From a virus: a DNA stretch of 64,000 bases. The stretch spans positions 6,944 through 70,943 of the IMG/VR virus record IMGVR_UViG_3300020193_000013; one strand, given 5' to 3'. Positions 1-64,000 of this stretch are shown here, one piece after another (position 1 is the stretch's first letter; every line of letters begins with the position of its first letter). The notes under the pieces are model-generated. The model saw only the letters and a program-made list of their open reading frames with translations, made no database searches and had not been told where the DNA came from. Made by a program: the position numbers and the translations under genes.

Positions 1-279
1 GCACTTAGATCTAACATTAAGGTAGCGGTGGCCGCAGGGAACAGTAATTCAAATTTAAATGAAAAATGTAATTTCTTCCCAGCATGCCTTAAACCTAACA
101 AAAATTTACATGTAGTCGGTAGCGTAGACAAAGGAGGCAAGAAAATGCAGCATTCAAATTACGGCTCAGCCGTAACAAATTGGGCTTTAGGCGACAGCGT
201 TGAAGATCAAAACGGTAAGCCGCTTACTGGTACTTCCCAGGCTACGGCTGTTTTTAGCGGTCTATTACTAAAGGACTAA
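1..279 (+). CDS. Subtilisin-like (S8) serine protease, C-terminal part, truncated at window edge
   Basis: Frame is open from base 1; VAAGN oxyanion-hole motif and GTSQAT catalytic-Ser motif. Confidence 0.8.
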   Translation, partial: ALRSNIKVAVAAGNSNSNLNEKCNFFPACLKPNKNLHVVGSVDKGGKKMQHSNYGSAVTNWALGDSVEDQNGKPLTGTSQATAVFSGLLLKD

Positions 280-281
280 AT

Positions 282-491
282 ATGATTATTACTATTACAT
301 TAAAAGATATAGCTTTACTATTGACGTTGCAGGTTATCATAGCGTTTACAACAGCCATGATTGTTCAATTTATTAATTACGATCCATATAGGCCATTTGG
401 TTTAATTGGCTATAATGAAGACAGAAACAATCCAGGTTTTTTTAAAAAAATAAAGTTTTTTATAGGGCACGTTTTAGGAAAGAACTATTAA
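282..491 (+). CDS. Small membrane protein
   Basis: 69-aa ORF with an N-terminal hydrophobic segment; tightly packed with neighbours. Confidence 0.55.
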   Translation: MIITITLKDIALLLTLQVIIAFTTAMIVQFINYDPYRPFGLIGYNEDRNNPGFFKKIKFFIGHVLGKNY

Positions 492-492
492 T

Positions 493-762
493 ATGAAATG
501 TCCAAGCTGCTCATCATTGATGAAAACTGATGCTTTGTTTACCAGTGTTAAATATGAATGCGGGAGTTTGTATTGTGGCCTAAAAGAAAGTGATGGTTGG
601 TTTTTTTGGCCAGAATTTAAAGAGAGGTATCATACAATAAATAAAAGCGTTTTAGTTGAATACATAAATAAAAGTAACAGCTCTGGTAGATTAAGGCTGG
701 ACAACTTTAACCATTTTGAATACGACAAAACTCTAAAGTTTAGATTTATTGAGGAGGATTAG
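493..762 (+). CDS. Small Zn-ribbon-like hypothetical protein
   Basis: CPSC...C...C motif; N-terminus resembles 40381..40746. Confidence 0.6.
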   Translation: MKCPSCSSLMKTDALFTSVKYECGSLYCGLKESDGWFFWPEFKERYHTINKSVLVEYINKSNSSGRLRLDNFNHFEYDKTLKFRFIEED

Positions 763-955
763 ATGTCCAATAAAGATTTAATTAAAAAGATTGAAACACG
801 TTTATTAGATACTGCACAGTATTGTAGGTCAGCAACGGAAAATAGGTCAGAAGACGCGCCTAAAGGTCCTTAGACGTCCGTTCCTGGTTCTATTGGGTTA
901 AGATCGTTAAGGGGCCTTGAATTAATATTAAAGCATAACCATCAATAAAAGGAAA

Positions 956-1156
956 ATGACAATGGACAATGAAAAAAACAAACCGCTTGAAGACGAAGCT
1001 CAAAAAAATCGTATTAAAATAAATAAATATGTTTTTGCTCAACTGTACGATAACAATAAAAAAGTAAGACTTATTAACGAAAAAGAAGGCACTTTTATAT
1101 CATTAAAAATAAATACGCTGTTCAAAACAGTACAGAAAGTAAAAGATAATCAATGA
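956..1156 (+). CDS. Hypothetical protein
   Basis: ORF with AAGGA RBS; ATGA overlap with next ORF. Confidence 0.5.
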   Translation: MTMDNEKNKPLEDEAQKNRIKINKYVFAQLYDNNKKVRLINEKEGTFISLKINTLFKTVQKVKDNQ

Positions 1157-1413
1157 AATTAAAAAAGAACCCGTTTCTCTTGCTTGCAATCCTATCTAGT
1201 AGTATTGTTCAAAGGCAGATTCAGGCATACAGGTTCACACAAGACATTATAGACACCCTTGGAAATCGAATAAATGAACTGTTCCTTCCTGTGCCCAAGG
1301 ACAGGAAGTTGCAGGCCAAAGTAATTAAAGATGTGAAAAACGCAATTCATGCGAGGGCTGAGGCCCGTGAAGCATCACGCCTCGCTCGCATGGAGGTAAT
1401 CGGGGAACTTTGA
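1153..1413 (+). CDS. Hypothetical protein
   Basis: 86-aa ORF coupled to previous gene. Confidence 0.5.
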   Translation: MKLKKNPFLLLAILSSSIVQRQIQAYRFTQDIIDTLGNRINELFLPVPKDRKLQAKVIKDVKNAIHARAEAREASRLARMEVIGEL

Positions 1414-1460
1414 TTCGGACCAGCCACCCTCTAACATAAAAATATCAAGAATAATACCCC

Positions 1461-1679
1461 TCACTTGTATTTTTCCATTTCAAGCATACAATATTTGCAT
1501 TGCATCACTTTAGATGAAAAACAGATAAATTCGTTAAAATTATGGCAACATTGGTTCTGCAGCTCTTTTATATCTTCGTATGCTTTTTGTAGTTCTTCGG
1601 CCTCGCACTTTGATAGATTACCATATCTGCCAGTATATTTACTAATAATGGCCCTGCAGTTATCTATGCTTTTATACAT
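1461..1679 (-). CDS. Small Cys-rich hypothetical protein
   Basis: Follows endolysin gene directly; CCH...CKYC motif. Confidence 0.55.
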   Translation of the reverse strand: MYKSIDNCRAIISKYTGRYGNLSKCEAEELQKAYEDIKELQNQCCHNFNEFICFSSKVMQCKYCMLEMEKYK

Positions 1680-1681
1680 GG

Positions 1682-2128
1682 TCAGTTATATTTTAAATCG
1701 TATTTGCCATCCCAGATATCATCTGCTTTGGCTGGTTTGGTCGAAGGTACATAAATTCTTTTTTTAGACTTTGGCGGTACCATTTGAAAATGGACCCAAA
1801 TTGGAGTCCATCTCTTATCTTCTAGGTAAATTCCTAGTTCTTTCATTAAGTTAAGGTTCAATAAAACCCACTTCCATAATGAGCCATCCGTATCTCTAAT
1901 GTCTACGGCAAGACCTTTTAAATGATTTGAATTTTTAGCAGCATTTGAAGTACCTTCGTTAATTTCAGCAGGCCGCCATCCAGACTCAACGATCATAGGT
2001 TTTCCGTAAGCCGTGCGTACTTTGTTCATTATTTTAAGCAATTTATCAATATTATCAGAAATCTCTTTGGTATATTCTTTAGGATATTTTTTGTCCCTAC
2101 CCATTAAAATTTCATCTTTTGAGATCAT
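1682..2128 (-). CDS. Peptidase M15A-type endolysin
   Basis: SGWR, SNHLKGLAVDI and WVH zinc-ligand motifs typical of M15 peptidases. Confidence 0.85.
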   Translation of the reverse strand: MISKDEILMGRDKKYPKEYTKEISDNIDKLLKIMNKVRTAYGKPMIVESGWRPAEINEGTSNAAKNSNHLKGLAVDIRDTDGSLWKWVLLNLNLMKELGIYLEDKRWTPIWVHFQMVPPKSKKRIYVPSTKPAKADDIWDGKYDLKYN

Positions 2129-2139
2129 ATACTATAAGA

Positions 2140-2613
2140 TTAATTAATCCTGATAAAGTAATTTATGGTGACGTTTTTAACACGCGTTTCTATGCCAGTT
2201 CTTGGTGTACCATTAACTGTATCTGAAATTGGATCGCTTACAGGGGTAGAAGGAGCATAATCAAATCCCATAGAGCCGGTTCCTAATTCTGTATAAGGCG
2301 AGGTATTAGCATGAGTCGCCTGAGTATGACGGTGCCCCTGAAACTGATCATTTTGAAAACTACCCAAAGGCCTTTCTCCAGCTGGGTCCTGGTTGCCATC
2401 AGACCTAGAATTGTTTTTCCCTCTCAAAACCTGGCCACGAAGATCTGGAACAGATGTATTCCCAGTTATAGAAGTATATTTACTGCCAGTAACCGATCTG
2501 CCATCAGCTAGAATCCACCCAGTTCCAAATTGATCTTGAAATTGGGCTTCAGTAATCATGGCAGGCTGAACAGCACCTATTGCAGAAGATGAGCTATCAA
2601 AAACTTTTGGCAT
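2140..2613 (-). CDS. Tail-collar-domain short fibre protein
   Basis: GWILADG, PDLRG..LRG, GSFQ.D.FQGHRH, C-terminal NYFIRIN. Confidence 0.85.
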   Translation of the reverse strand: MPKVFDSSSSAIGAVQPAMITEAQFQDQFGTGWILADGRSVTGSKYTSITGNTSVPDLRGQVLRGKNNSRSDGNQDPAGERPLGSFQNDQFQGHRHTQATHANTSPYTELGTGSMGFDYAPSTPVSDPISDTVNGTPRTGIETRVKNVTINYFIRIN

Positions 2614-2615
2614 AA

Positions 2616-3080
2616 TTACTCCTGCACCACTGTTATAGAATTTGCTGTACCATTGTCAGTTATAGATAAGCTGGTACCTTGAAAGCATTCTTTAATAAAA
2701 TTACCATTTGAGTTTATAACTATATTAGACATAAATCTTAAATTTTTTATTGTGCTATAATTAGATCCACCATTTAAAGTAAAAACACCGTTAATATTTG
2801 TACCATGTCCTTGGCCTTCAATAAAATAATTTCCAGATATGGTAACAGCTTCATTATAAGTGCCGCGTAGTACTAAAATTTTACCACCCACTGGAATACT
2901 AGAAAAAGCAGCTGCAAAAGTAGTATGAGTAGCTGCACCACTGTTAACTTGCAAAGTAGACCCTATGATAGCATCATATAAGGCAGTTATTCTATTTGCT
3001 ATTACCGGTGATTCTAAAGTATCAGCTTCAGTAAACTGTTTTATTTGGGCCTTTTTATTTATAATTTTAATAACTGGCAT
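2616..3080 (-). CDS. Small beta-helix-like tail-associated protein
   Basis: ILVLRGTY...IEGQG pattern typical of pectate-lyase-like beta-helix starts; located in fibre cluster. Confidence 0.55.
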   Translation of the reverse strand: MPVIKIINKKAQIKQFTEADTLESPVIANRITALYDAIIGSTLQVNSGAATHTTFAAAFSSIPVGGKILVLRGTYNEAVTISGNYFIEGQGHGTNINGVFTLNGGSNYSTIKNLRFMSNIVINSNGNFIKECFQGTSLSITDNGTANSITVVQE

Positions 3081-3088
3081 AATACACC

Positions 3089-3661
3089 TTAATATTTAAT
3101 TATATAGTTTACGTAAGCATTTTTTGGTCGGGATTCGTTGCCTCCCGAACTAACCAACGGATTTCCAGACCCGCTCGATGTGCTTTCACTGGCATCAGCT
3201 TGATTTTCACTATGGGTCACCATTGGGCCTGACATGTCTACTTGTGGAAACCCATGAGAGTCGTGTCCTCCACCAGTCTCATGACTAAGACGAATACCAT
3301 GTTTATGTAGTTTAAACGCATCTGCTTGTATGCTGCCAACATTGTTACCAGTATTTCCACCAGCCGCCATGGCAGTTCTTGCCCCTGTATCCGGGTCATT
3401 TCCTGCCGAAGCGTCAACACCCCTTAAAAATCTACCCCTCAAGTCAGGTAAATTAAATCTAGAGCCGCCTGGTGTACCAAAAACAGTTCCTGTAGTTCCG
3501 TCACCAAATGACGTACCTATTTTTTGATATAAAGCAGCATATTGAGTTTGGCTTAAACTTCTACCATCGCAAACAAGGTAACCATTTGGAGAAGAAACGT
3601 TACCCCATGCTTTTATTGTTCCTGGTAAATCACCTGTATTTTTTCCTACAATTTTAGCCAT
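3089..3661 (-). CDS. Tail-collar-domain short fibre protein
   Basis: PGTI, GYLVCDG, FNLPDLRGRFLRG, HKH, ESRPKN..VNYIIKY. Confidence 0.9.
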   Translation of the reverse strand: MAKIVGKNTGDLPGTIKAWGNVSSPNGYLVCDGRSLSQTQYAALYQKIGTSFGDGTTGTVFGTPGGSRFNLPDLRGRFLRGVDASAGNDPDTGARTAMAAGGNTGNNVGSIQADAFKLHKHGIRLSHETGGGHDSHGFPQVDMSGPMVTHSENQADASESTSSGSGNPLVSSGGNESRPKNAYVNYIIKY

Positions 3662-3669
3662 AAAAAAAC

Positions 3670-3984
3670 CTAATACTTAATAATATAATTCATTGCAATT
3701 TTTCCCGCACCTTGCGTGGCAGCTTGTCCCACACCTTGAGAAACAGCTTCAGTTGCACCCGCTTTTACGGCCTCGGCTGTACCAGTTTTAGCGGCCCCGG
3801 CTGTACTTACTGCTACTGAACTACCACTACTCAAAGCCGCTCCGATACCGCCGGTAACCGCGCCAATACCGGCACTAATAGCCGCCCCCTTTAAGATATC
3901 ACCAAAACTCTCCCCTTTAGCAATACCGACCCCAGTTCTAACAACTGCCCCGATAGCCATAGGTATAAAAATTGCTGGGCCCAT
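3670..3984 (-). CDS. Gly/Ala-rich hydrophobic protein, pilot/ejection-protein-like
   Basis: 104 aa rich in G/A with hydrophobic stretches; ends NYIIKY. Confidence 0.6.
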   Translation of the reverse strand: MGPAIFIPMAIGAVVRTGVGIAKGESFGDILKGAAISAGIGAVTGGIGAALSSGSSVAVSTAGAAKTGTAEAVKAGATEAVSQGVGQAATQGAGKIAMNYIIKY

Positions 3985-4499
3985 TATTCATCCCCCCTAA
4001 CTAAACTAAACATGCACTCGTCGTGAAATGTATTTTTCCAAAACAAACTTTTCCGAGAAACACCCTCAAACGTAAAACCCCATGTCTTTAAAAGCCGTGA
4101 GATGTGGGGTCTATTTGTTAATGTTCGTGTCCAAATTCGAGTATAATCCATGTAATCAAAAACGTAATCTTTAATTTGTCGGCTTGCTTCCACTAAAACC
4201 TGTATTTTATTGGGGCATGTTTTTATCATTAATAACCCATACTCGACGGATTTGTTTTGAAGATCAAACGAAGCTAAAGCACACATACCTACTATTACCT
4301 CATCAACACGTATAAAATAAGAAGCACAGTGCATGTTTGCAACGGCCTGATCATCGCCCCATAAAAATTCAGGTGGGTAACGCCGAAAATAATCCTCATA
4401 ATAAGGATCTCTTGACCAGGAGCGTATAATATGGGCCTGGTCGGCGGTTATTACCGCTAACGAAATTACTGGGCTAGTTTTTTGTAGTGCTAAGGTCAT
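3984..4499 (-). CDS. GNAT acetyltransferase, RimJ/RimL-like
   Basis: VEYG, RIWTRTL.N....LLKTWGFTFEG..RK...FHDE pattern. Confidence 0.8.
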   Translation of the reverse strand: MTLALQKTSPVISLAVITADQAHIIRSWSRDPYYEDYFRRYPPEFLWGDDQAVANMHCASYFIRVDEVIVGMCALASFDLQNKSVEYGLLMIKTCPNKIQVLVEASRQIKDYVFDYMDYTRIWTRTLTNRPHISRLLKTWGFTFEGVSRKSLFWKNTFHDECMFSLVRGDE

Positions 4500-4501
4500 A
4501 A

Positions 4502-6280
4502 TTAGTATTTAATGATGTAGTTTAAGGATAAATTAACAGGTCTATTTTCTGTTGCTGTTGGCACAACTAATGATGAATCAAATCCTATCCGATCTGAGGT
4601 TTCTGGCCCGCCGCTATGCGTTGATGATCCTGTATTAAGACCTGCACGATAAAATGCCCCAGAATTATTGTTGGGATCGGTATTATTTAAATTAGCAAAA
4701 AAAGTTCCTGTAATATTTCTAATTGCATCGCCCTGCTCAACCCCTAAAATGCCAGAAGGTGTTATACCACCAATAACAGTTCCATGAATACCAGCACCAC
4801 GAATAAACATACCACGACAATCCGGTACTTTAAAATCAGTACTATTGGTGCCGCCATAAATATTTTGAATAACATTATAAAGAGCAGAATATTCAGGATT
4901 TGTATTTAAATTTAAAGTTTGACCTTGACACAACAAATACCCACTTGGCACAGAAGACCCGGCATAAGTTAAAACCGTACCAACAGGATTCATTAATTGT
5001 ACAACTTGATTTCCAATATCAATAACGTTTGCTGGTCTTATAATTTCAACAGAATAATTATACCCGCTATAATCGGAATCTAATTCAACGGTGTCGCTGG
5101 TTATTTCGTTATAAAACGCATCACTTGCACTAGTGGAACCAGCTACATATCTAGGTATTTTTTGACCATTAATGAAAACTTCTAGTTGACCATTAACCGT
5201 GCCTGGATTAATGCCCATCGTGTAGGAAGGAAGGCCAGTTATTCTAGTTTTAGAAGAAGCTACTGTAGGCTGGCTGCAATTAATTGGGGTAGTTGAAGTA
5301 TCGGTAAAACAATAAGATTGATTTAACGCAAAACCACCGCTAATTGTTGTAGCTGAATTATGAAAAAATGCTTCATAACTCAATAAATTAACAGTGCCCG
5401 AACCAATCAAGCTTGGTGAAGCAAAAAATCTTATATATAAACTTGTATTAGCAGTTGGCAACGATACTATTTGTTTTGTATCTGTTAATCCAGACCTACT
5501 GCTTACTAATGAGTAATCTGAAGGTACTCCAGAAGCTGACGCAGTAAATGAAACTTTTGGGTTTGATGTAGTATCTGGTATGTTACCAGAAGTAGCATCG
5601 TTATAGTTTAAAACCAGATCTCCTATTGGATCAGTATAAACTTGAGATATTGAAGCTTCTGTTCCACCGTTATTAAAGTTATTTATATCAATTGTATGCA
5701 CTGCTTGCGATATAGTTCCTTCGGCATTTGTCGGGTTAGTTAAAAATCCCGTTTCAATAGTAAAAGATTGTTGATTTGTAACAGTTATAATTTTTCTAGC
5801 TTCATTGTTGTATATGATAACGTCGCCAGTTTGAACAGTAAAAGTTGGTGCAGCAGATAATGTTACTGCAGTTCCAATTGCGCTAATAGTTTTGGTTACA
5901 CCGTCAAAAGCTTCGTAACTTATAGTATAATATTGACCGCCGCTATGCGTAGCTTTAGTTATAGAGGTTTGTATTCCATCTGTAGCTGAATTTGTGGCAG
6001 AACTAAAATCATCGGCAAAGCTAGCATTATAAACTAGCGAATCTAAACCGTAATCACCACCAGTGCCACCAGTGCCAGCGCTACCAGAACCCGCAGGAAT
6101 CCAAACGCCAGATTTTTTAATGTAAATTTCAGAGTTTATACCAGACACCCTAACGTAAATGTCACCGTCAGTTCCATCGGCATTATTGGGCAAAGAAGCC
6201 CCTGAAGTCAACGTAGAATATGGAGATATCGTTAAGTCCCCAGTTCCAAGTCTTATCTTTTCCGTTTTAACTTCTGCCAT
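4502..6280 (-). CDS. Tail fibre protein with C-terminal collar domain
   Basis: GTDGDIY motif; C-terminal PVGTV, GYLLCQG, FKVPDCRGMFIRG, ENRPVN..LNYIIKY. Confidence 0.85.
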   Translation of the reverse strand: MAEVKTEKIRLGTGDLTISPYSTLTSGASLPNNADGTDGDIYVRVSGINSEIYIKKSGVWIPAGSGSAGTGGTGGDYGLDSLVYNASFADDFSSATNSATDGIQTSITKATHSGGQYYTISYEAFDGVTKTISAIGTAVTLSAAPTFTVQTGDVIIYNNEARKIITVTNQQSFTIETGFLTNPTNAEGTISQAVHTIDINNFNNGGTEASISQVYTDPIGDLVLNYNDATSGNIPDTTSNPKVSFTASASGVPSDYSLVSSRSGLTDTKQIVSLPTANTSLYIRFFASPSLIGSGTVNLLSYEAFFHNSATTISGGFALNQSYCFTDTSTTPINCSQPTVASSKTRITGLPSYTMGINPGTVNGQLEVFINGQKIPRYVAGSTSASDAFYNEITSDTVELDSDYSGYNYSVEIIRPANVIDIGNQVVQLMNPVGTVLTYAGSSVPSGYLLCQGQTLNLNTNPEYSALYNVIQNIYGGTNSTDFKVPDCRGMFIRGAGIHGTVIGGITPSGILGVEQGDAIRNITGTFFANLNNTDPNNNSGAFYRAGLNTGSSTHSGGPETSDRIGFDSSLVVPTATENRPVNLSLNYIIKY

Positions 6281-6296
6281 ATAATATCCTATCGTT

Positions 6297-7424
6297 TTAA
6301 AGTTTAATAATATAATTTAATCCCATATGTGCTGGATGAGTTTGCGTATAAATTCCACTAGAAAATGTATGATTGTGAGAACCATTTTGTGTCGTTTGGG
6401 TAAATGGGGCACCATACCAAAACGCGTAATTATCACCGGTGTTTCCAGAAGACATATAATTGCCGATTCTAGTAAAAACACTAAAATGACTATGTCTATG
6501 ATTGTTTCCAGAAACAATAGTTAAATTATTTACCGCAGTTCTGTCAGAATCTTTTGCAGCTAAAGTAGCAGAGTACTGTTTACCGTTAATCAAACTGCCG
6601 TGAACTCCAGCACCTTTCACGAATAAACCTTGCAGGTCTGGCAAGTTGAAATTACCGTTTGGTGTAGGTCCAGGTGCGAATCCAGACCCTCCATAAAGAT
6701 AAGTTATTCCGTCCCAGTACAGAGATGCTAAATCTGGGTATAAAGCTGCGCTTTTAGGACTTCCATCACATAATGAATACCCGCTTGGAATTGAAAGAGA
6801 ACTACCACTAAATGCAATTATAGCACCAGAAGGAACTATATCTGTGGTTCCAATGCTACCTAAAAAACCACTTGTGCCTGGTGCCCAATAAAAGCCGCTA
6901 GGATTCCACCAAAGGTTGTTTCCTTGCCGGACTGCAATAGGTATACATATGGTACCCTGGAAGGAAGAGTTTTGTTCGTTTTTTAAAATTGGCATTCCAG
7001 AACCTACAACCGCCCTTTGTCCTGCTGTTCCCCCGCTATTGTAAATAGTTATGTTACCGGAAGTTAATATGTTTCTGTTTAATTCAATATAAAAAATGTC
7101 ACCGTCGTTTGCTAAATTTACTCCAGCAGCAAAATCACTATAGTTTAACACTAAGTTAACTACTTGACCGTTTGAATTTTGCATGAATTTAATGATAATA
7201 TCAGTATTAAAATCAGGAGTTATTTTATTTAAATCCCAAGTTACGGTCCCAGTTGACATTACTACCAAGCTTTGTTTTCTTAAGGTATCTTGCATTGCGG
7301 TAACTATTTGATTAATTACGGTATCGGCATTTTCTCGCACCTCAGTATTTAATAACGGATAAGCATTATCGGAAGACACTTCCGATAATTTAATAAATCC
7401 TTTTAATTTATCTAGTAAACCCAT
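6297..7424 (-). CDS. Tail fibre paralogue 1 (collar domain, HxH tip)
   Basis: Collar motif FNLPDLQG; homologous to the next two ORFs. Confidence 0.85.
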   Translation of the reverse strand: MGLLDKLKGFIKLSEVSSDNAYPLLNTEVRENADTVINQIVTAMQDTLRKQSLVVMSTGTVTWDLNKITPDFNTDIIIKFMQNSNGQVVNLVLNYSDFAAGVNLANDGDIFYIELNRNILTSGNITIYNSGGTAGQRAVVGSGMPILKNEQNSSFQGTICIPIAVRQGNNLWWNPSGFYWAPGTSGFLGSIGTTDIVPSGAIIAFSGSSLSIPSGYSLCDGSPKSAALYPDLASLYWDGITYLYGGSGFAPGPTPNGNFNLPDLQGLFVKGAGVHGSLINGKQYSATLAAKDSDRTAVNNLTIVSGNNHRHSHFSVFTRIGNYMSSGNTGDNYAFWYGAPFTQTTQNGSHNHTFSSGIYTQTHPAHMGLNYIIKL

Positions 7425-7433
7425 TTTACGCCT

Positions 7434-8576
7434 TTATGCCTTTACTATATAATTTAATCCCATATGTGCTGGATGAGTTTGCTGCTCGGCTGATGAGATA
7501 GTGTGAGAATGGTTTGGATCTGTACTGACAGACCTGGCCGTAAGTTGATCCCATACTTCCTGTCTTCCTCCCATTTCAATAGTATCACCACCGCTTGCTC
7601 TACCGAGTCCGCCAGTTACTCCTGAGTAATCATTAAAATGGTTATGCCTATGTAATCCATTAGTTGAAGTAGTTAATTGATTTGGGGCAGTTCTGTCAGA
7701 ATCTTTTGCAGCTAAAGTAGCAGAGTATTGTTTACCGTTAATTAGAGTACCGTGCGATCCAGCACCTTTCACGAATAAACCTCGCAGGTCTGGCAAGTTG
7801 AAATTACCGTTTGGTGTAGGCCCTGGAGTAAACCCACTACCGCCATATATGTAATCAGTACCCGTCCAATAAATTGTTGCCAGCGCGGGGTATAAAGCTG
7901 CGCTTTTAGGACTTCCATCGCAAAGAAGATACCCGGCGGGCGCATTGGTTTCTTCGCCTGTAAAAGTAAGTATAGAGCCTGTTGGTATTGGATCGGTAGT
8001 ACCTATACTGCCAATTATACCACTTGTGCCTGGTGCCCAATAAAAGCCGCTAGGATTCCACCAAAGATTTACACCCTGCCTAACAACAAGAGGTATACAT
8101 ATGGTACCTTGGAAGGAACCTGATTGATTATTTGTTAAAGCAGGAAGGCTTGATGCGACAACGGCCCTTTGACCTACATTAACTCCGCCATTGTAAATAT
8201 TTACAGTAGTACCTGTAATAACAGATCTGTTTAATTCAATGTATAAAATATCACCGTCATTTAAAAACGGTATCCCAGAATTAAAATCAGCATAATTTAA
8301 TACTAAATTTGTAACTTGACCCGTTTGACTTTGTAAAATTTTAATAATAATATTAGTATTTGCATCTAAGGTTAATCTATTTAGAGACCAAGTGACAATC
8401 CCCGTAGAAGTAGCTACCAAACTTTGTTTTTTTAACGTATCGTCTAAAACTAAACTTGATTGGGTAATTACGGTATCGGCATCCTCTCTTGATTGAGTAT
8501 CAAAGAGAACATGTTTGCTGTCTACAGACACTTCCGATAATTTAATAAATCCTTTTAATTTATCTAGTAAACCCAT
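7434..8576 (-). CDS. Tail fibre paralogue 2 (collar domain, HxH tip)
   Basis: Collar motif FNLPDLRG; HRHNH and HSHT motifs. Confidence 0.85.
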   Translation of the reverse strand: MGLLDKLKGFIKLSEVSVDSKHVLFDTQSREDADTVITQSSLVLDDTLKKQSLVATSTGIVTWSLNRLTLDANTNIIIKILQSQTGQVTNLVLNYADFNSGIPFLNDGDILYIELNRSVITGTTVNIYNGGVNVGQRAVVASSLPALTNNQSGSFQGTICIPLVVRQGVNLWWNPSGFYWAPGTSGIIGSIGTTDPIPTGSILTFTGEETNAPAGYLLCDGSPKSAALYPALATIYWTGTDYIYGGSGFTPGPTPNGNFNLPDLRGLFVKGAGSHGTLINGKQYSATLAAKDSDRTAPNQLTTSTNGLHRHNHFNDYSGVTGGLGRASGGDTIEMGGRQEVWDQLTARSVSTDPNHSHTISSAEQQTHPAHMGLNYIVKA

Positions 8577-8577
8577 T

Positions 8578-9714
8578 TTATACTCTTACTATATAATTTA
8601 ATCCCATATGTGCTGGATGAGTTTGCTGCTCGGCTGATGAGATAGTGTGAGAATGGTCACCCCCAAAATCGGTTAACGGGACGCCGCCTGGATAGTGACG
8701 CCACCCAGATCTGTCAGATCCTGCTTCACAATTACGTATTCCGTTAGGACCTAATCCATCATCAGCATAACTATGGGTGTGTGAACCGCCTGGGTCTACA
8801 ACTAAATTATTTACCGCAGTTCTGTCAGAATCTTTTGCAGCTAAAGTAGCAGAGTACTGTTTACCGTTAATCAAACTGCCGTGAACTCCAGCACCTTTCA
8901 CGAATAAACCTCGCAGGTCTGGTAAATTAAAGCTACCGGGCGGCGTTTGTGTGCCAATCGGTGCAGTGCTTCCGCCGTAAATATATGATCCAGTAGATGG
9001 TCGCCAAAACAAAAGAGCTAAGGCTGGAAACTGAGATGCAACTTTAGGGCTTCCATCGCAAAGAAGATACCCGCTTGGAACATCTGTTATATCACCTGAA
9101 AATTTTAGTATAGATCCAGTAGGAACTGGTGGCGTTGAACCAATCGCACCAATTATTTCAGTTTTACCGGGCGGCCAATAAAACTGATTTGGTACCCACC
9201 AAAGATTTACACCCTGCCTAACAGCAAGAGGTATACACATAGTACCTTGAAAAGGTCCTGTTTGGCTGTTTGTCATAGCTGGCAACGAAGAAGCCACTAA
9301 AGCTCTTTGACCAATATTAACTCCACCATTATAAATAGGAATGGTCCCGGATGAAATTAGGTTTCTATTAAGTTCCACGTAAAAAATATCACCATCGTTT
9401 AATAAATCAATTCCAGAGGAAAAATCACTATAGTTTAACACCAAATTAACAACCTGTCCGTTTGGGTTTTGTAAAAATTTTATTATTATATTTGTCCCAA
9501 CATCTAAAGAGATTTTATTTAATGACCAAGTTACATTTCCTGTAGATGTAACTAATACACTTTGTTTTCTAAGCGCATCTTCTAATGCGCTTACCGATTG
9601 AGAAAAAACAGTAATTGCGCTTTCATTCGATGCAGTGTTAAGTAAAGTATTAGCACTATCTGTTGACACTTCTGATAATTTTATAAAACCTTTTATTTTG
9701 TTTAACAGGCTCAT
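8578..9714 (-). CDS. Tail fibre paralogue 3 (collar domain, HxH tip)
   Basis: Collar motif FNLPDLRG; HTHS and HSHT motifs. Confidence 0.85.
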   Translation of the reverse strand: MSLLNKIKGFIKLSEVSTDSANTLLNTASNESAITVFSQSVSALEDALRKQSVLVTSTGNVTWSLNKISLDVGTNIIIKFLQNPNGQVVNLVLNYSDFSSGIDLLNDGDIFYVELNRNLISSGTIPIYNGGVNIGQRALVASSLPAMTNSQTGPFQGTMCIPLAVRQGVNLWWVPNQFYWPPGKTEIIGAIGSTPPVPTGSILKFSGDITDVPSGYLLCDGSPKVASQFPALALLFWRPSTGSYIYGGSTAPIGTQTPPGSFNLPDLRGLFVKGAGVHGSLINGKQYSATLAAKDSDRTAVNNLVVDPGGSHTHSYADDGLGPNGIRNCEAGSDRSGWRHYPGGVPLTDFGGDHSHTISSAEQQTHPAHMGLNYIVRV

Positions 9715-9721
9715 AAAATAC

Positions 9722-12700
9722 CTATGCGCTACTACTAACTATCTGCCACTCAATCGTTACAGCCCAATTAAATTGAACAGATGGATGACCAATTAAAATA
9801 CCTAAAGCAGTATCTGGATTCATAACGCCAAATATAAATGATGTTGAAGCTCCATCACCGTCTTGACATATAATCGTACTAATGGGCGAACCAATAGCTG
9901 TTAAGTTACCAGCCTCACGTTTAAACATACCTTCAACTCTATATGATGCATATCCAGTGTTTGTATCTGAACGTCCTACTGCGGTCATGCATACTCTTAA
10001 CGCACTAGAAGTATTAACTGCTACATCAGAACCGGTTACAATAGCTGGTGAACTGTTAGTAGTTACTTGAACTGCAGTTTTGCTTGACCAAGCTGAACCA
10101 GTCCAGTTTGCATGAGTCTTAATAGATTCTTTAGCGGTCCATGATTCTGCTGGTTTATTAGATTCGTCACCAATTACAAAATTTTGATCCGAACTACCAA
10201 AAATACCATTTAATGGTGAAGCCCCGCTTCCGTTAATTTCTAGGTTTCCAGTTAATGAAAGTGCTGTATCAGCGCCAGTAGCTGTAATAGTTGCTGGATT
10301 AGACAACGATGTGTTAATTGTATTACCAGCATTATATGAAGACTGTAGATCAATAATCCCAGCACCACTTGAATGTACTGGTGAACCTACAGTGCTTAAA
10401 GTTCTAAATCTAATTCTGGTATTATAAGGTAAATCTCTGTCAATTCTGATTTTAGCTTTAGGTCCACCAAAAGTTTCGGTATAGTCAATGTTAGCTTCTC
10501 TGACGCTATCGTTTGCAATAACTAATAAGTCTTCGCCAGAAAGAACGTTATCGCCTTTGCTATAAGACGAATTGGTTGGCCAAGTTAAATATGTGGAACC
10601 ATTAACAATTTGAGCCCTTCTATTTGGCGGCAAAACAAGTTCAACTACATCAGAAGCTAGTACTTGAGGAGAAGTAAAATCTGGGTTACCAGCGTTATTA
10701 ATTGTACCGATAGCTACGCCAGATTGATAAACTGTCGTTCCATGGGTAAATCCACCGTTTGTGCCAGAACTATAAACATGCACTAAACCAGTGCTTGCTC
10801 CAAATACTGAGCCGCCTGGCATTGTAGTAGAAGAACCTTCTATAGTTTCGGAGCTTGACGAAGAACCATAAAGAACCCAAGCCAAGGATGTTGGGGCACT
10901 TTGGCTACCGATATATACATGTTTGCCAGACTTTAAACTTTGTCCAGGATTTAAAGTTAAAGGCATTACTTGCAAATAAACAGATTCATCGTAAACTGGT
11001 CTGGATAATTCAGTATTAACTTTGGCTAATTCCCTATCTTCTTTTCTTATTGCCAGTGTTAAATTATCAGATTCGCTTATTGCATAATTGATTCTGTAAT
11101 ATGTAATGGTTTCGCCGTTTGTTAATGCAGATACGTCTTCTTTAACTATTACAGATTTATTTGTTAATATGGATTCAATTGTATAAAAATTGCCCGAACT
11201 GTCTTCAAGCTTGTCTTCTTTTTGGAAACCTAAATCTGGGGGCGACAAGAAACTTAACTGCCTGCTATAACTATCAATTGCGCTCGAAGCTTCTAATTCT
11301 AAAGATTGGGTTTTAGACCATTGGCCATTGTTAATTTGAGTATAATTTGGGGAAGTTGCAGCTTCCGTGCCAGCACCAGTATAAATCAATAGATTGTTTG
11401 GCTGGTTATCGTTAATTGTTCGCTCTTCACCAGGTTGAAGTTCTAATGACCTAAAGTAAACTTTTGAAGCTCCACCGAAATCTCTTCTAACGGCTAACCA
11501 GTATATGTCAGCTGAAGCGTCAACTTGCCAATGTGGGTCAACATAAACTGTACTGTAATCACCTTTTGAGTATAAAAGGACTCCACTGTTAGCGGGTCTT
11601 TGAGACGTAGTGGGTGCCCCGCCGCTATCATTAACTAAATTAATGGTGTTTCCAATAACGCTAGCAATCTTCAACCAATATTGATCACTTTCATTTGCAA
11701 ACTTAACGAAATCGCCAGCTACTAATGGATTCCCGCTAGAATCAACTGGTGCAGAAGAACCGACAACAGGTCCGCCAGCAACTGAAGTAAATAACTGGCT
11801 ACTACTAACTGGCTTGTTTCTATCTAAAACTACATAAGCTGCTTCGCCATCTTCTAAATAAGCTGTACCAGAACCATAGATATCTGCCGTACCAGCGGGA
11901 TCAGCCGTAGCCGTTGAAGAAATTTTGTAATATCTATTGCCCACTATACCTTTAATATAGATATCGCTGCTCCAGCTAACTGGACCATTATATGGATTTG
12001 ATGTAGCACCTGAAGGTAAATCACCAACAGCTGAAACATTAGAATCGGTTACTACACCATCAAAAATAATAGCTCCAGTACCGTCAATTGGAGCTGGTAA
12101 AGAACTTGAACCGATTGAATAAACAAATTCTACTGGAGAATAAGCTGAAGCATTAACAGAAAAAGTGTTATAATCTTCAGGATTTGCATCTTTTACTGCT
12201 AAATCAAAGCTTGCTGCTGAAGCATAATTGTATTTATAAGGGTGTGAGCTTTGGTCTACTTCGGATGTTACATTAGCTAATGTAATTGCTCCAACAGCTA
12301 CACCATTTAAATTTTTAGTTTTAAATGTAAAGGTATTTAAAGCCGCACCTTGAACGTAAACTACTTTCTTATCTGTTCCATCAATAATACACGCAATGTC
12401 ACCATCGTTTAATCCGTGACCAGCAGAAGTAACTGTGTATTCGTCAGATCCAGGACCGGATGCTAAAGTAGCGGCTACTGTGGTCGCAGTGGAAACTGGT
12501 ATTCTTTGGTAAAGTGCGTATCTAGTACCACCGCTAGTAAAGGTAGTTAGATTAAATAAATTAGCATTATGTCTAAAGAGTCTTCTGTTATCAATTGGCT
12601 CAGGTGTTCCGTAATCAAAAGATCCGATTACATCAGTAACTAAAAGATAACTATACGTTGCGTCATTGATAACGTTGTTCAATGTAGCAGTTGCACCCGA

Positions 12701-13714
12701 AATAGCACCTTTAATATAAGAGTCACCAGGAATTACCCCTGTTGACCAATCAGATGCTAGGTCAGCTTGTAGAACATAATTGTAAGCTACGTTACCAGAA
12801 CCAGCCATTACTGAACCAGCACCGGAATCAAACCATACATTGGCTAAACTTAAAGAACCTGCTGAACCAGATGGCAAATTACTATCAACGTACCAGTAAG
12901 CAGATCCAGTCAGTTCTTTGAATCTAGTCATTACTGCGTCCATCCACTCTTTTAATGAATGAATAGACCAATCGCCATAATCAAACGCATTGGCATCATC
13001 GCCAGGTGCAGCGCTTACTGGATTGGTTGTATTAGATCCAGTATAAATAAATTCTCTTCTATTGCTAGATTGCGGATTAGTTAGATTACCATAAGAAAAC
13101 GAATTAAATGGATTTGGGTTCGCTCCACCAGAACCCAGTCTAAACAATGAAGGCTTAGAGTTTGTTACAAATGTTACGAATCCATTTGAATCAACGCCAA
13201 CTATGTATAAAGGTAATAGATTGCCAAACCCAGAAGTAGTAATAACAAACTTGTATTCTAGAACTGACGAGATGGGAACAGTTCTTTGAAACTCTAGCTT
13301 TTCAGATGGTGACCAACCAGCAGTTTGATCAATCGATTCTTCGTCTGTTACTCTTCTATAATCAATGGCAACATAGTTAAGTACACCATTTTGAAACGAA
13401 CCAATAACTTTATCATTTAATGCGTTTAATGTTTGAGTAGCTTCAGTTGACGGTACTTGTAAAATTGTACCGCTTTCACTTGCAGTACTATGAAGGATAA
13501 CGCTGTTAGCGGCTTGGATTTGAAAGTTAGAAGCTTGCAATCCAACAGTGTTTACAAAATCAAATCCTCTAACAACATATGGACTTGTTATGCCAGTAAT
13601 AACGCCACGTAACGCTGAATCAAAATCATAAGATATAGATGATTCTAAAGATCTTATATGTGGTATATCAAGACGAATACCGCTGTAAAATTTTAATCTT
13701 CGTTTGACTGACAT
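9722..13714 (-). CDS. Large baseplate/fibre-attachment structural protein
   Basis: 1330 aa, G/S/T/N-rich beta composition; lies between wedge and fibre genes. Confidence 0.7.
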   Translation of the reverse strand: MSVKRRLKFYSGIRLDIPHIRSLESSISYDFDSALRGVITGITSPYVVRGFDFVNTVGLQASNFQIQAANSVILHSTASESGTILQVPSTEATQTLNALNDKVIGSFQNGVLNYVAIDYRRVTDEESIDQTAGWSPSEKLEFQRTVPISSVLEYKFVITTSGFGNLLPLYIVGVDSNGFVTFVTNSKPSLFRLGSGGANPNPFNSFSYGNLTNPQSSNRREFIYTGSNTTNPVSAAPGDDANAFDYGDWSIHSLKEWMDAVMTRFKELTGSAYWYVDSNLPSGSAGSLSLANVWFDSGAGSVMAGSGNVAYNYVLQADLASDWSTGVIPGDSYIKGAISGATATLNNVINDATYSYLLVTDVIGSFDYGTPEPIDNRRLFRHNANLFNLTTFTSGGTRYALYQRIPVSTATTVAATLASGPGSDEYTVTSAGHGLNDGDIACIIDGTDKKVVYVQGAALNTFTFKTKNLNGVAVGAITLANVTSEVDQSSHPYKYNYASAASFDLAVKDANPEDYNTFSVNASAYSPVEFVYSIGSSSLPAPIDGTGAIIFDGVVTDSNVSAVGDLPSGATSNPYNGPVSWSSDIYIKGIVGNRYYKISSTATADPAGTADIYGSGTAYLEDGEAAYVVLDRNKPVSSSQLFTSVAGGPVVGSSAPVDSSGNPLVAGDFVKFANESDQYWLKIASVIGNTINLVNDSGGAPTTSQRPANSGVLLYSKGDYSTVYVDPHWQVDASADIYWLAVRRDFGGASKVYFRSLELQPGEERTINDNQPNNLLIYTGAGTEAATSPNYTQINNGQWSKTQSLELEASSAIDSYSRQLSFLSPPDLGFQKEDKLEDSSGNFYTIESILTNKSVIVKEDVSALTNGETITYYRINYAISESDNLTLAIRKEDRELAKVNTELSRPVYDESVYLQVMPLTLNPGQSLKSGKHVYIGSQSAPTSLAWVLYGSSSSSETIEGSSTTMPGGSVFGASTGLVHVYSSGTNGGFTHGTTVYQSGVAIGTINNAGNPDFTSPQVLASDVVELVLPPNRRAQIVNGSTYLTWPTNSSYSKGDNVLSGEDLLVIANDSVREANIDYTETFGGPKAKIRIDRDLPYNTRIRFRTLSTVGSPVHSSGAGIIDLQSSYNAGNTINTSLSNPATITATGADTALSLTGNLEINGSGASPLNGIFGSSDQNFVIGDESNKPAESWTAKESIKTHANWTGSAWSSKTAVQVTTNSSPAIVTGSDVAVNTSSALRVCMTAVGRSDTNTGYASYRVEGMFKREAGNLTAIGSPISTIICQDGDGASTSFIFGVMNPDTALGILIGHPSVQFNWAVTIEWQIVSSSA

Positions 13715-13773
13715 AAATTGTACGTTTAATTATCAGATTAAGTTATAATTAAAAAAAGAGCAATATCAATACC

Positions 13774-14220
13774 TTAACCTGGCTCTAATAATATACCACT
13801 AAATGTTAATGAACACCTTAAAACATTCCTAGTTGATACAGAAATAGTGTAAGACGACACCTTGCAATTTTTGATACCATACACCAAAGTTCTAGAAGCT
13901 CTATCGTAAATATTAATATCTATATACTTTGAGTTAGTTGATATTATCTCTCTAGCGTCATCGCTTCTATAAGGCACTAAACCTATCTTTTCTAAGTTGG
14001 TGCCTTTTAAAATATAAATAGCCATTGTACCACGAATCAAAGATGGTGAAGCGCCTTGAGCTATTTCAAATGGAAATGGACTATCAACTGCAAAAATCTC
14101 TTTTTGGCCTTGTGATACGTTTAACTGTAAATCGGTCGCATATCCAACAATCTGTTCAAAGCCGTCTTCTGGCTTGACCTTAACTATTAATGACGGACCT
14201 GTTATAATTCTACTAATCAT
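13774..14220 (-). CDS. Tail-tube-like protein (tube paralogue or initiator)
   Basis: Aligns by eye with 38478..38939 (IITGPSLIVKV..VGY vs IMTGARAKV..VGL; PFEI vs PVEI). Confidence 0.6.
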   Translation of the reverse strand: MISRIITGPSLIVKVKPEDGFEQIVGYATDLQLNVSQGQKEIFAVDSPFPFEIAQGASPSLIRGTMAIYILKGTNLEKIGLVPYRSDDAREIISTNSKYIDINIYDRASRTLVYGIKNCKVSSYTISVSTRNVLRCSLTFSGILLEPG

Positions 14221-14228
14221 AAAAACCT

Positions 14229-16619
14229 TTAAGTTGCGCTAGATGCCCATACGTATGTGGCCGCTTCGGATATTGGGGCTGCTTGATAAGCAGATGTCCC
14301 ATCGCCCTCGTTACTTAAACCTAAGTCGCTTGGGTAAATAACAATAACTTCTAGTTTAATGCCGCAAGCTATTATTTTCCTTAATAAATCTTCGCAGTAT
14401 ATCCTAGCATCAGCAGAGCCTGTTAAGTATGCCGTATAATCAGAGCCATCTATGCTTGGCGTATAAGTTAACGGGCTTGATAGCAAATCTATATCAGAAA
14501 CTATATGGTGAGTCTTTTTAAACTGATATCCAGATTCTAATGTTATCTGATACGTATTATCTTCTATTAATGTAGTACTGGTACCACTTGTTTCGATTGC
14601 GCTTCCAAATGACGTATGCACAAAATCGTATACATTAGATGATGGCACGTTTGTTACTATCCAAGTACCGTTAAAAGTTGTAGTTCCAGCTATAACCACT
14701 TGTGAGCCTGGAACAGCATTATGAGGTATTGATGTGGTTACTGTGACGCTATTGCCAATTCTAGATATATTGATTATATTAGCGATAACATTAGATTTTT
14801 GCTTCTGACTGTACGAATATTTTACAGGGCCTTCTTGTGCCTCTGTGTTTAAATCAAACATTAAGTAGCCTTCTGATTGAGCAAAGTTGCCAGTTACCAG
14901 TATGTTTGTCTTAATATCGCCAGCTTGTATTTTTGATCTAATAAGTCCAGTTGGAGTTGCTAATGTATAGTTTGCTTCAGCGTCAAAAGTGTATGGCCCT
15001 AAAAATGAATTGATGGGATCGTCTATTAATAAATTAGTTGCGTTTACGGTTATAATTGCGCTCGAATAGTTCTTAGCTACATCTTGCTTCTGCCAGTAGA
15101 AAGGATTTGAATCAGGTTGTTTTGAACCACCATAAGAAGGCCCGCTATTTTGCAAAGCTAACCAACTAAAGTTATTATATATTTTGATGGCTCCTGTGGT
15201 GTAATCTATACCATTTAACCATTCATTGTCGCCAGTAAGTCCGTGCGGCGTTTTGGTTACTATAGTTACATAATTGTTTTCTCTGTAAATCTGATCTATA
15301 TCTAAAACTGTGGGGCCAGGTAGGGTAACTGTTCCACTATCGGCCTCGTTATCAGATCTTGCTTGGTGATACCTAAATGAGTATGCGTTAATGATTTCTA
15401 TTTTTTTGTTGTCATCTAACGCATCGCCAAAAGTTCCGTCAAGATCGCTGTAGTTGTACAGCATATGTAGATGCGCTGCGCCAATTAAATCTCTTTCTAA
15501 AATTGTAGTAGTGGCGGGCAAGTACATTTTTAAAAGATTGGCGGCTGGTTCAAAAGCCAAAGCGTATCTCTTTCTAGAATGCGCCGTACTCTTTTTAGCT
15601 AAAAAGAATTTTAAATCATCATAAACTACTTGGTTTACAGTATAACTATATGTATTTCCAGGAGTATTTATTGGCGGATAAACATTTGGAGAAGAGTTTT
15701 TTAAATCTTGTATAACCGTCTTTATTTCAAACCAACCAGAATCAGGGCTTGGTATAGTTTGAGGAGGGCTTACGTTTGTTACAGTAAAAGTTCCATTTAG
15801 TTCTGAGTTAGCAGTTTGAAACGGATAACCATAAATCATAACTCTATCATCAATTAGAACTTCGTCTAGTTTTGGTTTAGGTCCGCCATCCCATCTAAAC
15901 CTAATAGTAGTTTCATCGTGCTTTGTTATTTGCCATGTTGTAGTATTTAATGGTGATAATTTAGTATCACGCATTTGTGGGAACTCTAATATCGATTGCG
16001 CTCTTCCACCCCAAACTTGTATTAAGCTGTAAGGACCTTTTGCTCCAGCAAACAGTTTTACATATTTAAGGTCAGTATCAAAATCGGTCTCAACTGTAGC
16101 ATATCCAGTTAAACCCTGGTTCTTAATCCAAACGTTTATAACGTTAGCAATTTCTTGAGCCGAGGCTTGGAAGGCGTTGCTAAAGCCTGATGAGTTAAAA
16201 ACCAAAGTTCTTACTTCCCCGTCTTCAAATATTAAACTTAAATCTGGTTCGCCCGAAACGTCATATGGTTCATACTTTGTAGAAATTGTACTCCCCCTGA
16301 CATACTCAGGCCCGTAAAAGATTTCAAGTATTGAATGCAGTGCGCTAGATATTTGTTTAGCCGCCGTTACGTTAATACCAATCTTTCTAAAGTAGTAATC
16401 TGAAATCCCAAGCTCTGGCGGCCTTGTTATACCTAAATCGCTTAATATGTTATCTAGGTAAACATCAGAAGCTGTTGAAATCGTTAACTGATCTGTTACT
16501 GCAACGCCATTTTTTTCTAATATATTATACGCTTCGCCAAAAGCATAAAGAACAGCATCAATATTAGGTCCATTTAAGAAGTTGGACAAATACTGTTTGA
16601 ATAATTTAGTATTATCCAT
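14229..16619 (-). CDS. Baseplate wedge protein
   Basis: TAS..YLD motif of wedge subunits; directly downstream of J-like gene. Confidence 0.65.
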   Translation of the reverse strand: MDNTKLFKQYLSNFLNGPNIDAVLYAFGEAYNILEKNGVAVTDQLTISTASDVYLDNILSDLGITRPPELGISDYYFRKIGINVTAAKQISSALHSILEIFYGPEYVRGSTISTKYEPYDVSGEPDLSLIFEDGEVRTLVFNSSGFSNAFQASAQEIANVINVWIKNQGLTGYATVETDFDTDLKYVKLFAGAKGPYSLIQVWGGRAQSILEFPQMRDTKLSPLNTTTWQITKHDETTIRFRWDGGPKPKLDEVLIDDRVMIYGYPFQTANSELNGTFTVTNVSPPQTIPSPDSGWFEIKTVIQDLKNSSPNVYPPINTPGNTYSYTVNQVVYDDLKFFLAKKSTAHSRKRYALAFEPAANLLKMYLPATTTILERDLIGAAHLHMLYNYSDLDGTFGDALDDNKKIEIINAYSFRYHQARSDNEADSGTVTLPGPTVLDIDQIYRENNYVTIVTKTPHGLTGDNEWLNGIDYTTGAIKIYNNFSWLALQNSGPSYGGSKQPDSNPFYWQKQDVAKNYSSAIITVNATNLLIDDPINSFLGPYTFDAEANYTLATPTGLIRSKIQAGDIKTNILVTGNFAQSEGYLMFDLNTEAQEGPVKYSYSQKQKSNVIANIINISRIGNSVTVTTSIPHNAVPGSQVVIAGTTTFNGTWIVTNVPSSNVYDFVHTSFGSAIETSGTSTTLIEDNTYQITLESGYQFKKTHHIVSDIDLLSSPLTYTPSIDGSDYTAYLTGSADARIYCEDLLRKIIACGIKLEVIVIYPSDLGLSNEGDGTSAYQAAPISEAATYVWASSAT

Positions 16620-16620
16620 T

Positions 16621-19600
16621 TTATGTACCTGTTATGGTAACAGTTATATCCGTGGATGGATTTATAACCAAAGCCTTTTCATCTGGATTTACTTTAATAA
16701 GGTCGCTACCTAATGCAAAGGTAGGATCTGTTATAACTACAGATACAACCCCTTCGAGATTTGTAGCAGTAGCTATAACCCCTGATAGAGACACGCTTTC
16801 ACCAACCCCTAATGTTGCAATATATCCAGCTATCGCAGCTTTTACTGAGTCTTGGACTTCTGAATAGCTTAAGTCAGTTTTAATTCTAACGCTAACAGAC
16901 ATTGTAATCTTTTTAATAATGGCTGGTTTAATATCAACATTAGCTCCAGCAGCTTTCACCCCAGGATATTGAATTGAAGATGTTGGATCGCCGTAGATTA
17001 CTTTATTGACTTCTTGCATTAATCCAGTGTAATGCTGATAGCCATCAATACCATGATGAATGTTAGTATCATAGTTAAGCTTATTAAGTGCTGTCAAGTA
17101 TGCACCATTTGAACTAGATAATCTTGTGATTAGTTCTGGCGAATCAACCAATATGTTAGCTAAGTCACCTTCAGCTGGACCAACCGATACAATCTTTTTA
17201 TACATCTTAACTGGTTTTTTTTCTAAAAAAAAGAATTGGTCAACTTTATTGCTTAAAGATTTTGACGCAGCGTTTTCAACAAATGCTTTTGTATACAAAA
17301 CCGAAGATTGCGGGAATAAGGATGAACCATCTACTGCATCATTTAAAACTTCATATTGTCCTGTATTCTTTTGACCCAATACGTCACCAGATACAACTAA
17401 AATATCGCCCGGCATAATTGAATCATAACTATAGAAAGTCATATCGGCTGGATCTAATATTTGGGTTACCTCTTCAACTAAATTGCCTTCAACCCAAAAA
17501 GCGTCTTGACCATAAGTTCTAACAATTCTGTAAATTCCATAGTTGCCAACATCAAACTCTAATTTTTGCCAAACTGTGTCATCTGTTCCAGGAGTTACTG
17601 GCGATGCTGGTGTGTTAATTGCTAAAGCTTTCCAAAGCCTGTCACCATATAATGTATAGTCACCAATTGAATACGATACGCTTGTTGAATAATCACTGTA
17701 TTGTTTCCAAAACGCTGGTGATACATCCGGCTGCTGATTTATTCCATTTTGAATACTAACGTATCTAAGTTGAGAAATTCCATATTTTACTTTATTTCCA
17801 ATTACATATGATTTGGCAGCGCTCCACGTTTGAGGTAGTACTCCAGCAATTCTTACCCAGTCACCCTCAATAACGCCAGCGGTATATAGTGCTGGGGAAG
17901 TGCCGTTTATTCTAATGAATGCTGTAAAATTCCCGTGTCTTTCAACTTTAAATAATGTAGTGCTATCAATTGAAATATTTCTTTTGGTTACGAATTGGCC
18001 AGAGCCGCTAGATATTGTAACTGTTGCTATAGTTGATGTTGTTGAAACATCTATTACCGTACTATCACTAAACCCATTTGTTTTCTTTTCTTGGATTATC
18101 TGACTCATAGATATCCAATTTCCAGGTACCAAACCTTTTCGCAATTGATAAGGAATGTTTACAAGTCCAAGTCTGTTGTTTTGAAATTTTCCAGAACCAA
18201 TTAAAGCAACTGTGCTTGAATTTGCTGTACCGCCAATAACTTCAACAGAACCCAAAGAACCTAATAACTGACTAGATATTTGTAACTCTTCATTATATTT
18301 AGAGTTTTCTATGCTAGCGACATTTTTAATACCACTAACAATTAACCTGTTCCATAGTGAATATAAATGTTTTTTAGTTGCCGCTACAATACAAATTTCT
18401 TCACCAATTTCTGGAGCATCCACCCAAGACTGTTTTAAATTAAACTGAGGATTTAAAGTTAGATCGCTAGTTGAAATACTATTGGCTCCATCATATAACA
18501 TTATATATGGTAAGCTTCCAAGATATGTTCCAGCGACGGCGTTGCTAGATGTTACATTTGAAAACTTCTCAGACTGGCAGGTTATTAAGCTTCCGCCGCC
18601 AGATGTAATACTATCTAAAACTGTGTATGTTTTATTGTAATCCGCAGAAACCCCTGAAACCGTAATAGTACTACCTTTTGGGACAACCACCGATGTGGTA
18701 AACACAACTTTGCGAGAACTCTTGGTAGTAGTGTAATTTATTATATTTCCAGTTAAATAAGATGAAGAATTTTCAGTGTTTACACTAATACTTGCAGAAG
18801 TAATACCACCAGTGTTATTAGATATACTAATGATATCATTCATGTTGTTTGCTGCGTAATCTATAACCTCTTGAGCTGTCGAACCAACGGACATGATCTT
18901 TAAGTAATCAGTGCTTCCACCAATACATCTAGCAAGCTTAGCTACAGACTTCATTTTTGAAGCCGTTCCGCTGGTAGCAGAACACGAACCAGATGTAGAA
19001 CGATGCTTGTACGTAAATGTAAGCGGTCCAGTGTTTGTTACGATATAAACACCTTCAAGACTTTCATCCGTCAAGGTCCAGAAGGTTGGGGTTATATCGG
19101 GTTGGTTGTTTAGATTGGCTGCTTGCAGTGATTTATACAAAAGTGAGTTGTACTTAATGACATCGCCTATGGCATAAGTTGTAGCATTACTCCAAGCCTG
19201 AACATTTAATCCAGATATTTGTACCAAATCACCGGTTGATGGTGTGTATGGAGGTGCGGCAGATAACGTAACCGTTACCGTTGATCCAGACCTTGACACG
19301 GATGAAATCGGTGAGGCGTTTGTTACATCTGCCCCATAAGATTGGAAGTCGTAACGGCTTGCGGCACCGATACTAAACGTGCCTGCCGTATTGTCTATTG
19401 TGCATTCAAAGAATCCGACCCCAACATTAAAAACCTGATAAACCTTATTAGAAAAACTGGCGCCAATATTTCTAAACATTACTAAATCGCCAGCAGATAA
19501 CCCAAGCACATTAGTATAAACTTTAAACGTTGCGTTAGTTAAAGTAGCACTTGTTATAAGTCCGCCAGGAATGCTTGTGTTTATAGGAACTGTGATTGTA

Positions 19601-22600
19601 GAACCAGAAACGCTTGATACAAAGTATGTGCTATTGGCTGGTCTGATAGATGGGTTTGATGCGGAAGCTGTAGTATCGTAAAGACCAATTCTATCCCCAG
19701 TTGATACATTATGTGTTAATGAATAAGTTAATGTTATCTTCCCGGATGGGAACCCGCCCGATGGAGTTCCATCGATGCTTATTGAATCAAATACTAAAGC
19801 ATCACTAACAGATGACCCTGTTTTCCTCTTAATAGTAAATGAAGTAGGTGTTACTCCAGTAACAATAGCAGTTAAATCTTCATTATTACTTAAGAAATCT
19901 GAATATCCACTTATCATTACTATATCATCTGTACTTACAGCAGATACTGTAATTAAGCTAGGCTGAGTTCCGACTCTATATTGATATGTTACGTATTCTT
20001 CGCCGTTTACTCCAGGTGAAACGGATACCGTAAAAGCGCTGGTGCCATCCCAACTTGGAGTCCTTAAAGATTTTACTGGCAATACAATACCAACATCCAC
20101 CGTATCGCTAACATCTATAGTATAAGAAAGACTTGTTTGAGTACTGTCCGATGGGTATAAAAATCCAAACCTTATCAAGTTACCAGAAGGTCCGAAATCA
20201 GCGGAACTTATTTTAATGTCTAGCCCAGTTAACCCATCTTGGATATTATAATGAGCCTTTCTCCAAGCTTTAAAATCTGCAAAGTTAAAACTGTTAAATG
20301 AGTTTACGTCATTAAGCGTTAAATCAGATTGAGCGTCATCAGCACTAAAAGATGTTGTGGTAGGAGCAATAGTATTATTAACCGACAGCCTTCTAGCTAC
20401 AGGCAAAGAATAATATTTAATTTTGCTGTCACCGTCTATCGTTACGTTTACAGAATCTTCGCAATCTAACTGGTATGATTTTCTTAAAAAGAATCTATCG
20501 CCAATCTGCGGTATACTTTGACCAGCTGTCATATAATTAGGAACAAGCCCTGTTATTACACCAGTTAAATTATCGTAATTCTTAACAAAAACTCTTCTTA
20601 ACCTGTTTGACTCTGAAATATTCGATTTATTTGCGATATCATATTGATCTAAAAACTGTATGTAATCAGAAGTATCACCCTTTAAATCAATATAGTTTAA
20701 AGTTGGAGTAAACTCCGAATTAACCAAGTTTATAGCTGAAACGGTATCATATGTAAAGGATGGTATTCCGTAAGTTAAATCATCTGTTACATTAAAACCA
20801 ACATGAGAAGTTGTATTTTTAATAACTTGACCAGTTGACAGTAATAATGATGTAGCATTTTCATCTGCCGCAACGCATAATATCTCACCAGTAGAATCTA
20901 ATGTAGAAGTAGAAATTCTAAGCCTGCTACCAACTATATCAACTATAGAACCTAATAGCTGAGATTGAACTTGAGACTGCATCGAAGACAAACTTGCAGG
21001 CCCGGTAATTGAAACCTTTTGCATCGGAGCTAGGCTTCTGGTAAACAGAATTTTATTAATTGGAGGATTTGTTATCCATCCAGTAGTGGCACCTAAAGCA
21101 TTTTTAAAGGTTAATTGACCCGGTGCGGCAGTTTCAATTCTCCAGAACCCCGCATTAGTTTGTAGTCCGTCAGAACCATTTGTCCAGACTAGTAACCAAT
21201 CGCCTTCTTGTACTTCTTCAAATCCTTCTGGGTTAGCTGGCGTTATAATGTTTCTACCATTTAATGTTACCGTACTGCCAGATATTGTAAATTTAATTTG
21301 GGTGGTGCCTCTAATACCGCTAGGAATGACTTCTGAACCACCATCCAAAATAAACCATAAATTTCCGCTAGTTGAAATGCCATTTGGTAGTTCGCCAGTT
21401 AAAAGTTTGGCACGTGTAAATTTAGAACCAGCAGTAAACGAATCACCTTCTGGAGCTTCTTCGACTAAGCCCACCTGTGATGTATTTCTGTTTAGCGTGT
21501 AGTCAGAACTTCTACCTTCAGATATTAGGGCAGTGCTTGTATCAAAAATTTTAGTTGCTAAAGTGCCACCAACTATTTCAATTCTAGCTAAATCATTTAA
21601 ACCTTTGTTACTGGCAAATTTGATCTTATCCCCGTCAACAGAAGCTGTTACGCCAGGCATCAAACTGTTAAGAACTTTCACCCAAACTTCAATACTTTCA
21701 GTAGAATTTACCGTAGATGTTGGATTGATTCTTTGAAAATCAATGTTTGTTAGGGTTACGGTAATATCTTGAGTATTATCAATATTATATATTAGTGTGT
21801 CATTAGGAATGATGCCTGTTGACCATAACGACTTTGATTTACTATAAAGCTGAGCAGGCAACCCATCTTGGTATAAAAGCTCATCGTTTTTATAAAGCCT
21901 TAATGTAAATTCTTCATTATCAAATGGAAACTTTAAAGCTGAGTTTGCATTATTAGATGTTAAAGTGTTTACTTTAATATTGTTTAAAGTAGGGTCTTTA
22001 GGGAAAATGACAACGCTTTTGCCGCCTCCTGCAGTATTAGCAGAAAAGTTTAAATTTGAGTTAGCGTTTATAGATGCGGCTACTTCCTGAGCTGTAGCTG
22101 CGGTAGCTACTCTAAAATCAGCGCTCTTAAATTGATGTATAGATGAAACTCCGTTTACAGAAACACTTAAATAAGACAAATCAGCGATATTATAAGGATA
22201 TCCTACGTCAGTTTTTAATCTAGCTTGCGCTACAGGTATATTCCTTAGTTGAAGATTTATTTCTCCACCTAAAGCTTCGGCTATTACCGTTTCTAATCCA
22301 ATGCCGCTAAATATAGGCTCGTAGCCTGTACCGTCATCAAATACTAATGCGGCGCTAGAATCGGAATGGTTAACAACACTGCTTGATGTTGTAGTTTTAA
22401 GTTCATCTGGAGAGGTAACGTTTAAACTAGCGGCCTTAATAGAATCTGATGTACCTTTAGCCTTAAGCTGTTCATAGTCTTTAATTCTTTGCCTAATTGC
22501 TTCATCGTTATCAGCATCTTTACCATTAGTAAACGGCAATGGATTTGTAGCCGAAGCCGTAAACGGTAAATTTAAAGCTAATTGTATAGCGTTTTTATAA

Positions 22601-23325
22601 ATATTTCCAATAGTTCCAGGCTGTTGACATACAACAGGTATATATTCTGATGTTGTTTCACCGTCCAATATTGTGGCAGATATTGTAGTAAAGAAAGAAA
22701 CACTAGTGCTTAGTTGTCCTTGTGGAGTTTGAACTAAAGTACCAGCAGGTATAGTCCTATTATTACCTTGCCCCATAATTACAGTTTCACCTATATTGTG
22801 AAACTTAACTGTTGGAGAAGTTGGGCTTAAATTGATCGAATAGTAGGTTCCGCCAGACTGAGGCGTGATAGAAGTGTACGTTAAGGGTCCTTCGGAATTA
22901 TCGGTACCCCTACCTATATAAATAGTGCCTGCCGAAAGAAACTGAGAAGCATCGGATACATAAATTTTTAAAGAACCCGCAACCGGTGCTGGTTGTCCAG
23001 AATAAACATTTGTTTGAATTTTTTGAAAGCTTAAATCTACTATATTAATGTTACCAGATGAAGGTAACGCTGGAAATATAGGTACATTTTTATCTACTGC
23101 TAACCTTTGAAGCGCCTCGCCTACTGCTCTATCTACCGATAAAGCATCTATCATACTAATTACATCAGCATAAGGTTTATATATAACCTGACCAACAGAT
23201 TCTGCAAGCTGAGTAAGCGTAGAACCTGGGTTAAGATCGTTTACATCTTCAAGCCTAGCAAGCATAGAATCTATAATCAGACCTATGAGTTGCTCTCTTG
23301 TAATAAGTTGAGGTAGATTAGCCAT
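16621..23325 (-). CDS. Very large baseplate J-like wedge protein with inserted domains
   Basis: J-like N-terminus (A.GEAL, GTIGN, FTNGKD.D.D..IR) and C-terminus (YI.TLGVGESV..S.VI); internal W..Y..GD.V.Y modules. Confidence 0.85.
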   Translation of the reverse strand: MANLPQLITREQLIGLIIDSMLARLEDVNDLNPGSTLTQLAESVGQVIYKPYADVISMIDALSVDRAVGEALQRLAVDKNVPIFPALPSSGNINIVDLSFQKIQTNVYSGQPAPVAGSLKIYVSDASQFLSAGTIYIGRGTDNSEGPLTYTSITPQSGGTYYSINLSPTSPTVKFHNIGETVIMGQGNNRTIPAGTLVQTPQGQLSTSVSFFTTISATILDGETTSEYIPVVCQQPGTIGNIYKNAIQLALNLPFTASATNPLPFTNGKDADNDEAIRQRIKDYEQLKAKGTSDSIKAASLNVTSPDELKTTTSSSVVNHSDSSAALVFDDGTGYEPIFSGIGLETVIAEALGGEINLQLRNIPVAQARLKTDVGYPYNIADLSYLSVSVNGVSSIHQFKSADFRVATAATAQEVAASINANSNLNFSANTAGGGKSVVIFPKDPTLNNIKVNTLTSNNANSALKFPFDNEEFTLRLYKNDELLYQDGLPAQLYSKSKSLWSTGIIPNDTLIYNIDNTQDITVTLTNIDFQRINPTSTVNSTESIEVWVKVLNSLMPGVTASVDGDKIKFASNKGLNDLARIEIVGGTLATKIFDTSTALISEGRSSDYTLNRNTSQVGLVEEAPEGDSFTAGSKFTRAKLLTGELPNGISTSGNLWFILDGGSEVIPSGIRGTTQIKFTISGSTVTLNGRNIITPANPEGFEEVQEGDWLLVWTNGSDGLQTNAGFWRIETAAPGQLTFKNALGATTGWITNPPINKILFTRSLAPMQKVSITGPASLSSMQSQVQSQLLGSIVDIVGSRLRISTSTLDSTGEILCVAADENATSLLLSTGQVIKNTTSHVGFNVTDDLTYGIPSFTYDTVSAINLVNSEFTPTLNYIDLKGDTSDYIQFLDQYDIANKSNISESNRLRRVFVKNYDNLTGVITGLVPNYMTAGQSIPQIGDRFFLRKSYQLDCEDSVNVTIDGDSKIKYYSLPVARRLSVNNTIAPTTTSFSADDAQSDLTLNDVNSFNSFNFADFKAWRKAHYNIQDGLTGLDIKISSADFGPSGNLIRFGFLYPSDSTQTSLSYTIDVSDTVDVGIVLPVKSLRTPSWDGTSAFTVSVSPGVNGEEYVTYQYRVGTQPSLITVSAVSTDDIVMISGYSDFLSNNEDLTAIVTGVTPTSFTIKRKTGSSVSDALVFDSISIDGTPSGGFPSGKITLTYSLTHNVSTGDRIGLYDTTASASNPSIRPANSTYFVSSVSGSTITVPINTSIPGGLITSATLTNATFKVYTNVLGLSAGDLVMFRNIGASFSNKVYQVFNVGVGFFECTIDNTAGTFSIGAASRYDFQSYGADVTNASPISSVSRSGSTVTVTLSAAPPYTPSTGDLVQISGLNVQAWSNATTYAIGDVIKYNSLLYKSLQAANLNNQPDITPTFWTLTDESLEGVYIVTNTGPLTFTYKHRSTSGSCSATSGTASKMKSVAKLARCIGGSTDYLKIMSVGSTAQEVIDYAANNMNDIISISNNTGGITSASISVNTENSSSYLTGNIINYTTTKSSRKVVFTTSVVVPKGSTITVSGVSADYNKTYTVLDSITSGGGSLITCQSEKFSNVTSSNAVAGTYLGSLPYIMLYDGANSISTSDLTLNPQFNLKQSWVDAPEIGEEICIVAATKKHLYSLWNRLIVSGIKNVASIENSKYNEELQISSQLLGSLGSVEVIGGTANSSTVALIGSGKFQNNRLGLVNIPYQLRKGLVPGNWISMSQIIQEKKTNGFSDSTVIDVSTTSTIATVTISSGSGQFVTKRNISIDSTTLFKVERHGNFTAFIRINGTSPALYTAGVIEGDWVRIAGVLPQTWSAAKSYVIGNKVKYGISQLRYVSIQNGINQQPDVSPAFWKQYSDYSTSVSYSIGDYTLYGDRLWKALAINTPASPVTPGTDDTVWQKLEFDVGNYGIYRIVRTYGQDAFWVEGNLVEEVTQILDPADMTFYSYDSIMPGDILVVSGDVLGQKNTGQYEVLNDAVDGSSLFPQSSVLYTKAFVENAASKSLSNKVDQFFFLEKKPVKMYKKIVSVGPAEGDLANILVDSPELITRLSSSNGAYLTALNKLNYDTNIHHGIDGYQHYTGLMQEVNKVIYGDPTSSIQYPGVKAAGANVDIKPAIIKKITMSVSVRIKTDLSYSEVQDSVKAAIAGYIATLGVGESVSLSGVIATATNLEGVVSVVITDPTFALGSDLIKVNPDEKALVINPSTDITVTITGT

Positions 23326-23396
23326 TACATGCCTAATTAAATTTCCGTATACTTATAATATTAAGTAAAACCAGAAAAATTAATTAAATTAAATAT

Positions 23397-25985
23397 TTAT
23401 ACACTATTAATTGGAACAGTAGTAGTAACTGGTAAATTTACATTTGTATTTTTTGTGCCTACTAACAAAGTTAAATCTACTGCCGGACCCTTTACTTGTA
23501 AATTACTTACTAGTATACCAGTAAATCTTTCATCTTGCGCAAATAATTGATTTATTTGAGATAAATAATTTTTTGCATTAAAATCCGATATTGAAATGCC
23601 ATCCTTTAATGGATTACCAAAGTTTGCTCTATGCAGCATGGAGCCTTGATAAGTAAAAAGTTTCATTTTTGCGGCCTGGCTTAGATTCGTTAAACCAATA
23701 GCTCTTGCTATGTTTCCGTTTGGTTGCAAAACTAGGTCGCCGCTACTACTCAATAAAAAATCAATTTTAGATAGTTGCGCAATACTATTTAACTGATCAA
23801 GCCCCGGACCTAAGTTTACTTGATCATTGTTAACGGGCTGCTGAGATGATGGTATTGCTATTAGCATTTGAGAATTAACGGTATTTGGTAAATACGCATG
23901 TATTTTAGCTTCGTCAATTAATTTGTATGCTGATAGGTCTAAGTCGCCATCAAAAGAAATTAAAAATTCTGTCTTTGAAAACTCTGTTATTTCTTTTATT
24001 TTAAGTTTTTTAGAAACTTCTGTATTTGAAAGTATTTCTACTACTTGACCAACATATAAATTTTCTCTTGAGTCTAATAAAACGGTATTTTGATTTCCGT
24101 TAGATTTTAATATCAAATAGAACCCTTCTTCGTCTATATACGGGCTTTTTAACCCATTTAAAGCTGCAATTTCAAGCCATCTACCGGAGTTGCCTAAATA
24201 TTGATACGAAAGCGATTCCAAGGTAGTTTCGGTTGGAAATGGAACAAAAAATTTAGATGTGGATTTATTTAAAGCTATTCCATTAGCAACAGCGTAATCA
24301 ATGTAGTAACTGTAATAATCATTTAAACTGCTTTTTGGTTGATTCCTGTAGTAATTAATTAATGTGTCTAAAGTTATAAGTAATGTATTAATTGAATTGG
24401 ACAGCGCAACATCATTTAAATTTATTTTTTTGTTTTGCAAAATTAAACTAGAAACTTTTTTTGAAAAAATAGTTACCGATTTTTTATGTTCTTTAAATGT
24501 GTATATATTTGTTTGTCTTACTTTATCAACTTTTGCATTAATTGCACTTCTTGCTTTCTGATCCAAATCCACCTCATCCATGTCAATTAAATCAAATATT
24601 TTCCAATATTTATATGGATTTTTTTCTATATCTTTTGGTAATATATTTTCCTGAGATTTATTGCTAGCACTTGTTTTGTTTAATTCATTGCTTAATGCGG
24701 AGCTGTTATCAGAATAGCTTCCATAATTAAAGTTATTTTTATTGGTTTCATCTATAACAGATTTAAAAGTTGACCAATTATTTTTAACATGTCCAGATAT
24801 AGACGAACTAAAGCTGCCATTTTTAAATTGATCAATAAAATCTGTTGCAGTTTTTGATAAACCTGTTGCATCTTTAGATAAAAGCATTATCTCATTAATT
24901 GGACCTATAATATTTTCATATAAATCTTGATTGGCACAGCTTACTAGATTTTGTAATGATAAAACTGTTTGTCTTAGACTACTTATTGTTTGCCTAATGG
25001 TTGAAAATAAATCAAATTTACTTGAAGCTGGCATTGAAGCTATTGTAAATGGTTCTTGAAGGTCTGTTGGTGATGCTGCTAGTTTTTTCCATGCTGTTAT
25101 GCTAATTGAATAGTTATATTCGATGCTTCCAGGTATTTTTTGCCATCTAAAGTTGCCTAAAGTAACTTGAAAAAATTGCTTGTCTTTATACATATTAAAG
25201 CCAAGAACAACATTTTTGCCTCCAGCGCTCTTCTTTAATAAAAGATATATTTCAAAAAATCTTAATAATGAATGAAACCAGTAAAAACCAGTTCTTTTTT
25301 TAATTTTATCATCTTGAGAGTTTAACGGATAAAAATTAATTCCACCCAAACCCAAAGCCCGACTTATATTTTGAATTGCATTGGTTCCAGTTTGAACAAC
25401 ATTCTGTATTCCACCAACGGTATTACCTAGTCCGCCATACCTAATTGCATAATCCGCAGCAGTTTTATACCAAGGTTCCGATGAAGCAGCCGAAGACTGC
25501 TCATTAAAAATTGTAGATGCCTGATTTACAATTCCAGTAGAACCAGAAATACTTATATTTCTTAATGGAGCACCATTGCTTTCTTCCACAATACCGTTTA
25601 GTGTTACCGTTAATTGAGATGCTGATGGTATATCCATGCTAAATGCGCTTGGTGGCAACGGTAAAAATATTTCGTAAGTTTTCTTTGCAATAGTTAAAGA
25701 AAAACTATAAGGATAAATTTTTCTAAAATCATTACCATCTATACCAGCAAAAGCAAAAAATAAATCACTGGCAAATAACCCCAAATTACCTTGAAGTTCT
25801 TCAGGATATTGCCAAATTGAATTGGCACTATCAATAGAAGAAACATCAGCTATTTGGGATTCTTGAAACACTTTTGATAATGCATTGCCTGTTGCTTCTG
25901 CACCGAAATTTAATTTGTCATTAACTCTGCTAGTAGCATTTTTAGCTATTCCAGTAATATTTTGATCTCCTGTAAATTTTTCCAT
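23397..25985 (-). CDS. Baseplate protein with LysM-like and C-terminal gp25-like domains
   Basis: TLESLSYQYLG...RWLEIAALNGL..PYI; C-terminal NL.QA....L.T..GS...H.NFG. Confidence 0.7.
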   Translation of the reverse strand: MEKFTGDQNITGIAKNATSRVNDKLNFGAEATGNALSKVFQESQIADVSSIDSANSIWQYPEELQGNLGLFASDLFFAFAGIDGNDFRKIYPYSFSLTIAKKTYEIFLPLPPSAFSMDIPSASQLTVTLNGIVEESNGAPLRNISISGSTGIVNQASTIFNEQSSAASSEPWYKTAADYAIRYGGLGNTVGGIQNVVQTGTNAIQNISRALGLGGINFYPLNSQDDKIKKRTGFYWFHSLLRFFEIYLLLKKSAGGKNVVLGFNMYKDKQFFQVTLGNFRWQKIPGSIEYNYSISITAWKKLAASPTDLQEPFTIASMPASSKFDLFSTIRQTISSLRQTVLSLQNLVSCANQDLYENIIGPINEIMLLSKDATGLSKTATDFIDQFKNGSFSSSISGHVKNNWSTFKSVIDETNKNNFNYGSYSDNSSALSNELNKTSASNKSQENILPKDIEKNPYKYWKIFDLIDMDEVDLDQKARSAINAKVDKVRQTNIYTFKEHKKSVTIFSKKVSSLILQNKKINLNDVALSNSINTLLITLDTLINYYRNQPKSSLNDYYSYYIDYAVANGIALNKSTSKFFVPFPTETTLESLSYQYLGNSGRWLEIAALNGLKSPYIDEEGFYLILKSNGNQNTVLLDSRENLYVGQVVEILSNTEVSKKLKIKEITEFSKTEFLISFDGDLDLSAYKLIDEAKIHAYLPNTVNSQMLIAIPSSQQPVNNDQVNLGPGLDQLNSIAQLSKIDFLLSSSGDLVLQPNGNIARAIGLTNLSQAAKMKLFTYQGSMLHRANFGNPLKDGISISDFNAKNYLSQINQLFAQDERFTGILVSNLQVKGPAVDLTLLVGTKNTNVNLPVTTTVPINSV

Positions 25986-25995
25986 AAGTTTCTCC

Positions 25996-26709
25996 TTAAG
26001 TTACTTTACCTGTGCCCATTCCAATACCTGGAGAAGCACCAGCTCCAGATATAATAACTTTGGCAGTAGATCTATTATGAACAGTGTTTACATAAGAATC
26101 GGCCAATATTTCAGCAAAATTTGGCCAAAACTCTCCATTAAAACTTGGAATTATAGATATTATTGAATTTTTAATATTTAAAGATATTAAACCGCTAAAT
26201 CCACCGTATTTTACCGTTCCCGTTCCTATGCAAATAGGATTATGAACAGAAGTTAAAATTAAATCGGTAAAATAAACTTCTTTTATAGAATCTGCTATAG
26301 CTTTTAATATGGCCACTAGATACCTGCCAGAGTTGTTTTGTGGAGGCGGGTACGGTAAATGAGTAGTCTGTCCAAATTTTCTTATTACTTCAGATCTTAT
26401 TTTTTCGTATGCAATTTTTACCATATATTCACTATCAAAATTTATACTTTTTCCTACACCAACTCCAGATCCACCAAGAGGATTAAATGCACCCACATCA
26501 AAACTTTTATATACTATCATTTTGGTTTCTTTTGCAATTCCGTTACCTAAACCAATACAAAAGTTATTAAAATATTCTGGATTAGGCTGTTCGGCAGGGC
26601 CTCTACCGCTTAATTGCGAAATATTTTCTATCATTTTTTGCCTTATCAGAATACCAAGTTTTACCCCATTAATTGGCATAAAATTAACCTGATCTAACGT
26701 TTTTAACAC
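25996..26709 (-). CDS. Baseplate-region hypothetical protein
   Basis: Follows the spike gene; Gly-rich C-terminus; true start uncertain (possibly MPING). Confidence 0.55.
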   Translation of the reverse strand: MLKTLDQVNFMPINGVKLGILIRQKMIENISQLSGRGPAEQPNPEYFNNFCIGLGNGIAKETKMIVYKSFDVGAFNPLGGSGVGVGKSINFDSEYMVKIAYEKIRSEVIRKFGQTTHLPYPPPQNNSGRYLVAILKAIADSIKEVYFTDLILTSVHNPICIGTGTVKYGGFSGLISLNIKNSIISIIPSFNGEFWPNFAEILADSYVNTVHNRSTAKVIISGAGASPGIGMGTGKVT

Positions 26710-27427
26710 CTATAGATGGAACACCAGTTATTAAATCAACTACAGGGTTTAACGTATCTGTCATAACCGCACCAGAAGATCCGTTTATATTAACCATAGG
26801 TGCGGTAACTGTAACGGGTCCAGATGAATTTAAATTTGTAGTTCCGTTTGATTTAATATTTATGCTTCCAGCAGTTACAGAAGCGCTACCAGATACATTT
26901 ATAGTAGCTTTACCTTTTACTTCAACGTTCCAAGTCTCGCACTCCAAAGTGATTTTTTTATTATCTTTATCTATTGTAATTTTGTCTCCAGATGCATCGT
27001 CTAGTATAATACTATTAGTATTTAATTGAATATTTGTTTTACCAATTAAAGACTTTAAAGAATAATTATTGTCTTTTGATATAAATTCTTCAATATTATT
27101 AAATCTTTTTTTATAATGCTGCCCCAATAACGGGTCAGTCTGACTCCCGTGCAATCTTACAGCCCCTATTATTACACCCAATGTGGTATCGTTATTTATA
27201 AAAGTAACTAAAACTCTTGAGTTTAATTCTAATATATGATCATCAAAATTATTAACCGAACCATATTTTTCAGACAAAATGCAATTTACTGGTATTTGCG
27301 AATAACTGTCTAAAGTTATTTTTACTCTGTAAACGTATTGATAACCATAAAAGTTATTTTTATTATTTGGTGGAAAAATTTTTTCAACCACACCCAAAAA
27401 AACTTTACTGACATCTATTTTCTGCAT
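26684..27427 (-). CDS. Baseplate central spike (gpV/gp5-like)
   Basis: OB-fold-like N-terminus (RVLV.F......VIIG) followed by short beta-strand repeats. Confidence 0.75.
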   Translation of the reverse strand: MQKIDVSKVFLGVVEKIFPPNNKNNFYGYQYVYRVKITLDSYSQIPVNCILSEKYGSVNNFDDHILELNSRVLVTFINNDTTLGVIIGAVRLHGSQTDPLLGQHYKKRFNNIEEFISKDNNYSLKSLIGKTNIQLNTNSIILDDASGDKITIDKDNKKITLECETWNVEVKGKATINVSGSASVTAGSINIKSNGTTNLNSSGPVTVTAPMVNINGSSGAVMTDTLNPVVDLITGVPSIGVKNVRSG

Positions 27428-27430
27428 AAA

Positions 27431-29422
27431 CTATTTCCCATCTTTTTTTGTTTTAGATGTTTCATAGCTGATATGTGATAAAATTTTATTTTTTGAATTT
27501 GGTCCAAGAGCGCTAGAAAAATAAACTGGGGGTTTTTTATCGCTTTCAAGACCTTTTGAGTAAAGTCCGTTTGATAGTTGTAAAGCTGTTGTAAAAGTTT
27601 TAATTCCGTTTGAATTGATTGAACAATTATGTGATACAGATTCTATATGATATACAATATCGTTTATTTGTACGTTATCACCCTCACAAATAGGTTCAAC
27701 AATGCCTTGTAAACTAACGGAACCAGATAATTTTAAATGTCCATTAAACATCCAGTCAGCTCTTTTTTTTGTCCATCTGTTTAAATGATATTCTTCCCCT
27801 TCGCCGCTTGAATAAGTCAAAGAAAATGAATCTTGATGTACATCAGCTCTTAACCCATTTCTAGTTATATCCTTAAAATCAATTATTGAAGATCTATTTA
27901 ATTCATTATATTTTATTGCATCATTTGTAGTTTGTAAGCCGCCCATTAAATCAGAAGATGTTGGATATATTAAACAAAAGTTTACTCTTTTTGATTCATC
28001 TTTAATTAAATTAACAGAACTAATAATTGAATTATTAATCACCCATCTGGGAAGGTTTCCAAAAAAGGTTCTATTAGATGCTAAATCAATTTTTTTATCT
28101 TCTTTTTCCGAGGTTGTATTTTTTGTTGGATCTTTTGCTAAGCTACGATTTGTTTCGGGGCTAGTTTCGTATGTTTTGTTTTCTTGATTTGTTTTATCTA
28201 TATCAGACCAATACTGAATGTTTTCATCTACTGCACCATTTTTAAAAAAATTATACAATCCGGTGCTAAATGGCTTTTCTCTTATTGTTAATGACGGACC
28301 AATACAATTGTTTGGATTAATTCTTAACGAGGTAAACATTTCATTTAAAACATTATGACTAAATTGATTTAATATGTTCCATATAGATTCATTATCCCAT
28401 AAAGGCATTCTCCATTTAACAAAACCTTCGGTTCTTATTGGTGTTCTCCATATTACGTTGTATTTTTGTTTATTTAAATCTATTTTTTCACCCTTGCTTG
28501 TAACAAATGTTTTTTCAAGCATTGGATTAAAAAAAGACCACGGCTTGCTACTACCTTTTGATGAACTATATCTTTGGATTCCACCATAAAAATTATATAT
28601 TTCCCATGCTTCATTTGCTGTTTCCCTGCCTAAAACTTTAGATATCTGTGGCGGTAAAAATATGCTATCTGTATAGCTCCCTGGGATTCCTTTAGATCCT
28701 ATAAAGTCTTCTCTATGTATTCCAAGTAAAAATAAAAAAAGCTGTAATACTATATCATCTGGGCACTTTGAATTTACTGATTCAGAAAAATAAGAATCTA
28801 ATTTTTCATTTAATTGTCTAAATTTTTTTTGAGCTTCTTGCAAACTAAGAACTGCTCCAGGACCTTCATTTTTAATATTATTAAATTCTGCCCCAACTAA
28901 AAGTTCATAAGTAAAATATACAGAATTTGCTAATTCTAAAAAAGATTGACATTGAATGTTTTGAGTAACTGTTATTCTACCGTTTGGAGAAGAAGATAGG
29001 TTAGAAGATACTCTTAAGACCCTGCCAACAAACTTTAATCCAGAACTCCAATTACATAAATCGTTTTTATAATCAGCGTTTAATTTTAGTTTATCTGCCA
29101 AAGAATCAATTTTAGATTTATCATTTGATATCCAAACTACAACCCAATCACCAGGAGATATTTCTGATTCATAATTAAAATCACTAACTTTCATTAAAAG
29201 ATTACATATTTTAGCAAAAGAACTTTTAGAGTTTTCAATGGTTACGGATATGCAATCATTTTTAACTATCACACCACTTGTATCTTTTAACCCCGATTTA
29301 TTACCTTTAGGGTTAAAGGAGGAAACTGGTTGATTAAATTTTACAAAATAAACTAACCACGCTGGATTTATTTGGTGAGAATCTTTCGAATTAGATCCTA
29401 ATATGTAACTTGGATAGTTCAT
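27431..29422 (-). CDS. Baseplate hub protein
   Basis: Position after tape measure; C-terminal GD...YHIESVSH...FTT.L.LS.G typical of hubs. Confidence 0.7.
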   Translation of the reverse strand: MNYPSYILGSNSKDSHQINPAWLVYFVKFNQPVSSFNPKGNKSGLKDTSGVIVKNDCISVTIENSKSSFAKICNLLMKVSDFNYESEISPGDWVVVWISNDKSKIDSLADKLKLNADYKNDLCNWSSGLKFVGRVLRVSSNLSSSPNGRITVTQNIQCQSFLELANSVYFTYELLVGAEFNNIKNEGPGAVLSLQEAQKKFRQLNEKLDSYFSESVNSKCPDDIVLQLFLFLLGIHREDFIGSKGIPGSYTDSIFLPPQISKVLGRETANEAWEIYNFYGGIQRYSSSKGSSKPWSFFNPMLEKTFVTSKGEKIDLNKQKYNVIWRTPIRTEGFVKWRMPLWDNESIWNILNQFSHNVLNEMFTSLRINPNNCIGPSLTIREKPFSTGLYNFFKNGAVDENIQYWSDIDKTNQENKTYETSPETNRSLAKDPTKNTTSEKEDKKIDLASNRTFFGNLPRWVINNSIISSVNLIKDESKRVNFCLIYPTSSDLMGGLQTTNDAIKYNELNRSSIIDFKDITRNGLRADVHQDSFSLTYSSGEGEEYHLNRWTKKRADWMFNGHLKLSGSVSLQGIVEPICEGDNVQINDIVYHIESVSHNCSINSNGIKTFTTALQLSNGLYSKGLESDKKPPVYFSSALGPNSKNKILSHISYETSKTKKDGK

Positions 29423-29436
29423 AAATATTTTTTAAA

Positions 29437-31611
29437 TTATGGTTTAGTTGGACCAATCATTGGTGTACTCGCCATCCAGTCAGCAAATTCATCAGCCCAG
29501 CTTTTTTTGCCAGCGGCTTCCAATTCTTTTGGAAGATCCCTTATTCTTTTAGCCGTCGCCTCTAATCCGCTTGCAACTTCCTCAGTTATCCCCTTTCCTA
29601 ATTGCCGTAATTGTTCGTCCGCAGTTAACCCAGCGCCAGTTACTTGAGCTTTTCTTTGTGCTACTATATCAACTGGCGACGGCGCAACTTCTGTTGATAC
29701 ATCAGAAATTACACTTTTTGTAGCTGCAGATGTAAATAAATCACCTTTAGCGGCAGCTTCGGTTCCAGATAAAACATTTTCAAATCTTCTAGCTTTAATT
29801 AATTCCGATTCCGGTGCTATACCTAATGAAGCAGCGGCAGAAGACCTGGCCCAATCTTTAAATGTTTTTACTCCCTGTGTTTTAACAAATTTACCTTGTG
29901 AAAATGCAACAGGATCTAAACCTGACTCTAAAACAGCTTTTGCGGCCCTTTCTCCGCCCATCATTTCAACAGAAAATTTTTGAAACTTTTCCATTGTTCC
30001 AGCCGTCATACCTAAAATATCTTCTGGAGATAAATTTTTTCCAGTGTAATTGTTAATCATTTCAATAGCTTTATCTGATTGTCCAGTTTTAAACATTTCA
30101 ACTAAAATCGCAATAAATTTTGGATTTGTAATTCCTACTTTTCTTAGGGTATCTGCTATTGAAAAATATTGTGCATCCAAAGCCTCGTTACCTTGTCCAC
30201 CCTTTAATAGTCTTGCAACGTCTTGTATATTTTGAGCTTGGAGTTCTGGAGTTAACCCATCCTTAGATAAAATTTTTGCCGCTTCAACTAAGGGTGCGGC
30301 AGACGATGCAACAGTTGCATATGGGTTTGCGGCAACTTCTAAAGCCGCTTTTCCTATAAGATCGGAATAAATTGGAGTTTCAGCTCTAGCTGTGCCAGAA
30401 CCCATTTGCCTTAAAATTCTATTCATCGATTCAATTGATGTTTCACCAATTGACCTTCCTCTATAACCAAAGGTCATAGCTGCTTTGGAGGCAGCGCCGC
30501 TATACATAAATCTTCTACTGGTTCCAATGGTGTACTCAGGAATATCCATCATTCCTATACCCATGTTTAAACCTAAAGCTTGTGTACCTGCAATATCTTC
30601 AAGAGTATACCTTCCAGATTGTAATAAAGGGGATAAAATATTTGTTCCTAAAGTTTGTCCGTAAAGTCTATAAGTTTCATTGAAAGCATCATATCCAGTC
30701 ATAGCGGCTGGTACAAATTCTTGAAACCTTACCCCATAAAGTTCTTTGTCTACGTCTTGCTTTGTTTTTACATATTGACCACGAATTAGTTCTGGACTTA
30801 AAACGGATGATAATTGTTGAAAACCTTTATCAAAACTACCGGTTATTATATTACCTAAACCAGATAAAACATTACCTAAACCAGTAGTTGCATATGCTGC
30901 ACCATAAACTCCTGGCCCACGTTCTTCTGCAGTGCTTCCTAATCCTACACCTAAAGTTTTTAAAGTAGCTAAAGTAATATCCCCGCTAGCGGCTTCTGTT
31001 GACACTCTCATTCTGTATCTTTGTCGTTCCGCTTCTTGCGATTCAAAAACTTGGCCCGTTGCAAACAAATCAAGTGCCCTTAGTCCAGCAGCGGCTGCTA
31101 GACCACCCGCAATATACGGAGAAGCAGATGCGCCAAAAGACCTCATCTGTCTCATCATTCCAGGTATTCCCATGCCGCCACCACCTGCCCCACCCGCTGC
31201 CACCCCACCACCTGCACCACCACCGCCGCCCGCTCCACCACCTGATAAAATACTAGAAATTATTTGCTGGTTTGCTGAAAAGGAAGTTGGCGGAGTAAAC
31301 CCGCCCGAAGCTGAGAACATTTGGGATACGTTTTGACCCCCGCTGACCGCACCTGCCCCAGTAGTAACAAACAGATTTTGAATCGCAGAAGCTAAACTAT
31401 TTACTTGCTGTATTGCACTTCCTGTTTTACTTGAAAGTATTGTATTGATAAAATTATTAAATGCTGTTCCGCCGTTTTTATCTAAATTTTCAGTAGAAAT
31501 TTTTATGTTTTGAATTTTTTCATCTATTTCTTCAAGCATTTTTAATGCTTTTGACGCACTTGCCTCGTCAACGGTAAAAGAAATCTTTATACTCTTTTGT
31601 TCATCTGGCAT
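29437..31611 (-). CDS. Tape measure protein
   Basis: 724 aa, Ala/Gly-rich helical, poly-Gly tract; follows two chaperone-sized genes. Confidence 0.75.
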   Translation of the reverse strand: MPDEQKSIKISFTVDEASASKALKMLEEIDEKIQNIKISTENLDKNGGTAFNNFINTILSSKTGSAIQQVNSLASAIQNLFVTTGAGAVSGGQNVSQMFSASGGFTPPTSFSANQQIISSILSGGGAGGGGGAGGGVAAGGAGGGGMGIPGMMRQMRSFGASASPYIAGGLAAAAGLRALDLFATGQVFESQEAERQRYRMRVSTEAASGDITLATLKTLGVGLGSTAEERGPGVYGAAYATTGLGNVLSGLGNIITGSFDKGFQQLSSVLSPELIRGQYVKTKQDVDKELYGVRFQEFVPAAMTGYDAFNETYRLYGQTLGTNILSPLLQSGRYTLEDIAGTQALGLNMGIGMMDIPEYTIGTSRRFMYSGAASKAAMTFGYRGRSIGETSIESMNRILRQMGSGTARAETPIYSDLIGKAALEVAANPYATVASSAAPLVEAAKILSKDGLTPELQAQNIQDVARLLKGGQGNEALDAQYFSIADTLRKVGITNPKFIAILVEMFKTGQSDKAIEMINNYTGKNLSPEDILGMTAGTMEKFQKFSVEMMGGERAAKAVLESGLDPVAFSQGKFVKTQGVKTFKDWARSSAAASLGIAPESELIKARRFENVLSGTEAAAKGDLFTSAATKSVISDVSTEVAPSPVDIVAQRKAQVTGAGLTADEQLRQLGKGITEEVASGLEATAKRIRDLPKELEAAGKKSWADEFADWMASTPMIGPTKP

Positions 31612-31631
31612 AACTATTTGAAATAAATAGA

Positions 31632-32072
31632 CTAATCGCTATCAATGTCATCACTAAATGACAAATCGCTTAAGTCGCCTTGTTCCGGTATGTCTAATAG
31701 ATTAAGTTCTTCTGGAAGAGTTTGAGATTGTTCACTTTTTTGTTCTTCCTCAACTTGACGCTGCATTTCTTTAACCCACTCTTCGTCCTCATCTTCAGCT
31801 TCTTTTAGTTCTTCCTCATATATAATATTTTGCCTAGCTTCCTCATAAAGCTTACGTTGTTCATCATCGTTACTTTCCAGCATTTCCTTAAAGCGTTCTT
31901 CAAACCATATTTGTAATATTTCTTCTTCTGAATATTCGTCAACTTTATTTAAAGGAATGGAAAATGTTTTAGAAAACCACCTACAAATAAATCTAAACTG
32001 ATCTTCATACGTAGGATTTTCTATGGCCTTAATAGCCAATATTTGAATTGCTTTTAGTGTTTTTGAATCCAC
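31632..32072 (-). CDS. Tail assembly chaperone 2
   Basis: Acidic protein immediately upstream of tape measure; GTG start. Confidence 0.6.
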   Translation of the reverse strand: MDSKTLKAIQILAIKAIENPTYEDQFRFICRWFSKTFSIPLNKVDEYSEEEILQIWFEERFKEMLESNDDEQRKLYEEARQNIIYEEELKEAEDEDEEWVKEMQRQVEEEQKSEQSQTLPEELNLLDIPEQGDLSDLSFSDDIDSD

Positions 32073-32078
32073 TTTTCA

Positions 32079-32471
32079 TTATTCTTTTGTTTCATCTTTT
32101 TTAATTAAAGATTGTTTTGCTTCATCGGCTTTTTTGGACAATCCTGTTTTTCTTTCATTCTCAATTTCTACGCACTTGTTAAAAAGTAAGCTTATTACAT
32201 TTACGTCTTCTAACTCTAAGCCAAAGTTTGATTCTGCCCAAAATTTAGGGGCCTCGACGATTCTTACATAAAGCTGACCTAACATAAAAGCTTCTGCTCT
32301 TAAAGCATCAAGAGCTGTTTCCCCATTTGGACCTAGAATATCTCTACGTCTTTGGTCCGACAAAAACATATCTGATCGGGTCAAAAGAGTTTTAACTTTA
32401 AAAACACCTGAGTAATCTCTTCCGCTATTCTCGCCTTTTTCAGAAAAGCTAAATTGAGTAAACTTGTCCAT
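32079..32471 (-). CDS. Tail assembly chaperone 1
   Basis: 130 aa, AGGAG RBS, synteny with tape measure. Confidence 0.65.
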   Translation of the reverse strand: MDKFTQFSFSEKGENSGRDYSGVFKVKTLLTRSDMFLSDQRRRDILGPNGETALDALRAEAFMLGQLYVRIVEAPKFWAESNFGLELEDVNVISLLFNKCVEIENERKTGLSKKADEAKQSLIKKDETKE

Positions 32472-32496
32472 AATATCTCCTTATCATATTAATATA

Positions 32497-32691
32497 TTAC
32501 TTTTTTTCGCTTTCTTTGTAAAGCCTGATCGTATCTGTAACAAAAAACCAATAGATTGCTAATGCTGCTGCAGTGGCTATTGAAACCCTAATTTCTGCAT
32601 AAATTAAAGAAGTTATGAAAACCCCAATTCCAGCTACCGCATACCCAGCGCTAAGAAGCGCTAATAAAACCCTCAAATTTAAAATTTTCAT
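32497..32691 (-). CDS. Small two-TM membrane protein
   Basis: Two hydrophobic segments and a charged tail. Confidence 0.55.
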   Translation of the reverse strand: MKILNLRVLLALLSAGYAVAGIGVFITSLIYAEIRVSIATAAALAIYWFFVTDTIRLYKESEKK

Positions 32692-32862
32692 TTTTAACCT
32701 TTTTTTTAAAAGCTAAGTTATTGTTTTAATTAGTTTTTTATACAGTTGACCATATTATAACATAATCTTATAGATATCACAACAATATTTTCATCACGTA
32801 AATTTTTGTAACTGTTGACTTTTTTGGTATATTTATTAATAATAAGACAAAAGAGGTTAAAA

Positions 32863-33303
32863 GTGTCTGAAAAAAAATATCACTTAGCATCATTAATCCC
32901 TCATGAGCAACTTGCTTTAAAACTGTTATTAAAAAACATGTTTAAGCACAAAACTAAAGAATTAATGAACAAGTTGATAGGGGAAGTTGATCCTATAAAA
33001 GTTGAGTTAAAATATAAAGATTTTGTCAGGCTGTTTAATTCTTTCGATGATTTATCTGGACCACTACCGACTTATATGAACGTAGAAAAATCAAAAAGCA
33101 AACTTTTTTATTTTACAGAGCATGGCATTAATTTTATGCTCGAGTCTCTTTATATTTACGAAGACGGAAAAAATTCAACTCTAGACAGTGAAGATATTCA
33201 ATTGATTGAAGAATTTTTTTCACAAATTAAAAATCTTTTAACCGAATCTAGAAACTATACCTACTCTGCTGATGAAATTTCCAAGGCTTTAAAAAGAGGG
33301 TAA
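32863..33303 (+). CDS. Hypothetical protein
   Basis: Likely GTG start after GAGG RBS; plus-strand island. Confidence 0.55.
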   Translation: MSEKKYHLASLIPHEQLALKLLLKNMFKHKTKELMNKLIGEVDPIKVELKYKDFVRLFNSFDDLSGPLPTYMNVEKSKSKLFYFTEHGINFMLESLYIYEDGKNSTLDSEDIQLIEEFFSQIKNLLTESRNYTYSADEISKALKRG

Positions 33304-33304
33304 A

Positions 33305-33748
33305 ATGCGGCAAGTTATAGTTAAAAAAACCAACAGAATAGACAAGGATGTTTTTAACAACTTCAGTCTATCTTTTGATAAAAAAATTATAATAAAGCCA
33401 GGATTGCAAAGAATAACTTTGGAGAATCCGATACTTGTTATGGCTGGCGGACAAATTAACTGGAGGGGACAACTTTGTGAGGCTATGGTTTCTTCCGGTT
33501 TAGTTTTGTCTGGAATTTATTTTAAAGATGTAACAATTACTGTATATGTTTTTAACACAAACACTCAGGCATTAGAAATTCAACCAGAAATTTCAATAGT
33601 TGAACTTCATGCATACGAATCAGTGTCCGTTAGACAGGTTGAACAAGAATTTAATAAGGTAATTGTTATAAACAAAGAGCTCTCAAAAACAGAAGGAATT
33701 AAAGAAGAAAAAGCAGGGCTTAAAAAGAAAAAATCAAAGAAAAAATAA
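33305..33748 (+). CDS. Hypothetical protein, possibly degenerate dUTPase-like fold
   Basis: IIKPG...GLVL..I...ITV.V.N....LEI.P...I.EL pattern; catalytic motifs not recognisable. Confidence 0.4.
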   Translation: MRQVIVKKTNRIDKDVFNNFSLSFDKKIIIKPGLQRITLENPILVMAGGQINWRGQLCEAMVSSGLVLSGIYFKDVTITVYVFNTNTQALEIQPEISIVELHAYESVSVRQVEQEFNKVIVINKELSKTEGIKEEKAGLKKKKSKKK

Positions 33749-33787
33749 GGCAACTATTCCTCGACGACAAGCAATTCAACATCTAAA

Positions 33788-33901
33788 CTAAAGATCGCAT
33801 CGCTTTTTGCTGGTGCTGGTGGCCCGGACCTAGGCTTTATATAAGCGAGGCACAAGGTGGTCTAGGCAATCGACAACGATTTCGATGCTTGCTAGACATA
33901 C
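33788..33901 (+). pseudogene. Remnant of a C5-cytosine DNA methyltransferase N-terminus
   Basis: Translates as LKIASLFAGAGGPDLGFI*ARHKVV*AIDNDFDAC*TY, i.e. motif I onward with three in-frame stops. Confidence 0.8.
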
Positions 33902-34044
33902 TTCCGTCCAGTTTTTCTCTTTTCTTTCCGATAGGTAATTGGACATCAAACTCCAAAGATTTGAATTGTTTAATTGTGCACTTCATAAAGAGATTATGAC
34001 ATGAAGCGTTACTTGTCGTCAAGGGGTAGTTACCAAAAATAATA

Positions 34045-34254
34045 TTATTTAGTTTTTTTGACAACTTCTTTTTTAGAGGCTTTTTTCTTGGAAAAAATAC
34101 CTTCTGCGGAATTAGCCCCAGCAACCCCTAAAGCCACGGTAGCAATAGCTTCAGCAACTACGACACCTTTAAAAAAACCTAAAACAAAAAGACATGATAT
34201 GGCGAAAACCGCTATAGTTGATCTTCTGCATTTTAAAACTGATAACGGTTCCAT
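34045..34254 (-). CDS. Small two-TM holin-like protein
   Basis: Two TM helices and a Lys-rich C-terminus. Confidence 0.5.
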   Translation of the reverse strand: MEPLSVLKCRRSTIAVFAISCLFVLGFFKGVVVAEAIATVALGVAGANSAEGIFSKKKASKKEVVKKTK

Positions 34255-34256
34255 AA

Positions 34257-34865
34257 TTATTTCCTTGTCCTTAAAATCAAAGAAAGCGAGTTTAGAGTTT
34301 TTTCAATCATGTCTAATTGTTCTTTATTGGGCTCTTTGGATTCGTTTTGCCAAGAAACAATAACAAAACCGCCTATATGGGGTTCCGACCCGACCTTTAC
34401 CATTAAAATGGTTTTTGTACCGTTTAAGATCTTAATTGATTTCCAGTCGCCGTCTACTAAATTGTCCACCCTGCTAAAGAAACATTTATCCCTAATGGTG
34501 TTAGGCACATAATTGCCTAAACTAGTGACTATAACGTTGCTATAGCACGTTAAAGCGTTCTGGGGGTATGCTACCCCTGCTTTTAAAGACAAATGCGTTA
34601 TAGAGCATTTTAAAGCAGAATCCCCATTGATGTAACGATCTCCGTTATGGAACTGAAAAAGCTTAACCCTATCCGCACCCAAAATAATACGAACTTCAGT
34701 TAATTTCTCTTGAATCTGTTCGTTTTTTTCAAGTAAAATAGTTAAACTGTTGTATTCTTTAGTCTTTATGCGCTCTCTTACTTTTTCGTAAATCATAAAC
34801 AATAAAAGTACGGTAAAAGCAAAAGTTTCAGATAAAGTCTTAAGAGTAGTTAAATCAAACTTCAT
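34257..34865 (-). CDS. TM + GAF-like protein, T4 holin T-like architecture
   Basis: N-terminal TM then GADRV.LFQFHNG...IGGFVIVSW GAF-like pattern. Confidence 0.55.
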   Translation of the reverse strand: MKFDLTTLKTLSETFAFTVLLLFMIYEKVRERIKTKEYNSLTILLEKNEQIQEKLTEVRIILGADRVKLFQFHNGDRYINGDSALKCSITHLSLKAGVAYPQNALTCYSNVIVTSLGNYVPNTIRDKCFFSRVDNLVDGDWKSIKILNGTKTILMVKVGSEPHIGGFVIVSWQNESKEPNKEQLDMIEKTLNSLSLILRTRK

Positions 34866-34899
34866 ATGGGCATAAAAGTAATATCAATAAAAGATTAAG

Positions 34900-35145
34900 T
34901 CATGCGTCGTAAAAATCGGTAAATTTTGAGTACATAAACGTGCCAAAATTTCCAAATTCTGCTGTGTTATGTATGTTATCTAATAAAGCATCGAAACCCT
35001 TAATTAATTCATCTTTGGAAAAACCTAAAGTGATGTGCATATGCTTAAATAAGTCGTTAAATTTAACACTTTTCAATAAATATTCTTTTTTTTGACTGTT
35101 ATATAATGAAAACTGATTAGGACCTGCCATGTAAACACGATACAT
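34900..35145 (-). CDS. Hypothetical protein
   Basis: 81-aa ORF with GGGAG RBS. Confidence 0.55.
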   Translation of the reverse strand: MYRVYMAGPNQFSLYNSQKKEYLLKSVKFNDLFKHMHITLGFSKDELIKGFDALLDNIHNTAEFGNFGTFMYSKFTDFYDA

Positions 35146-35305
35146 ATTTTTACTCCCTGGGTTAAACTTATTCCTAGTTACAATGTTTATATTGTACCAA
35201 GTTGACCAATTAATTCAATCAAAACTTTTTTAAAAAACTAGTAGATTTTTATTTTTGTAAAATCTATAATATATAAAGTTAAAAATTTGCAAATAAGATA
35301 TTATT

Positions 35306-35440
35306 ATGATTAAAGAACAAATTAGAGTTCACGTGCCATATGCACATTTTAAACTTTATCAAATGGCAAAAAAATACAATAAGCCCTTTAGACAATTTTT
35401 AATTGATAGCGGCGTTAAATGGCTAAAGAGGTTTAAATGA
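35306..35440 (+). CDS. Small basic protein, possibly ribbon-helix-helix
   Basis: 44-aa ORF not in the track (MIKEQIRVHVP...WLKRFK); ATGA overlap with next gene; TATAAT upstream. Confidence 0.4.
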   Translation: MIKEQIRVHVPYAHFKLYQMAKKYNKPFRQFLIDSGVKWLKRFK

Positions 35441-35808
35441 GTTATTTAGTGGTCAAAAATAAACATACAAAAAAACTTAAAGACCTTAGAAAAGAAGACT
35501 GGGATCTTGCCAAAAAAAACGAGGTTATACTTATAAATTTAACTTCCTTGTCTTATTATGATAATAATACAGATAATTGGATTTATATTTTAACCATACA
35601 AGACACTAACAAAAAAAACGTTACTAAAAAGACACTAGAAAGAAACGATTTTATAAAAATTAGAACCATAGCTCATGACTTTTTTATGCAAAAGGGTGTG
35701 GAGGTCAATGCGCAAGAATACATGAGAGATTATCTACTTTTTTCTGCATTAGAAGAATATCTACATCGAAACAAAATTGACCCTGGTTTTACAACTAAAA
35801 AGCCTTAA
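35437..35808 (+). CDS. Hypothetical protein
   Basis: GAGG RBS; 123 aa. Confidence 0.55.
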   Translation: MSYLVVKNKHTKKLKDLRKEDWDLAKKNEVILINLTSLSYYDNNTDNWIYILTIQDTNKKNVTKKTLERNDFIKIRTIAHDFFMQKGVEVNAQEYMRDYLLFSALEEYLHRNKIDPGFTTKKP

Positions 35809-35854
35809 GTTGAATTGTTTTTAATTTTGTGTAATAATAAGGGGAGAGGTAAAA

Positions 35855-36976
35855 ATGAAACTTTTAAAACTTTTATCAAAACTAGGTCTTAAATCAAACC
35901 CTAAAATTAAAAAACCTGAATCTCAACCTCAAGAAGACGCCGCTGTACAAAAAGACGCTAAACCTAAAACAAAATATCCGGTATCTATTTTTGAATTAAT
36001 TAAAAAGCATGGAAATGAACCAGAAGCTCAAAATGTTATTATTAAGAGGTTGCAAGAAATGGATGAAGCCGCTCGTGGTTACGCTTTAGACAGTTTAATA
36101 GATAATTTTGGCGAAGATCCTAAAACAATCAAACTTTTAGATAAGTATTTAAAACTTTTAATTGAAGAAGATAAAATCCAGGCATTAAAAGATTTTGCGA
36201 TTCATCATGGGGATATTGAACAAATTATAAGTTTAATCGACAAATACATACCAGAAATAAGTGAAAATGACAAGTATTGCTTGCTTTCAGACTTAACCGA
36301 TCATCACGGCAAAAACGTTAATGTTCAAAAACTTATCGTTAAGCATATTAAGCATGTAAGCGTTCTACATCAATATGATGTTTTACTCAGGTTATATCAC
36401 TCCCATGGCCTAGATAGAGAGTTTCCAGAAAAACTCACCCCCTCTGACCTAAAAAATTTAACCGAAACGCAAATCAAAAGAATTTTTAGTTTAGCACCTG
36501 AAGTAACCGAAGATTTGGTAGGAAATCATATTAATAGTTTAAGCGAAAAAAACAGAAGTATATTAATTAAAAATGCTTCTAAAGACAAAGAAGAATCTAT
36601 GGAAAAGAAAAAAGAAAAAAAAGTTGCTAAACAGCAACTAAACGAATTAGAAAAAGAGGTTATTTTACTTGATTTGAGCAACCTCAAAAAAGTAAAAAAC
36701 GCTTTAGGGGAAGAAACGCTCGAAGTTAATTTTCAAAACCCCGTTAAAATATACCCATATGTATACGAAAAAAATGAAGATACTCAAATTGGCGATGCTT
36801 TTTTAACCGTTAAAGGCAATAAAATTTATGCAACAATTACATTGTGCCCGCAGCTTAGGGAGATAGTTGAAAATATGCCCGATAGAAAACCAATTTATAA
36901 GCCATCTGGAAATCTTTCCATACACAAAGGTGAGGCTAAACGCATGATGGTAGATTTTATTTATATGGTGTTTTAA
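35855..36976 (+). CDS. Helical-repeat protein
   Basis: About 33-aa repeats marked by HG/FG (KKHG, DNFG, IHHG, DHHG, HSHG); strong RBS. Confidence 0.6.
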   Translation: MKLLKLLSKLGLKSNPKIKKPESQPQEDAAVQKDAKPKTKYPVSIFELIKKHGNEPEAQNVIIKRLQEMDEAARGYALDSLIDNFGEDPKTIKLLDKYLKLLIEEDKIQALKDFAIHHGDIEQIISLIDKYIPEISENDKYCLLSDLTDHHGKNVNVQKLIVKHIKHVSVLHQYDVLLRLYHSHGLDREFPEKLTPSDLKNLTETQIKRIFSLAPEVTEDLVGNHINSLSEKNRSILIKNASKDKEESMEKKKEKKVAKQQLNELEKEVILLDLSNLKKVKNALGEETLEVNFQNPVKIYPYVYEKNEDTQIGDAFLTVKGNKIYATITLCPQLREIVENMPDRKPIYKPSGNLSIHKGEAKRMMVDFIYMVF

Positions 36977-37323
36977 TGAAAACGCTAGAGTCAGATAAAA
37001 TCGTATGCTTTGACGTTGATGATACTTTAATAACTCAGGATTTTCATGAAGAGGGGGTTGAGGTTGTAGTAGAGTGCAACGGGTATAAAACTGATGTTTT
37101 AATTATAAACAACAACATAGATTCGCTTAAAAAACACAAACGTCAAGGGCAAACTGTAATTGTTTGGTCCGCTGCTGGCCATAAATGGGCAGAGTCCGTA
37201 GTTAAGGCTCTAAATTTAGAAAAATATGTAGATTATGTAATGTCTAAACCAAATTGGTATTATGACGATTTGCCGTGTGAAAAATGGATGGGTAAACCCA
37301 GGTGGGGCAGGGACAGGAAGTAA
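36976..37323 (+). CDS. Minimal HAD-superfamily phosphatase
   Basis: FDVDDTL motif I, VWSA motif II, KP..YYDD motifs III/IV. Confidence 0.85.
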   Translation: MKTLESDKIVCFDVDDTLITQDFHEEGVEVVVECNGYKTDVLIINNNIDSLKKHKRQGQTVIVWSAAGHKWAESVVKALNLEKYVDYVMSKPNWYYDDLPCEKWMGKPRWGRDRK

Positions 37324-37336
37324 AAGGAGTTTAAAA

Positions 37337-37576
37337 ATGAGAAACTTAGTAAACTTGGTAATGCAGCAGCAGATAATAGTGGTAACTTTAATTTTATTGG
37401 TAATGTACATAATTGCAGTGGTACCAAAAGCTATTGAATTACTTAAATATATATCAAAAAATAAAAGTTTTCTTAAAAAAACAATGTTTAGTTTATTTTT
37501 TCTAGTGTCTATTTCTGCAGACTTAGCAATAATGGTTTTAGCTATTCATGGATTGGTTTATTTTTTAAACCCTTGA
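37337..37576 (+). CDS. Two-TM membrane protein
   Basis: ATG after AGGAG; two hydrophobic segments. Confidence 0.55.
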   Translation: MRNLVNLVMQQQIIVVTLILLVMYIIAVVPKAIELLKYISKNKSFLKKTMFSLFFLVSISADLAIMVLAIHGLVYFLNP

Positions 37577-37587
37577 TCAACAGAGAG

Positions 37588-37624
37588 AAACAAAAGGGCA
37601 CTTAGGATTTATATCCTGGTGCCC
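37588..37624 (-). terminator. Rho-independent terminator, minus strand
   Basis: GGGCACCAGGAT-loop-ATCCTAAGTGCCC hairpin (one bulge) followed by TTTTGTTT. Confidence 0.55.
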
Positions 37625-37637
37625 CGAGGTAAAACTT

Positions 37638-37979
37638 ATGTCGCCGACAAAGAAGAAAGAAAAAATATACCACCTAATTACATTTTACACCCCAGTAATT
37701 AGCCCCGTAGATTACGATCTCTCTTTCTCTGGAATAACAGCTAGAATTATTGACATTGGGGATGATTTTTACTTTTTAACGGCTTTTTTTATGGACAGAA
37801 GTGGGAAACTAAATGCATTTAATATGTATATACCATATACAAATATAGCTGGTATGGCAGAATTAAAAGAAAGTTCTGAAAAATTTGAGCCTGAAGAAGA
37901 AAAAGACAGTGGCAAAGAAGAGTTTACTGGGAATGTGATTAACCTCGACAGGAGAAGAGAGGAAGAAAAAAATGAGTAG
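37638..37979 (+). CDS. Hypothetical protein
   Basis: GAGGT RBS; acidic tail. Confidence 0.55.
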   Translation: MSPTKKKEKIYHLITFYTPVISPVDYDLSFSGITARIIDIGDDFYFLTAFFMDRSGKLNAFNMYIPYTNIAGMAELKESSEKFEPEEEKDSGKEEFTGNVINLDRRREEEKNE

Positions 37980-38283
37980 GTTTATAATTTTAATTGCATT
38001 ACTGTTTACAGTCAAATTTGCAAAAGCAGAAGATAGTTACTCTTTTAGTAGCAACCAAAAATTAAGAATTGCCACCACTATTTTAATTTCTCAAGCTATG
38101 TCAAGATTGCTTTACGAACTAGGTGCCAGCAGCTCAGGAAGAACAACCATCAGTAATTTTTTAATTTTAGGGCCAGCAATTACTTCAGAACTTCTAAGCG
38201 AAAAGCCGTCCCAAAACAATCTCATTTCAACTGGTATAGGTATAGTAACTAGTAACCTGATTAGCATTTCTCTTGATTGGTAA
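37972..38283 (+). CDS. Exported or membrane hypothetical protein
   Basis: Signal-peptide-like start ending AKA; hydrophobic segments. Confidence 0.55.
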   Translation: MSRFIILIALLFTVKFAKAEDSYSFSSNQKLRIATTILISQAMSRLLYELGASSSGRTTISNFLILGPAITSELLSEKPSQNNLISTGIGIVTSNLISISLDW

Positions 38284-38356
38284 AATAAAAAAACCTCTAC
38301 TAAAACAAACTAGTTGTCTTAATAAAGGCAAGGCGGGGTCTGCAATTTTTTTAAAA

Positions 38357-38434
38357 TGGCTGTGGGAGCTGGGATCGAACCAGCCTCCATCCGAGTTAAC
38401 AGCTCGGTGCTCTCGCCTTGAGAGCTATCCCACA
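38357..38434 (-). tRNA. tRNA-Asn(GTT) with encoded CCA
   Basis: Acceptor TGTGGGA/TCCCACA, D-stem GCTC/GAGC, anticodon arm CCGAG-CTGTTAA-CTCGG, T-arm GCTGG-TTCGATC-CCAGC, 3' GCCA. Confidence 0.95.
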
Positions 38435-38477
38435 CTCTATAAGCCTGTTAATAGAACGAGGCTTACTTAAACTTTAA

Positions 38478-38939
38478 TTAAAAGCTAGCGGCTCCTGGCT
38501 CGTCATCGCCGCCATTTTTGCTGCTAGTTTCGTCTTCACCTTTAAGGCCCATAATATCTAATCTAACGTCAGATACGCCTCTTGAAGAAACCCCCGAAGA
38601 CCATCCTAATACTCTGCAACCAACAGCAGTAAAAATTCTTTCTCCAGATTGTCTATCAATGATAGCAACTGCGAAATCTTCTTCGTTTAATAAATTCTTG
38701 AGCTGTGTAGCATTTGCTACAGCGTAAGGACCGGAACCCACAACTCTAAAACCAGAAAGGCTTAAACGAACAGCATCTTGATCAATTGGAGTAATCTCAA
38801 CTGGACTAAATCTTCCGAGAATAAAAGCAGGTACTTTACCTTGGGTCATAGACCAGGTGCAGTTTGTGAACAGGCCGACCTCTTGATTATTAATAAGAAC
38901 TTTGGCTCTTGCCCCAGTCATTATTTTAGCTTTTGCCAT
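38478..38939 (-). CDS. Tail tube protein
   Basis: 153 aa; IMTGARAKV, ILGRFSPVEI pattern; AGGAG RBS; downstream of sheath. Confidence 0.75.
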   Translation of the reverse strand: MAKAKIMTGARAKVLINNQEVGLFTNCTWSMTQGKVPAFILGRFSPVEITPIDQDAVRLSLSGFRVVGSGPYAVANATQLKNLLNEEDFAVAIIDRQSGERIFTAVGCRVLGWSSGVSSRGVSDVRLDIMGLKGEDETSSKNGGDDEPGAASF

Positions 38940-39033
38940 CTTTTTCTCCTAAAAAGTATTATATACAAGATTAAGACAGTTTCAACATATTGTTTTTGTC
39001 AATAAAAAAACCAATAAAATTAAACAATTACAA

Positions 39034-39867
39034 CTATTTAGGTTTGTTCCTGTCTTCATATACCTTCTTTAGTTCATTTATTTCTTCATCTTCTTCTGGT
39101 TCTGCGTCTAAATCCCAATCAATATTTAATGGATTCCATTCACCGTCAGCCCGCATACCCTCTCTGCCAGGAAATATTGGGTGTATTTCAAAAAAATGCT
39201 TTCCTTGCTTTGACACACCACACTTTTTAACCGCTATAAGTTCGCCAGGTTTAGTTCCAGCGGGTATTTTAATGGTCCTGGCACCGTACATTGTAGTAAC
39301 TTCTTCTTTGCCGCCTTTAATCATTTTGATGAGCGGTACTTTAGCTACCGAGTAAACGTCCGTTCCTTGTATTTTATAGTGCGGGTGTTCGTTTACGGCC
39401 AAGTTAATAAATAGACTTCCAATGTCCGCACCTTTTTGTATTCCTTTACCTTTAAAAGTATAAGCTTTTTGTCCGGTCGTTCCTGGATCTACGGTGAACT
39501 TAAATTTTTCTAAAATAATCTCGCTTTCATCATTATTCTTGTCTATTTTCATCATGTTTGAATTCAAATTTAAATGTAATTCTTTACCAAAAAAACCTTC
39601 CTCAAAAGTAATAGTAAAATAAATATTTACGTTTAAGTTAGTAAAGTCTCTTATTTGTTTCTGTTTAAAGTCTGGATTAGTGAGCATTTCGTATGCCCAA
39701 TGAACCTCGTAAAACTTATTCTTCTCGTTTGGATTTAAATCTGGATGATATTTTTTAGCTAGTTCTCTATAAGCCTTTTTGATTTCTTTTAAATCTTTTG
39801 TAGGTTTGATTCCTAAAACTTTAAAGCATTCTTCAGCAGTTCTAGCTTTATAAAAATCATCGGCCAT
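39034..39867 (-). CDS. DnaJ/CbpA-type J-domain co-chaperone
   Basis: EIKKAYRELAKKYHPD J-domain plus DnaJ C-terminal domains; no Zn finger. Confidence 0.92.
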   Translation of the reverse strand: MADDFYKARTAEECFKVLGIKPTKDLKEIKKAYRELAKKYHPDLNPNEKNKFYEVHWAYEMLTNPDFKQKQIRDFTNLNVNIYFTITFEEGFFGKELHLNLNSNMMKIDKNNDESEIILEKFKFTVDPGTTGQKAYTFKGKGIQKGADIGSLFINLAVNEHPHYKIQGTDVYSVAKVPLIKMIKGGKEEVTTMYGARTIKIPAGTKPGELIAVKKCGVSKQGKHFFEIHPIFPGREGMRADGEWNPLNIDWDLDAEPEEDEEINELKKVYEDRNKPK

Positions 39868-39929
39868 AGTTTATAAGATTAACATATTGCAGGCTTTTTT
39901 AAAACCTGAAAGATTATTTAAGATTAGTA

Positions 39930-39958
39930 TTGATAAACAAAAAAGCATGTGAGATAAT
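39930..39958 (+). promoter_or_regulatory. Sigma70-like promoter for plus-strand island
   Basis: TTGATA-17 nt-GATAAT. Confidence 0.5.
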
Positions 39959-40009
39959 AAATTCATAAATTTTAAACCCCTAACAAATTCAATAATTTAG
40001 GAGAAAAAT

Positions 40010-40186
40010 ATGTCAGATGGAATGAGTGAGGTTTACAGGCGTAAATATGCTATTGAAAGATTCAAACTTGCACTTGGTGACCTTTATAGAGAAGCTCCGA
40101 ATGATTGGACCGAAATCGTTATGAAATCAATTGCACTTAAGTTTGCTAAAAAAACAAAAGTTAAAAAGTTAAAAAAAGTTAAATAA
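40010..40186 (+). CDS. Small basic hypothetical protein
   Basis: 58-aa ORF not in the track (MSDGMSEVYRRK...); AGGAG RBS. Confidence 0.55.
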   Translation: MSDGMSEVYRRKYAIERFKLALGDLYREAPNDWTEIVMKSIALKFAKKTKVKKLKKVK

Positions 40187-40187
40187 A

Positions 40188-40394
40188 ATGTGGATCGGTA
40201 GAGTTCGTGTACTTTTTATTTGGAAGTTTCCTCAATCTGATGAAATTTACGTTATCCCATTTAAATTTATGCGAAGCGTATGCGGCTGCAAGGTAGTAAT
40301 ATTGTTTAATTTTGCTTTTATTTTTCCTACTAAGGCATGCTATAAAGAAGCCAAAAGGCTTTTAAAAAAGAAAAATAAAGATGATCTGCCCTAG
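40188..40394 (+). CDS. Hypothetical protein
   Basis: Packed between neighbouring plus-strand ORFs. Confidence 0.45.
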   Translation: MWIGRVRVLFIWKFPQSDEIYVIPFKFMRSVCGCKVVILFNFAFIFPTKACYKEAKRLLKKKNKDDLP

Positions 40395-40746
40395 ATGTAA
40401 AAATGAAATGAACCAAGAAGCTTTATTTACAACTATAAGCTACAAGTGTGTTTGCGAAGACGGCTGGTTTACTATTGAACAAATAAAAGAGAAACTGTGC
40501 CCGCCTGATTCAGACATACTAGAGCGTCCAATTCATTTAAAATTTAGGGATTCAAAACAAGACGGTGATGTTTTTGTGGGTAATATGGATTACTTTGATC
40601 ATTGTCCAAAAGATCGTAAATTTAAAATGGACTTAACAATGGGCAATAAAGTCGCAATTTCGGATGAGACTGAATACGCAAATTTTTTGTACGGATATTC
40701 AATAATTAACGATCAAGCTTATTTTCTTTTGTTTTTAGGTAAGTAG
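40381..40746 (+). CDS. Zn-ribbon-like hypothetical protein
   Basis: CPRC...ALFT...Y.C.C; related to 493..762. Confidence 0.6.
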   Translation: MICPRCKNEMNQEALFTTISYKCVCEDGWFTIEQIKEKLCPPDSDILERPIHLKFRDSKQDGDVFVGNMDYFDHCPKDRKFKMDLTMGNKVAISDETEYANFLYGYSIINDQAYFLLFLGK

Positions 40747-40938
40747 ATATAAAGAAGACTAGTATAAGCCAGAGATATTACCAATAAACTATTTGTATTA
40801 CATGCTTTAAAAGCAAAACAAGTTTTAAAGGACATTAACAAACCAGAAATACAAATAAAAAACACTAATACTCTTAATAACATTTTTAATTCCTAGATAG
40901 GGCGGCTCACCAGCTATTTATTCTAAATAGCAACCAAG

Positions 40939-41139
40939 TCAATCTACGTCAGGATCTTTCTCTTTACCTTTTAATTCATCAAAGAGATCCAACATATGAT
41001 AAAAATCTTGCTTGTCTAATTGATCGGCGTTGTTTGTAACAATATTAGTTAGGTTGGCATCAATCATTTCGCCTAAATTTCTAATGGCCTCTTCTTTAGT
41101 TAAAAGACCTTTTTGGTATTCAAAGCATATTAAACACAT
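40939..41139 (-). CDS. Hypothetical protein
   Basis: MCLIC N-terminus; 66 aa. Confidence 0.5.
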   Translation of the reverse strand: MCLICFEYQKGLLTKEEAIRNLGEMIDANLTNIVTNNADQLDKQDFYHMLDLFDELKGKEKDPDVD

Positions 41140-41285
41140 ATTATTTTATTATTTTAATACCTCTAAAAGCTTGTCAAAACTTAAACACATAGTAATAAAT
41201 AGAAAAACCATAAACCAGATTAAACCTTCTACTTTATTACTACTCATGTGTTTATTATAATAGGTTAAGATTGCAATATCAACTA

Positions 41286-42713
41286 TTAAATATCCTTAAT
41301 AAATCTATAGTGACCTGTTCCAAATATTTTATGGTAACCTTCTGATCTCATTTGATCGTCTTTTTTGCCCCAAGATGCCCTTCTTGAAAGCCTAATCTCC
41401 TTATCAGTCCAAAACATATCTGGGGGAGTAATGCCGTCCAATTTAAAGCCATTTTTGATATAAACTTGACCGTTGCTTATTCTTTTATCTGCATAGGACA
41501 TGATTGAATTATAACCTAGTTTTTTAAGTTCGACTTGAGAATGTGACATTAGTTTAGAAAACCCGCCTACAACTGATGCATTTTTAACAGTGCAAAACCT
41601 TACCAATTCAACACCATATTTTTTGTTTTTACCAAAAGTTATTAATTGAACTAATTTGCCGTCTTTTTTAAGACCGATATTTAAAAATGAGCTTCTAAAT
41701 CCCATTAAGTGATTATCGTTGCAAAAATGTTTAGTTTTTTTAAAGCTAATTTTAATTACTTCACAATCTCTTGCGTTGATTTTGTTTTCAGTTATATTAA
41801 GCTTGTTAGCTATAATTGAGCATACCAGATCAAATTTAAAATTAATTTCATCTTCAAAAAACGATATTAATTTGATTTCCTGAGATTCTGCTAATTCATG
41901 TTTTTCTTTGTTACTATATTTTTCTTTATTTAATTCGCAATGCCAATATAAACCATCTATTTCTATTCCAATATTATAGTCTGGTAGATAAATATCTATT
42001 TCTAATGGATACCCACCCTTTTTTAAAATTTTTTGATTCCTTTTAAAATTTATGTTTTTTGATTCTAAAAAATTACATACTTTTTGTTCTATTAAAGGAT
42101 TGTTTTTATGTTTTGGATGTCGAGTTTGATTAAAAATAACATTATACGGTAACGCTTCCCATTCGCCAAATTTAGGATCAATAAAAATAGCCCGTGAGTG
42201 CATTTTAATATACGTTTCTTTTTTAATTTTTATACCAGTTCCCATAGAATCCAGCCTAGACTGGATTTCATCTGGATGGATCAATTTATATTTCTTTTTT
42301 CTATCGGACAATCTTTTAGGGTGTGGGTACCTACTACTTAAAACATATTCAACTATTTTTGTAAACTCTCCGTAATCTTTATCTATAAAGGTTGCTGTTT
42401 TTTTAGTGCCTAAATACGTACTTTCAATAATTGTTACTTCTGGTGGTAATTTTTTTTTAATTTCCTCTACAGGAGTTTGCATGCCTCTATAAGATCTATT
42501 TGGATGCTTACCACCTTTTAAAAGTCTATTGGGAATTGCCCAAAAATCTCCAAAATCTTTATCAGTAAAAAGTGCTTTAAATTTCGTATTAACGTAAGTA
42601 GATTTATCTACTGAAATAATTTCAGGGTATTTTTCTTGGATTTTTTGAAGAGTTTTTTCAGATGTCCAAGTTTTTTTCTGAGATATTAAAATTGATTTTT
42701 TACTTTTTTCCAT
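41286..42713 (-). CDS. Free-standing homing-endonuclease-like protein (repeats + PD-(D/E)xK/Vsr-like + GNAT-like C-terminus)
   Basis: Three TY.....A.F.D..FG...HP repeats; LEIDIYLP...IGIEIDGLYWH; ELVRFC..VVGGFSKL..SYAD. Confidence 0.75.
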   Translation of the reverse strand: MEKSKKSILISQKKTWTSEKTLQKIQEKYPEIISVDKSTYVNTKFKALFTDKDFGDFWAIPNRLLKGGKHPNRSYRGMQTPVEEIKKKLPPEVTIIESTYLGTKKTATFIDKDYGEFTKIVEYVLSSRYPHPKRLSDRKKKYKLIHPDEIQSRLDSMGTGIKIKKETYIKMHSRAIFIDPKFGEWEALPYNVIFNQTRHPKHKNNPLIEQKVCNFLESKNINFKRNQKILKKGGYPLEIDIYLPDYNIGIEIDGLYWHCELNKEKYSNKEKHELAESQEIKLISFFEDEINFKFDLVCSIIANKLNITENKINARDCEVIKISFKKTKHFCNDNHLMGFRSSFLNIGLKKDGKLVQLITFGKNKKYGVELVRFCTVKNASVVGGFSKLMSHSQVELKKLGYNSIMSYADKRISNGQVYIKNGFKLDGITPPDMFWTDKEIRLSRRASWGKKDDQMRSEGYHKIFGTGHYRFIKDI

Positions 42714-42757
42714 AAATTACATATAGTTATTATACACTATTATGAATAAAAGGCAAC

Positions 42758-42789
42758 AAAAAAGCGCAAGATGTAAAATCCTGCGCTTT
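42758..42789 (-). terminator. Rho-independent terminator after sheath gene
   Basis: AAAGCGCAGGAT-TTTAC-ATCTTGCGCTTT followed by T-run. Confidence 0.75.
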
Positions 42790-42805
42790 ATATAAACAAT
42801 TGATT

Positions 42806-45619
42806 TTATTGAGCTTGTGAAGCAGTTTGCTCAACTTGACTAATTTCGAACTGTATAGGCACAAAATAAATGAGTCCTGCTAGCTTAGCCTCTAAATATA
42901 TACTCATTACTCCGCCCTTTAATGACACTTTGGCGTTTTTATAGCCCTTTGGAGCGTCATCTGAAGGGGCAATGAACCTAAGCCTCAAGAAGTTAAACAT
43001 TTCGCTTTCTAGGAACACTAGAGCAACTTGAGCGCTGATTTCAGCTACAGATTTACCAACAATAGCCCTGTCAAAGTTTTGAATCAGTGTTAAGGCCATA
43101 ATGTCAGCAACGTATACAGCTTGTAAGCTATTATATACAAAGTTGTTATCTACAGCATAGGTTGTTTGATCCGAAACCCATCTAAATCCACCAGTTTGAA
43201 CTGGCTCAAGAATTAGCAATCCTGCAGTTAAAGCGTCTTCTAGTTTAGACGGGATCTTGGTATCGAAATCCTTTTCAGGTTTAACAATACCACTGATATT
43301 TGCAAATTTCTTAACAATACCACGGTAACCAGCAGCTGCTTGCATTCCAGCAGCAATTACTGCGGCCATCCAAGGCTGATATTGAACAATTGTGCCGCTT
43401 CCGCTTAAAGCTTTAACGTCTTGGAAAGCCATCGCAACTCTAAAACTTGATAGAGCAGCAGCAGATTGCTTTTGAGCTTCATAAGTACCGCTTCTTGAAA
43501 CAAGTGCTGAACGGTTTTTGCGAGCTTTTAAAGAACTCATGTCAATTACATGAGATTTTAAATAAGCATTTACTGCATCAACAGTATAAGTTGAACTTGA
43601 TTCTGTTTCACCAGCAAGGATATCTTCAGAAGCATCTTTACTGATAAGAGGAACCATAAAGTTCGTAATAACACCTTGGCAGGCATCAATTGCTGATACC
43701 CAATCGGCTCCAGTGCTACCACCTTTAGCTCCACCACTTAAGAATTTGGCTAGGTCCATAGCTTCTGGTAAACCAGATTGAGAACCGCTTTGTAGAGCAG
43801 ATGTAGCTAAAGAACCACCGCTTACATTTGCTTGCCATTCAACAGCATCTTTTTTTACTCTTCCTGGCTTAGAAGAAGCTCCTGAAGCACTGATTTTAAA
43901 AGTACCTCTATCAAGGCTGCTAGAAGCTACTAGGTTAAAGCTAGACAAAGAAACTGCAGATGAAAAGCTAGTTTGAGTTGCAGCAAAATCAACAACATCT
44001 TTCAATGTTGGGAATTGGCTGTAAGCGCATGAAAAAATTTCTGTTCCGTTAACTCTAAATTTAATGTCCGAAGAACCAACTATCATATCGGCTAGTTCTT
44101 GGGTGCATCCAAAGCTTGCAACTACATTACCACCAGCGCTAAATACGTCAGTTACGTTACCACGGCTGATTGTAGTAGTTACTTTGCTTTCTGCGCTAGA
44201 AACCAAAAGAGGTTTACCAGTAGCAAAAGAAGCCGCTGCACCAGTAGCTGGGTTTTTACAAATGTCAGAAGGCTCAGAAACAATTTCCATGCTCTTTCCA
44301 AGACCATCAATAGCTGGCTTTAAAACAGTAAATGGTTGAGCACCTTGAGCGATAGGTCCAGCAACCAATTGAGAGCCTGTTGCACCAGATGAACCGTTTG
44401 AAAGTCTAGCGCAAGTAAAAGAATTTGAAGTAGAAGCTGTTACTTGATATAAACCAGCGGCAACTCCAGCAAATGGAGCAGCTACTTTAACATAGTCACC
44501 AGCTTTTGGCTGAGCTGCCCACGCAGTATCTAACGACATTACGAATGTGCCATTTGAATTTGAAGTTGTGTTAAAAGTAACTGCGGAAAGACCTACACTT
44601 GATTGTCTGTCCATTCCAGAGATATTTTTAATTTCAACTTGAGTATAACAAAGTACATCTTCATCAGAACCAATTGGGGTAGATAGAACAGCTGCAACAG
44701 ATGGAGCACCTGATGGAGCGTTTAATCTTTTAGCTGTAATGATAGCAGTTGTAGTTCCGTTAACTACGTCAGTTACAATATAAGCACCACGGTTTGCATC
44801 TGCAGCTCCGATAATAGCCGAATCAGCTAGAGCAGCGAAGTCACCAGTTTTGGGAATAGTTAAAGTATCCCCAACAGAAGGTAGATTTGCTGAAGCAATA
44901 GACCCTGGCATGCTGATAGCAATTAAGCTAGCGCCAGCATCAACTACTGCAACCGAAATATTTCCTACAGCAGATGTTAAAGGTTTTTTAAGAGTTCCGC
45001 CAGAGGCTAGAGTTCCTAAAGAAATACTTTCCATTGTAGCCGCAAAAGTAGGTCCATCAGTTAAGCTACTGATAGAATTTGAATCGACTGCAGAACCATT
45101 TTGTCTTAGGTTAAAAGACACAGCTGAAACTGCGTAATGAGGCATATAAGTAAATTTGCCAGTTGTAGGAGGCAATTCTGCAGCAGCAGTATCTACTTTG
45201 TATTTAATTAAATTACCGGGGGCACCAGCTCTTCTAGCAGTTAGGGTAGCATAGCTGCCAAATCCAGCTCTAGCTAAAATATCTGCAGCAGTAGAAGAAG
45301 CATTAACTTTCACAATTTTCACACCTGAAACTGAACCCACAATAGCGGGATCATTTGCAGCTGCTACGATAGCCCTAAAAGCATCTACTAACCGTCCAGA
45401 TCCGTATTTAACTAATACAGAGGCGATGTCATCTGGAGCAAAAAGATTAGAGTTTAAATCTGATTCTTGAGTGTGGTCTGGTCCTTCGTTAGCTTCACCA
45501 ATTAAAGTAACAACACCAGCAGCAGCAATTCCGCCTTGATTAGCACGGACTTGTTGTTCTACATAAGTACCTGGAATCTTTAAAGTTATCCCACTGTTTG
45601 TAGTATATGATTGAGCCAT
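42806..45619 (-). CDS. Tail sheath protein
   Basis: KIPGTY and IGEA.EG at N-terminus; sheath-like C-terminal domain; 937 aa. Confidence 0.9.
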   Translation of the reverse strand: MAQSYTTNSGITLKIPGTYVEQQVRANQGGIAAAGVVTLIGEANEGPDHTQESDLNSNLFAPDDIASVLVKYGSGRLVDAFRAIVAAANDPAIVGSVSGVKIVKVNASSTAADILARAGFGSYATLTARRAGAPGNLIKYKVDTAAAELPPTTGKFTYMPHYAVSAVSFNLRQNGSAVDSNSISSLTDGPTFAATMESISLGTLASGGTLKKPLTSAVGNISVAVVDAGASLIAISMPGSIASANLPSVGDTLTIPKTGDFAALADSAIIGAADANRGAYIVTDVVNGTTTAIITAKRLNAPSGAPSVAAVLSTPIGSDEDVLCYTQVEIKNISGMDRQSSVGLSAVTFNTTSNSNGTFVMSLDTAWAAQPKAGDYVKVAAPFAGVAAGLYQVTASTSNSFTCARLSNGSSGATGSQLVAGPIAQGAQPFTVLKPAIDGLGKSMEIVSEPSDICKNPATGAAASFATGKPLLVSSAESKVTTTISRGNVTDVFSAGGNVVASFGCTQELADMIVGSSDIKFRVNGTEIFSCAYSQFPTLKDVVDFAATQTSFSSAVSLSSFNLVASSSLDRGTFKISASGASSKPGRVKKDAVEWQANVSGGSLATSALQSGSQSGLPEAMDLAKFLSGGAKGGSTGADWVSAIDACQGVITNFMVPLISKDASEDILAGETESSSTYTVDAVNAYLKSHVIDMSSLKARKNRSALVSRSGTYEAQKQSAAALSSFRVAMAFQDVKALSGSGTIVQYQPWMAAVIAAGMQAAAGYRGIVKKFANISGIVKPEKDFDTKIPSKLEDALTAGLLILEPVQTGGFRWVSDQTTYAVDNNFVYNSLQAVYVADIMALTLIQNFDRAIVGKSVAEISAQVALVFLESEMFNFLRLRFIAPSDDAPKGYKNAKVSLKGGVMSIYLEAKLAGLIYFVPIQFEISQVEQTASQAQ

Positions 45620-45648
45620 TTTAAAATACTCCTATATCTTATAGTATA

Positions 45649-45656
45649 AGATTAAG
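45649..45656 (-). promoter_or_regulatory. Putative phage late promoter CTTAATCT (representative copy, upstream of sheath)
   Basis: Exact intergenic copies also at 13735, 34892, 38968, 46761, 49714, 54460, 57963; variants at 2137 and 39876. Confidence 0.7.
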
Positions 45657-45678
45657 TTATTTGATTTCTTTGTTCTTT

Positions 45679-45921
45679 TTAAAATCCAAAGTCTTTTAGT
45701 CCTTCGTCAAACCTATTATCTTTCATGAAACCTTTAGCTTCAAAATGAAACTTTAAGGCTTCTTTAAGGCCGCTATTAAATTTTCTTTCAGTAGCCACTT
45801 TAGTAAACCATGCGTCAAAGCTTAATTGAGGCAAAGGTTCTTTATATTCGGCTATTGATTGTTTTTCGGCAATTTTGTCCGAATATTCAATATTATTATA
45901 TTTTTTGTCTTTTTTTGACAT
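45679..45921 (-). CDS. Hypothetical protein upstream of sheath
   Basis: Likely start MSKKDKK just after previous stop. Confidence 0.55.
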   Translation of the reverse strand: MSKKDKKYNNIEYSDKIAEKQSIAEYKEPLPQLSFDAWFTKVATERKFNSGLKEALKFHFEAKGFMKDNRFDEGLKDFGF

Positions 45922-45922
45922 A

Positions 45923-46744
45923 TTACTTTTTCTTAGTATCAGTACCGCCAGGAACATCTTTTTCTTCTGGCATGATATCTGGAGAAAATTTTTCTTTCAA
46001 TTCTTTTCTAGTGGCGATTCCTTTTTCTTTGCCACGAACTATAGGTTGACCTTCTTTTGGTGTTTCAACAGAAGGTAAACTAGCTATTTTCTTTTTTTCT
46101 TTAAAACTATAAATATCTGCCTTTTCAAAAGTATTTTTAACTAAATTTCTGTAATAGTTTTCTGATTTAGCAATTTTAGGAATTTTATAAATGAACTTTA
46201 CTGGCTTTTTAAACTTTTTATTATTGCCATTATCAGAACTTGCCGGAGCTGAAGGTGGTACAATTTTTGTAGCCAAGCTAGGTTCTACTTGTTCTTTTTC
46301 TAATTCTTTTTTCTCATTCGGTTTTTTGCCAGCTTTTCTGCTTTCTGAGCTTCTTAGCTGAGATTTATCTTCTAAAGATCTTAAATGTGTTAGCATTTCT
46401 TCTTTAGAATCAGTGCTTTTATCTTTTAAATCATGAATAGCTTCTTTTACGCTTTCGCCTTCTTCTGCAACATCATGAGCTTTGTCTTCTGGCGTTCCTG
46501 GCAGATGCGGCTTATCATCTTTATCCATTGATTCTTTTTGCATTTTTTCCATGCAAGCTTTTATTCTTTTGGATAGTTCGTCAATTCTTTTTTTCTTGTC
46601 ATCTTGGGGTGACATTTCCATTTCAACGTGCTTAGACTCTTCAGAACGAGCTTTAATAAGTTCTTGAAATGCTTGAAGTGCTTTAGGGTCGTTTTCTATG
46701 GTTTTTAGCAATTCTTTTGCTTGTTCTAATATCGACTTAGACAT
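45923..46744 (-). CDS. Highly charged putative internal head protein
   Basis: K/E-rich; several xxK[S/A] linker-like sites. Confidence 0.55.
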   Translation of the reverse strand: MSKSILEQAKELLKTIENDPKALQAFQELIKARSEESKHVEMEMSPQDDKKKRIDELSKRIKACMEKMQKESMDKDDKPHLPGTPEDKAHDVAEEGESVKEAIHDLKDKSTDSKEEMLTHLRSLEDKSQLRSSESRKAGKKPNEKKELEKEQVEPSLATKIVPPSAPASSDNGNNKKFKKPVKFIYKIPKIAKSENYYRNLVKNTFEKADIYSFKEKKKIASLPSVETPKEGQPIVRGKEKGIATRKELKEKFSPDIMPEEKDVPGGTDTKKK

Positions 46745-46805
46745 AATTACCTCTATATAGAGATTAAGTAATTTTACCTATAACATTATTATTTAATAAA
46801 ATCAA

Positions 46806-49697
46806 CTATTTATTTTCTTTTTTACCAAAGAATCCAGTAATCTTTATAGCTGTGTCTTTAACGGCTGGCATACCTAAACTATTTTGAAACGATTGAGATA
46901 CTTGTGAAGCAGGGCTTGTATTGCCTTTTGTACCTCTAGGCTGTTCTTTAAGACTTGTACCGTTTAAAGATGGTCTGGTTTGACTAGGCGATACTACCGG
47001 CATAGTAGTTGCAGTAACACCATCAATCTTTTTAAGCTTTTGTGCAAAATAATGCTTCAAGTGGTTGCTTTTTTTAAAACTATTAAAAGTCTTTTCAGAT
47101 GCTGCTAGCTTTGACGTATTTTTGATTTCATTTTTAAATGGACTATCTAAATTAAATTCTAACTTACCAGTTTTATCAGAAAACGAATGTGTAACATAAC
47201 CTTCGTTTGGCCTTGAATGCCTAACTATAATTTCATTTTCACCTGAATAATCGTTAGAGCTTTTTATTTTTTTACCTTTATGTCTTTCGTATACATTTCC
47301 TGCCATTTTAGGGAAATGGTGAATATTATCCTCATGAATCCAAGATCCTAGAATATGTCCCATTCTTTTATTAGCAAACCTGCTAGCTATTCCTTGGTGT
47401 GGCGACCATGAAGTGTTTACGTCTTTTGGATAGTTCATTGATTTATCATCTAATACGCTATTTTTTTCTGAATCGCTAACGCCCCTGTACAAAAGAAATT
47501 CCCTTTTTCCATCTTTAGATCTTCTTACTTTTGTCAACCCTGATAATCTATGTAATGCCCTATCTCTTAAGTTTCCAGTTAATGGTTTAATTAAACCTCT
47601 TGTTGGCGTGTATTGTTTGGTTTGCCATTCATCAATTAACATGGCATTCATTTGGGATTCTTTATTTGGATCTGCTGGCATTTTTCTTTGCCTAGATCCC
47701 TTTTTTAAATTCTGAAAGTATTTTTCAGATGCGGCTAATGGTATTTTGGTTGTTTTTTTGTTTGCTTCATCTTGTATTTCTGAAATTTCATCGTCATTGT
47801 ACCCCTGGGCTTTCTTTTCCTCGATATCAATTTCCCTATCAATTTCCCCCATGGCTTCTTGATATGTCTGCCTTTTAACTTTTTGTTCTGGCATTTTTGG
47901 GTAATTTATATTAACGTTTTTGCCTTGTTCTTTTAAACCAGAAGCTAATTTTCTTTTTTTAGATACTTCTGAATGATTTTGAGGGTCTTTTATATCTATT
48001 TCAATTGTTCCAGGTTCATTAACTTCCATAAATGGTATTTTAGCATGAATTGGGTGACCTTCTTCGTTTAAAATTGGATTACCATTTTCATCTTCATAAT
48101 AATTTTCTTCTTCGTTCCATTTACCAGGTCTTGTATCTTCTATAAAAATCATGTCAAAGGGGTGAGGTGCGCTTTTTTTATATTCAGGGTCCTTATCTGA
48201 CAAAGCTTTCCAGGCATCGCTGATATGCTTCCTTCCTTCTTCTATAGAATTAAAAGACAATGCTTTATATGGCAATATATTATGCCGGCCATTACCGTCA
48301 TAAAATAATTGACCTGGGTTATACGTCCCATCTGACAACATACCTCTAGGAGTAACCGCTATAAATTTTTTAGCTTTTGACAAATTAAAACTTTTAGCTA
48401 AAGATTGAAAATAGGTTTCTGTTTTTTTAACTCTATTAACAGCTTTTATATATGGATCATTTAAGATTTCGCTATCGGACCTGGTTTTAGCGGCATTAAT
48501 TCCGTTTCTCCAAGCATATGCAGCTCTATTTTTGTTATTACTAAAAATTTTTAAAAGCTTTTTATAATGTGAATTTGCTATTTCGTTTTCAATTTCTGGA
48601 TTTTTATTAATAAAATCAGTTAATTGATCGTGATTCATTGAAACCGTTTGTGGATATCTATCAGCTAAGTGCTTATCTTTCTTAACAGTTTCTTTAATAG
48701 TTATAGGCATTAACCCTGTAGCCCCTGCTGCAGTGTGGCCAATGTTAACTCCAGTTAATACTTTTTTATGATGCTTGTTTCTGCCGTAATTACTTTCTAT
48801 ACCAGAAATATGCACTAAGTCTGGATGAAGCTTTACTTGGCTTTCTTTAGGTTTAAAGGCTTGTTGTTTTTCTTGAGAAATTGGTGCAGACACCAAAAGA
48901 CTACCTAAAGCTGCGGTAGCTAATTTAGTTTTAAGGCTTTTTTCTAACAATTCATTAAAGTAATCTTCAGATTTTTTGGTTTCTGTGCTAGGTGTTGGTA
49001 AATCGGCTAAAAGTTTCTTGCTTGAAAAATCATAAATTTTAGCTTTAGCTAATGATTCAAAATACAAAGTGCCTTCGCTTTTACATGCCCATCTTCTTCT
49101 AGCTAAACAAACTCTTTTATCTGGAGTTTTAGAGCAGCTGATATTATGCATTTTCATTTGGCCTTTAGATCTAGCACAAAATGATTTTTTACGCTTACCG
49201 CCTCCTGGCTGTGGCCTTTTAAGTTTGCTTCCAGTAGCTTTATTATAAGCTTTTCTGCCTGCTTCTGTTAACCCGCCTTTTTTAGATTTATGCTTAGCTT
49301 TAAATTGGAAAGACTTTTTTTTCTTTTCTAAGGATTCGGCGATTAAATCAAAAGTAGATTGTGGCACGCTTTCGCCAACTTCTAAGTCAATATTACCATT
49401 GTCATAAATAGAAATCTGTAATTCAGATTTGCCCATTGGCTTAGTCAGCTTTGGTAATGGCGGCGGCTTTGGGGTTGATTTTGGTTTATGCGGTACAATT
49501 CTTATTGCTGGGTCTTTTTCAAGATTTTGTACCTTGCCATAATCTTGTACTATTTGTTTATAAGTTTTTGGTTTAGTTATAGGCTGGCCTTTGTGATTAA
49601 TAACATACTTTTGCTCACCTGTGCCGACCTGTGGCGGCATGGATTTATCACGTTGGCCGCTAGTCAATTTTGATAGTATGTCTTTAAAATACTTCAT
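46806..49697 (-). CDS. Polyvalent protein: DUF6321-like, lytic-transglycosylase-like and ADP-ribosyltransferase-like domains
   Basis: GGL...GR.AY...KSFCAR...RRW.C; IESNYG...AAG..GLMP.T...AYAW..G; LYRG...TSWS...ENEIIV. Confidence 0.7.
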   Translation of the reverse strand: MKYFKDILSKLTSGQRDKSMPPQVGTGEQKYVINHKGQPITKPKTYKQIVQDYGKVQNLEKDPAIRIVPHKPKSTPKPPPLPKLTKPMGKSELQISIYDNGNIDLEVGESVPQSTFDLIAESLEKKKKSFQFKAKHKSKKGGLTEAGRKAYNKATGSKLKRPQPGGGKRKKSFCARSKGQMKMHNISCSKTPDKRVCLARRRWACKSEGTLYFESLAKAKIYDFSSKKLLADLPTPSTETKKSEDYFNELLEKSLKTKLATAALGSLLVSAPISQEKQQAFKPKESQVKLHPDLVHISGIESNYGRNKHHKKVLTGVNIGHTAAGATGLMPITIKETVKKDKHLADRYPQTVSMNHDQLTDFINKNPEIENEIANSHYKKLLKIFSNNKNRAAYAWRNGINAAKTRSDSEILNDPYIKAVNRVKKTETYFQSLAKSFNLSKAKKFIAVTPRGMLSDGTYNPGQLFYDGNGRHNILPYKALSFNSIEEGRKHISDAWKALSDKDPEYKKSAPHPFDMIFIEDTRPGKWNEEENYYEDENGNPILNEEGHPIHAKIPFMEVNEPGTIEIDIKDPQNHSEVSKKRKLASGLKEQGKNVNINYPKMPEQKVKRQTYQEAMGEIDREIDIEEKKAQGYNDDEISEIQDEANKKTTKIPLAASEKYFQNLKKGSRQRKMPADPNKESQMNAMLIDEWQTKQYTPTRGLIKPLTGNLRDRALHRLSGLTKVRRSKDGKREFLLYRGVSDSEKNSVLDDKSMNYPKDVNTSWSPHQGIASRFANKRMGHILGSWIHEDNIHHFPKMAGNVYERHKGKKIKSSNDYSGENEIIVRHSRPNEGYVTHSFSDKTGKLEFNLDSPFKNEIKNTSKLAASEKTFNSFKKSNHLKHYFAQKLKKIDGVTATTMPVVSPSQTRPSLNGTSLKEQPRGTKGNTSPASQVSQSFQNSLGMPAVKDTAIKITGFFGKKENK

Positions 49698-49729
49698 TTT
49701 TCACCTAAATAAAAGATTAAGTTTTAAGT

Positions 49730-49758
49730 ATTTTAGTAAAATAATTTAATAATATCAA
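49730..49758 (-). promoter_or_regulatory. Sigma70-like promoter upstream of the 963-aa polyvalent gene
   Basis: TTGATA-17 nt-TAAAAT on minus strand, just upstream of CTTAATCT. Confidence 0.45.
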
Positions 49759-49762
49759 TTAT

Positions 49763-50695
49763 TTACTCAGGCTTTTTAGTTAAAAGACCTTCTTTTTGGT
49801 ATTTTTCTTGCGGCGTTTCAGGCTTTTCATCATGTTGGGATATGATAGATTCAATCTCAGGGGTCCATTCATTTACTTGGTTTTTACCTTTTAATTTGCC
49901 GTATATCATTGCGTGAGCAGCTTCTGAAATACTTCTACCTACCCCAACAGTAATGGTGTAACCTGTAGCTTCATGATATTTATTTCTTAAATCTTCTATT
50001 TCATTTAGATATTTTTTATGTAGGGTAAAAGAAATGTCATCGCCGCCATCAATATAAATTGAGCCATGATGTTTTTTAATCCATTTTCTTATTACTTGGT
50101 TGCCTCTTTTAATGATTTTATCTTGTTTTTTGATTTCTTTAATATCGTTTGATAATGCCACACGTTCAACTGAAGCACCAATATTATCACCATCAGTAGC
50201 TATATAAACTATATTTTTTTGAGCTTTGGATAAAAGTTTAAAAAGATCTTCAAAACCTTTAGTTAATACATCTAACTCTGATTTACCGAAATCAAAATTA
50301 TGAGTAAAATAAAAATCTTTTCCTGTTTGATCTTTAAGATGGGTATAAAAATCCTGGGGTTTGGCTTCATGAAATACTGTACCTTCACCACTAACCGATG
50401 TACCAGCTTTTGGACCATTTAAGTATAGCATTTTATGATTTTTGCCATTTGAATAAATTACCGATTCTTGACCTGTATCTCTAGCCAGTTTTATTATATC
50501 ATTTACATTTTTTGGGTTTGAAACGATAATAGAAGATTCTGGGCTACCGTAATGCCCTTTAGAATTAATTGCAGTTTCGCCTTGAGTTTTTAACCAATTT
50601 AAAGTATTTTCATGGGTTGGTGGCGGTTTAATCCCCTGATGCATGGGGTTTTCTACTGAAAAAATCAAATGTGGTTGTTGAATTAAATCTTTCAT
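49763..50695 (-). CDS. SAM-lyase-like domain fused to mCpol (minimal Cas10-palm nucleotidyltransferase)
   Basis: SVENP...GHYG.PESSIIV...LARDTGQESVIY; YIATDGDNIG...GGDD...VGVG.SISEA..A...K..GKN. Confidence 0.75.
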   Translation of the reverse strand: MKDLIQQPHLIFSVENPMHQGIKPPPTHENTLNWLKTQGETAINSKGHYGSPESSIIVSNPKNVNDIIKLARDTGQESVIYSNGKNHKMLYLNGPKAGTSVSGEGTVFHEAKPQDFYTHLKDQTGKDFYFTHNFDFGKSELDVLTKGFEDLFKLLSKAQKNIVYIATDGDNIGASVERVALSNDIKEIKKQDKIIKRGNQVIRKWIKKHHGSIYIDGGDDISFTLHKKYLNEIEDLRNKYHEATGYTITVGVGRSISEAAHAMIYGKLKGKNQVNEWTPEIESIISQHDEKPETPQEKYQKEGLLTKKPE

Positions 50696-53475
50696 GACAG
50701 TTTTATTTCTTCATGTATTTGTTTTGGATGAAATATCATGGCTGTGTTTTGAATAACTGGATGCGCACTTGGATCTTTTGTAACCACACCATGATATCCA
50801 GCATTTTTAACTTTATTGAAAATCTTTTCAAAATTCCAAGCCATGTTATTTTCTTTAAGGGCTTGTAGCAGAAGTCCGTCTTTATCGCTGTAAAGATCGT
50901 ACAATTTTTGATGTGGCTCTAATTTAACTGTATATTTTGATTTAGCACCTGATCTAACTATGTCTTCTGGGGTATCATTAATATAATAAAAGGTTACATG
51001 TGGGTAATTTTTTATTTGGTGCGGTAAAAACCTTTTAGTATGATCACCCTTAACGCCCATGCCTTCTTTTCTGGGATCTAGTTCTTTTAATCCTGGATGC
51101 TTTGAGTAATGATATAAAATAGCTGGCTGTTCTTCAGTTTTGCTTAAATCGTCCATGAATTTAATTTCAGTATCTCCATCATGCCCATGAACTTCATTAA
51201 CATCTTTTAATGAATTATAAAAATTAAACGATGGAGTATCTGTCATCCAATTAACTAAGCATTTACCATCAGGGAACTGGACGCCTACAGCTACAATTCC
51301 TGTACCATTGTTCCCCTCATGATCTTCTTTCCTGTTTAAATAAAACCGTTTAAACTTTTTAAGTTTTGGCTTTCTAGCCTTAAAAAGTATGTCTATATTT
51401 ACTTCTGACTTTTTGGCCATGAGCCTATTTAAATCTTCTTCGGTAATTTTTTTAGCTTTTCTGGTCAATTGTTTCCAAGAGGCTTTTAATCTATTGTAAT
51501 CTATTGGCTGCCAATTTGCAGGATTTTCTTTTTTTAAAGCATTGTGCTCTTGTCTTTGTATTTTATTCGTCAGTAAATCTCTTGTATGCGTTAAAATTTC
51601 TTCATTGATTTCATTTTCAGGTAAATCTTTATATGAAGGTTTTGATCTAACAAATTTTTCAATAGCTTCTCTTTCATTAGGATGCAGATGTACATTTAAT
51701 AAATGATCTACCAATCTATTTTTAGTATCTTCGCCGTATTTAGCTCGTAAAATATTTAATAAATGATGGGCAGCTTCATGCTCTTGAACAACATGAGCTT
51801 TGCCTGCTTTAAAGGCTTCTGGTTTTATGTACGGTTGACTAAAATCATCCTTATAGGCTTCAGTATAACCTCGGGTTATAAAAGTTCCTTCTGGGGTAAC
51901 CTTAATATCAGACTGACCGCTAACCGCTGATTCAGCGGCTTTTCTTTGTGATTCTCTATGTTTTGGAGTAGCTTCTTTAGCCCGAGGTTGTGCCATTAAA
52001 ATCTTATTGGCTGTTTTTTTATTTTCTAGCGTTTGTCTAGAAATGATTCTAGGTCCGCCTGCCATGGCTTCAATTGCTTTATCTTCTTCAGTTATAGAAG
52101 GTACTTCGAGAGGTTCGTCAGAAATAAACTTAACGTCCTGCTCTGGTCTAGTAGGTAGCTTTTTAAGCCCTTTAAATCTTAAAGCTGGTTGAGACATTTT
52201 AATTAACTCTTCTTTAGCTAAACTTACGATTTCATTAACGTATTTATATATTTCTTTTGATAATCCAGTATTACTATGATTGTTTTGAATTTCAATAGTT
52301 TGCGGTAATACTAAATCACCAAACTCTATTTTAAAGTCTGCCTTAGCTACTTGCAAATTATTTTTATCTTTAACTTCAACTTTAATTAAATTATCTATAA
52401 CATTGTGGAAAAATTGATAAATTTCTATGTTTTTAAATTCTGATTTGTTAGTTTCATTTAAATTGCTTGGATCGTAACCAAATTCATGAATAGAATTGGA
52501 ATCGGTATACACATGCTTAGCTGGAACTACTTTGCTTACTATTTTGTACTTGTTACCAAGATTAGCCTGACCATGCTCTTTTGCATACTTTCTATTTAAA
52601 GTAACCCAATCACCAGGATTGATATTAAGTTTTTTTGCCGGTTGATCTGGTAATGTTTTTAATTTTTCATACTCATCGCTTATTTGATTGTAATAGTTAG
52701 ATCTATCACTGGCATTAACGCCTTTAGGTATTTTTCCAGTTTTTAAAATATAAGCTTTATGGCTCTCTATTTCAGCCATTCTCTCTTTAGGTAATTGCTT
52801 ATGCGGAACAGCTCTATAAATTCTGACCATTTTATTCGGTTTATCTTTAACGCCATGCAAATGATTAATAGATTCTTGATCGTATGGTACACCATGACCG
52901 TAGTATTTAGCAGCGTTTGAGCCGTAAATATCATCTGGATATATATCTTTTAAATTATGAATAGGTTTTGAAAAGCCGTCATTTTTTGGAGCTTCGTGTT
53001 CACCTTTGTAGTCTTCTTCAGCTTTTTTGATTTCGGGTTTTTTAAGTTCACCTTTTAAATAAGTGACTACTATGTTTTCACCGTTAGGCTGGTATAGGTC
53101 GTCGTGCTCTAATGGATTAATAAATTTTAACTCTTTAAATTCTTCATCTTTGTCGCCAGTAAAATCCATACTCTCGTGATGGTATGGTTTTTTACAAACA
53201 AACAAATGAACAGTTAAATTTTTATCTTCTTGAGTATTGTAATGCTCTGCTCCGATATGCTCTAAATCATTTAGGTTTAATTCTAATCCAGTTTCTTCTT
53301 TAGTTTCTCTAACTGCAGCATCTTTTAAAGATTCTTCATTATGTACGTGTCCACCTGGAATGCTCCATTCATTAGTGTCTTTTCTTTTGCCGTGTAAAAT
53401 AAGATCTGGAAATTCGCTATGTCTAATGACAACGGCAGAAGCTACTGGTGGTTTTTTGTCTTTTGGATCACCCAT
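50692..53475 (-). CDS. Polyvalent protein: NUDIX, ART-like, GNAT-like, HExxH metallopeptidase, unknown domain, second ART-like
   Basis: Nudix box GGHVHNEESLKDAAVRETKEETGL; IYRAVP..INPGDWVT..EFGY; HEAAH; LYHYS..GYHGV; likely start MGDPK at 53475. Confidence 0.75.
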   Translation of the reverse strand: MGDPKDKKPPVASAVVIRHSEFPDLILHGKRKDTNEWSIPGGHVHNEESLKDAAVRETKEETGLELNLNDLEHIGAEHYNTQEDKNLTVHLFVCKKPYHHESMDFTGDKDEEFKELKFINPLEHDDLYQPNGENIVVTYLKGELKKPEIKKAEEDYKGEHEAPKNDGFSKPIHNLKDIYPDDIYGSNAAKYYGHGVPYDQESINHLHGVKDKPNKMVRIYRAVPHKQLPKERMAEIESHKAYILKTGKIPKGVNASDRSNYYNQISDEYEKLKTLPDQPAKKLNINPGDWVTLNRKYAKEHGQANLGNKYKIVSKVVPAKHVYTDSNSIHEFGYDPSNLNETNKSEFKNIEIYQFFHNVIDNLIKVEVKDKNNLQVAKADFKIEFGDLVLPQTIEIQNNHSNTGLSKEIYKYVNEIVSLAKEELIKMSQPALRFKGLKKLPTRPEQDVKFISDEPLEVPSITEEDKAIEAMAGGPRIISRQTLENKKTANKILMAQPRAKEATPKHRESQRKAAESAVSGQSDIKVTPEGTFITRGYTEAYKDDFSQPYIKPEAFKAGKAHVVQEHEAAHHLLNILRAKYGEDTKNRLVDHLLNVHLHPNEREAIEKFVRSKPSYKDLPENEINEEILTHTRDLLTNKIQRQEHNALKKENPANWQPIDYNRLKASWKQLTRKAKKITEEDLNRLMAKKSEVNIDILFKARKPKLKKFKRFYLNRKEDHEGNNGTGIVAVGVQFPDGKCLVNWMTDTPSFNFYNSLKDVNEVHGHDGDTEIKFMDDLSKTEEQPAILYHYSKHPGLKELDPRKEGMGVKGDHTKRFLPHQIKNYPHVTFYYINDTPEDIVRSGAKSKYTVKLEPHQKLYDLYSDKDGLLLQALKENNMAWNFEKIFNKVKNAGYHGVVTKDPSAHPVIQNTAMIFHPKQIHEEIKLS

Positions 53476-53489
53476 TTTAATACCAATTA

Positions 53490-54452
53490 TTACTCGTCGT
53501 CTTCCATTTCCCAAGTTGGTGAATAATCTTTGGGGTTTGCTCCTGGTGGTGTTTTAGGGCCATCTGCAATTCTAATAACGCCACGCACATCTTGGAGTTT
53601 TGGTGCGGCATATTTAATAAAGTTAATCTCTACTTGACCTGATAAAACTATATTTCTACTAAAAATGCGGTCAGTCTCTTTAAAATTTGGATTTAAATAC
53701 ATTGCATCTGATTGCATAGTACTTAATTCAAACCCTCTGCCTTCAAAGTAAACTTCTTTACATCTTAGTAGAATGTACCATATTGTATCATGAAGCCATT
53801 GATTTTGCACTGGATCTGATTGCGTGTGTACACCTATATAAACAGTTTCACTTACAAAGGTTACTTCTCTTTGCAAATTCCATACTGACACTGGTGGAAC
53901 AACATAAGCATCGGTAAAATCTTCATTTACATTTTCTTTGATTCTAAATTGAGTATTTCCAACAATTTCGAGTATTTGATAAGCTTTACCAGTCCTAGAA
54001 GATACTAAAAATTGACCTACTACAGCATATTCTGTAGTAATTCCGCTAGGAAAGGTCACTATACCGTTTTCTTTATTGTATTCTGAAGGGGTGAAGTTTT
54101 CGTAAACTTTAATAGGATTTATTGAAACTTTTTCAGTACTTATGTCTTCTGGTCCGCCCAATGTATCGCCTAAAGCAGTTCTAGGCAATAATTCTACCCT
54201 TGGTGAGCTTGTTATGGTAATACAAGGCATTTCGGGTGAATCTATCCTAAAATCTAAGTAAACTGGAATTTTATTGGTTAAAAACCATTGTTTATAGGCG
54301 TGTATCTCTTTATAACCGTATTCGGTTTTAGAAAGTGTGTCTGTAGCTAGTCCAGCTATCACGTCATCTAGGATGAAATTATTCTTTCTGAGGTCATTTA
54401 AACCAGCTTCAAGGGCTGTTTTGACTAATATATCTGTAGGTATAATGGCCAT
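53490..54452 (-). CDS. Tail terminator/neck-type protein
   Basis: P.ITI motif; size and position upstream of sheath. Confidence 0.55.
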   Translation of the reverse strand: MAIIPTDILVKTALEAGLNDLRKNNFILDDVIAGLATDTLSKTEYGYKEIHAYKQWFLTNKIPVYLDFRIDSPEMPCITITSSPRVELLPRTALGDTLGGPEDISTEKVSINPIKVYENFTPSEYNKENGIVTFPSGITTEYAVVGQFLVSSRTGKAYQILEIVGNTQFRIKENVNEDFTDAYVVPPVSVWNLQREVTFVSETVYIGVHTQSDPVQNQWLHDTIWYILLRCKEVYFEGRGFELSTMQSDAMYLNPNFKETDRIFSRNIVLSGQVEINFIKYAAPKLQDVRGVIRIADGPKTPPGANPKDYSPTWEMEDDE

Positions 54453-54472
54453 ACCTATTAGATTAAGACTGG

Positions 54473-55327
54473 CTACCTACCGCCAAATTCTTGGTTAATT
54501 CGCCTAATGGCTTCATCCATTAAAGTTTTAGCAAAGTCATGTGCGGCTGGAAAGGCATTTAAAGGCTTTTGTTCTGGATAATACCACCTGCCTTCAGCCT
54601 CATGCTTAGTTGATATTGTCCTAAAAGTTAAAGCTTCCTTAATTACCTTGCCGTCTTTGCCCATTCTTTGGGTAACTGCTAAACCTTGTAGCTTATGTAT
54701 CCCAGAATGTGGCTGCAATGCAATTTTGGCCGCCACTTCTTGACTTCTTGGTGTAGAAAAATTAGCTCTATTTTTATCATCGGCTATAAAGCCTGACATG
54801 TCTACTTTATGTAAAACACCTAGCTTTGGAGTTCCGTCAGTATTTGTTTCAATTTTTTTTAAATCAATGTTTTGATCTTTTAATGTTTTACTTACTATGT
54901 CAAAAAAAGCAGCTCTGGGATCGTTTACTTTTGATGTAGTACCTTTTTTACTGAATCCGCTGTGAGAAAATGGTATACTTGCATACCTGCTACCATCTTT
55001 AGCTGTTTTGGCTTTAGGGTTCTTATCAATAAGCCAACGCATAAACTTTTTAGGTGAACCGTTTTCTATCTCAAGTGCCTTATTGTCTAGCTCGATTAAA
55101 TAGATGCCGTCACCCAATTTACTCATTTTAACGTTTTCATGGTCTTTTCCGAGATACGCTTGCTGTTGAAAGGTATTTAATTCGTTTAAAGCTTTACCGA
55201 TAATAAAAGCCCTTACTTGAGCAGCTATTGTTCTTGATTCTTCATCTGCTCTTGCTTTTAATTTTTCTATGTCAGATGATACTTTTGCTGCTAAATCAGA
55301 AAAATCGTGTTCCAATTTAAAGCGCAT
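54473..55327 (-). CDS. Neck/tail-completion protein
   Basis: IENG, AKDGSRY..IPF, TFRTIS, W.YP patterns seen in myovirus completion proteins; synteny. Confidence 0.55.
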   Translation of the reverse strand: MRFKLEHDFSDLAAKVSSDIEKLKARADEESRTIAAQVRAFIIGKALNELNTFQQQAYLGKDHENVKMSKLGDGIYLIELDNKALEIENGSPKKFMRWLIDKNPKAKTAKDGSRYASIPFSHSGFSKKGTTSKVNDPRAAFFDIVSKTLKDQNIDLKKIETNTDGTPKLGVLHKVDMSGFIADDKNRANFSTPRSQEVAAKIALQPHSGIHKLQGLAVTQRMGKDGKVIKEALTFRTISTKHEAEGRWYYPEQKPLNAFPAAHDFAKTLMDEAIRRINQEFGGR

Positions 55328-55328
55328 A

Positions 55329-56582
55329 CTATTCTTTTTCTAGGTTTCTAGATTTGATTGATATTGGATTGCCTTTATTGTCTCTAACGATACCAGATGC
55401 TACTGATCTCCAAACTGGTTTATCATTAACTAAAACTTTTATTTTTCTTCCCTTTAGTGTTCCTATTGGATAGCCAGTGCCCTTAGCTCTTTTGATTCTT
55501 TTTCTGATATTTTTTTCTAATTCTTCTGCTAAAGATATATCACTTTTTTGAATTTTGCTTCTAGAAAGTTTAAGCATTTTATTAATTAGCCCCATAACCT
55601 GTTTAAAAGCATCTGGGTTAGATTCATGAAGCCTCATTAAATCTGGCATTTGTTCTTTTAATTGCCCTAAAAAATTTAAAAGCTTTAAAGAAACCTTATC
55701 GTGCTCGTCTTCTTCTGGACCAGCTTCTTGCGGTATAGTTTCTTTTGTTAAATCTTGATCTTCTCCGTGTATTACTGGAGTTCCTTCTAATTCATCTTTC
55801 TCTGCTGGTTGCTGCATTGCTTGTTCTTCTGGGGCATTTTGCAAATCCTGAGTAGCTTGTTCTTTTTCTTGCTGAGCCTGCATCTGTTGTTGAGCCATTT
55901 GCTGCTGCTGAGCCATTTGTTGTATTAATTGAGCTTGCTGCTGGATTTCTTTTTTAGGGAAAAGGAGCTCGTCTAATGTTTTATCAATTAAACTTTTTTG
56001 ACCTTGAGCTTCTTGTTCTGCATTTGGTTTTAATTGCGGCTTATCTGGCTTTACTTGATTTAATCTATATTGACCATCTTGAATAGGCCTTTTAGGTGCT
56101 ATTACTTGTGTTGTTATGTTTTTGCTATCGGGTAATTCTGGGTCAAAAACATTTGTAGGTATATTCACTGCAGGCCTTACCAGCTCATCATCTTTCATTA
56201 ATTCATTTTTAATATATTCTGATGGTTTATGTGAGCTTTCATAGAGTTCGATTTTTTTAGTTTGTAGAGATTTTTTAGATGCTTCATTAGCTTCTTCAAA
56301 ATCCATTCCAATTCCAATACCCATTTTGCTGCTTAAATTAGGCATGTAATTTTCAATAATATTTGGGATTTGTTCGGCTACTTCTAAAGAAACTTCTAGT
56401 ATTATACGTTCATATAACATCAAATGAACGTTTCCGCCATGAGTCTGGCAAACGCTTTTTAGTTTTTTAAGGAAATTGTCTAGGTAATATTTTACAGATT
56501 GGGAGTCTTTAAAATTTCCTTTATCAATAAGACTGTTTAAAGTATTACTGATATTGGTAGCATTTATAACTATCCAAACCAT
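55329..56582 (-). CDS. Protein with degenerate mCpol-like N-terminal domain and Gln-rich linker
   Basis: First ~115 aa align by eye with the mCpol domain of 49763..50695 but lack catalytic Asp residues. Confidence 0.6.
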   Translation of the reverse strand: MVWIVINATNISNTLNSLIDKGNFKDSQSVKYYLDNFLKKLKSVCQTHGGNVHLMLYERIILEVSLEVAEQIPNIIENYMPNLSSKMGIGIGMDFEEANEASKKSLQTKKIELYESSHKPSEYIKNELMKDDELVRPAVNIPTNVFDPELPDSKNITTQVIAPKRPIQDGQYRLNQVKPDKPQLKPNAEQEAQGQKSLIDKTLDELLFPKKEIQQQAQLIQQMAQQQQMAQQQMQAQQEKEQATQDLQNAPEEQAMQQPAEKDELEGTPVIHGEDQDLTKETIPQEAGPEEDEHDKVSLKLLNFLGQLKEQMPDLMRLHESNPDAFKQVMGLINKMLKLSRSKIQKSDISLAEELEKNIRKRIKRAKGTGYPIGTLKGRKIKVLVNDKPVWRSVASGIVRDNKGNPISIKSRNLEKE

Positions 56583-56593
56583 AAAAGATCTCT

Positions 56594-57556
56594 TTATTTT
56601 GAGATCTTCTTCGCCAGAAGTCCCAATTTTAATGTGAGTAAGAAAGACTTAACAGATTCTGGATCTGCTTTAGAATTAAAATAAAGTTTTGAACCAGTTT
56701 CAGTTTTAATTAATTTAACAAAAGGTTCTTTATTTTGATTTTCTGAAGCAAAGCAAATGCATGGTGTAAACTTGTGTTCATTTTTAGTCAATGTAAATTG
56801 CGGTTTATTGCAATCTGTACATTTATTGCTTAGTTCTGCTTCGGTGATTATAAATTCGTTTTTAGTGACTTTTTCTTCAGCTTGTTTTTCTGCTTTGATA
56901 GCCATTCCAGGTGCTGCTTGTTTTTTTGGTGCGCCTGGCTTTGGTGGTTTTGGCATTGCTTGTTTACCACCAGCAGAAGCTTGAGCTTGCTGTGTAGCTA
57001 AAGAAACAGGCTTTTTAGATGGCGTTGCAGGTGGAATTGGCATTTTAGGCATTTTTGGTTTTGCTGCGCCTGCAGGCATTTCACCAGCTTTATCTAATTC
57101 TTTTTTAGGCATTGGCTCTTTTGTGCCTTCACGTGCTTGTGATGAACCAATTGCAATAGCTTGTTTTTTGCCGCCTGGATATTTGCTAGGATCTTCTTTT
57201 AAACGTTTCATATGAGCTTCAACGTTTTTGGAATCTAACTTTTTAGGATATTTTTTATCTTCGGCTTTTTTAGCTTCTTCTTTTTTCTCAGAAGTCATTA
57301 AAGGCATGCCGATATTTTTTTGAACTTCTTCTGATTTGGCAGCTTTTTCAGGTTTTTCACCTTGATATGGTTGAGTCTTTCTTCTAAATTTTCCTTGTTC
57401 AAATTGAGAAATGGATGGAACTGGCTTTTTAACTTGTTTGTCTTTGGCGTAAGCATCAACAAGTTCTTTTAAAATTTGCTCAGGAGATTTGGATTCGTGG
57501 ACTTTATTGTCCTCTTCCATCTCTTTTTGTTGTTTTTCTTTTGGATATTTAGCCAT
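56594..57556 (-). CDS. K/P/A-rich putative internal head protein with C-terminal Zn finger
   Basis: KQAIAIG.S.AR motif; CTDC...CIC; many xxK[S/A/N]E sites. Confidence 0.55.
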   Translation of the reverse strand: MAKYPKEKQQKEMEEDNKVHESKSPEQILKELVDAYAKDKQVKKPVPSISQFEQGKFRRKTQPYQGEKPEKAAKSEEVQKNIGMPLMTSEKKEEAKKAEDKKYPKKLDSKNVEAHMKRLKEDPSKYPGGKKQAIAIGSSQAREGTKEPMPKKELDKAGEMPAGAAKPKMPKMPIPPATPSKKPVSLATQQAQASAGGKQAMPKPPKPGAPKKQAAPGMAIKAEKQAEEKVTKNEFIITEAELSNKCTDCNKPQFTLTKNEHKFTPCICFASENQNKEPFVKLIKTETGSKLYFNSKADPESVKSFLLTLKLGLLAKKISK

Positions 57557-57564
57557 ATTACACC

Positions 57565-57942
57565 TTATTGAACATATGTATCATCGTCAACGCTGAAAGC
57601 GAAAACGCTTGCGCTGTTACTAATGATATAACAGTCATCGCCCAAAGATACATATTGCCAGCTATAAGCTGAAACTGGAATTCCATTAGTAGGGCCCGTT
57701 GGGGCTGCTACTGCGGAAGAACTACCGGTTTTTACAAAACAAACTGTATTACTGTTATTAAACACCGCTACAATTTTGCCAAAATCAAAACCAACTGCAG
57801 CATTTAAAGCTTGACCACCATTTGAAAGCTTATGCCCCGATGGTACTGTTTTTAGCGCACCAGAAGCATCGTTATATGCTATATCAAGTGCTTTAGCGTA
57901 ACTTTTTAATTTTAGAGCAATTTTTTCTCTAATCTTAATCAT
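57565..57942 (-). CDS. Small beta-rich structural protein
   Basis: 125 aa; GAGGA RBS; CTTAATCT upstream. Confidence 0.55.
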   Translation of the reverse strand: MIKIREKIALKLKSYAKALDIAYNDASGALKTVPSGHKLSNGGQALNAAVGFDFGKIVAVFNNSNTVCFVKTGSSSAVAAPTGPTNGIPVSAYSWQYVSLGDDCYIISNSASVFAFSVDDDTYVQ

Positions 57943-57971
57943 GATGTCCTCTATTATAATATAGATTAAGT

Positions 57972-58892
57972 TTAATCCGAACCGTTTTTAGGTCCTAAAG
58001 AGCCACCTGGATTGACTTCATTTAGGGCACCTTCTATTGGTTGTTCTACTAATCTATCTGGAGCAGGTACAGGCTTGAGCGGATCTAAGTTTGTATCGTA
58101 GTAGACGTTTTCTCTAATTACTTGAACTTGATACGGCATTCTTTCTAACTTTCTGTTTTCATTAGTAAAATCTTGAAAATTAGTTACATTGGCTACCCTG
58201 ATTTCATGGATTATTCTAGCCACGACAAAAAATGGTGTATATCTATACCTAATTGAATATACAGTACCCTTATTTACGGCTACGTTCCATCCTGGTCGCT
58301 TTTGAGTTAGCCATTTAATGTGGCCTTCAGGCGTGATAGCGAAGTCAATATTCTCTTTATAAGAAACGCCATTAGCATCAACTAAAGCTTCAACACAGGT
58401 AGCTGGAAATTGTAGTTTATCTATTCCTACGGTAGTAGCCTCAACGTATTGTCTATGTATTACCCTAGCTTCAATGTCTTTTAAATAGAGCCTGTCATAA
58501 GGTGCTAGAATTATTGGTTCTTTTGGGCAATCTTCATAAAATTCTGGTAAAGTCACGTAAGCTGTAGCAAAACTAATATGGCCTTCAGGGAATTGATTGG
58601 AATAATTAGAATTGAGCATAAAAAGCGCTCTAAATTCGCCTACTTTGTTATATATGAATCCATCTGAGTTTGAACGCAGGTTTCCATTACCTACTGCATG
58701 GCTGTCGCCCTTAGATTGCATTCCAGTTGGATCTGGTATAGAACGATAATGCATAAAGTAAACTCCATGCGTTTTAATCGCATGTATAAACGCATCTTTA
58801 TCAAAAGAAACTTGCACCTCATTTAAATTAATAGGTGCTTGGGTCCCTATTGTTTTTCTGCCTCTTCTTCCTCTTGGTCCATTTTTATCCAT
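57972..58892 (-). CDS. Head-completion/neck protein
   Basis: F...I..HG, DR.Y, DF.I...G.I.W, YS.RY patterns; position before neck genes. Confidence 0.55.
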   Translation of the reverse strand: MDKNGPRGRRGRKTIGTQAPINLNEVQVSFDKDAFIHAIKTHGVYFMHYRSIPDPTGMQSKGDSHAVGNGNLRSNSDGFIYNKVGEFRALFMLNSNYSNQFPEGHISFATAYVTLPEFYEDCPKEPIILAPYDRLYLKDIEARVIHRQYVEATTVGIDKLQFPATCVEALVDANGVSYKENIDFAITPEGHIKWLTQKRPGWNVAVNKGTVYSIRYRYTPFFVVARIIHEIRVANVTNFQDFTNENRKLERMPYQVQVIRENVYYDTNLDPLKPVPAPDRLVEQPIEGALNEVNPGGSLGPKNGSD

Positions 58893-58897
58893 AAAAA

Positions 58898-61150
58898 TTA
58901 CCTTTTAAGTTTATCAAAATATTCTTTAACTCTAAGTTCTCTAGCTTTAAGATTATTATCGCTTTCTAGCTTTAATTTTTCTAGCTTTAATTTGTTTATT
59001 ATTTCTTCTGCTAATTCTGGATTTAGTTCCTGTAATTTTTTAATAGCTTGTTTTTTGATTTTTGGATCAACTTTGGGGTTTCCTGCGAGGTTGCGCTGCA
59101 CAAATTCGTTTGGGCTTTGCGCTAATTTGGTTTGCAGCTCTGGGTGGAGGTTGGGGTTTTCTGCGAGGTAGCGTTGCACGTATTCGTCTTGGCTTTGCGC
59201 TAATTTGGTTTGCGCTTCTGGGTGGAGGTTGGGGTTTAGTGCGAGGTAGCGTTGCACGTATTCGTTTTGGCTTTGCGCTAATTTGGTTTGCAGCTCTGGG
59301 TGGAGGTTGGGGTTTAGTGCGAGGTAGCGTTGCACGTATTCGTTTGGGCTTTGCGCTAATTTGGTTTGCAGCTCTGGGGGGAGGTTGGGGTTTAGTGCGA
59401 GGTAGCGTTGCACGTATTCGTCTTGGCTTTGCGCTAATTTGGTTTGCGCTTCTGGGTGGAGGTTGGGGTTTTCTGCGAGGTCGCATTGCACGTCTACGTA
59501 TTGGCTTTGCGCTAGTTTGGTTTGCGCTTCTGGGTGGAGGTTGGGGTTTTTTGCGAGGCCTTGTTGCACGAATTTGTTTTGGCTTTGCGCTAGTTTGGTT
59601 TGCAGCTCTGGGAGGAGGTTGGGGTTTTTTGCGAGGCCGCGTTGCACGAATTCGTCTTGGCTTTGCGCTAATTTGGTTTGCGCTTCTGGGTGGAGGTTGG
59701 GGTTTAGTGCGAGGCCTTGTTGCACGAATTTGTTTTGGCTTTGCGCTAGTTTGGTTTGCAGCTCTGGGTGGAGGTTGGGGTTTTCTGCGAGGTTGCGCTG
59801 CACGAGTTCGTTTTGGCTTTGCGCTAGTTTGGTTTGCGCTTCTGGGTGGAGGTTGGGGTTTCCTGCGAGGTTTAAATGATTTTTAGGATTTTTAGATAAC
59901 TCAATATGTTTTTCTGGACTTATTCTGCTGGAGTAAGCTCCAAGTTCAGGTCTTTTTGCTAATAAAGCATCGTGTTCTTCGTGCGATAAATCATCTAAGT
60001 TAAAATTGTTACCTGGCAAATAACCGCCCCCATGAGGTAAAAAATTAGAATTTGAAAAAAGCTGCGAAATATACTTATGGTATTTTTGTTGCGGTATTAA
60101 ATTAGCTCTCCCCTTCATTTCTCCTATAGTTTTTCCATCTGGCTCTAAAATAAAAGTAGCTGCTGGTTCATGATATATTTTATCACCTATTTTAATTTCT
60201 CTTCTTAAAGAAAGTATATTTTGCCCCTTTTTTGGGTTACCTTTATTTCCGCAATGACCCATAGCAGAACCTTCATTATTGCAAGTAGCTCTGCTTAATT
60301 TATACCAGGAATATCCATCGCCTACATCCATTAATTTAGTAGTTTTTTTATCTGGGGCTACTAGTTGCGGATTATTTAAAGCTTTGGCGTTATACTGGTC
60401 TTCTGCACCTTTAAACGCTTGTAATCCTTCTTTAACATTATGTTTATCGAATCTAAGATTTGCTATATTTGGAATATGCTTAGAACTAGCATAATGCTCA
60501 ATAGCTTTAATTGCTTTATCATTAAACTGTTTAGGATTTGATATATGATTTTTAACAGCCCATTGCTGCCAGTTACCATTAGGTAGTTTTTGCGTAGCCC
60601 AATTAACGAAATCTTCTTGATGCGGTTGTATATTGGTGCCGTACATTGCTTTAAGTTCTTTTGCGCCTTTTTGAAGTGATTCAAAATCAAAATCTTTTGC
60701 AAAAACAGGCTCTTTGCTTAAATCTGGCTTTCTAATTAATGAATTAGGTTTAATTTCTTTATTCTTATGTAATTCTAATAAATCTTCTGCTTTTGTGATA
60801 ATAATGCTATCTTCATCAAAATCATAAACTAAATAACAATCTATTTCACTTTTAGTTAAAGCTGACGGTGCAAACATTTTTTGTTTTAAGTTTTTACTTA
60901 ATTCTGCTTCTTTTGATTTAACTAGTTCATCTAGTTCTTCTCGCCATTTTAAATTTTTACCTTTCTTTTCAGCTAAAAACAAAGTAATGGCTTTATGAGG
61001 TGAGGCTGCCAGGGTTTCTATTTCGCCTTTATCATTTTGAGCAAAACAAGCGTAAAGACCTCCGTGAGTCTCTACAAGAAGAATTGGCGCACCTTTTCCT
61101 GTGGTACCCACGAACTTCTTCTTTTTAATCATTTCTTTACTAATCTTCAT
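58898..61150 (-). CDS. PcfJ-like domain + 10 x 26-aa helical repeats + cap
   Basis: EG.AMGHC...ILSLR...P..T...EMKG.AN.P motif; LAxNPNLHPE repeats. Confidence 0.8.
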   Translation of the reverse strand: MKISKEMIKKKKFVGTTGKGAPILLVETHGGLYACFAQNDKGEIETLAASPHKAITLFLAEKKGKNLKWREELDELVKSKEAELSKNLKQKMFAPSALTKSEIDCYLVYDFDEDSIIITKAEDLLELHKNKEIKPNSLIRKPDLSKEPVFAKDFDFESLQKGAKELKAMYGTNIQPHQEDFVNWATQKLPNGNWQQWAVKNHISNPKQFNDKAIKAIEHYASSKHIPNIANLRFDKHNVKEGLQAFKGAEDQYNAKALNNPQLVAPDKKTTKLMDVGDGYSWYKLSRATCNNEGSAMGHCGNKGNPKKGQNILSLRREIKIGDKIYHEPAATFILEPDGKTIGEMKGRANLIPQQKYHKYISQLFSNSNFLPHGGGYLPGNNFNLDDLSHEEHDALLAKRPELGAYSSRISPEKHIELSKNPKNHLNLAGNPNLHPEAQTKLAQSQNELVQRNLAENPNLHPELQTKLAQSQNKFVQQGLALNPNLHPEAQTKLAQSQDEFVQRGLAKNPNLLPELQTKLAQSQNKFVQQGLAKNPNLHPEAQTKLAQSQYVDVQCDLAENPNLHPEAQTKLAQSQDEYVQRYLALNPNLPPELQTKLAQSPNEYVQRYLALNPNLHPELQTKLAQSQNEYVQRYLALNPNLHPEAQTKLAQSQDEYVQRYLAENPNLHPELQTKLAQSPNEFVQRNLAGNPKVDPKIKKQAIKKLQELNPELAEEIINKLKLEKLKLESDNNLKARELRVKEYFDKLKR
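59090..59869 (-). repeat. 78-bp coding tandem repeat, 10 units
   Basis: Core CTCGCAnnAAACCCCAACCTCCACCCAGA recurs every 78 bp. Confidence 0.97.
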
Positions 61151-61152
61151 GT

Positions 61153-64000
61153 TTATGCTTTTTCTTTAAATCTATCAAAATATTCTTTAACTCTAAGTTC
61201 TCTAGCTTTAAGATTATTATCGCTTTCTAGCTTTATTTTTTCTAGCTTTAATTTGTTTATTGTTTCTTCTGCTAATTCTGGATTTAGTTCCTGTAATTTT
61301 TTAATAGCTTGTTTTTTGATTTTTGGATCAACTTTGGGGTTTAGTGCGAGGCCGCGCTGCACGTATTTGTTTTGGCTTTGCGCTAATTTGGTTTGCAGCT
61401 CTGGGAGGAGGTTGGGGTTTCGTGCGAGGCTGTGCTGCACAAATTCGTTTGGGCTTTGCGCTAATTTGGTTTGCAGCTCTGGGTGGAGGTTGGGGTTTTC
61501 TGCGAGGTCGTGTTGCACTTCTGAGTATTGGCTTTGCGCTAGTTTGGTTTGCAGCTCTGGGTGGAGGTTGGGGTTTCCTGCGAGGCCGCGCTGCACGTAT
61601 TCGTATTGGCTTTGCGCTAGTTTGGTTTGCGCTTCTGGGTGGAGGTTGGGGTTTTCTGCGAGGTAGCGTTGCACGTATTCGTCTTGGCTTTGCGCTAATT
61701 TGGTTTGCGCTTCTGGGTGGAGGTTGGGGTTTAGTGCGAGGCTGCGCTGCACGTCTTTGTCTTGGCTTTGCGCTAGTTTGGTTTGCAGCTCTGGGAGGAG
61801 GTTGGGGTTTTTTGCGAGGCTGCGCTGCACGAGTTCGCTTTGGCTTTGCGCTAATTTGGTTTGCAGCTCTGGGTGGAGGTTGGGGTTTCCTGCGAGGCTG
61901 TAATGCACGTATTCGTCTTGGCTTTGCGCTAGTTTGGTTTGCAGCTCTGGGTGGAGGTTGGGGTTTTCTGCGAGGTAGCGTTGCACGTATTTGTTTTGGC
62001 TTTGCGCTAATTTGGTTTGCAGCTCTGGGTGGAGGTTGGGGTTTAGTGCGAGGCTGCGCTGCACGTCTACGTATTGGCTTTGCGCTAGTTTGGTTTGCAG
62101 CTCTGGGTGGAGGTTGGGGTTTCCTGCGAGGTAGCGTTGCACGAGTTCGTCGTGGCTTTGCGCTAATTTGGTTTGCGCTTCTGGGTGGAGGTTGGGGTTT
62201 AGTGCGAGGCCGCGCTGCACGTCTTCATTTTGGCTTTGCGCTAATTTGGCTTGCGCTTCTGGGTGGAGGTTGGGGTTTAGTGCGAGGTTTAAATGATTTT
62301 TAGGATTTTTAGATAACTCAATATGTTTTTCTGGACTTATTCTGCTGGAGTAAACTCTAAGTTCAGGTCTTTTTGCTAATAAAGCATCGTGTTCTTCGTG
62401 CGATAAATCATCTAAGTTAAAATTGTTACCTGGCAAATATTCATCTCCTTTTGGCGGAGTTATTTTAGTCCTGGCAAAAAGTTCAGAAACATACTTATGG
62501 TATTTTTGTTGCGGTATTAAATTGGCTCTACCCTTCATTTGGCCCAAACTACCATCTGGACTTAAAGATGCTGTTACGGCAGGTTCATGATACTCCTTAC
62601 CGCCAGCTTTTATAACCCTTCTTAATGATAACAATTTTTGATTTTCTTTGGCTGCGGTGCCACAGTGCCCCATGGCTTTACTTTCTTTATCGCATTTATA
62701 AGTATTTAAGTTAAACCAAGCATATCCATCACCTACATCCATTAATTTAGTAGTTTTTTTATCTGGTACTATTAACTGGGGATTGCTCAAAGCTTTTGCA
62801 TTATATTTGTTTTCTGCATCTTTAAACGCTTGTAATCCTTGTTTAATATTATGCTCTAAAAACTTAACGCTTTTGACATCTGGTATATGTTGACCAGCTT
62901 GACCATAATGTTCAATAGCTTGCATGGTTTCTTTATTAAACTGATCTGGATTTTTTGCGTGATTCTTAACTGCCCATTTTTGCCAATTATTGTTACCAGG
63001 TAGTTTTTGCGTAGCCCAATTAACGAAATCTTCTTGATGCGGTTGTATATTGGTGCCGTACATTGCTTTAAGTTCTTTTGCGCCTTTTTCTAAAGATTCA
63101 TGTTTACCAAAAGATCTGTTAAATCTATCAAAATATTCTTTAACTCTAAGTTCTCTAGCTTTAAGATTATTATCGCTTTCTAGCTTTAATTTTTCTAGCT
63201 TTAATTTGTTTATTGTTTCTTCTGCTAATTCTGGATTTAGTTCCTGTAATTTTTTAATAGCTTGTTTTTTGATTTTTGGATCAACTTTGGGGTTTTCTGC
63301 GAGGTAGTGTTGCACGTATTCGTCTTGGCTTTGCGCTAATTTGGCTTGCGCTTCTGGGTGGAGGTTGGGGTTTAGTGCGAGGTAGCGTTGCACAAATTCG
63401 TTTGGGCTTTGCGCTAATTTGGTTTGCAGCTCTGGGAGGAGGTTGGGGTTTTTTGCGAGGTAGTATTGCACTTCTGAGTCATGGCTTTGCGCTAGTTTGG
63501 TTTGCAGCTCTGGGAGGAGGTTGGGGTTTTTTGCGAGGTAGTATTGCACTTCTGAGTCATGGCTTTGCGCTAGTTTGGTTTGCGCTTCTGGGTGGAGGTT
63601 GGGGTTTCCTGCGAGGCCGCGCTGCACGTATTCGTTTTGGCTTTGCGCTAGTTTGGTTTGCGCTTCTGGGTGGAGGTTGGGGTTTCCTGCGAGGTAGTGT
63701 TGCACGAATTCGTCTTGGCTTTGCGCTAATTTGGTTTGCGCTTCTGGGTGGAGGTTGGGGTTTCCTGCGAGGTAGTGTTGCACGAATTCGTCTTGGCTTT
63801 GCGCTAATTTGGTTTGCGCTTCTGGGTGGAGGTTGGGGTTTTTTGCGAGGCTGCGCTGCACAAATTCGTTTGGGCTTTGCGCTAATTTGGTTTGCGCTTC
63901 TGGGTGGAGGTTGGGGTTTCCTGCGAGGCCGCGCTGCACGTATTCGTTTTGGCTTTGCGCTAGTTTGGTTTGCGCTTCTGGGTGGAGGTTGGGGTTTCCT
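61153..64000 (-). CDS. Tandem repeat-array/PcfJ-like polyprotein, N-terminus beyond window
   Basis: Frame open to window edge; about 9 repeats, cap, PcfJ-like domain, 12 repeats, cap. Confidence 0.8.
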   Translation of the reverse strand, partial: GNPNLHPEAQTKLAQSQNEYVQRGLAGNPNLHPEAQTKLAQSPNEFVQRSLAKNPNLHPEAQTKLAQSQDEFVQHYLAGNPNLHPEAQTKLAQSQDEFVQHYLAGNPNLHPEAQTKLAQSQNEYVQRGLAGNPNLHPEAQTKLAQSHDSEVQYYLAKNPNLLPELQTKLAQSHDSEVQYYLAKNPNLLPELQTKLAQSPNEFVQRYLALNPNLHPEAQAKLAQSQDEYVQHYLAENPKVDPKIKKQAIKKLQELNPELAEETINKLKLEKLKLESDNNLKARELRVKEYFDRFNRSFGKHESLEKGAKELKAMYGTNIQPHQEDFVNWATQKLPGNNNWQKWAVKNHAKNPDQFNKETMQAIEHYGQAGQHIPDVKSVKFLEHNIKQGLQAFKDAENKYNAKALSNPQLIVPDKKTTKLMDVGDGYAWFNLNTYKCDKESKAMGHCGTAAKENQKLLSLRRVIKAGGKEYHEPAVTASLSPDGSLGQMKGRANLIPQQKYHKYVSELFARTKITPPKGDEYLPGNNFNLDDLSHEEHDALLAKRPELRVYSSRISPEKHIELSKNPKNHLNLALNPNLHPEAQAKLAQSQNEDVQRGLALNPNLHPEAQTKLAQSHDELVQRYLAGNPNLHPELQTKLAQSQYVDVQRSLALNPNLHPELQTKLAQSQNKYVQRYLAENPNLHPELQTKLAQSQDEYVHYSLAGNPNLHPELQTKLAQSQSELVQRSLAKNPNLLPELQTKLAQSQDKDVQRSLALNPNLHPEAQTKLAQSQDEYVQRYLAENPNLHPEAQTKLAQSQYEYVQRGLAGNPNLHPELQTKLAQSQYSEVQHDLAENPNLHPELQTKLAQSPNEFVQHSLARNPNLLPELQTKLAQSQNKYVQRGLALNPKVDPKIKKQAIKKLQELNPELAEETINKLKLEKIKLESDNNLKARELRVKEYFDRFKEKA
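61351..62286 (-). repeat. 78-bp coding tandem repeat, 12 units
   Basis: Same unit; 936 bp. Confidence 0.97.
63304..64000 (-). repeat. 78-bp coding tandem repeat, 8 full units plus a ninth cut by the window edge
   Basis: Same unit, continues off window. Confidence 0.97.

Follow-up and report, generated by a model that had tools for sequence, protein, structure and literature searches.

Tandem phage paralogues joining a PcfJ-like core to LRV repeat arrays with a diversified, putatively protein-binding face

Three arrays of a 78-bp repeat (A, B and C), all on the minus strand, lie in the stretch of lake-water phage DNA studied here (the window, 64,000 nucleotides at its full length). They belong to tandem paralogous modules that appear to be built, in this order, from a conserved PcfJ-like core, an LRV alpha-solenoid encoded by the array, a cap and a basic helical tail. 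The variation among the repeat units looks selected, judging from the sequences, and recurs in eight related arrays. The explanation that we favour, with modest confidence, is that these are phage effectors in which the solenoid would be the targeting part of the module, its diversified surface most likely binding proteins. The features are the following:

58898..61150, minus strand: gene A, an ORF of 750 aa with N-terminal extension, PcfJ-like core, 10-unit array, cap and helical tail
58898..59089, minus strand: gene A cap (LAGNPKVDP...), K/E-rich helical tail and stop codon (helices predicted at residues 696-709 and 711-749)
59090..59869, minus strand: array A, 10 units of 78 bp (26 aa), from Tandem Repeats Finder and the unit register
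59870..60685, minus strand: PcfJ-like core of gene A, residues 156-427, from relatives, AlphaFold2 and hhalign
60686..61150, minus strand: N-terminal extension of gene A, residues 1-155, conserved in the orthologue P0002
61153..63999, minus strand: 948-codon frame (ORF), open at the contig end, where the window also ends
61153..61350, minus strand: module B cap, tail and stop codon, from the unit register and tail comparison
61351..62286, minus strand: array B, 12 units, from Tandem Repeats Finder and the unit register
62287..63120, minus strand: module B linker (NRSFGKHESLEKG) and PcfJ-like core, identical to residues 182-459 of P0003
63119..63122, minus strand: TTAA at the join of the C tail and module B, where an alternative form branches (sequence comparison)
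63121..63303, minus strand: module C cap and tail, from the unit register and tail comparison
63304..64000, minus strand: array C, 8 complete units plus a ninth truncated at the contig end, from Tandem Repeats Finder and the unit register

The 948-codon frame reads without an internal stop through array C, its cap and tail, and then through module B (linker, core, array, cap and tail). In P0003, it is GNAT that stands before module B, in place of the C array and tail of the window. Neighbouring genes are separated by 2-5 nt. The tail of gene A shares 96-98% DNA identity with those of B and C, and a two-copy complex prediction for its residues 662-750 scored 0.00 (mark 0.32), which counts as evidence neither way. 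The N-terminal extension of gene A has no Pfam match at E<=10 and is modelled at a pLDDT of 27-71 per 10-residue block. The long plus-strand ORFs that cover the arrays (59062-59886 and 61323-62303) were rejected as genes, being by-products of the repeat, and the numbers of promoters (15 vs 11.0 +/- 4.1) and terminators (9 vs 11.8 +/- 3.4) between 57500 and 64000 are within shuffled expectation.

Tandem Repeats Finder delimits array A at 59073-59871 (10.2 copies, 90% matches, score 1161), array B at 61334-62287 (12.2 copies, score 1347) and array C at 63287-64000 (9.2 copies, score 1025). In register, this amounts to 10, 12 and 8 whole units plus one truncated by the end of the window, in agreement with the earlier note, which, from the letters alone, had counted about 31 units in arrays of 10, 12 and at least 9. 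After every array comes a degenerate cap unit, LAxNPKVDP. The scaffold is almost invariant at the DNA level, as that note had also remarked: across the 30 whole units, 13 of the 26 codons are identical in DNA, 15 of the 26 residues never change and only 24 of the 78 nucleotide columns vary. Even so constant a framework carries 29 distinct units out of 30, the sole identical pair being A9 and B8. The units are 79% identical to each other, where 16 related arrays have a median of 61%.

The change is confined to a few positions. Those singled out beforehand (3, 19-22 and 25-26, together with the H/L/P choice at position 8 and A/L at position 11) are indeed the variable ones in the 30 units: position 3 alternates between L, G, E, K and R, positions 19-22 hold 16 different tetrapeptides and positions 25-26 hold 11 dipeptides, while other amino acid variation is rare (position 13 in two units of 30, position 24 in one) and codons 10, 15 and 24 show purely synonymous dimorphisms. 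The claim that the changes fall mostly at codon positions 1 and 2 holds literally (18 of the 24 variable columns), although this is about the two thirds expected from an even spread; the real signal is the clustering of the changes and the large excess of dN over dS. Nine codons (3, 8, 11, 19-22, 25 and 26) hold nearly all change, and the comparison of units gives them a dN/dS of 6.5 (pN 0.357, pS 0.071), against 0.04 for the other 17 (pN 0.005, pS 0.127). These unit-against-unit values are no clean rates, since the units exchange by gene conversion, and the nine codons were picked after inspection of the data; the ratio over the whole unit, 1.21, is free of that choice. Ordinary LRV arrays also vary most at these same positions, so that part of the pattern simply reflects surface positions.

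The proposal that the repeat forms an LRV/HEAT-like solenoid is supported. Two Pfam families match above their curated cut-offs, LRV_2 (PF25591; E 3.8e-21 and 9.3e-37, 75.3 and 125.3 bits, cut-off 27) and LRV (PF01816; E 6.2e-15 and 5e-22, 54.9 and 77.1 bits, cut-off 21.6). AlphaFold2 models gene A with a mean pLDDT of 86.2 (about 94-98 in the array), each unit being predicted as two 8-residue helices, helix A at positions 9-16 and helix B at positions 21-26 plus positions 1-2 of the next unit. The Foldseek matches listed for the array are the HEAT repeats of PP2A-A (E 1.8e-06), armadillo and LRV proteins, including 1lrv, the LRV protein of Azotobacter vinelandii (E 2.5e-04, target TM 0.62, rmsd 4.5 over 222 columns), with which the model shares a two-helix right-handed solenoid. 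What distinguishes these arrays from ordinary LRV proteins is that the variation is limited to one helix face and that the repeats are fused to a phage PcfJ-like core. We know of no function for LRV proteins, so membership of this family says nothing about what the arrays do.

On the modelled unit, the variable residues cluster on a single helix face and in the loops beside it, as would be expected of a binding surface of the kind that had been suggested. Positions 21, 22, 25, 26 and 29 (i.e., position 3 of the next unit) follow an i, i+1, i+4, i+5, i+8 spacing and would occupy one side of helix B, an assignment by DSSP helix limits and helical periodicity that does not distinguish the concave from the convex side. 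The residues on the opposite side of this helix (V23, Q24, L1 and A2) change never or almost never. The exposed positions of helix A (E10, T13, K14 and Q17) are likewise frozen, with an entropy of 0-0.35 bit, against 0.68-0.97 bit for the same positions in 16 ordinary related arrays. Position 11, on the buried side of helix A in the model, is probably a packing variant.

A comparable arrangement is found in alphaRep, where the randomised positions 18, 19, 22, 23, 26 and 30 are described as the concave, target-contacting face (PMC3754942). There, as in the natural HEAT-like repeats that served as its model and in the phage arrays, a constant helical-repeat framework presents variable residues from the second helix (here 21, 22, 25, 26 and 29). 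Nonetheless, alphaRep is man-made, has 31-residue units and is a proven binder, whereas the phage units count 26 residues, their diversity is of natural origin and their binding is putative. A constant framework with variable residues is also the principle of designed ankyrin and armadillo binders. In the TAL effectors of Xanthomonas, by contrast, units of 33-35 residues carry two specificity residues and fall into a few recurring unit types.

The earlier note had taken the arrays to follow such TALE-like logic, in which each unit would read one DNA or RNA base and the array would spell its target. TAL, PUF and PPR proteins do share with the arrays near-identical, modular tandem units kept by recombination, variation localised to set positions and arrays of differing length and order; in addition, framework Asn, Gln, Lys and Arg side chains could touch nucleic acid, and both core and tail have a basic pI (9.3-9.7). 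However, the helix-B codes are distinct in 27 of the 30 units and each unit has 7-9 variable residues, which leaves no small alphabet. At the variable sites, which are rich in Tyr, Glu and Gln, the most frequent residue is Tyr (31 of 210), and the arrays themselves are slightly acidic (pI 5.9-6.3, net charge -4 to -7). The unit has 26 residues, no TAL-effector family is matched in Pfam at E<=1, and the structural neighbours listed are protein-binding HEAT and armadillo repeats and LRV proteins, with no TALE, PUF or PPR structure among them. One-unit-one-letter reading is thus not borne out, and we regard it as quite improbable. The note had also named variable host defence proteins as possible targets, and of its two readings the binding of variable host proteins is the better one for a putative surface that most likely binds proteins, and probably host proteins.

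Conserved placement of the variable positions extends beyond the window. Of eight related arrays belonging to other proteins, all vary strongly at positions 3, 22 and 25, seven at position 21 and five at each of positions 11, 20 and 26. In the orthologue from a complete 144-kb phage, the framework is another one, constant throughout that array, and the varying positions are 3, 5, 11, 13, 19, 21, 22 and 25. That phage, together with three distant loci that hold the core only, is what the search for related loci returned. A search with the scaffold DNA pattern gave no stretch in viral_contigs and none in metagenome_contigs, collections from which the genome's own and near-identical records may be excluded, and array A had no tblastn match in 50,697 phage records. 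Literature searches, supplements aside, yielded no paper on LRV arrays in phages.

Within the window, the paralogues have diverged very unevenly. Cores A and B share 73% protein identity (dS 0.62, dN 0.18), with a dS of 0.91 in the middle of the core, against a dS of 0 in the cap and tail and of 0.14 in the array framework, the latter due to the three dimorphic sites. Units differ by 9.6 nt within arrays and by 9.8 nt between them. Comparison of the sequences thus indicates that arrays and tails are homogenised between paralogues while the cores diverged. The rapid re-programming of the surface that had been suspected is in line with this near-equality of distances, and also with differences between strains at positions 3 and 26: in a contig from run X5, anchored in unique flanking sequence, position 26 of unit A10 changes from N to G and position 3 of the cap from G to L. 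The framework would be kept near-identical by recombination and gene conversion, acting both between 78-bp units and between paralogues, whereas diversity would be maintained in the loop before helix B (19 and 20) and on the exposed side of that helix (21, 22, 25, 26 and position 3 of the following unit). In this way, each array may acquire a long and unique surface rich in Tyr, Arg, Asp and Glu.

Short-read assembly might have scrambled or invented the unit order and created the C-B fusion by a false join. The contig does terminate within array C, and Logan contigs from public runs fragment inside the arrays, to the point that 52 of the 89 contigs placed from run X1 fit two places. Furthermore, runs X1, X2 and X4 continue differently at 63122, where their loose ends lead, by eye, into the GNAT end of P0003, and no listed Logan contig bridges the C-B join of the window. 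Against this, the region has no repeated 127-mer (its longest exact repeat is 115 nt), so that a k=127 graph of this genome alone has one path; P0003, a protein of another contig, matches array B and its core exactly over 655 residues, unit order included; and the exact gene A protein (P0001) is recorded from two contigs. The placed contigs are mostly at least 99% identical in four runs (85 of 89, 61 of 64, 20 of 22 and 49 of 57), leaving aside the bins of array C with no cover in runs X2 and X4, which were not counted as evidence. The C-B join itself is in frame, and the TTAA motif, the sole letters common to both forms there, is too short for a de Bruijn false join. An artefact of assembly is therefore very doubtful.

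Programmed mutagenesis, by a diversity-generating retroelement (DGR) or otherwise, would be another way to write the variable codons. The variation is highly localised, as it would be in that case, and a precedent exists for the core: in some target genes of CPR bacteria, a PcfJ-like motif is reported to lie upstream of the region diversified by the DGR (Wu et al. 2018, PMC5758913). Both systems place a hypervariable C-terminal part after a PcfJ-like domain. Nevertheless, in the CPR targets a reverse transcriptase writes the diversity into a different domain, while here it is carried by recombining repeat units. No reverse transcriptase (PF00078) was found in the 70.9-kb record (completeness 44% by CheckV) or in the complete 144-kb relative, which has the same kind of array, and this makes a DGR unlikely. 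In addition, all four bases occur in the variable columns with no adenine-specific pattern, no template copy is present, and LRV matches across the record are confined to the three arrays, leaving no silent cassettes elsewhere in it. Taken together, a DGR-like origin appears extremely unlikely. In our literature searches (again supplements aside), that survey was the only item to mention PcfJ-like domains.

The PcfJ-like core is far more widespread than the arrays attached to it here. At E<=1e-3 it has 1806 relatives (cluster representatives), many of them within multidomain polyvalent proteins of phages, and its invariant columns in gene A are W282, H299-C300-G301, S314, R316, G347, N350 and P353. 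AlphaFold2 models it at a pLDDT of 90.9, and a structure search of BFVD with the core-only model returns phage proteins named PcfJ-like from E 5.8e-07. The alignment of its relatives (A2), compared by hhalign with P0012, in which Pfam places PcfJ at 160-220, gives a probability of 99.3, a value inflated by the shared LRV part, and the aligned block is HCG...LSLR...KGxN. Pfam PcfJ (PF14284) itself has no match in the core of the window at E<=10 and matches one of the 30 members of A2 (E 0.0074). As for the fold, the 50 VIA-align rows include many acetyltransferases, the best match being HAT1 (Z 6.8, rmsd 4.0, 140 aligned), although a Z below 8 may reflect a common arrangement; Foldseek finds nothing in the PDB at E<=0.001 (best E 0.028), and a sequence profile search of the PDB gives nothing useful (best, the ATP synthase delta subunit at E 0.58). 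This would be compatible with a weak GNAT/MYST-like signal in the model.

Proteins that bear the core span 298-3104 aa among the 150 listed, and relatives pair the core or the LRV array with GNAT, NUDIX, PBECR5, mCpol, DUF6321 or AAA. Among deposited phage records, only that of Salicola phage SCTP-2 (MF360958.1) has this core at E<=1e-5, in gp31, which is also the best BFVD structural match to it (E 7.2e-16) and shares 36% identity over 76% of the query. Unlike the genes described here, gp31 has no LRV array, and it is annotated as hypothetical.

The genomic neighbourhood suggests when these proteins might act. The array genes run into a virion structural gene (phrog_1004), and the window also holds tail sheath and baseplate genes and a 940-aa multidomain NUDIX/ParB protein, which places the array genes in the virion gene block of a myovirus. 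Multidomain phage proteins of this sort, with several effector domains in variable combinations, have been described as polyvalent proteins that are likely packaged (Iyer, Burroughs, Anand, de Souza, Aravind 2017, PMC5512222), packaging being a prediction of that work and not a result. The likeness extends to the location of the genes among virion genes, beside the NUDIX/ParB protein, and to the shuffling of the module order, with either the C tail or GNAT before module B. The terms LRV, HEAT, PcfJ and leucine-rich did not turn up when that paper was searched for them. From the position in the virion block and the kinship to polyvalent proteins, the products are probably made late, and they may perhaps be packed in the virion and delivered with the DNA.

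The same location fits a different role, in which the arrays would be spacers or adaptors that bind the phage's own parts (for example the interior of the capsid, a scaffold or a cargo) and whose variation would be of little consequence. That the genes adjoin a virion structural gene would agree with it, and the frozen exposed side of helix A and the tail suggest a constant partner. However, dN far above dS at one face, variation at the same positions in all eight related arrays and the strain differences at positions 3 and 26 all speak against it, nor would a phage partner that stays the same favour 27 different codes. We therefore consider binding of phage components rather unlikely. If it nonetheless proved right, or if the variation were neutral, this would be just another LRV protein.

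The preferred reading, that of effectors with a diversified LRV targeting part, can be taken one step further, tentatively. It is possible, on a less probable extension, that large phages keep a recombination-driven library of LRV binders that steers a virion-delivered PcfJ-like effector onto changing host targets. The LRV units would then be exchangeable cassettes, shuffled within and between tandem paralogues, and each lineage, or even each strain, would have its own set of recognition surfaces, directed for instance at defence proteins. If so, phages would possess an equivalent of variable lymphocyte receptors, or of artificial repeat-protein libraries, that operates without a reverse transcriptase.

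More generally, if the arrays bind, they would represent a natural viral system of repeat-protein diversity, with a framework that evolves in concert and one diversified face, and would show that DGRs are not the only route to hypervariable targeting for this type of core. They would also offer protein engineering a short and apparently very stable 26-residue scaffold with natural variable positions. For the biology of these phages, they would provide a handle on the uncharacterised and very widespread PcfJ-like domain and a pointer to the host targets of injected or late proteins.

The IMG/VR virus record from which the window is taken measures 70,943 bp and was judged linear and 44% complete; the window makes up its right-hand 64 kb and runs to the last base of the contig, whose end falls inside array C. 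The phage, whose genes include those for a tail sheath and a baseplate, is a myovirus, and its repeat arrays are carried by two open frames, listed here with the parts of gene A and with a multidomain gene of the same block.

Array genes and a multidomain gene of the same block
58898-61150, minus strand: gene A, an open frame of 750 aa
Gene A, residues 1-155: N-terminal extension
Gene A, residues 156-427: core (PcfJ-like domain)
Gene A, residues 428-687: array A
Gene A, residues 688-750: cap (degenerate last repeat unit) and tail
61153-63999, minus strand: second open frame, 948 codons, still open at the contig end
50692-53514, minus strand: multidomain protein of 940 aa with NUDIX and ParB C-terminal matches, the NUDIX part also matching a portal-annotated PHROG

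The second frame reads, with no internal stop, array C, cap and tail, linker, core B, array B, cap and tail. Behind every array (A, B and C) comes a degenerate cap unit and then a conserved K/E-rich tail. Gaps of 2-5 nt separate module B (core B with its array, cap and tail), gene A and the gene after it, all on one strand, and no promoter-like or terminator-like excess was found between these three. The gene after gene A encodes a 306-aa protein with a match to phrog_1004 (virion structural protein). The 940-aa NUDIX/ParB protein is typical of the polyvalent type. According to the polyvalent-protein paper (PMC5512222), multidomain phage proteins whose genes lie among those for the virion are likely packaged and injected; a term search of that paper's text returned neither LRV nor HEAT nor PcfJ. 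Elsewhere in the window, an HNH/homing-endonuclease-like gene of 475 aa (41286-42713, minus strand; phrog_3339 at 5.6e-69, phrog_559 at 2.6e-68) adjoins the tail sheath gene at 42806-45619, and the motif AGATTAAG has 10 plus-strand copies window-wide versus 4.2 expected (10 were reached in 2 of 100 shuffles), the copy nearest to the array genes lying at 57963-57970 and none within 57971-64000. The long plus-strand ORFs antisense to the arrays (59062-59886, 61323-62303 and 63276-63998), with GGGWGF-type repeats, are most likely by-products of the repeats and not genes.

The earlier note had described near-identical 26-aa units in three arrays, differing at a few hypervariable positions, and the counts bear this out. 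Tandem Repeats Finder returned three 78-bp arrays with 87-90% matches, which in register comprise 10 and 12 units (arrays A and B, respectively) and, in array C, 8 whole units and a ninth that is cut. Across the 30 whole units, 29 of which are distinct, 13 of the 26 codons (at the DNA level) and 15 of the 26 residues never change and variation is confined to 24 of the 78 nucleotide columns, with change concentrated at residues 3, 8, 11, 19-22, 25 and 26; five variants were counted at position 3 of the unit, 16 at positions 19-22 and 11 at positions 25-26. Codons 10, 15 and 24 show purely synonymous dimorphisms, linked to neighbouring variable codons (e.g., codon 24 with 25-26, p = 0.0005, and codon 15 with 19-22, p = 0.006). 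By Nei-Gojobori counts over all unit pairs, the nine variable codons have a pN of 0.357 and a pS of 0.071 (dN/dS 6.5), versus 0.005 and 0.127 (dN/dS 0.04) for the other 17, these unit-versus-unit ratios being descriptive and no clean test, because sequence is exchanged among the units compared and the choice of the nine codons followed inspection; the whole-unit dN/dS of 1.21 requires no such choice.

The proposed LRV/HEAT-like solenoid was likewise recovered. The gene A and second-frame proteins match Pfam LRV_2 (E 3.8e-21 and 9.3e-37) and LRV (6.2e-15 and 5e-22), all above the curated cut-offs, and the AlphaFold2 model (alignment of 38 sequences; mean pLDDT 86.2, and 94-98 in the array) has two 8-residue helices per unit, helix A at residues 9-16 and helix B at residues 21-26 and on into residues 1-2 of the next unit. 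Foldseek matched the array to HEAT/armadillo solenoids (e.g., the PP2A A subunit, E 1.8e-06) and to 1lrv, the founding LRV structure (target TM 0.62, rmsd 4.5 over 222 columns). Variable positions 21, 22, 25, 26 and 3 of the next unit follow an i, i+1, i+4, i+5, i+8 spacing and, given the predicted helix limits, would share one side of helix B, in agreement with the note's expectation of a single variable helix face, while the opposite side (V23, Q24, L1, A2) is constant, bar one H at position 24. By the same helix limits, positions 19-20 form the loop entering helix B and position 11 (A or L) lies on the buried side of helix A, whose residues expected to be exposed (E10, T13 and K14, with Q17 just past the helix) are frozen. 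Mean within-array entropy at the exposed helix-A positions is 0-0.35 bit in the window arrays versus 0.68-0.97 bit in 16 related proteins with ordinary arrays, and variability at positions 3, 20, 22 and 26 is at least that of those ordinary arrays, so the window arrays are not merely relaxed at all surface positions. The model is thus one of a solenoid with one face frozen and the other diverse, in which we infer both the exposure of the variable face and its concave or convex assignment.

A similar pattern is found in eight related arrays from other proteins, some of them multidomain and of 1000-2000 aa: positions 3, 22 and 25 are strongly variable in all eight, position 21 in seven, and positions 11, 20 and 26 in five. 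An orthologue of gene A was also found in a phage whose 144-kb genome is complete and carries terminal repeats. The 11-unit array of this orthologue is built on another framework (NxNL for NPNL, VL for VQ, other synonymous codons), fixed internally, with variation at 3, 5, 11, 13, 19, 21, 22 and 25, and the LRV_2 model fails to recognise it at E<=0.001, though the homology is clear. In that phage the gene (10684-12885) is single-copy, versus three modules here; a stand-alone 178-aa GNAT gene lies just upstream (10001-10537) and the same 306-aa virion protein follows.

How are such arrays diversified? With 73% protein identity, a dS of 0.62 (0.91 in the middle) and a dN of 0.18, cores A and B are old paralogues, whereas caps and tails have a dS of 0 and 96-98% DNA identity, and the array framework differs only at the three dimorphic silent sites. 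Units differ on average by 9.6 nt within an array and 9.8 nt between arrays, the nearest neighbour of a unit often sitting in another array. The rapid reprogramming suggested in the note agrees with the contigs of other public runs, whose hypervariable codons differ from those of the window: one contig, from run X5 and anchored in unique flank, has N to G at position 26 of unit A10 and G to L at cap position 3, and two short unitigs, whose placement may be in other units, have D to Y at position 26 of A5 and Y to D at that of C8. Further run differences include conversion of the B tail and the end of the B core to the A version. The overall picture is suggestive of frequent exchange between near-identical units and between paralogues. 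Diversity could instead be written at the array codons by a diversity-generating retroelement (DGR), through a reverse transcriptase, and a DGR survey (PMC5758913) does describe, for some CPR target genes, a PcfJ-like motif lying upstream of the part that is diversified, as in the window genes with their hypervariable C-terminal part. However, DGR targets rely on a reverse transcriptase, and none was found in the 70,943-bp record (44% complete) or in the complete 144-kb relative, nor are the variable columns adenine-specific; the same pairing would thus appear to arise here by a second route.

Several observations speak for the assembly of arrays A and B: the region has no repeated 127-mers (longest exact repeat, 115 nt), the exact gene A protein is on record from two contigs, array B is identical in P0003, a homologue on another contig, and most public-run contigs placed on the window are at least 99% identical to it. 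Of the 20 runs listed, 15, all of them lake-water metagenomes and one of them perhaps the sample of origin, hold at least one third of the sampled words. At 63122 (branch TTAA, 63119-63122), contigs of three runs (X1, X2 and X4) depart from the window and, read by eye, run into the end of the GNAT domain that in P0003 lies upstream of a module B identical to the window's. In the population, module B (linker and core at 62287-63120) has two upstream partners, the array C tail (with its cap, 63121-63303) in the window or GNAT in P0003 and those runs. The C tail-module B join is in frame, and no contig bridging it was among the pieces listed. As the two forms have only TTAA in common, a 4-nt microhomology deletion or a real alternative module order fits these sequences better than a de Bruijn false join.

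The core belongs to a large family, with 1806 cluster representatives at E<=1e-3, of which 122 reach E<=1e-30. Its location within the protein varies among the 150 relatives listed (298-3104 aa), and neighbouring domains beside the core or LRV array in relatives include GNAT, NUDIX, PBECR5, mCpol, DUF6321, AAA and dynamin-like ones; LRV matches occur in 8 of the 30 members of an alignment of relatives. A Pfam search of the window core gave no match, and ten representatives of about 600 aa have zero Pfam domains. The block HCG...LSLR...KGxN...YH aligns with the PcfJ region of P0012, a homologue (hhalign probability 99.3, inflated by shared repeats), and a core-only model (pLDDT 90.9) retrieves from BFVD phage proteins that bear the name PcfJ-like (E 5.8e-07 onwards); against the PDB, VIA (Z 6.8) and Foldseek (E 0.028) give a weak but consistent acetyltransferase-like hint. 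Because W282, H299, C300, G301, S314, R316, G347, N350 and P353 are among its invariant residues, the core is suggested to be a putative enzyme. Short motifs, KSE(E)L.KG or ESL(E/Q)KG, precede module boundaries in the family (by eye, in printed sequences), here in the linkers before the cores at about 60670-60690 and 63085-63120, and in homologues P0003, P0004, P0007, P0015 and P0032. Downstream of two core-only loci (L007, 6920-7796; L008, 6941-7807) lie paired small Thr/Ser-rich proteins of about 140 aa with a W/R-rich ending.

There is precedent for LRV repeats, for repeat-protein binders and for polyvalent phage proteins; searches of the available literature for LRV arrays in phages returned nothing, tblastn with array A found no match in 50,697 deposited phage records, and the core is present in only one of them. 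The function is much less firmly established than the anatomy or the family membership. The TALE-like logic put forward in the note, taken as one unit reading one base, does not fit the arrays: 27 of 30 units have distinct codes, Tyr leads the variable sites (31 of 210 residues, then Glu, Gln, Arg and Asp), array pI is slightly acidic (5.9-6.3), and the Foldseek matches listed for the array model include no TALE, PUF or PPR protein. Tyr-rich surfaces are typical of protein binders, and a protein-binding surface fits these properties better. Moreover, the variable positions (21, 22, 25, 26 and 3 of the next unit) follow a pattern like that of the positions which, according to the alphaRep paper (PMC3754942), make up the target-contacting face of these artificial binders (18, 19, 22, 23, 26 and 30). 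With a confidence slightly better than even for the reading as a whole, we regard the solenoid as most likely the targeting module of the protein, in which the variable helix-B residues would form a long protein-binding surface. The lack of variation on the helix-A side and in the basic tail hints at a partner or role that stays the same, for instance in assembly or packaging.
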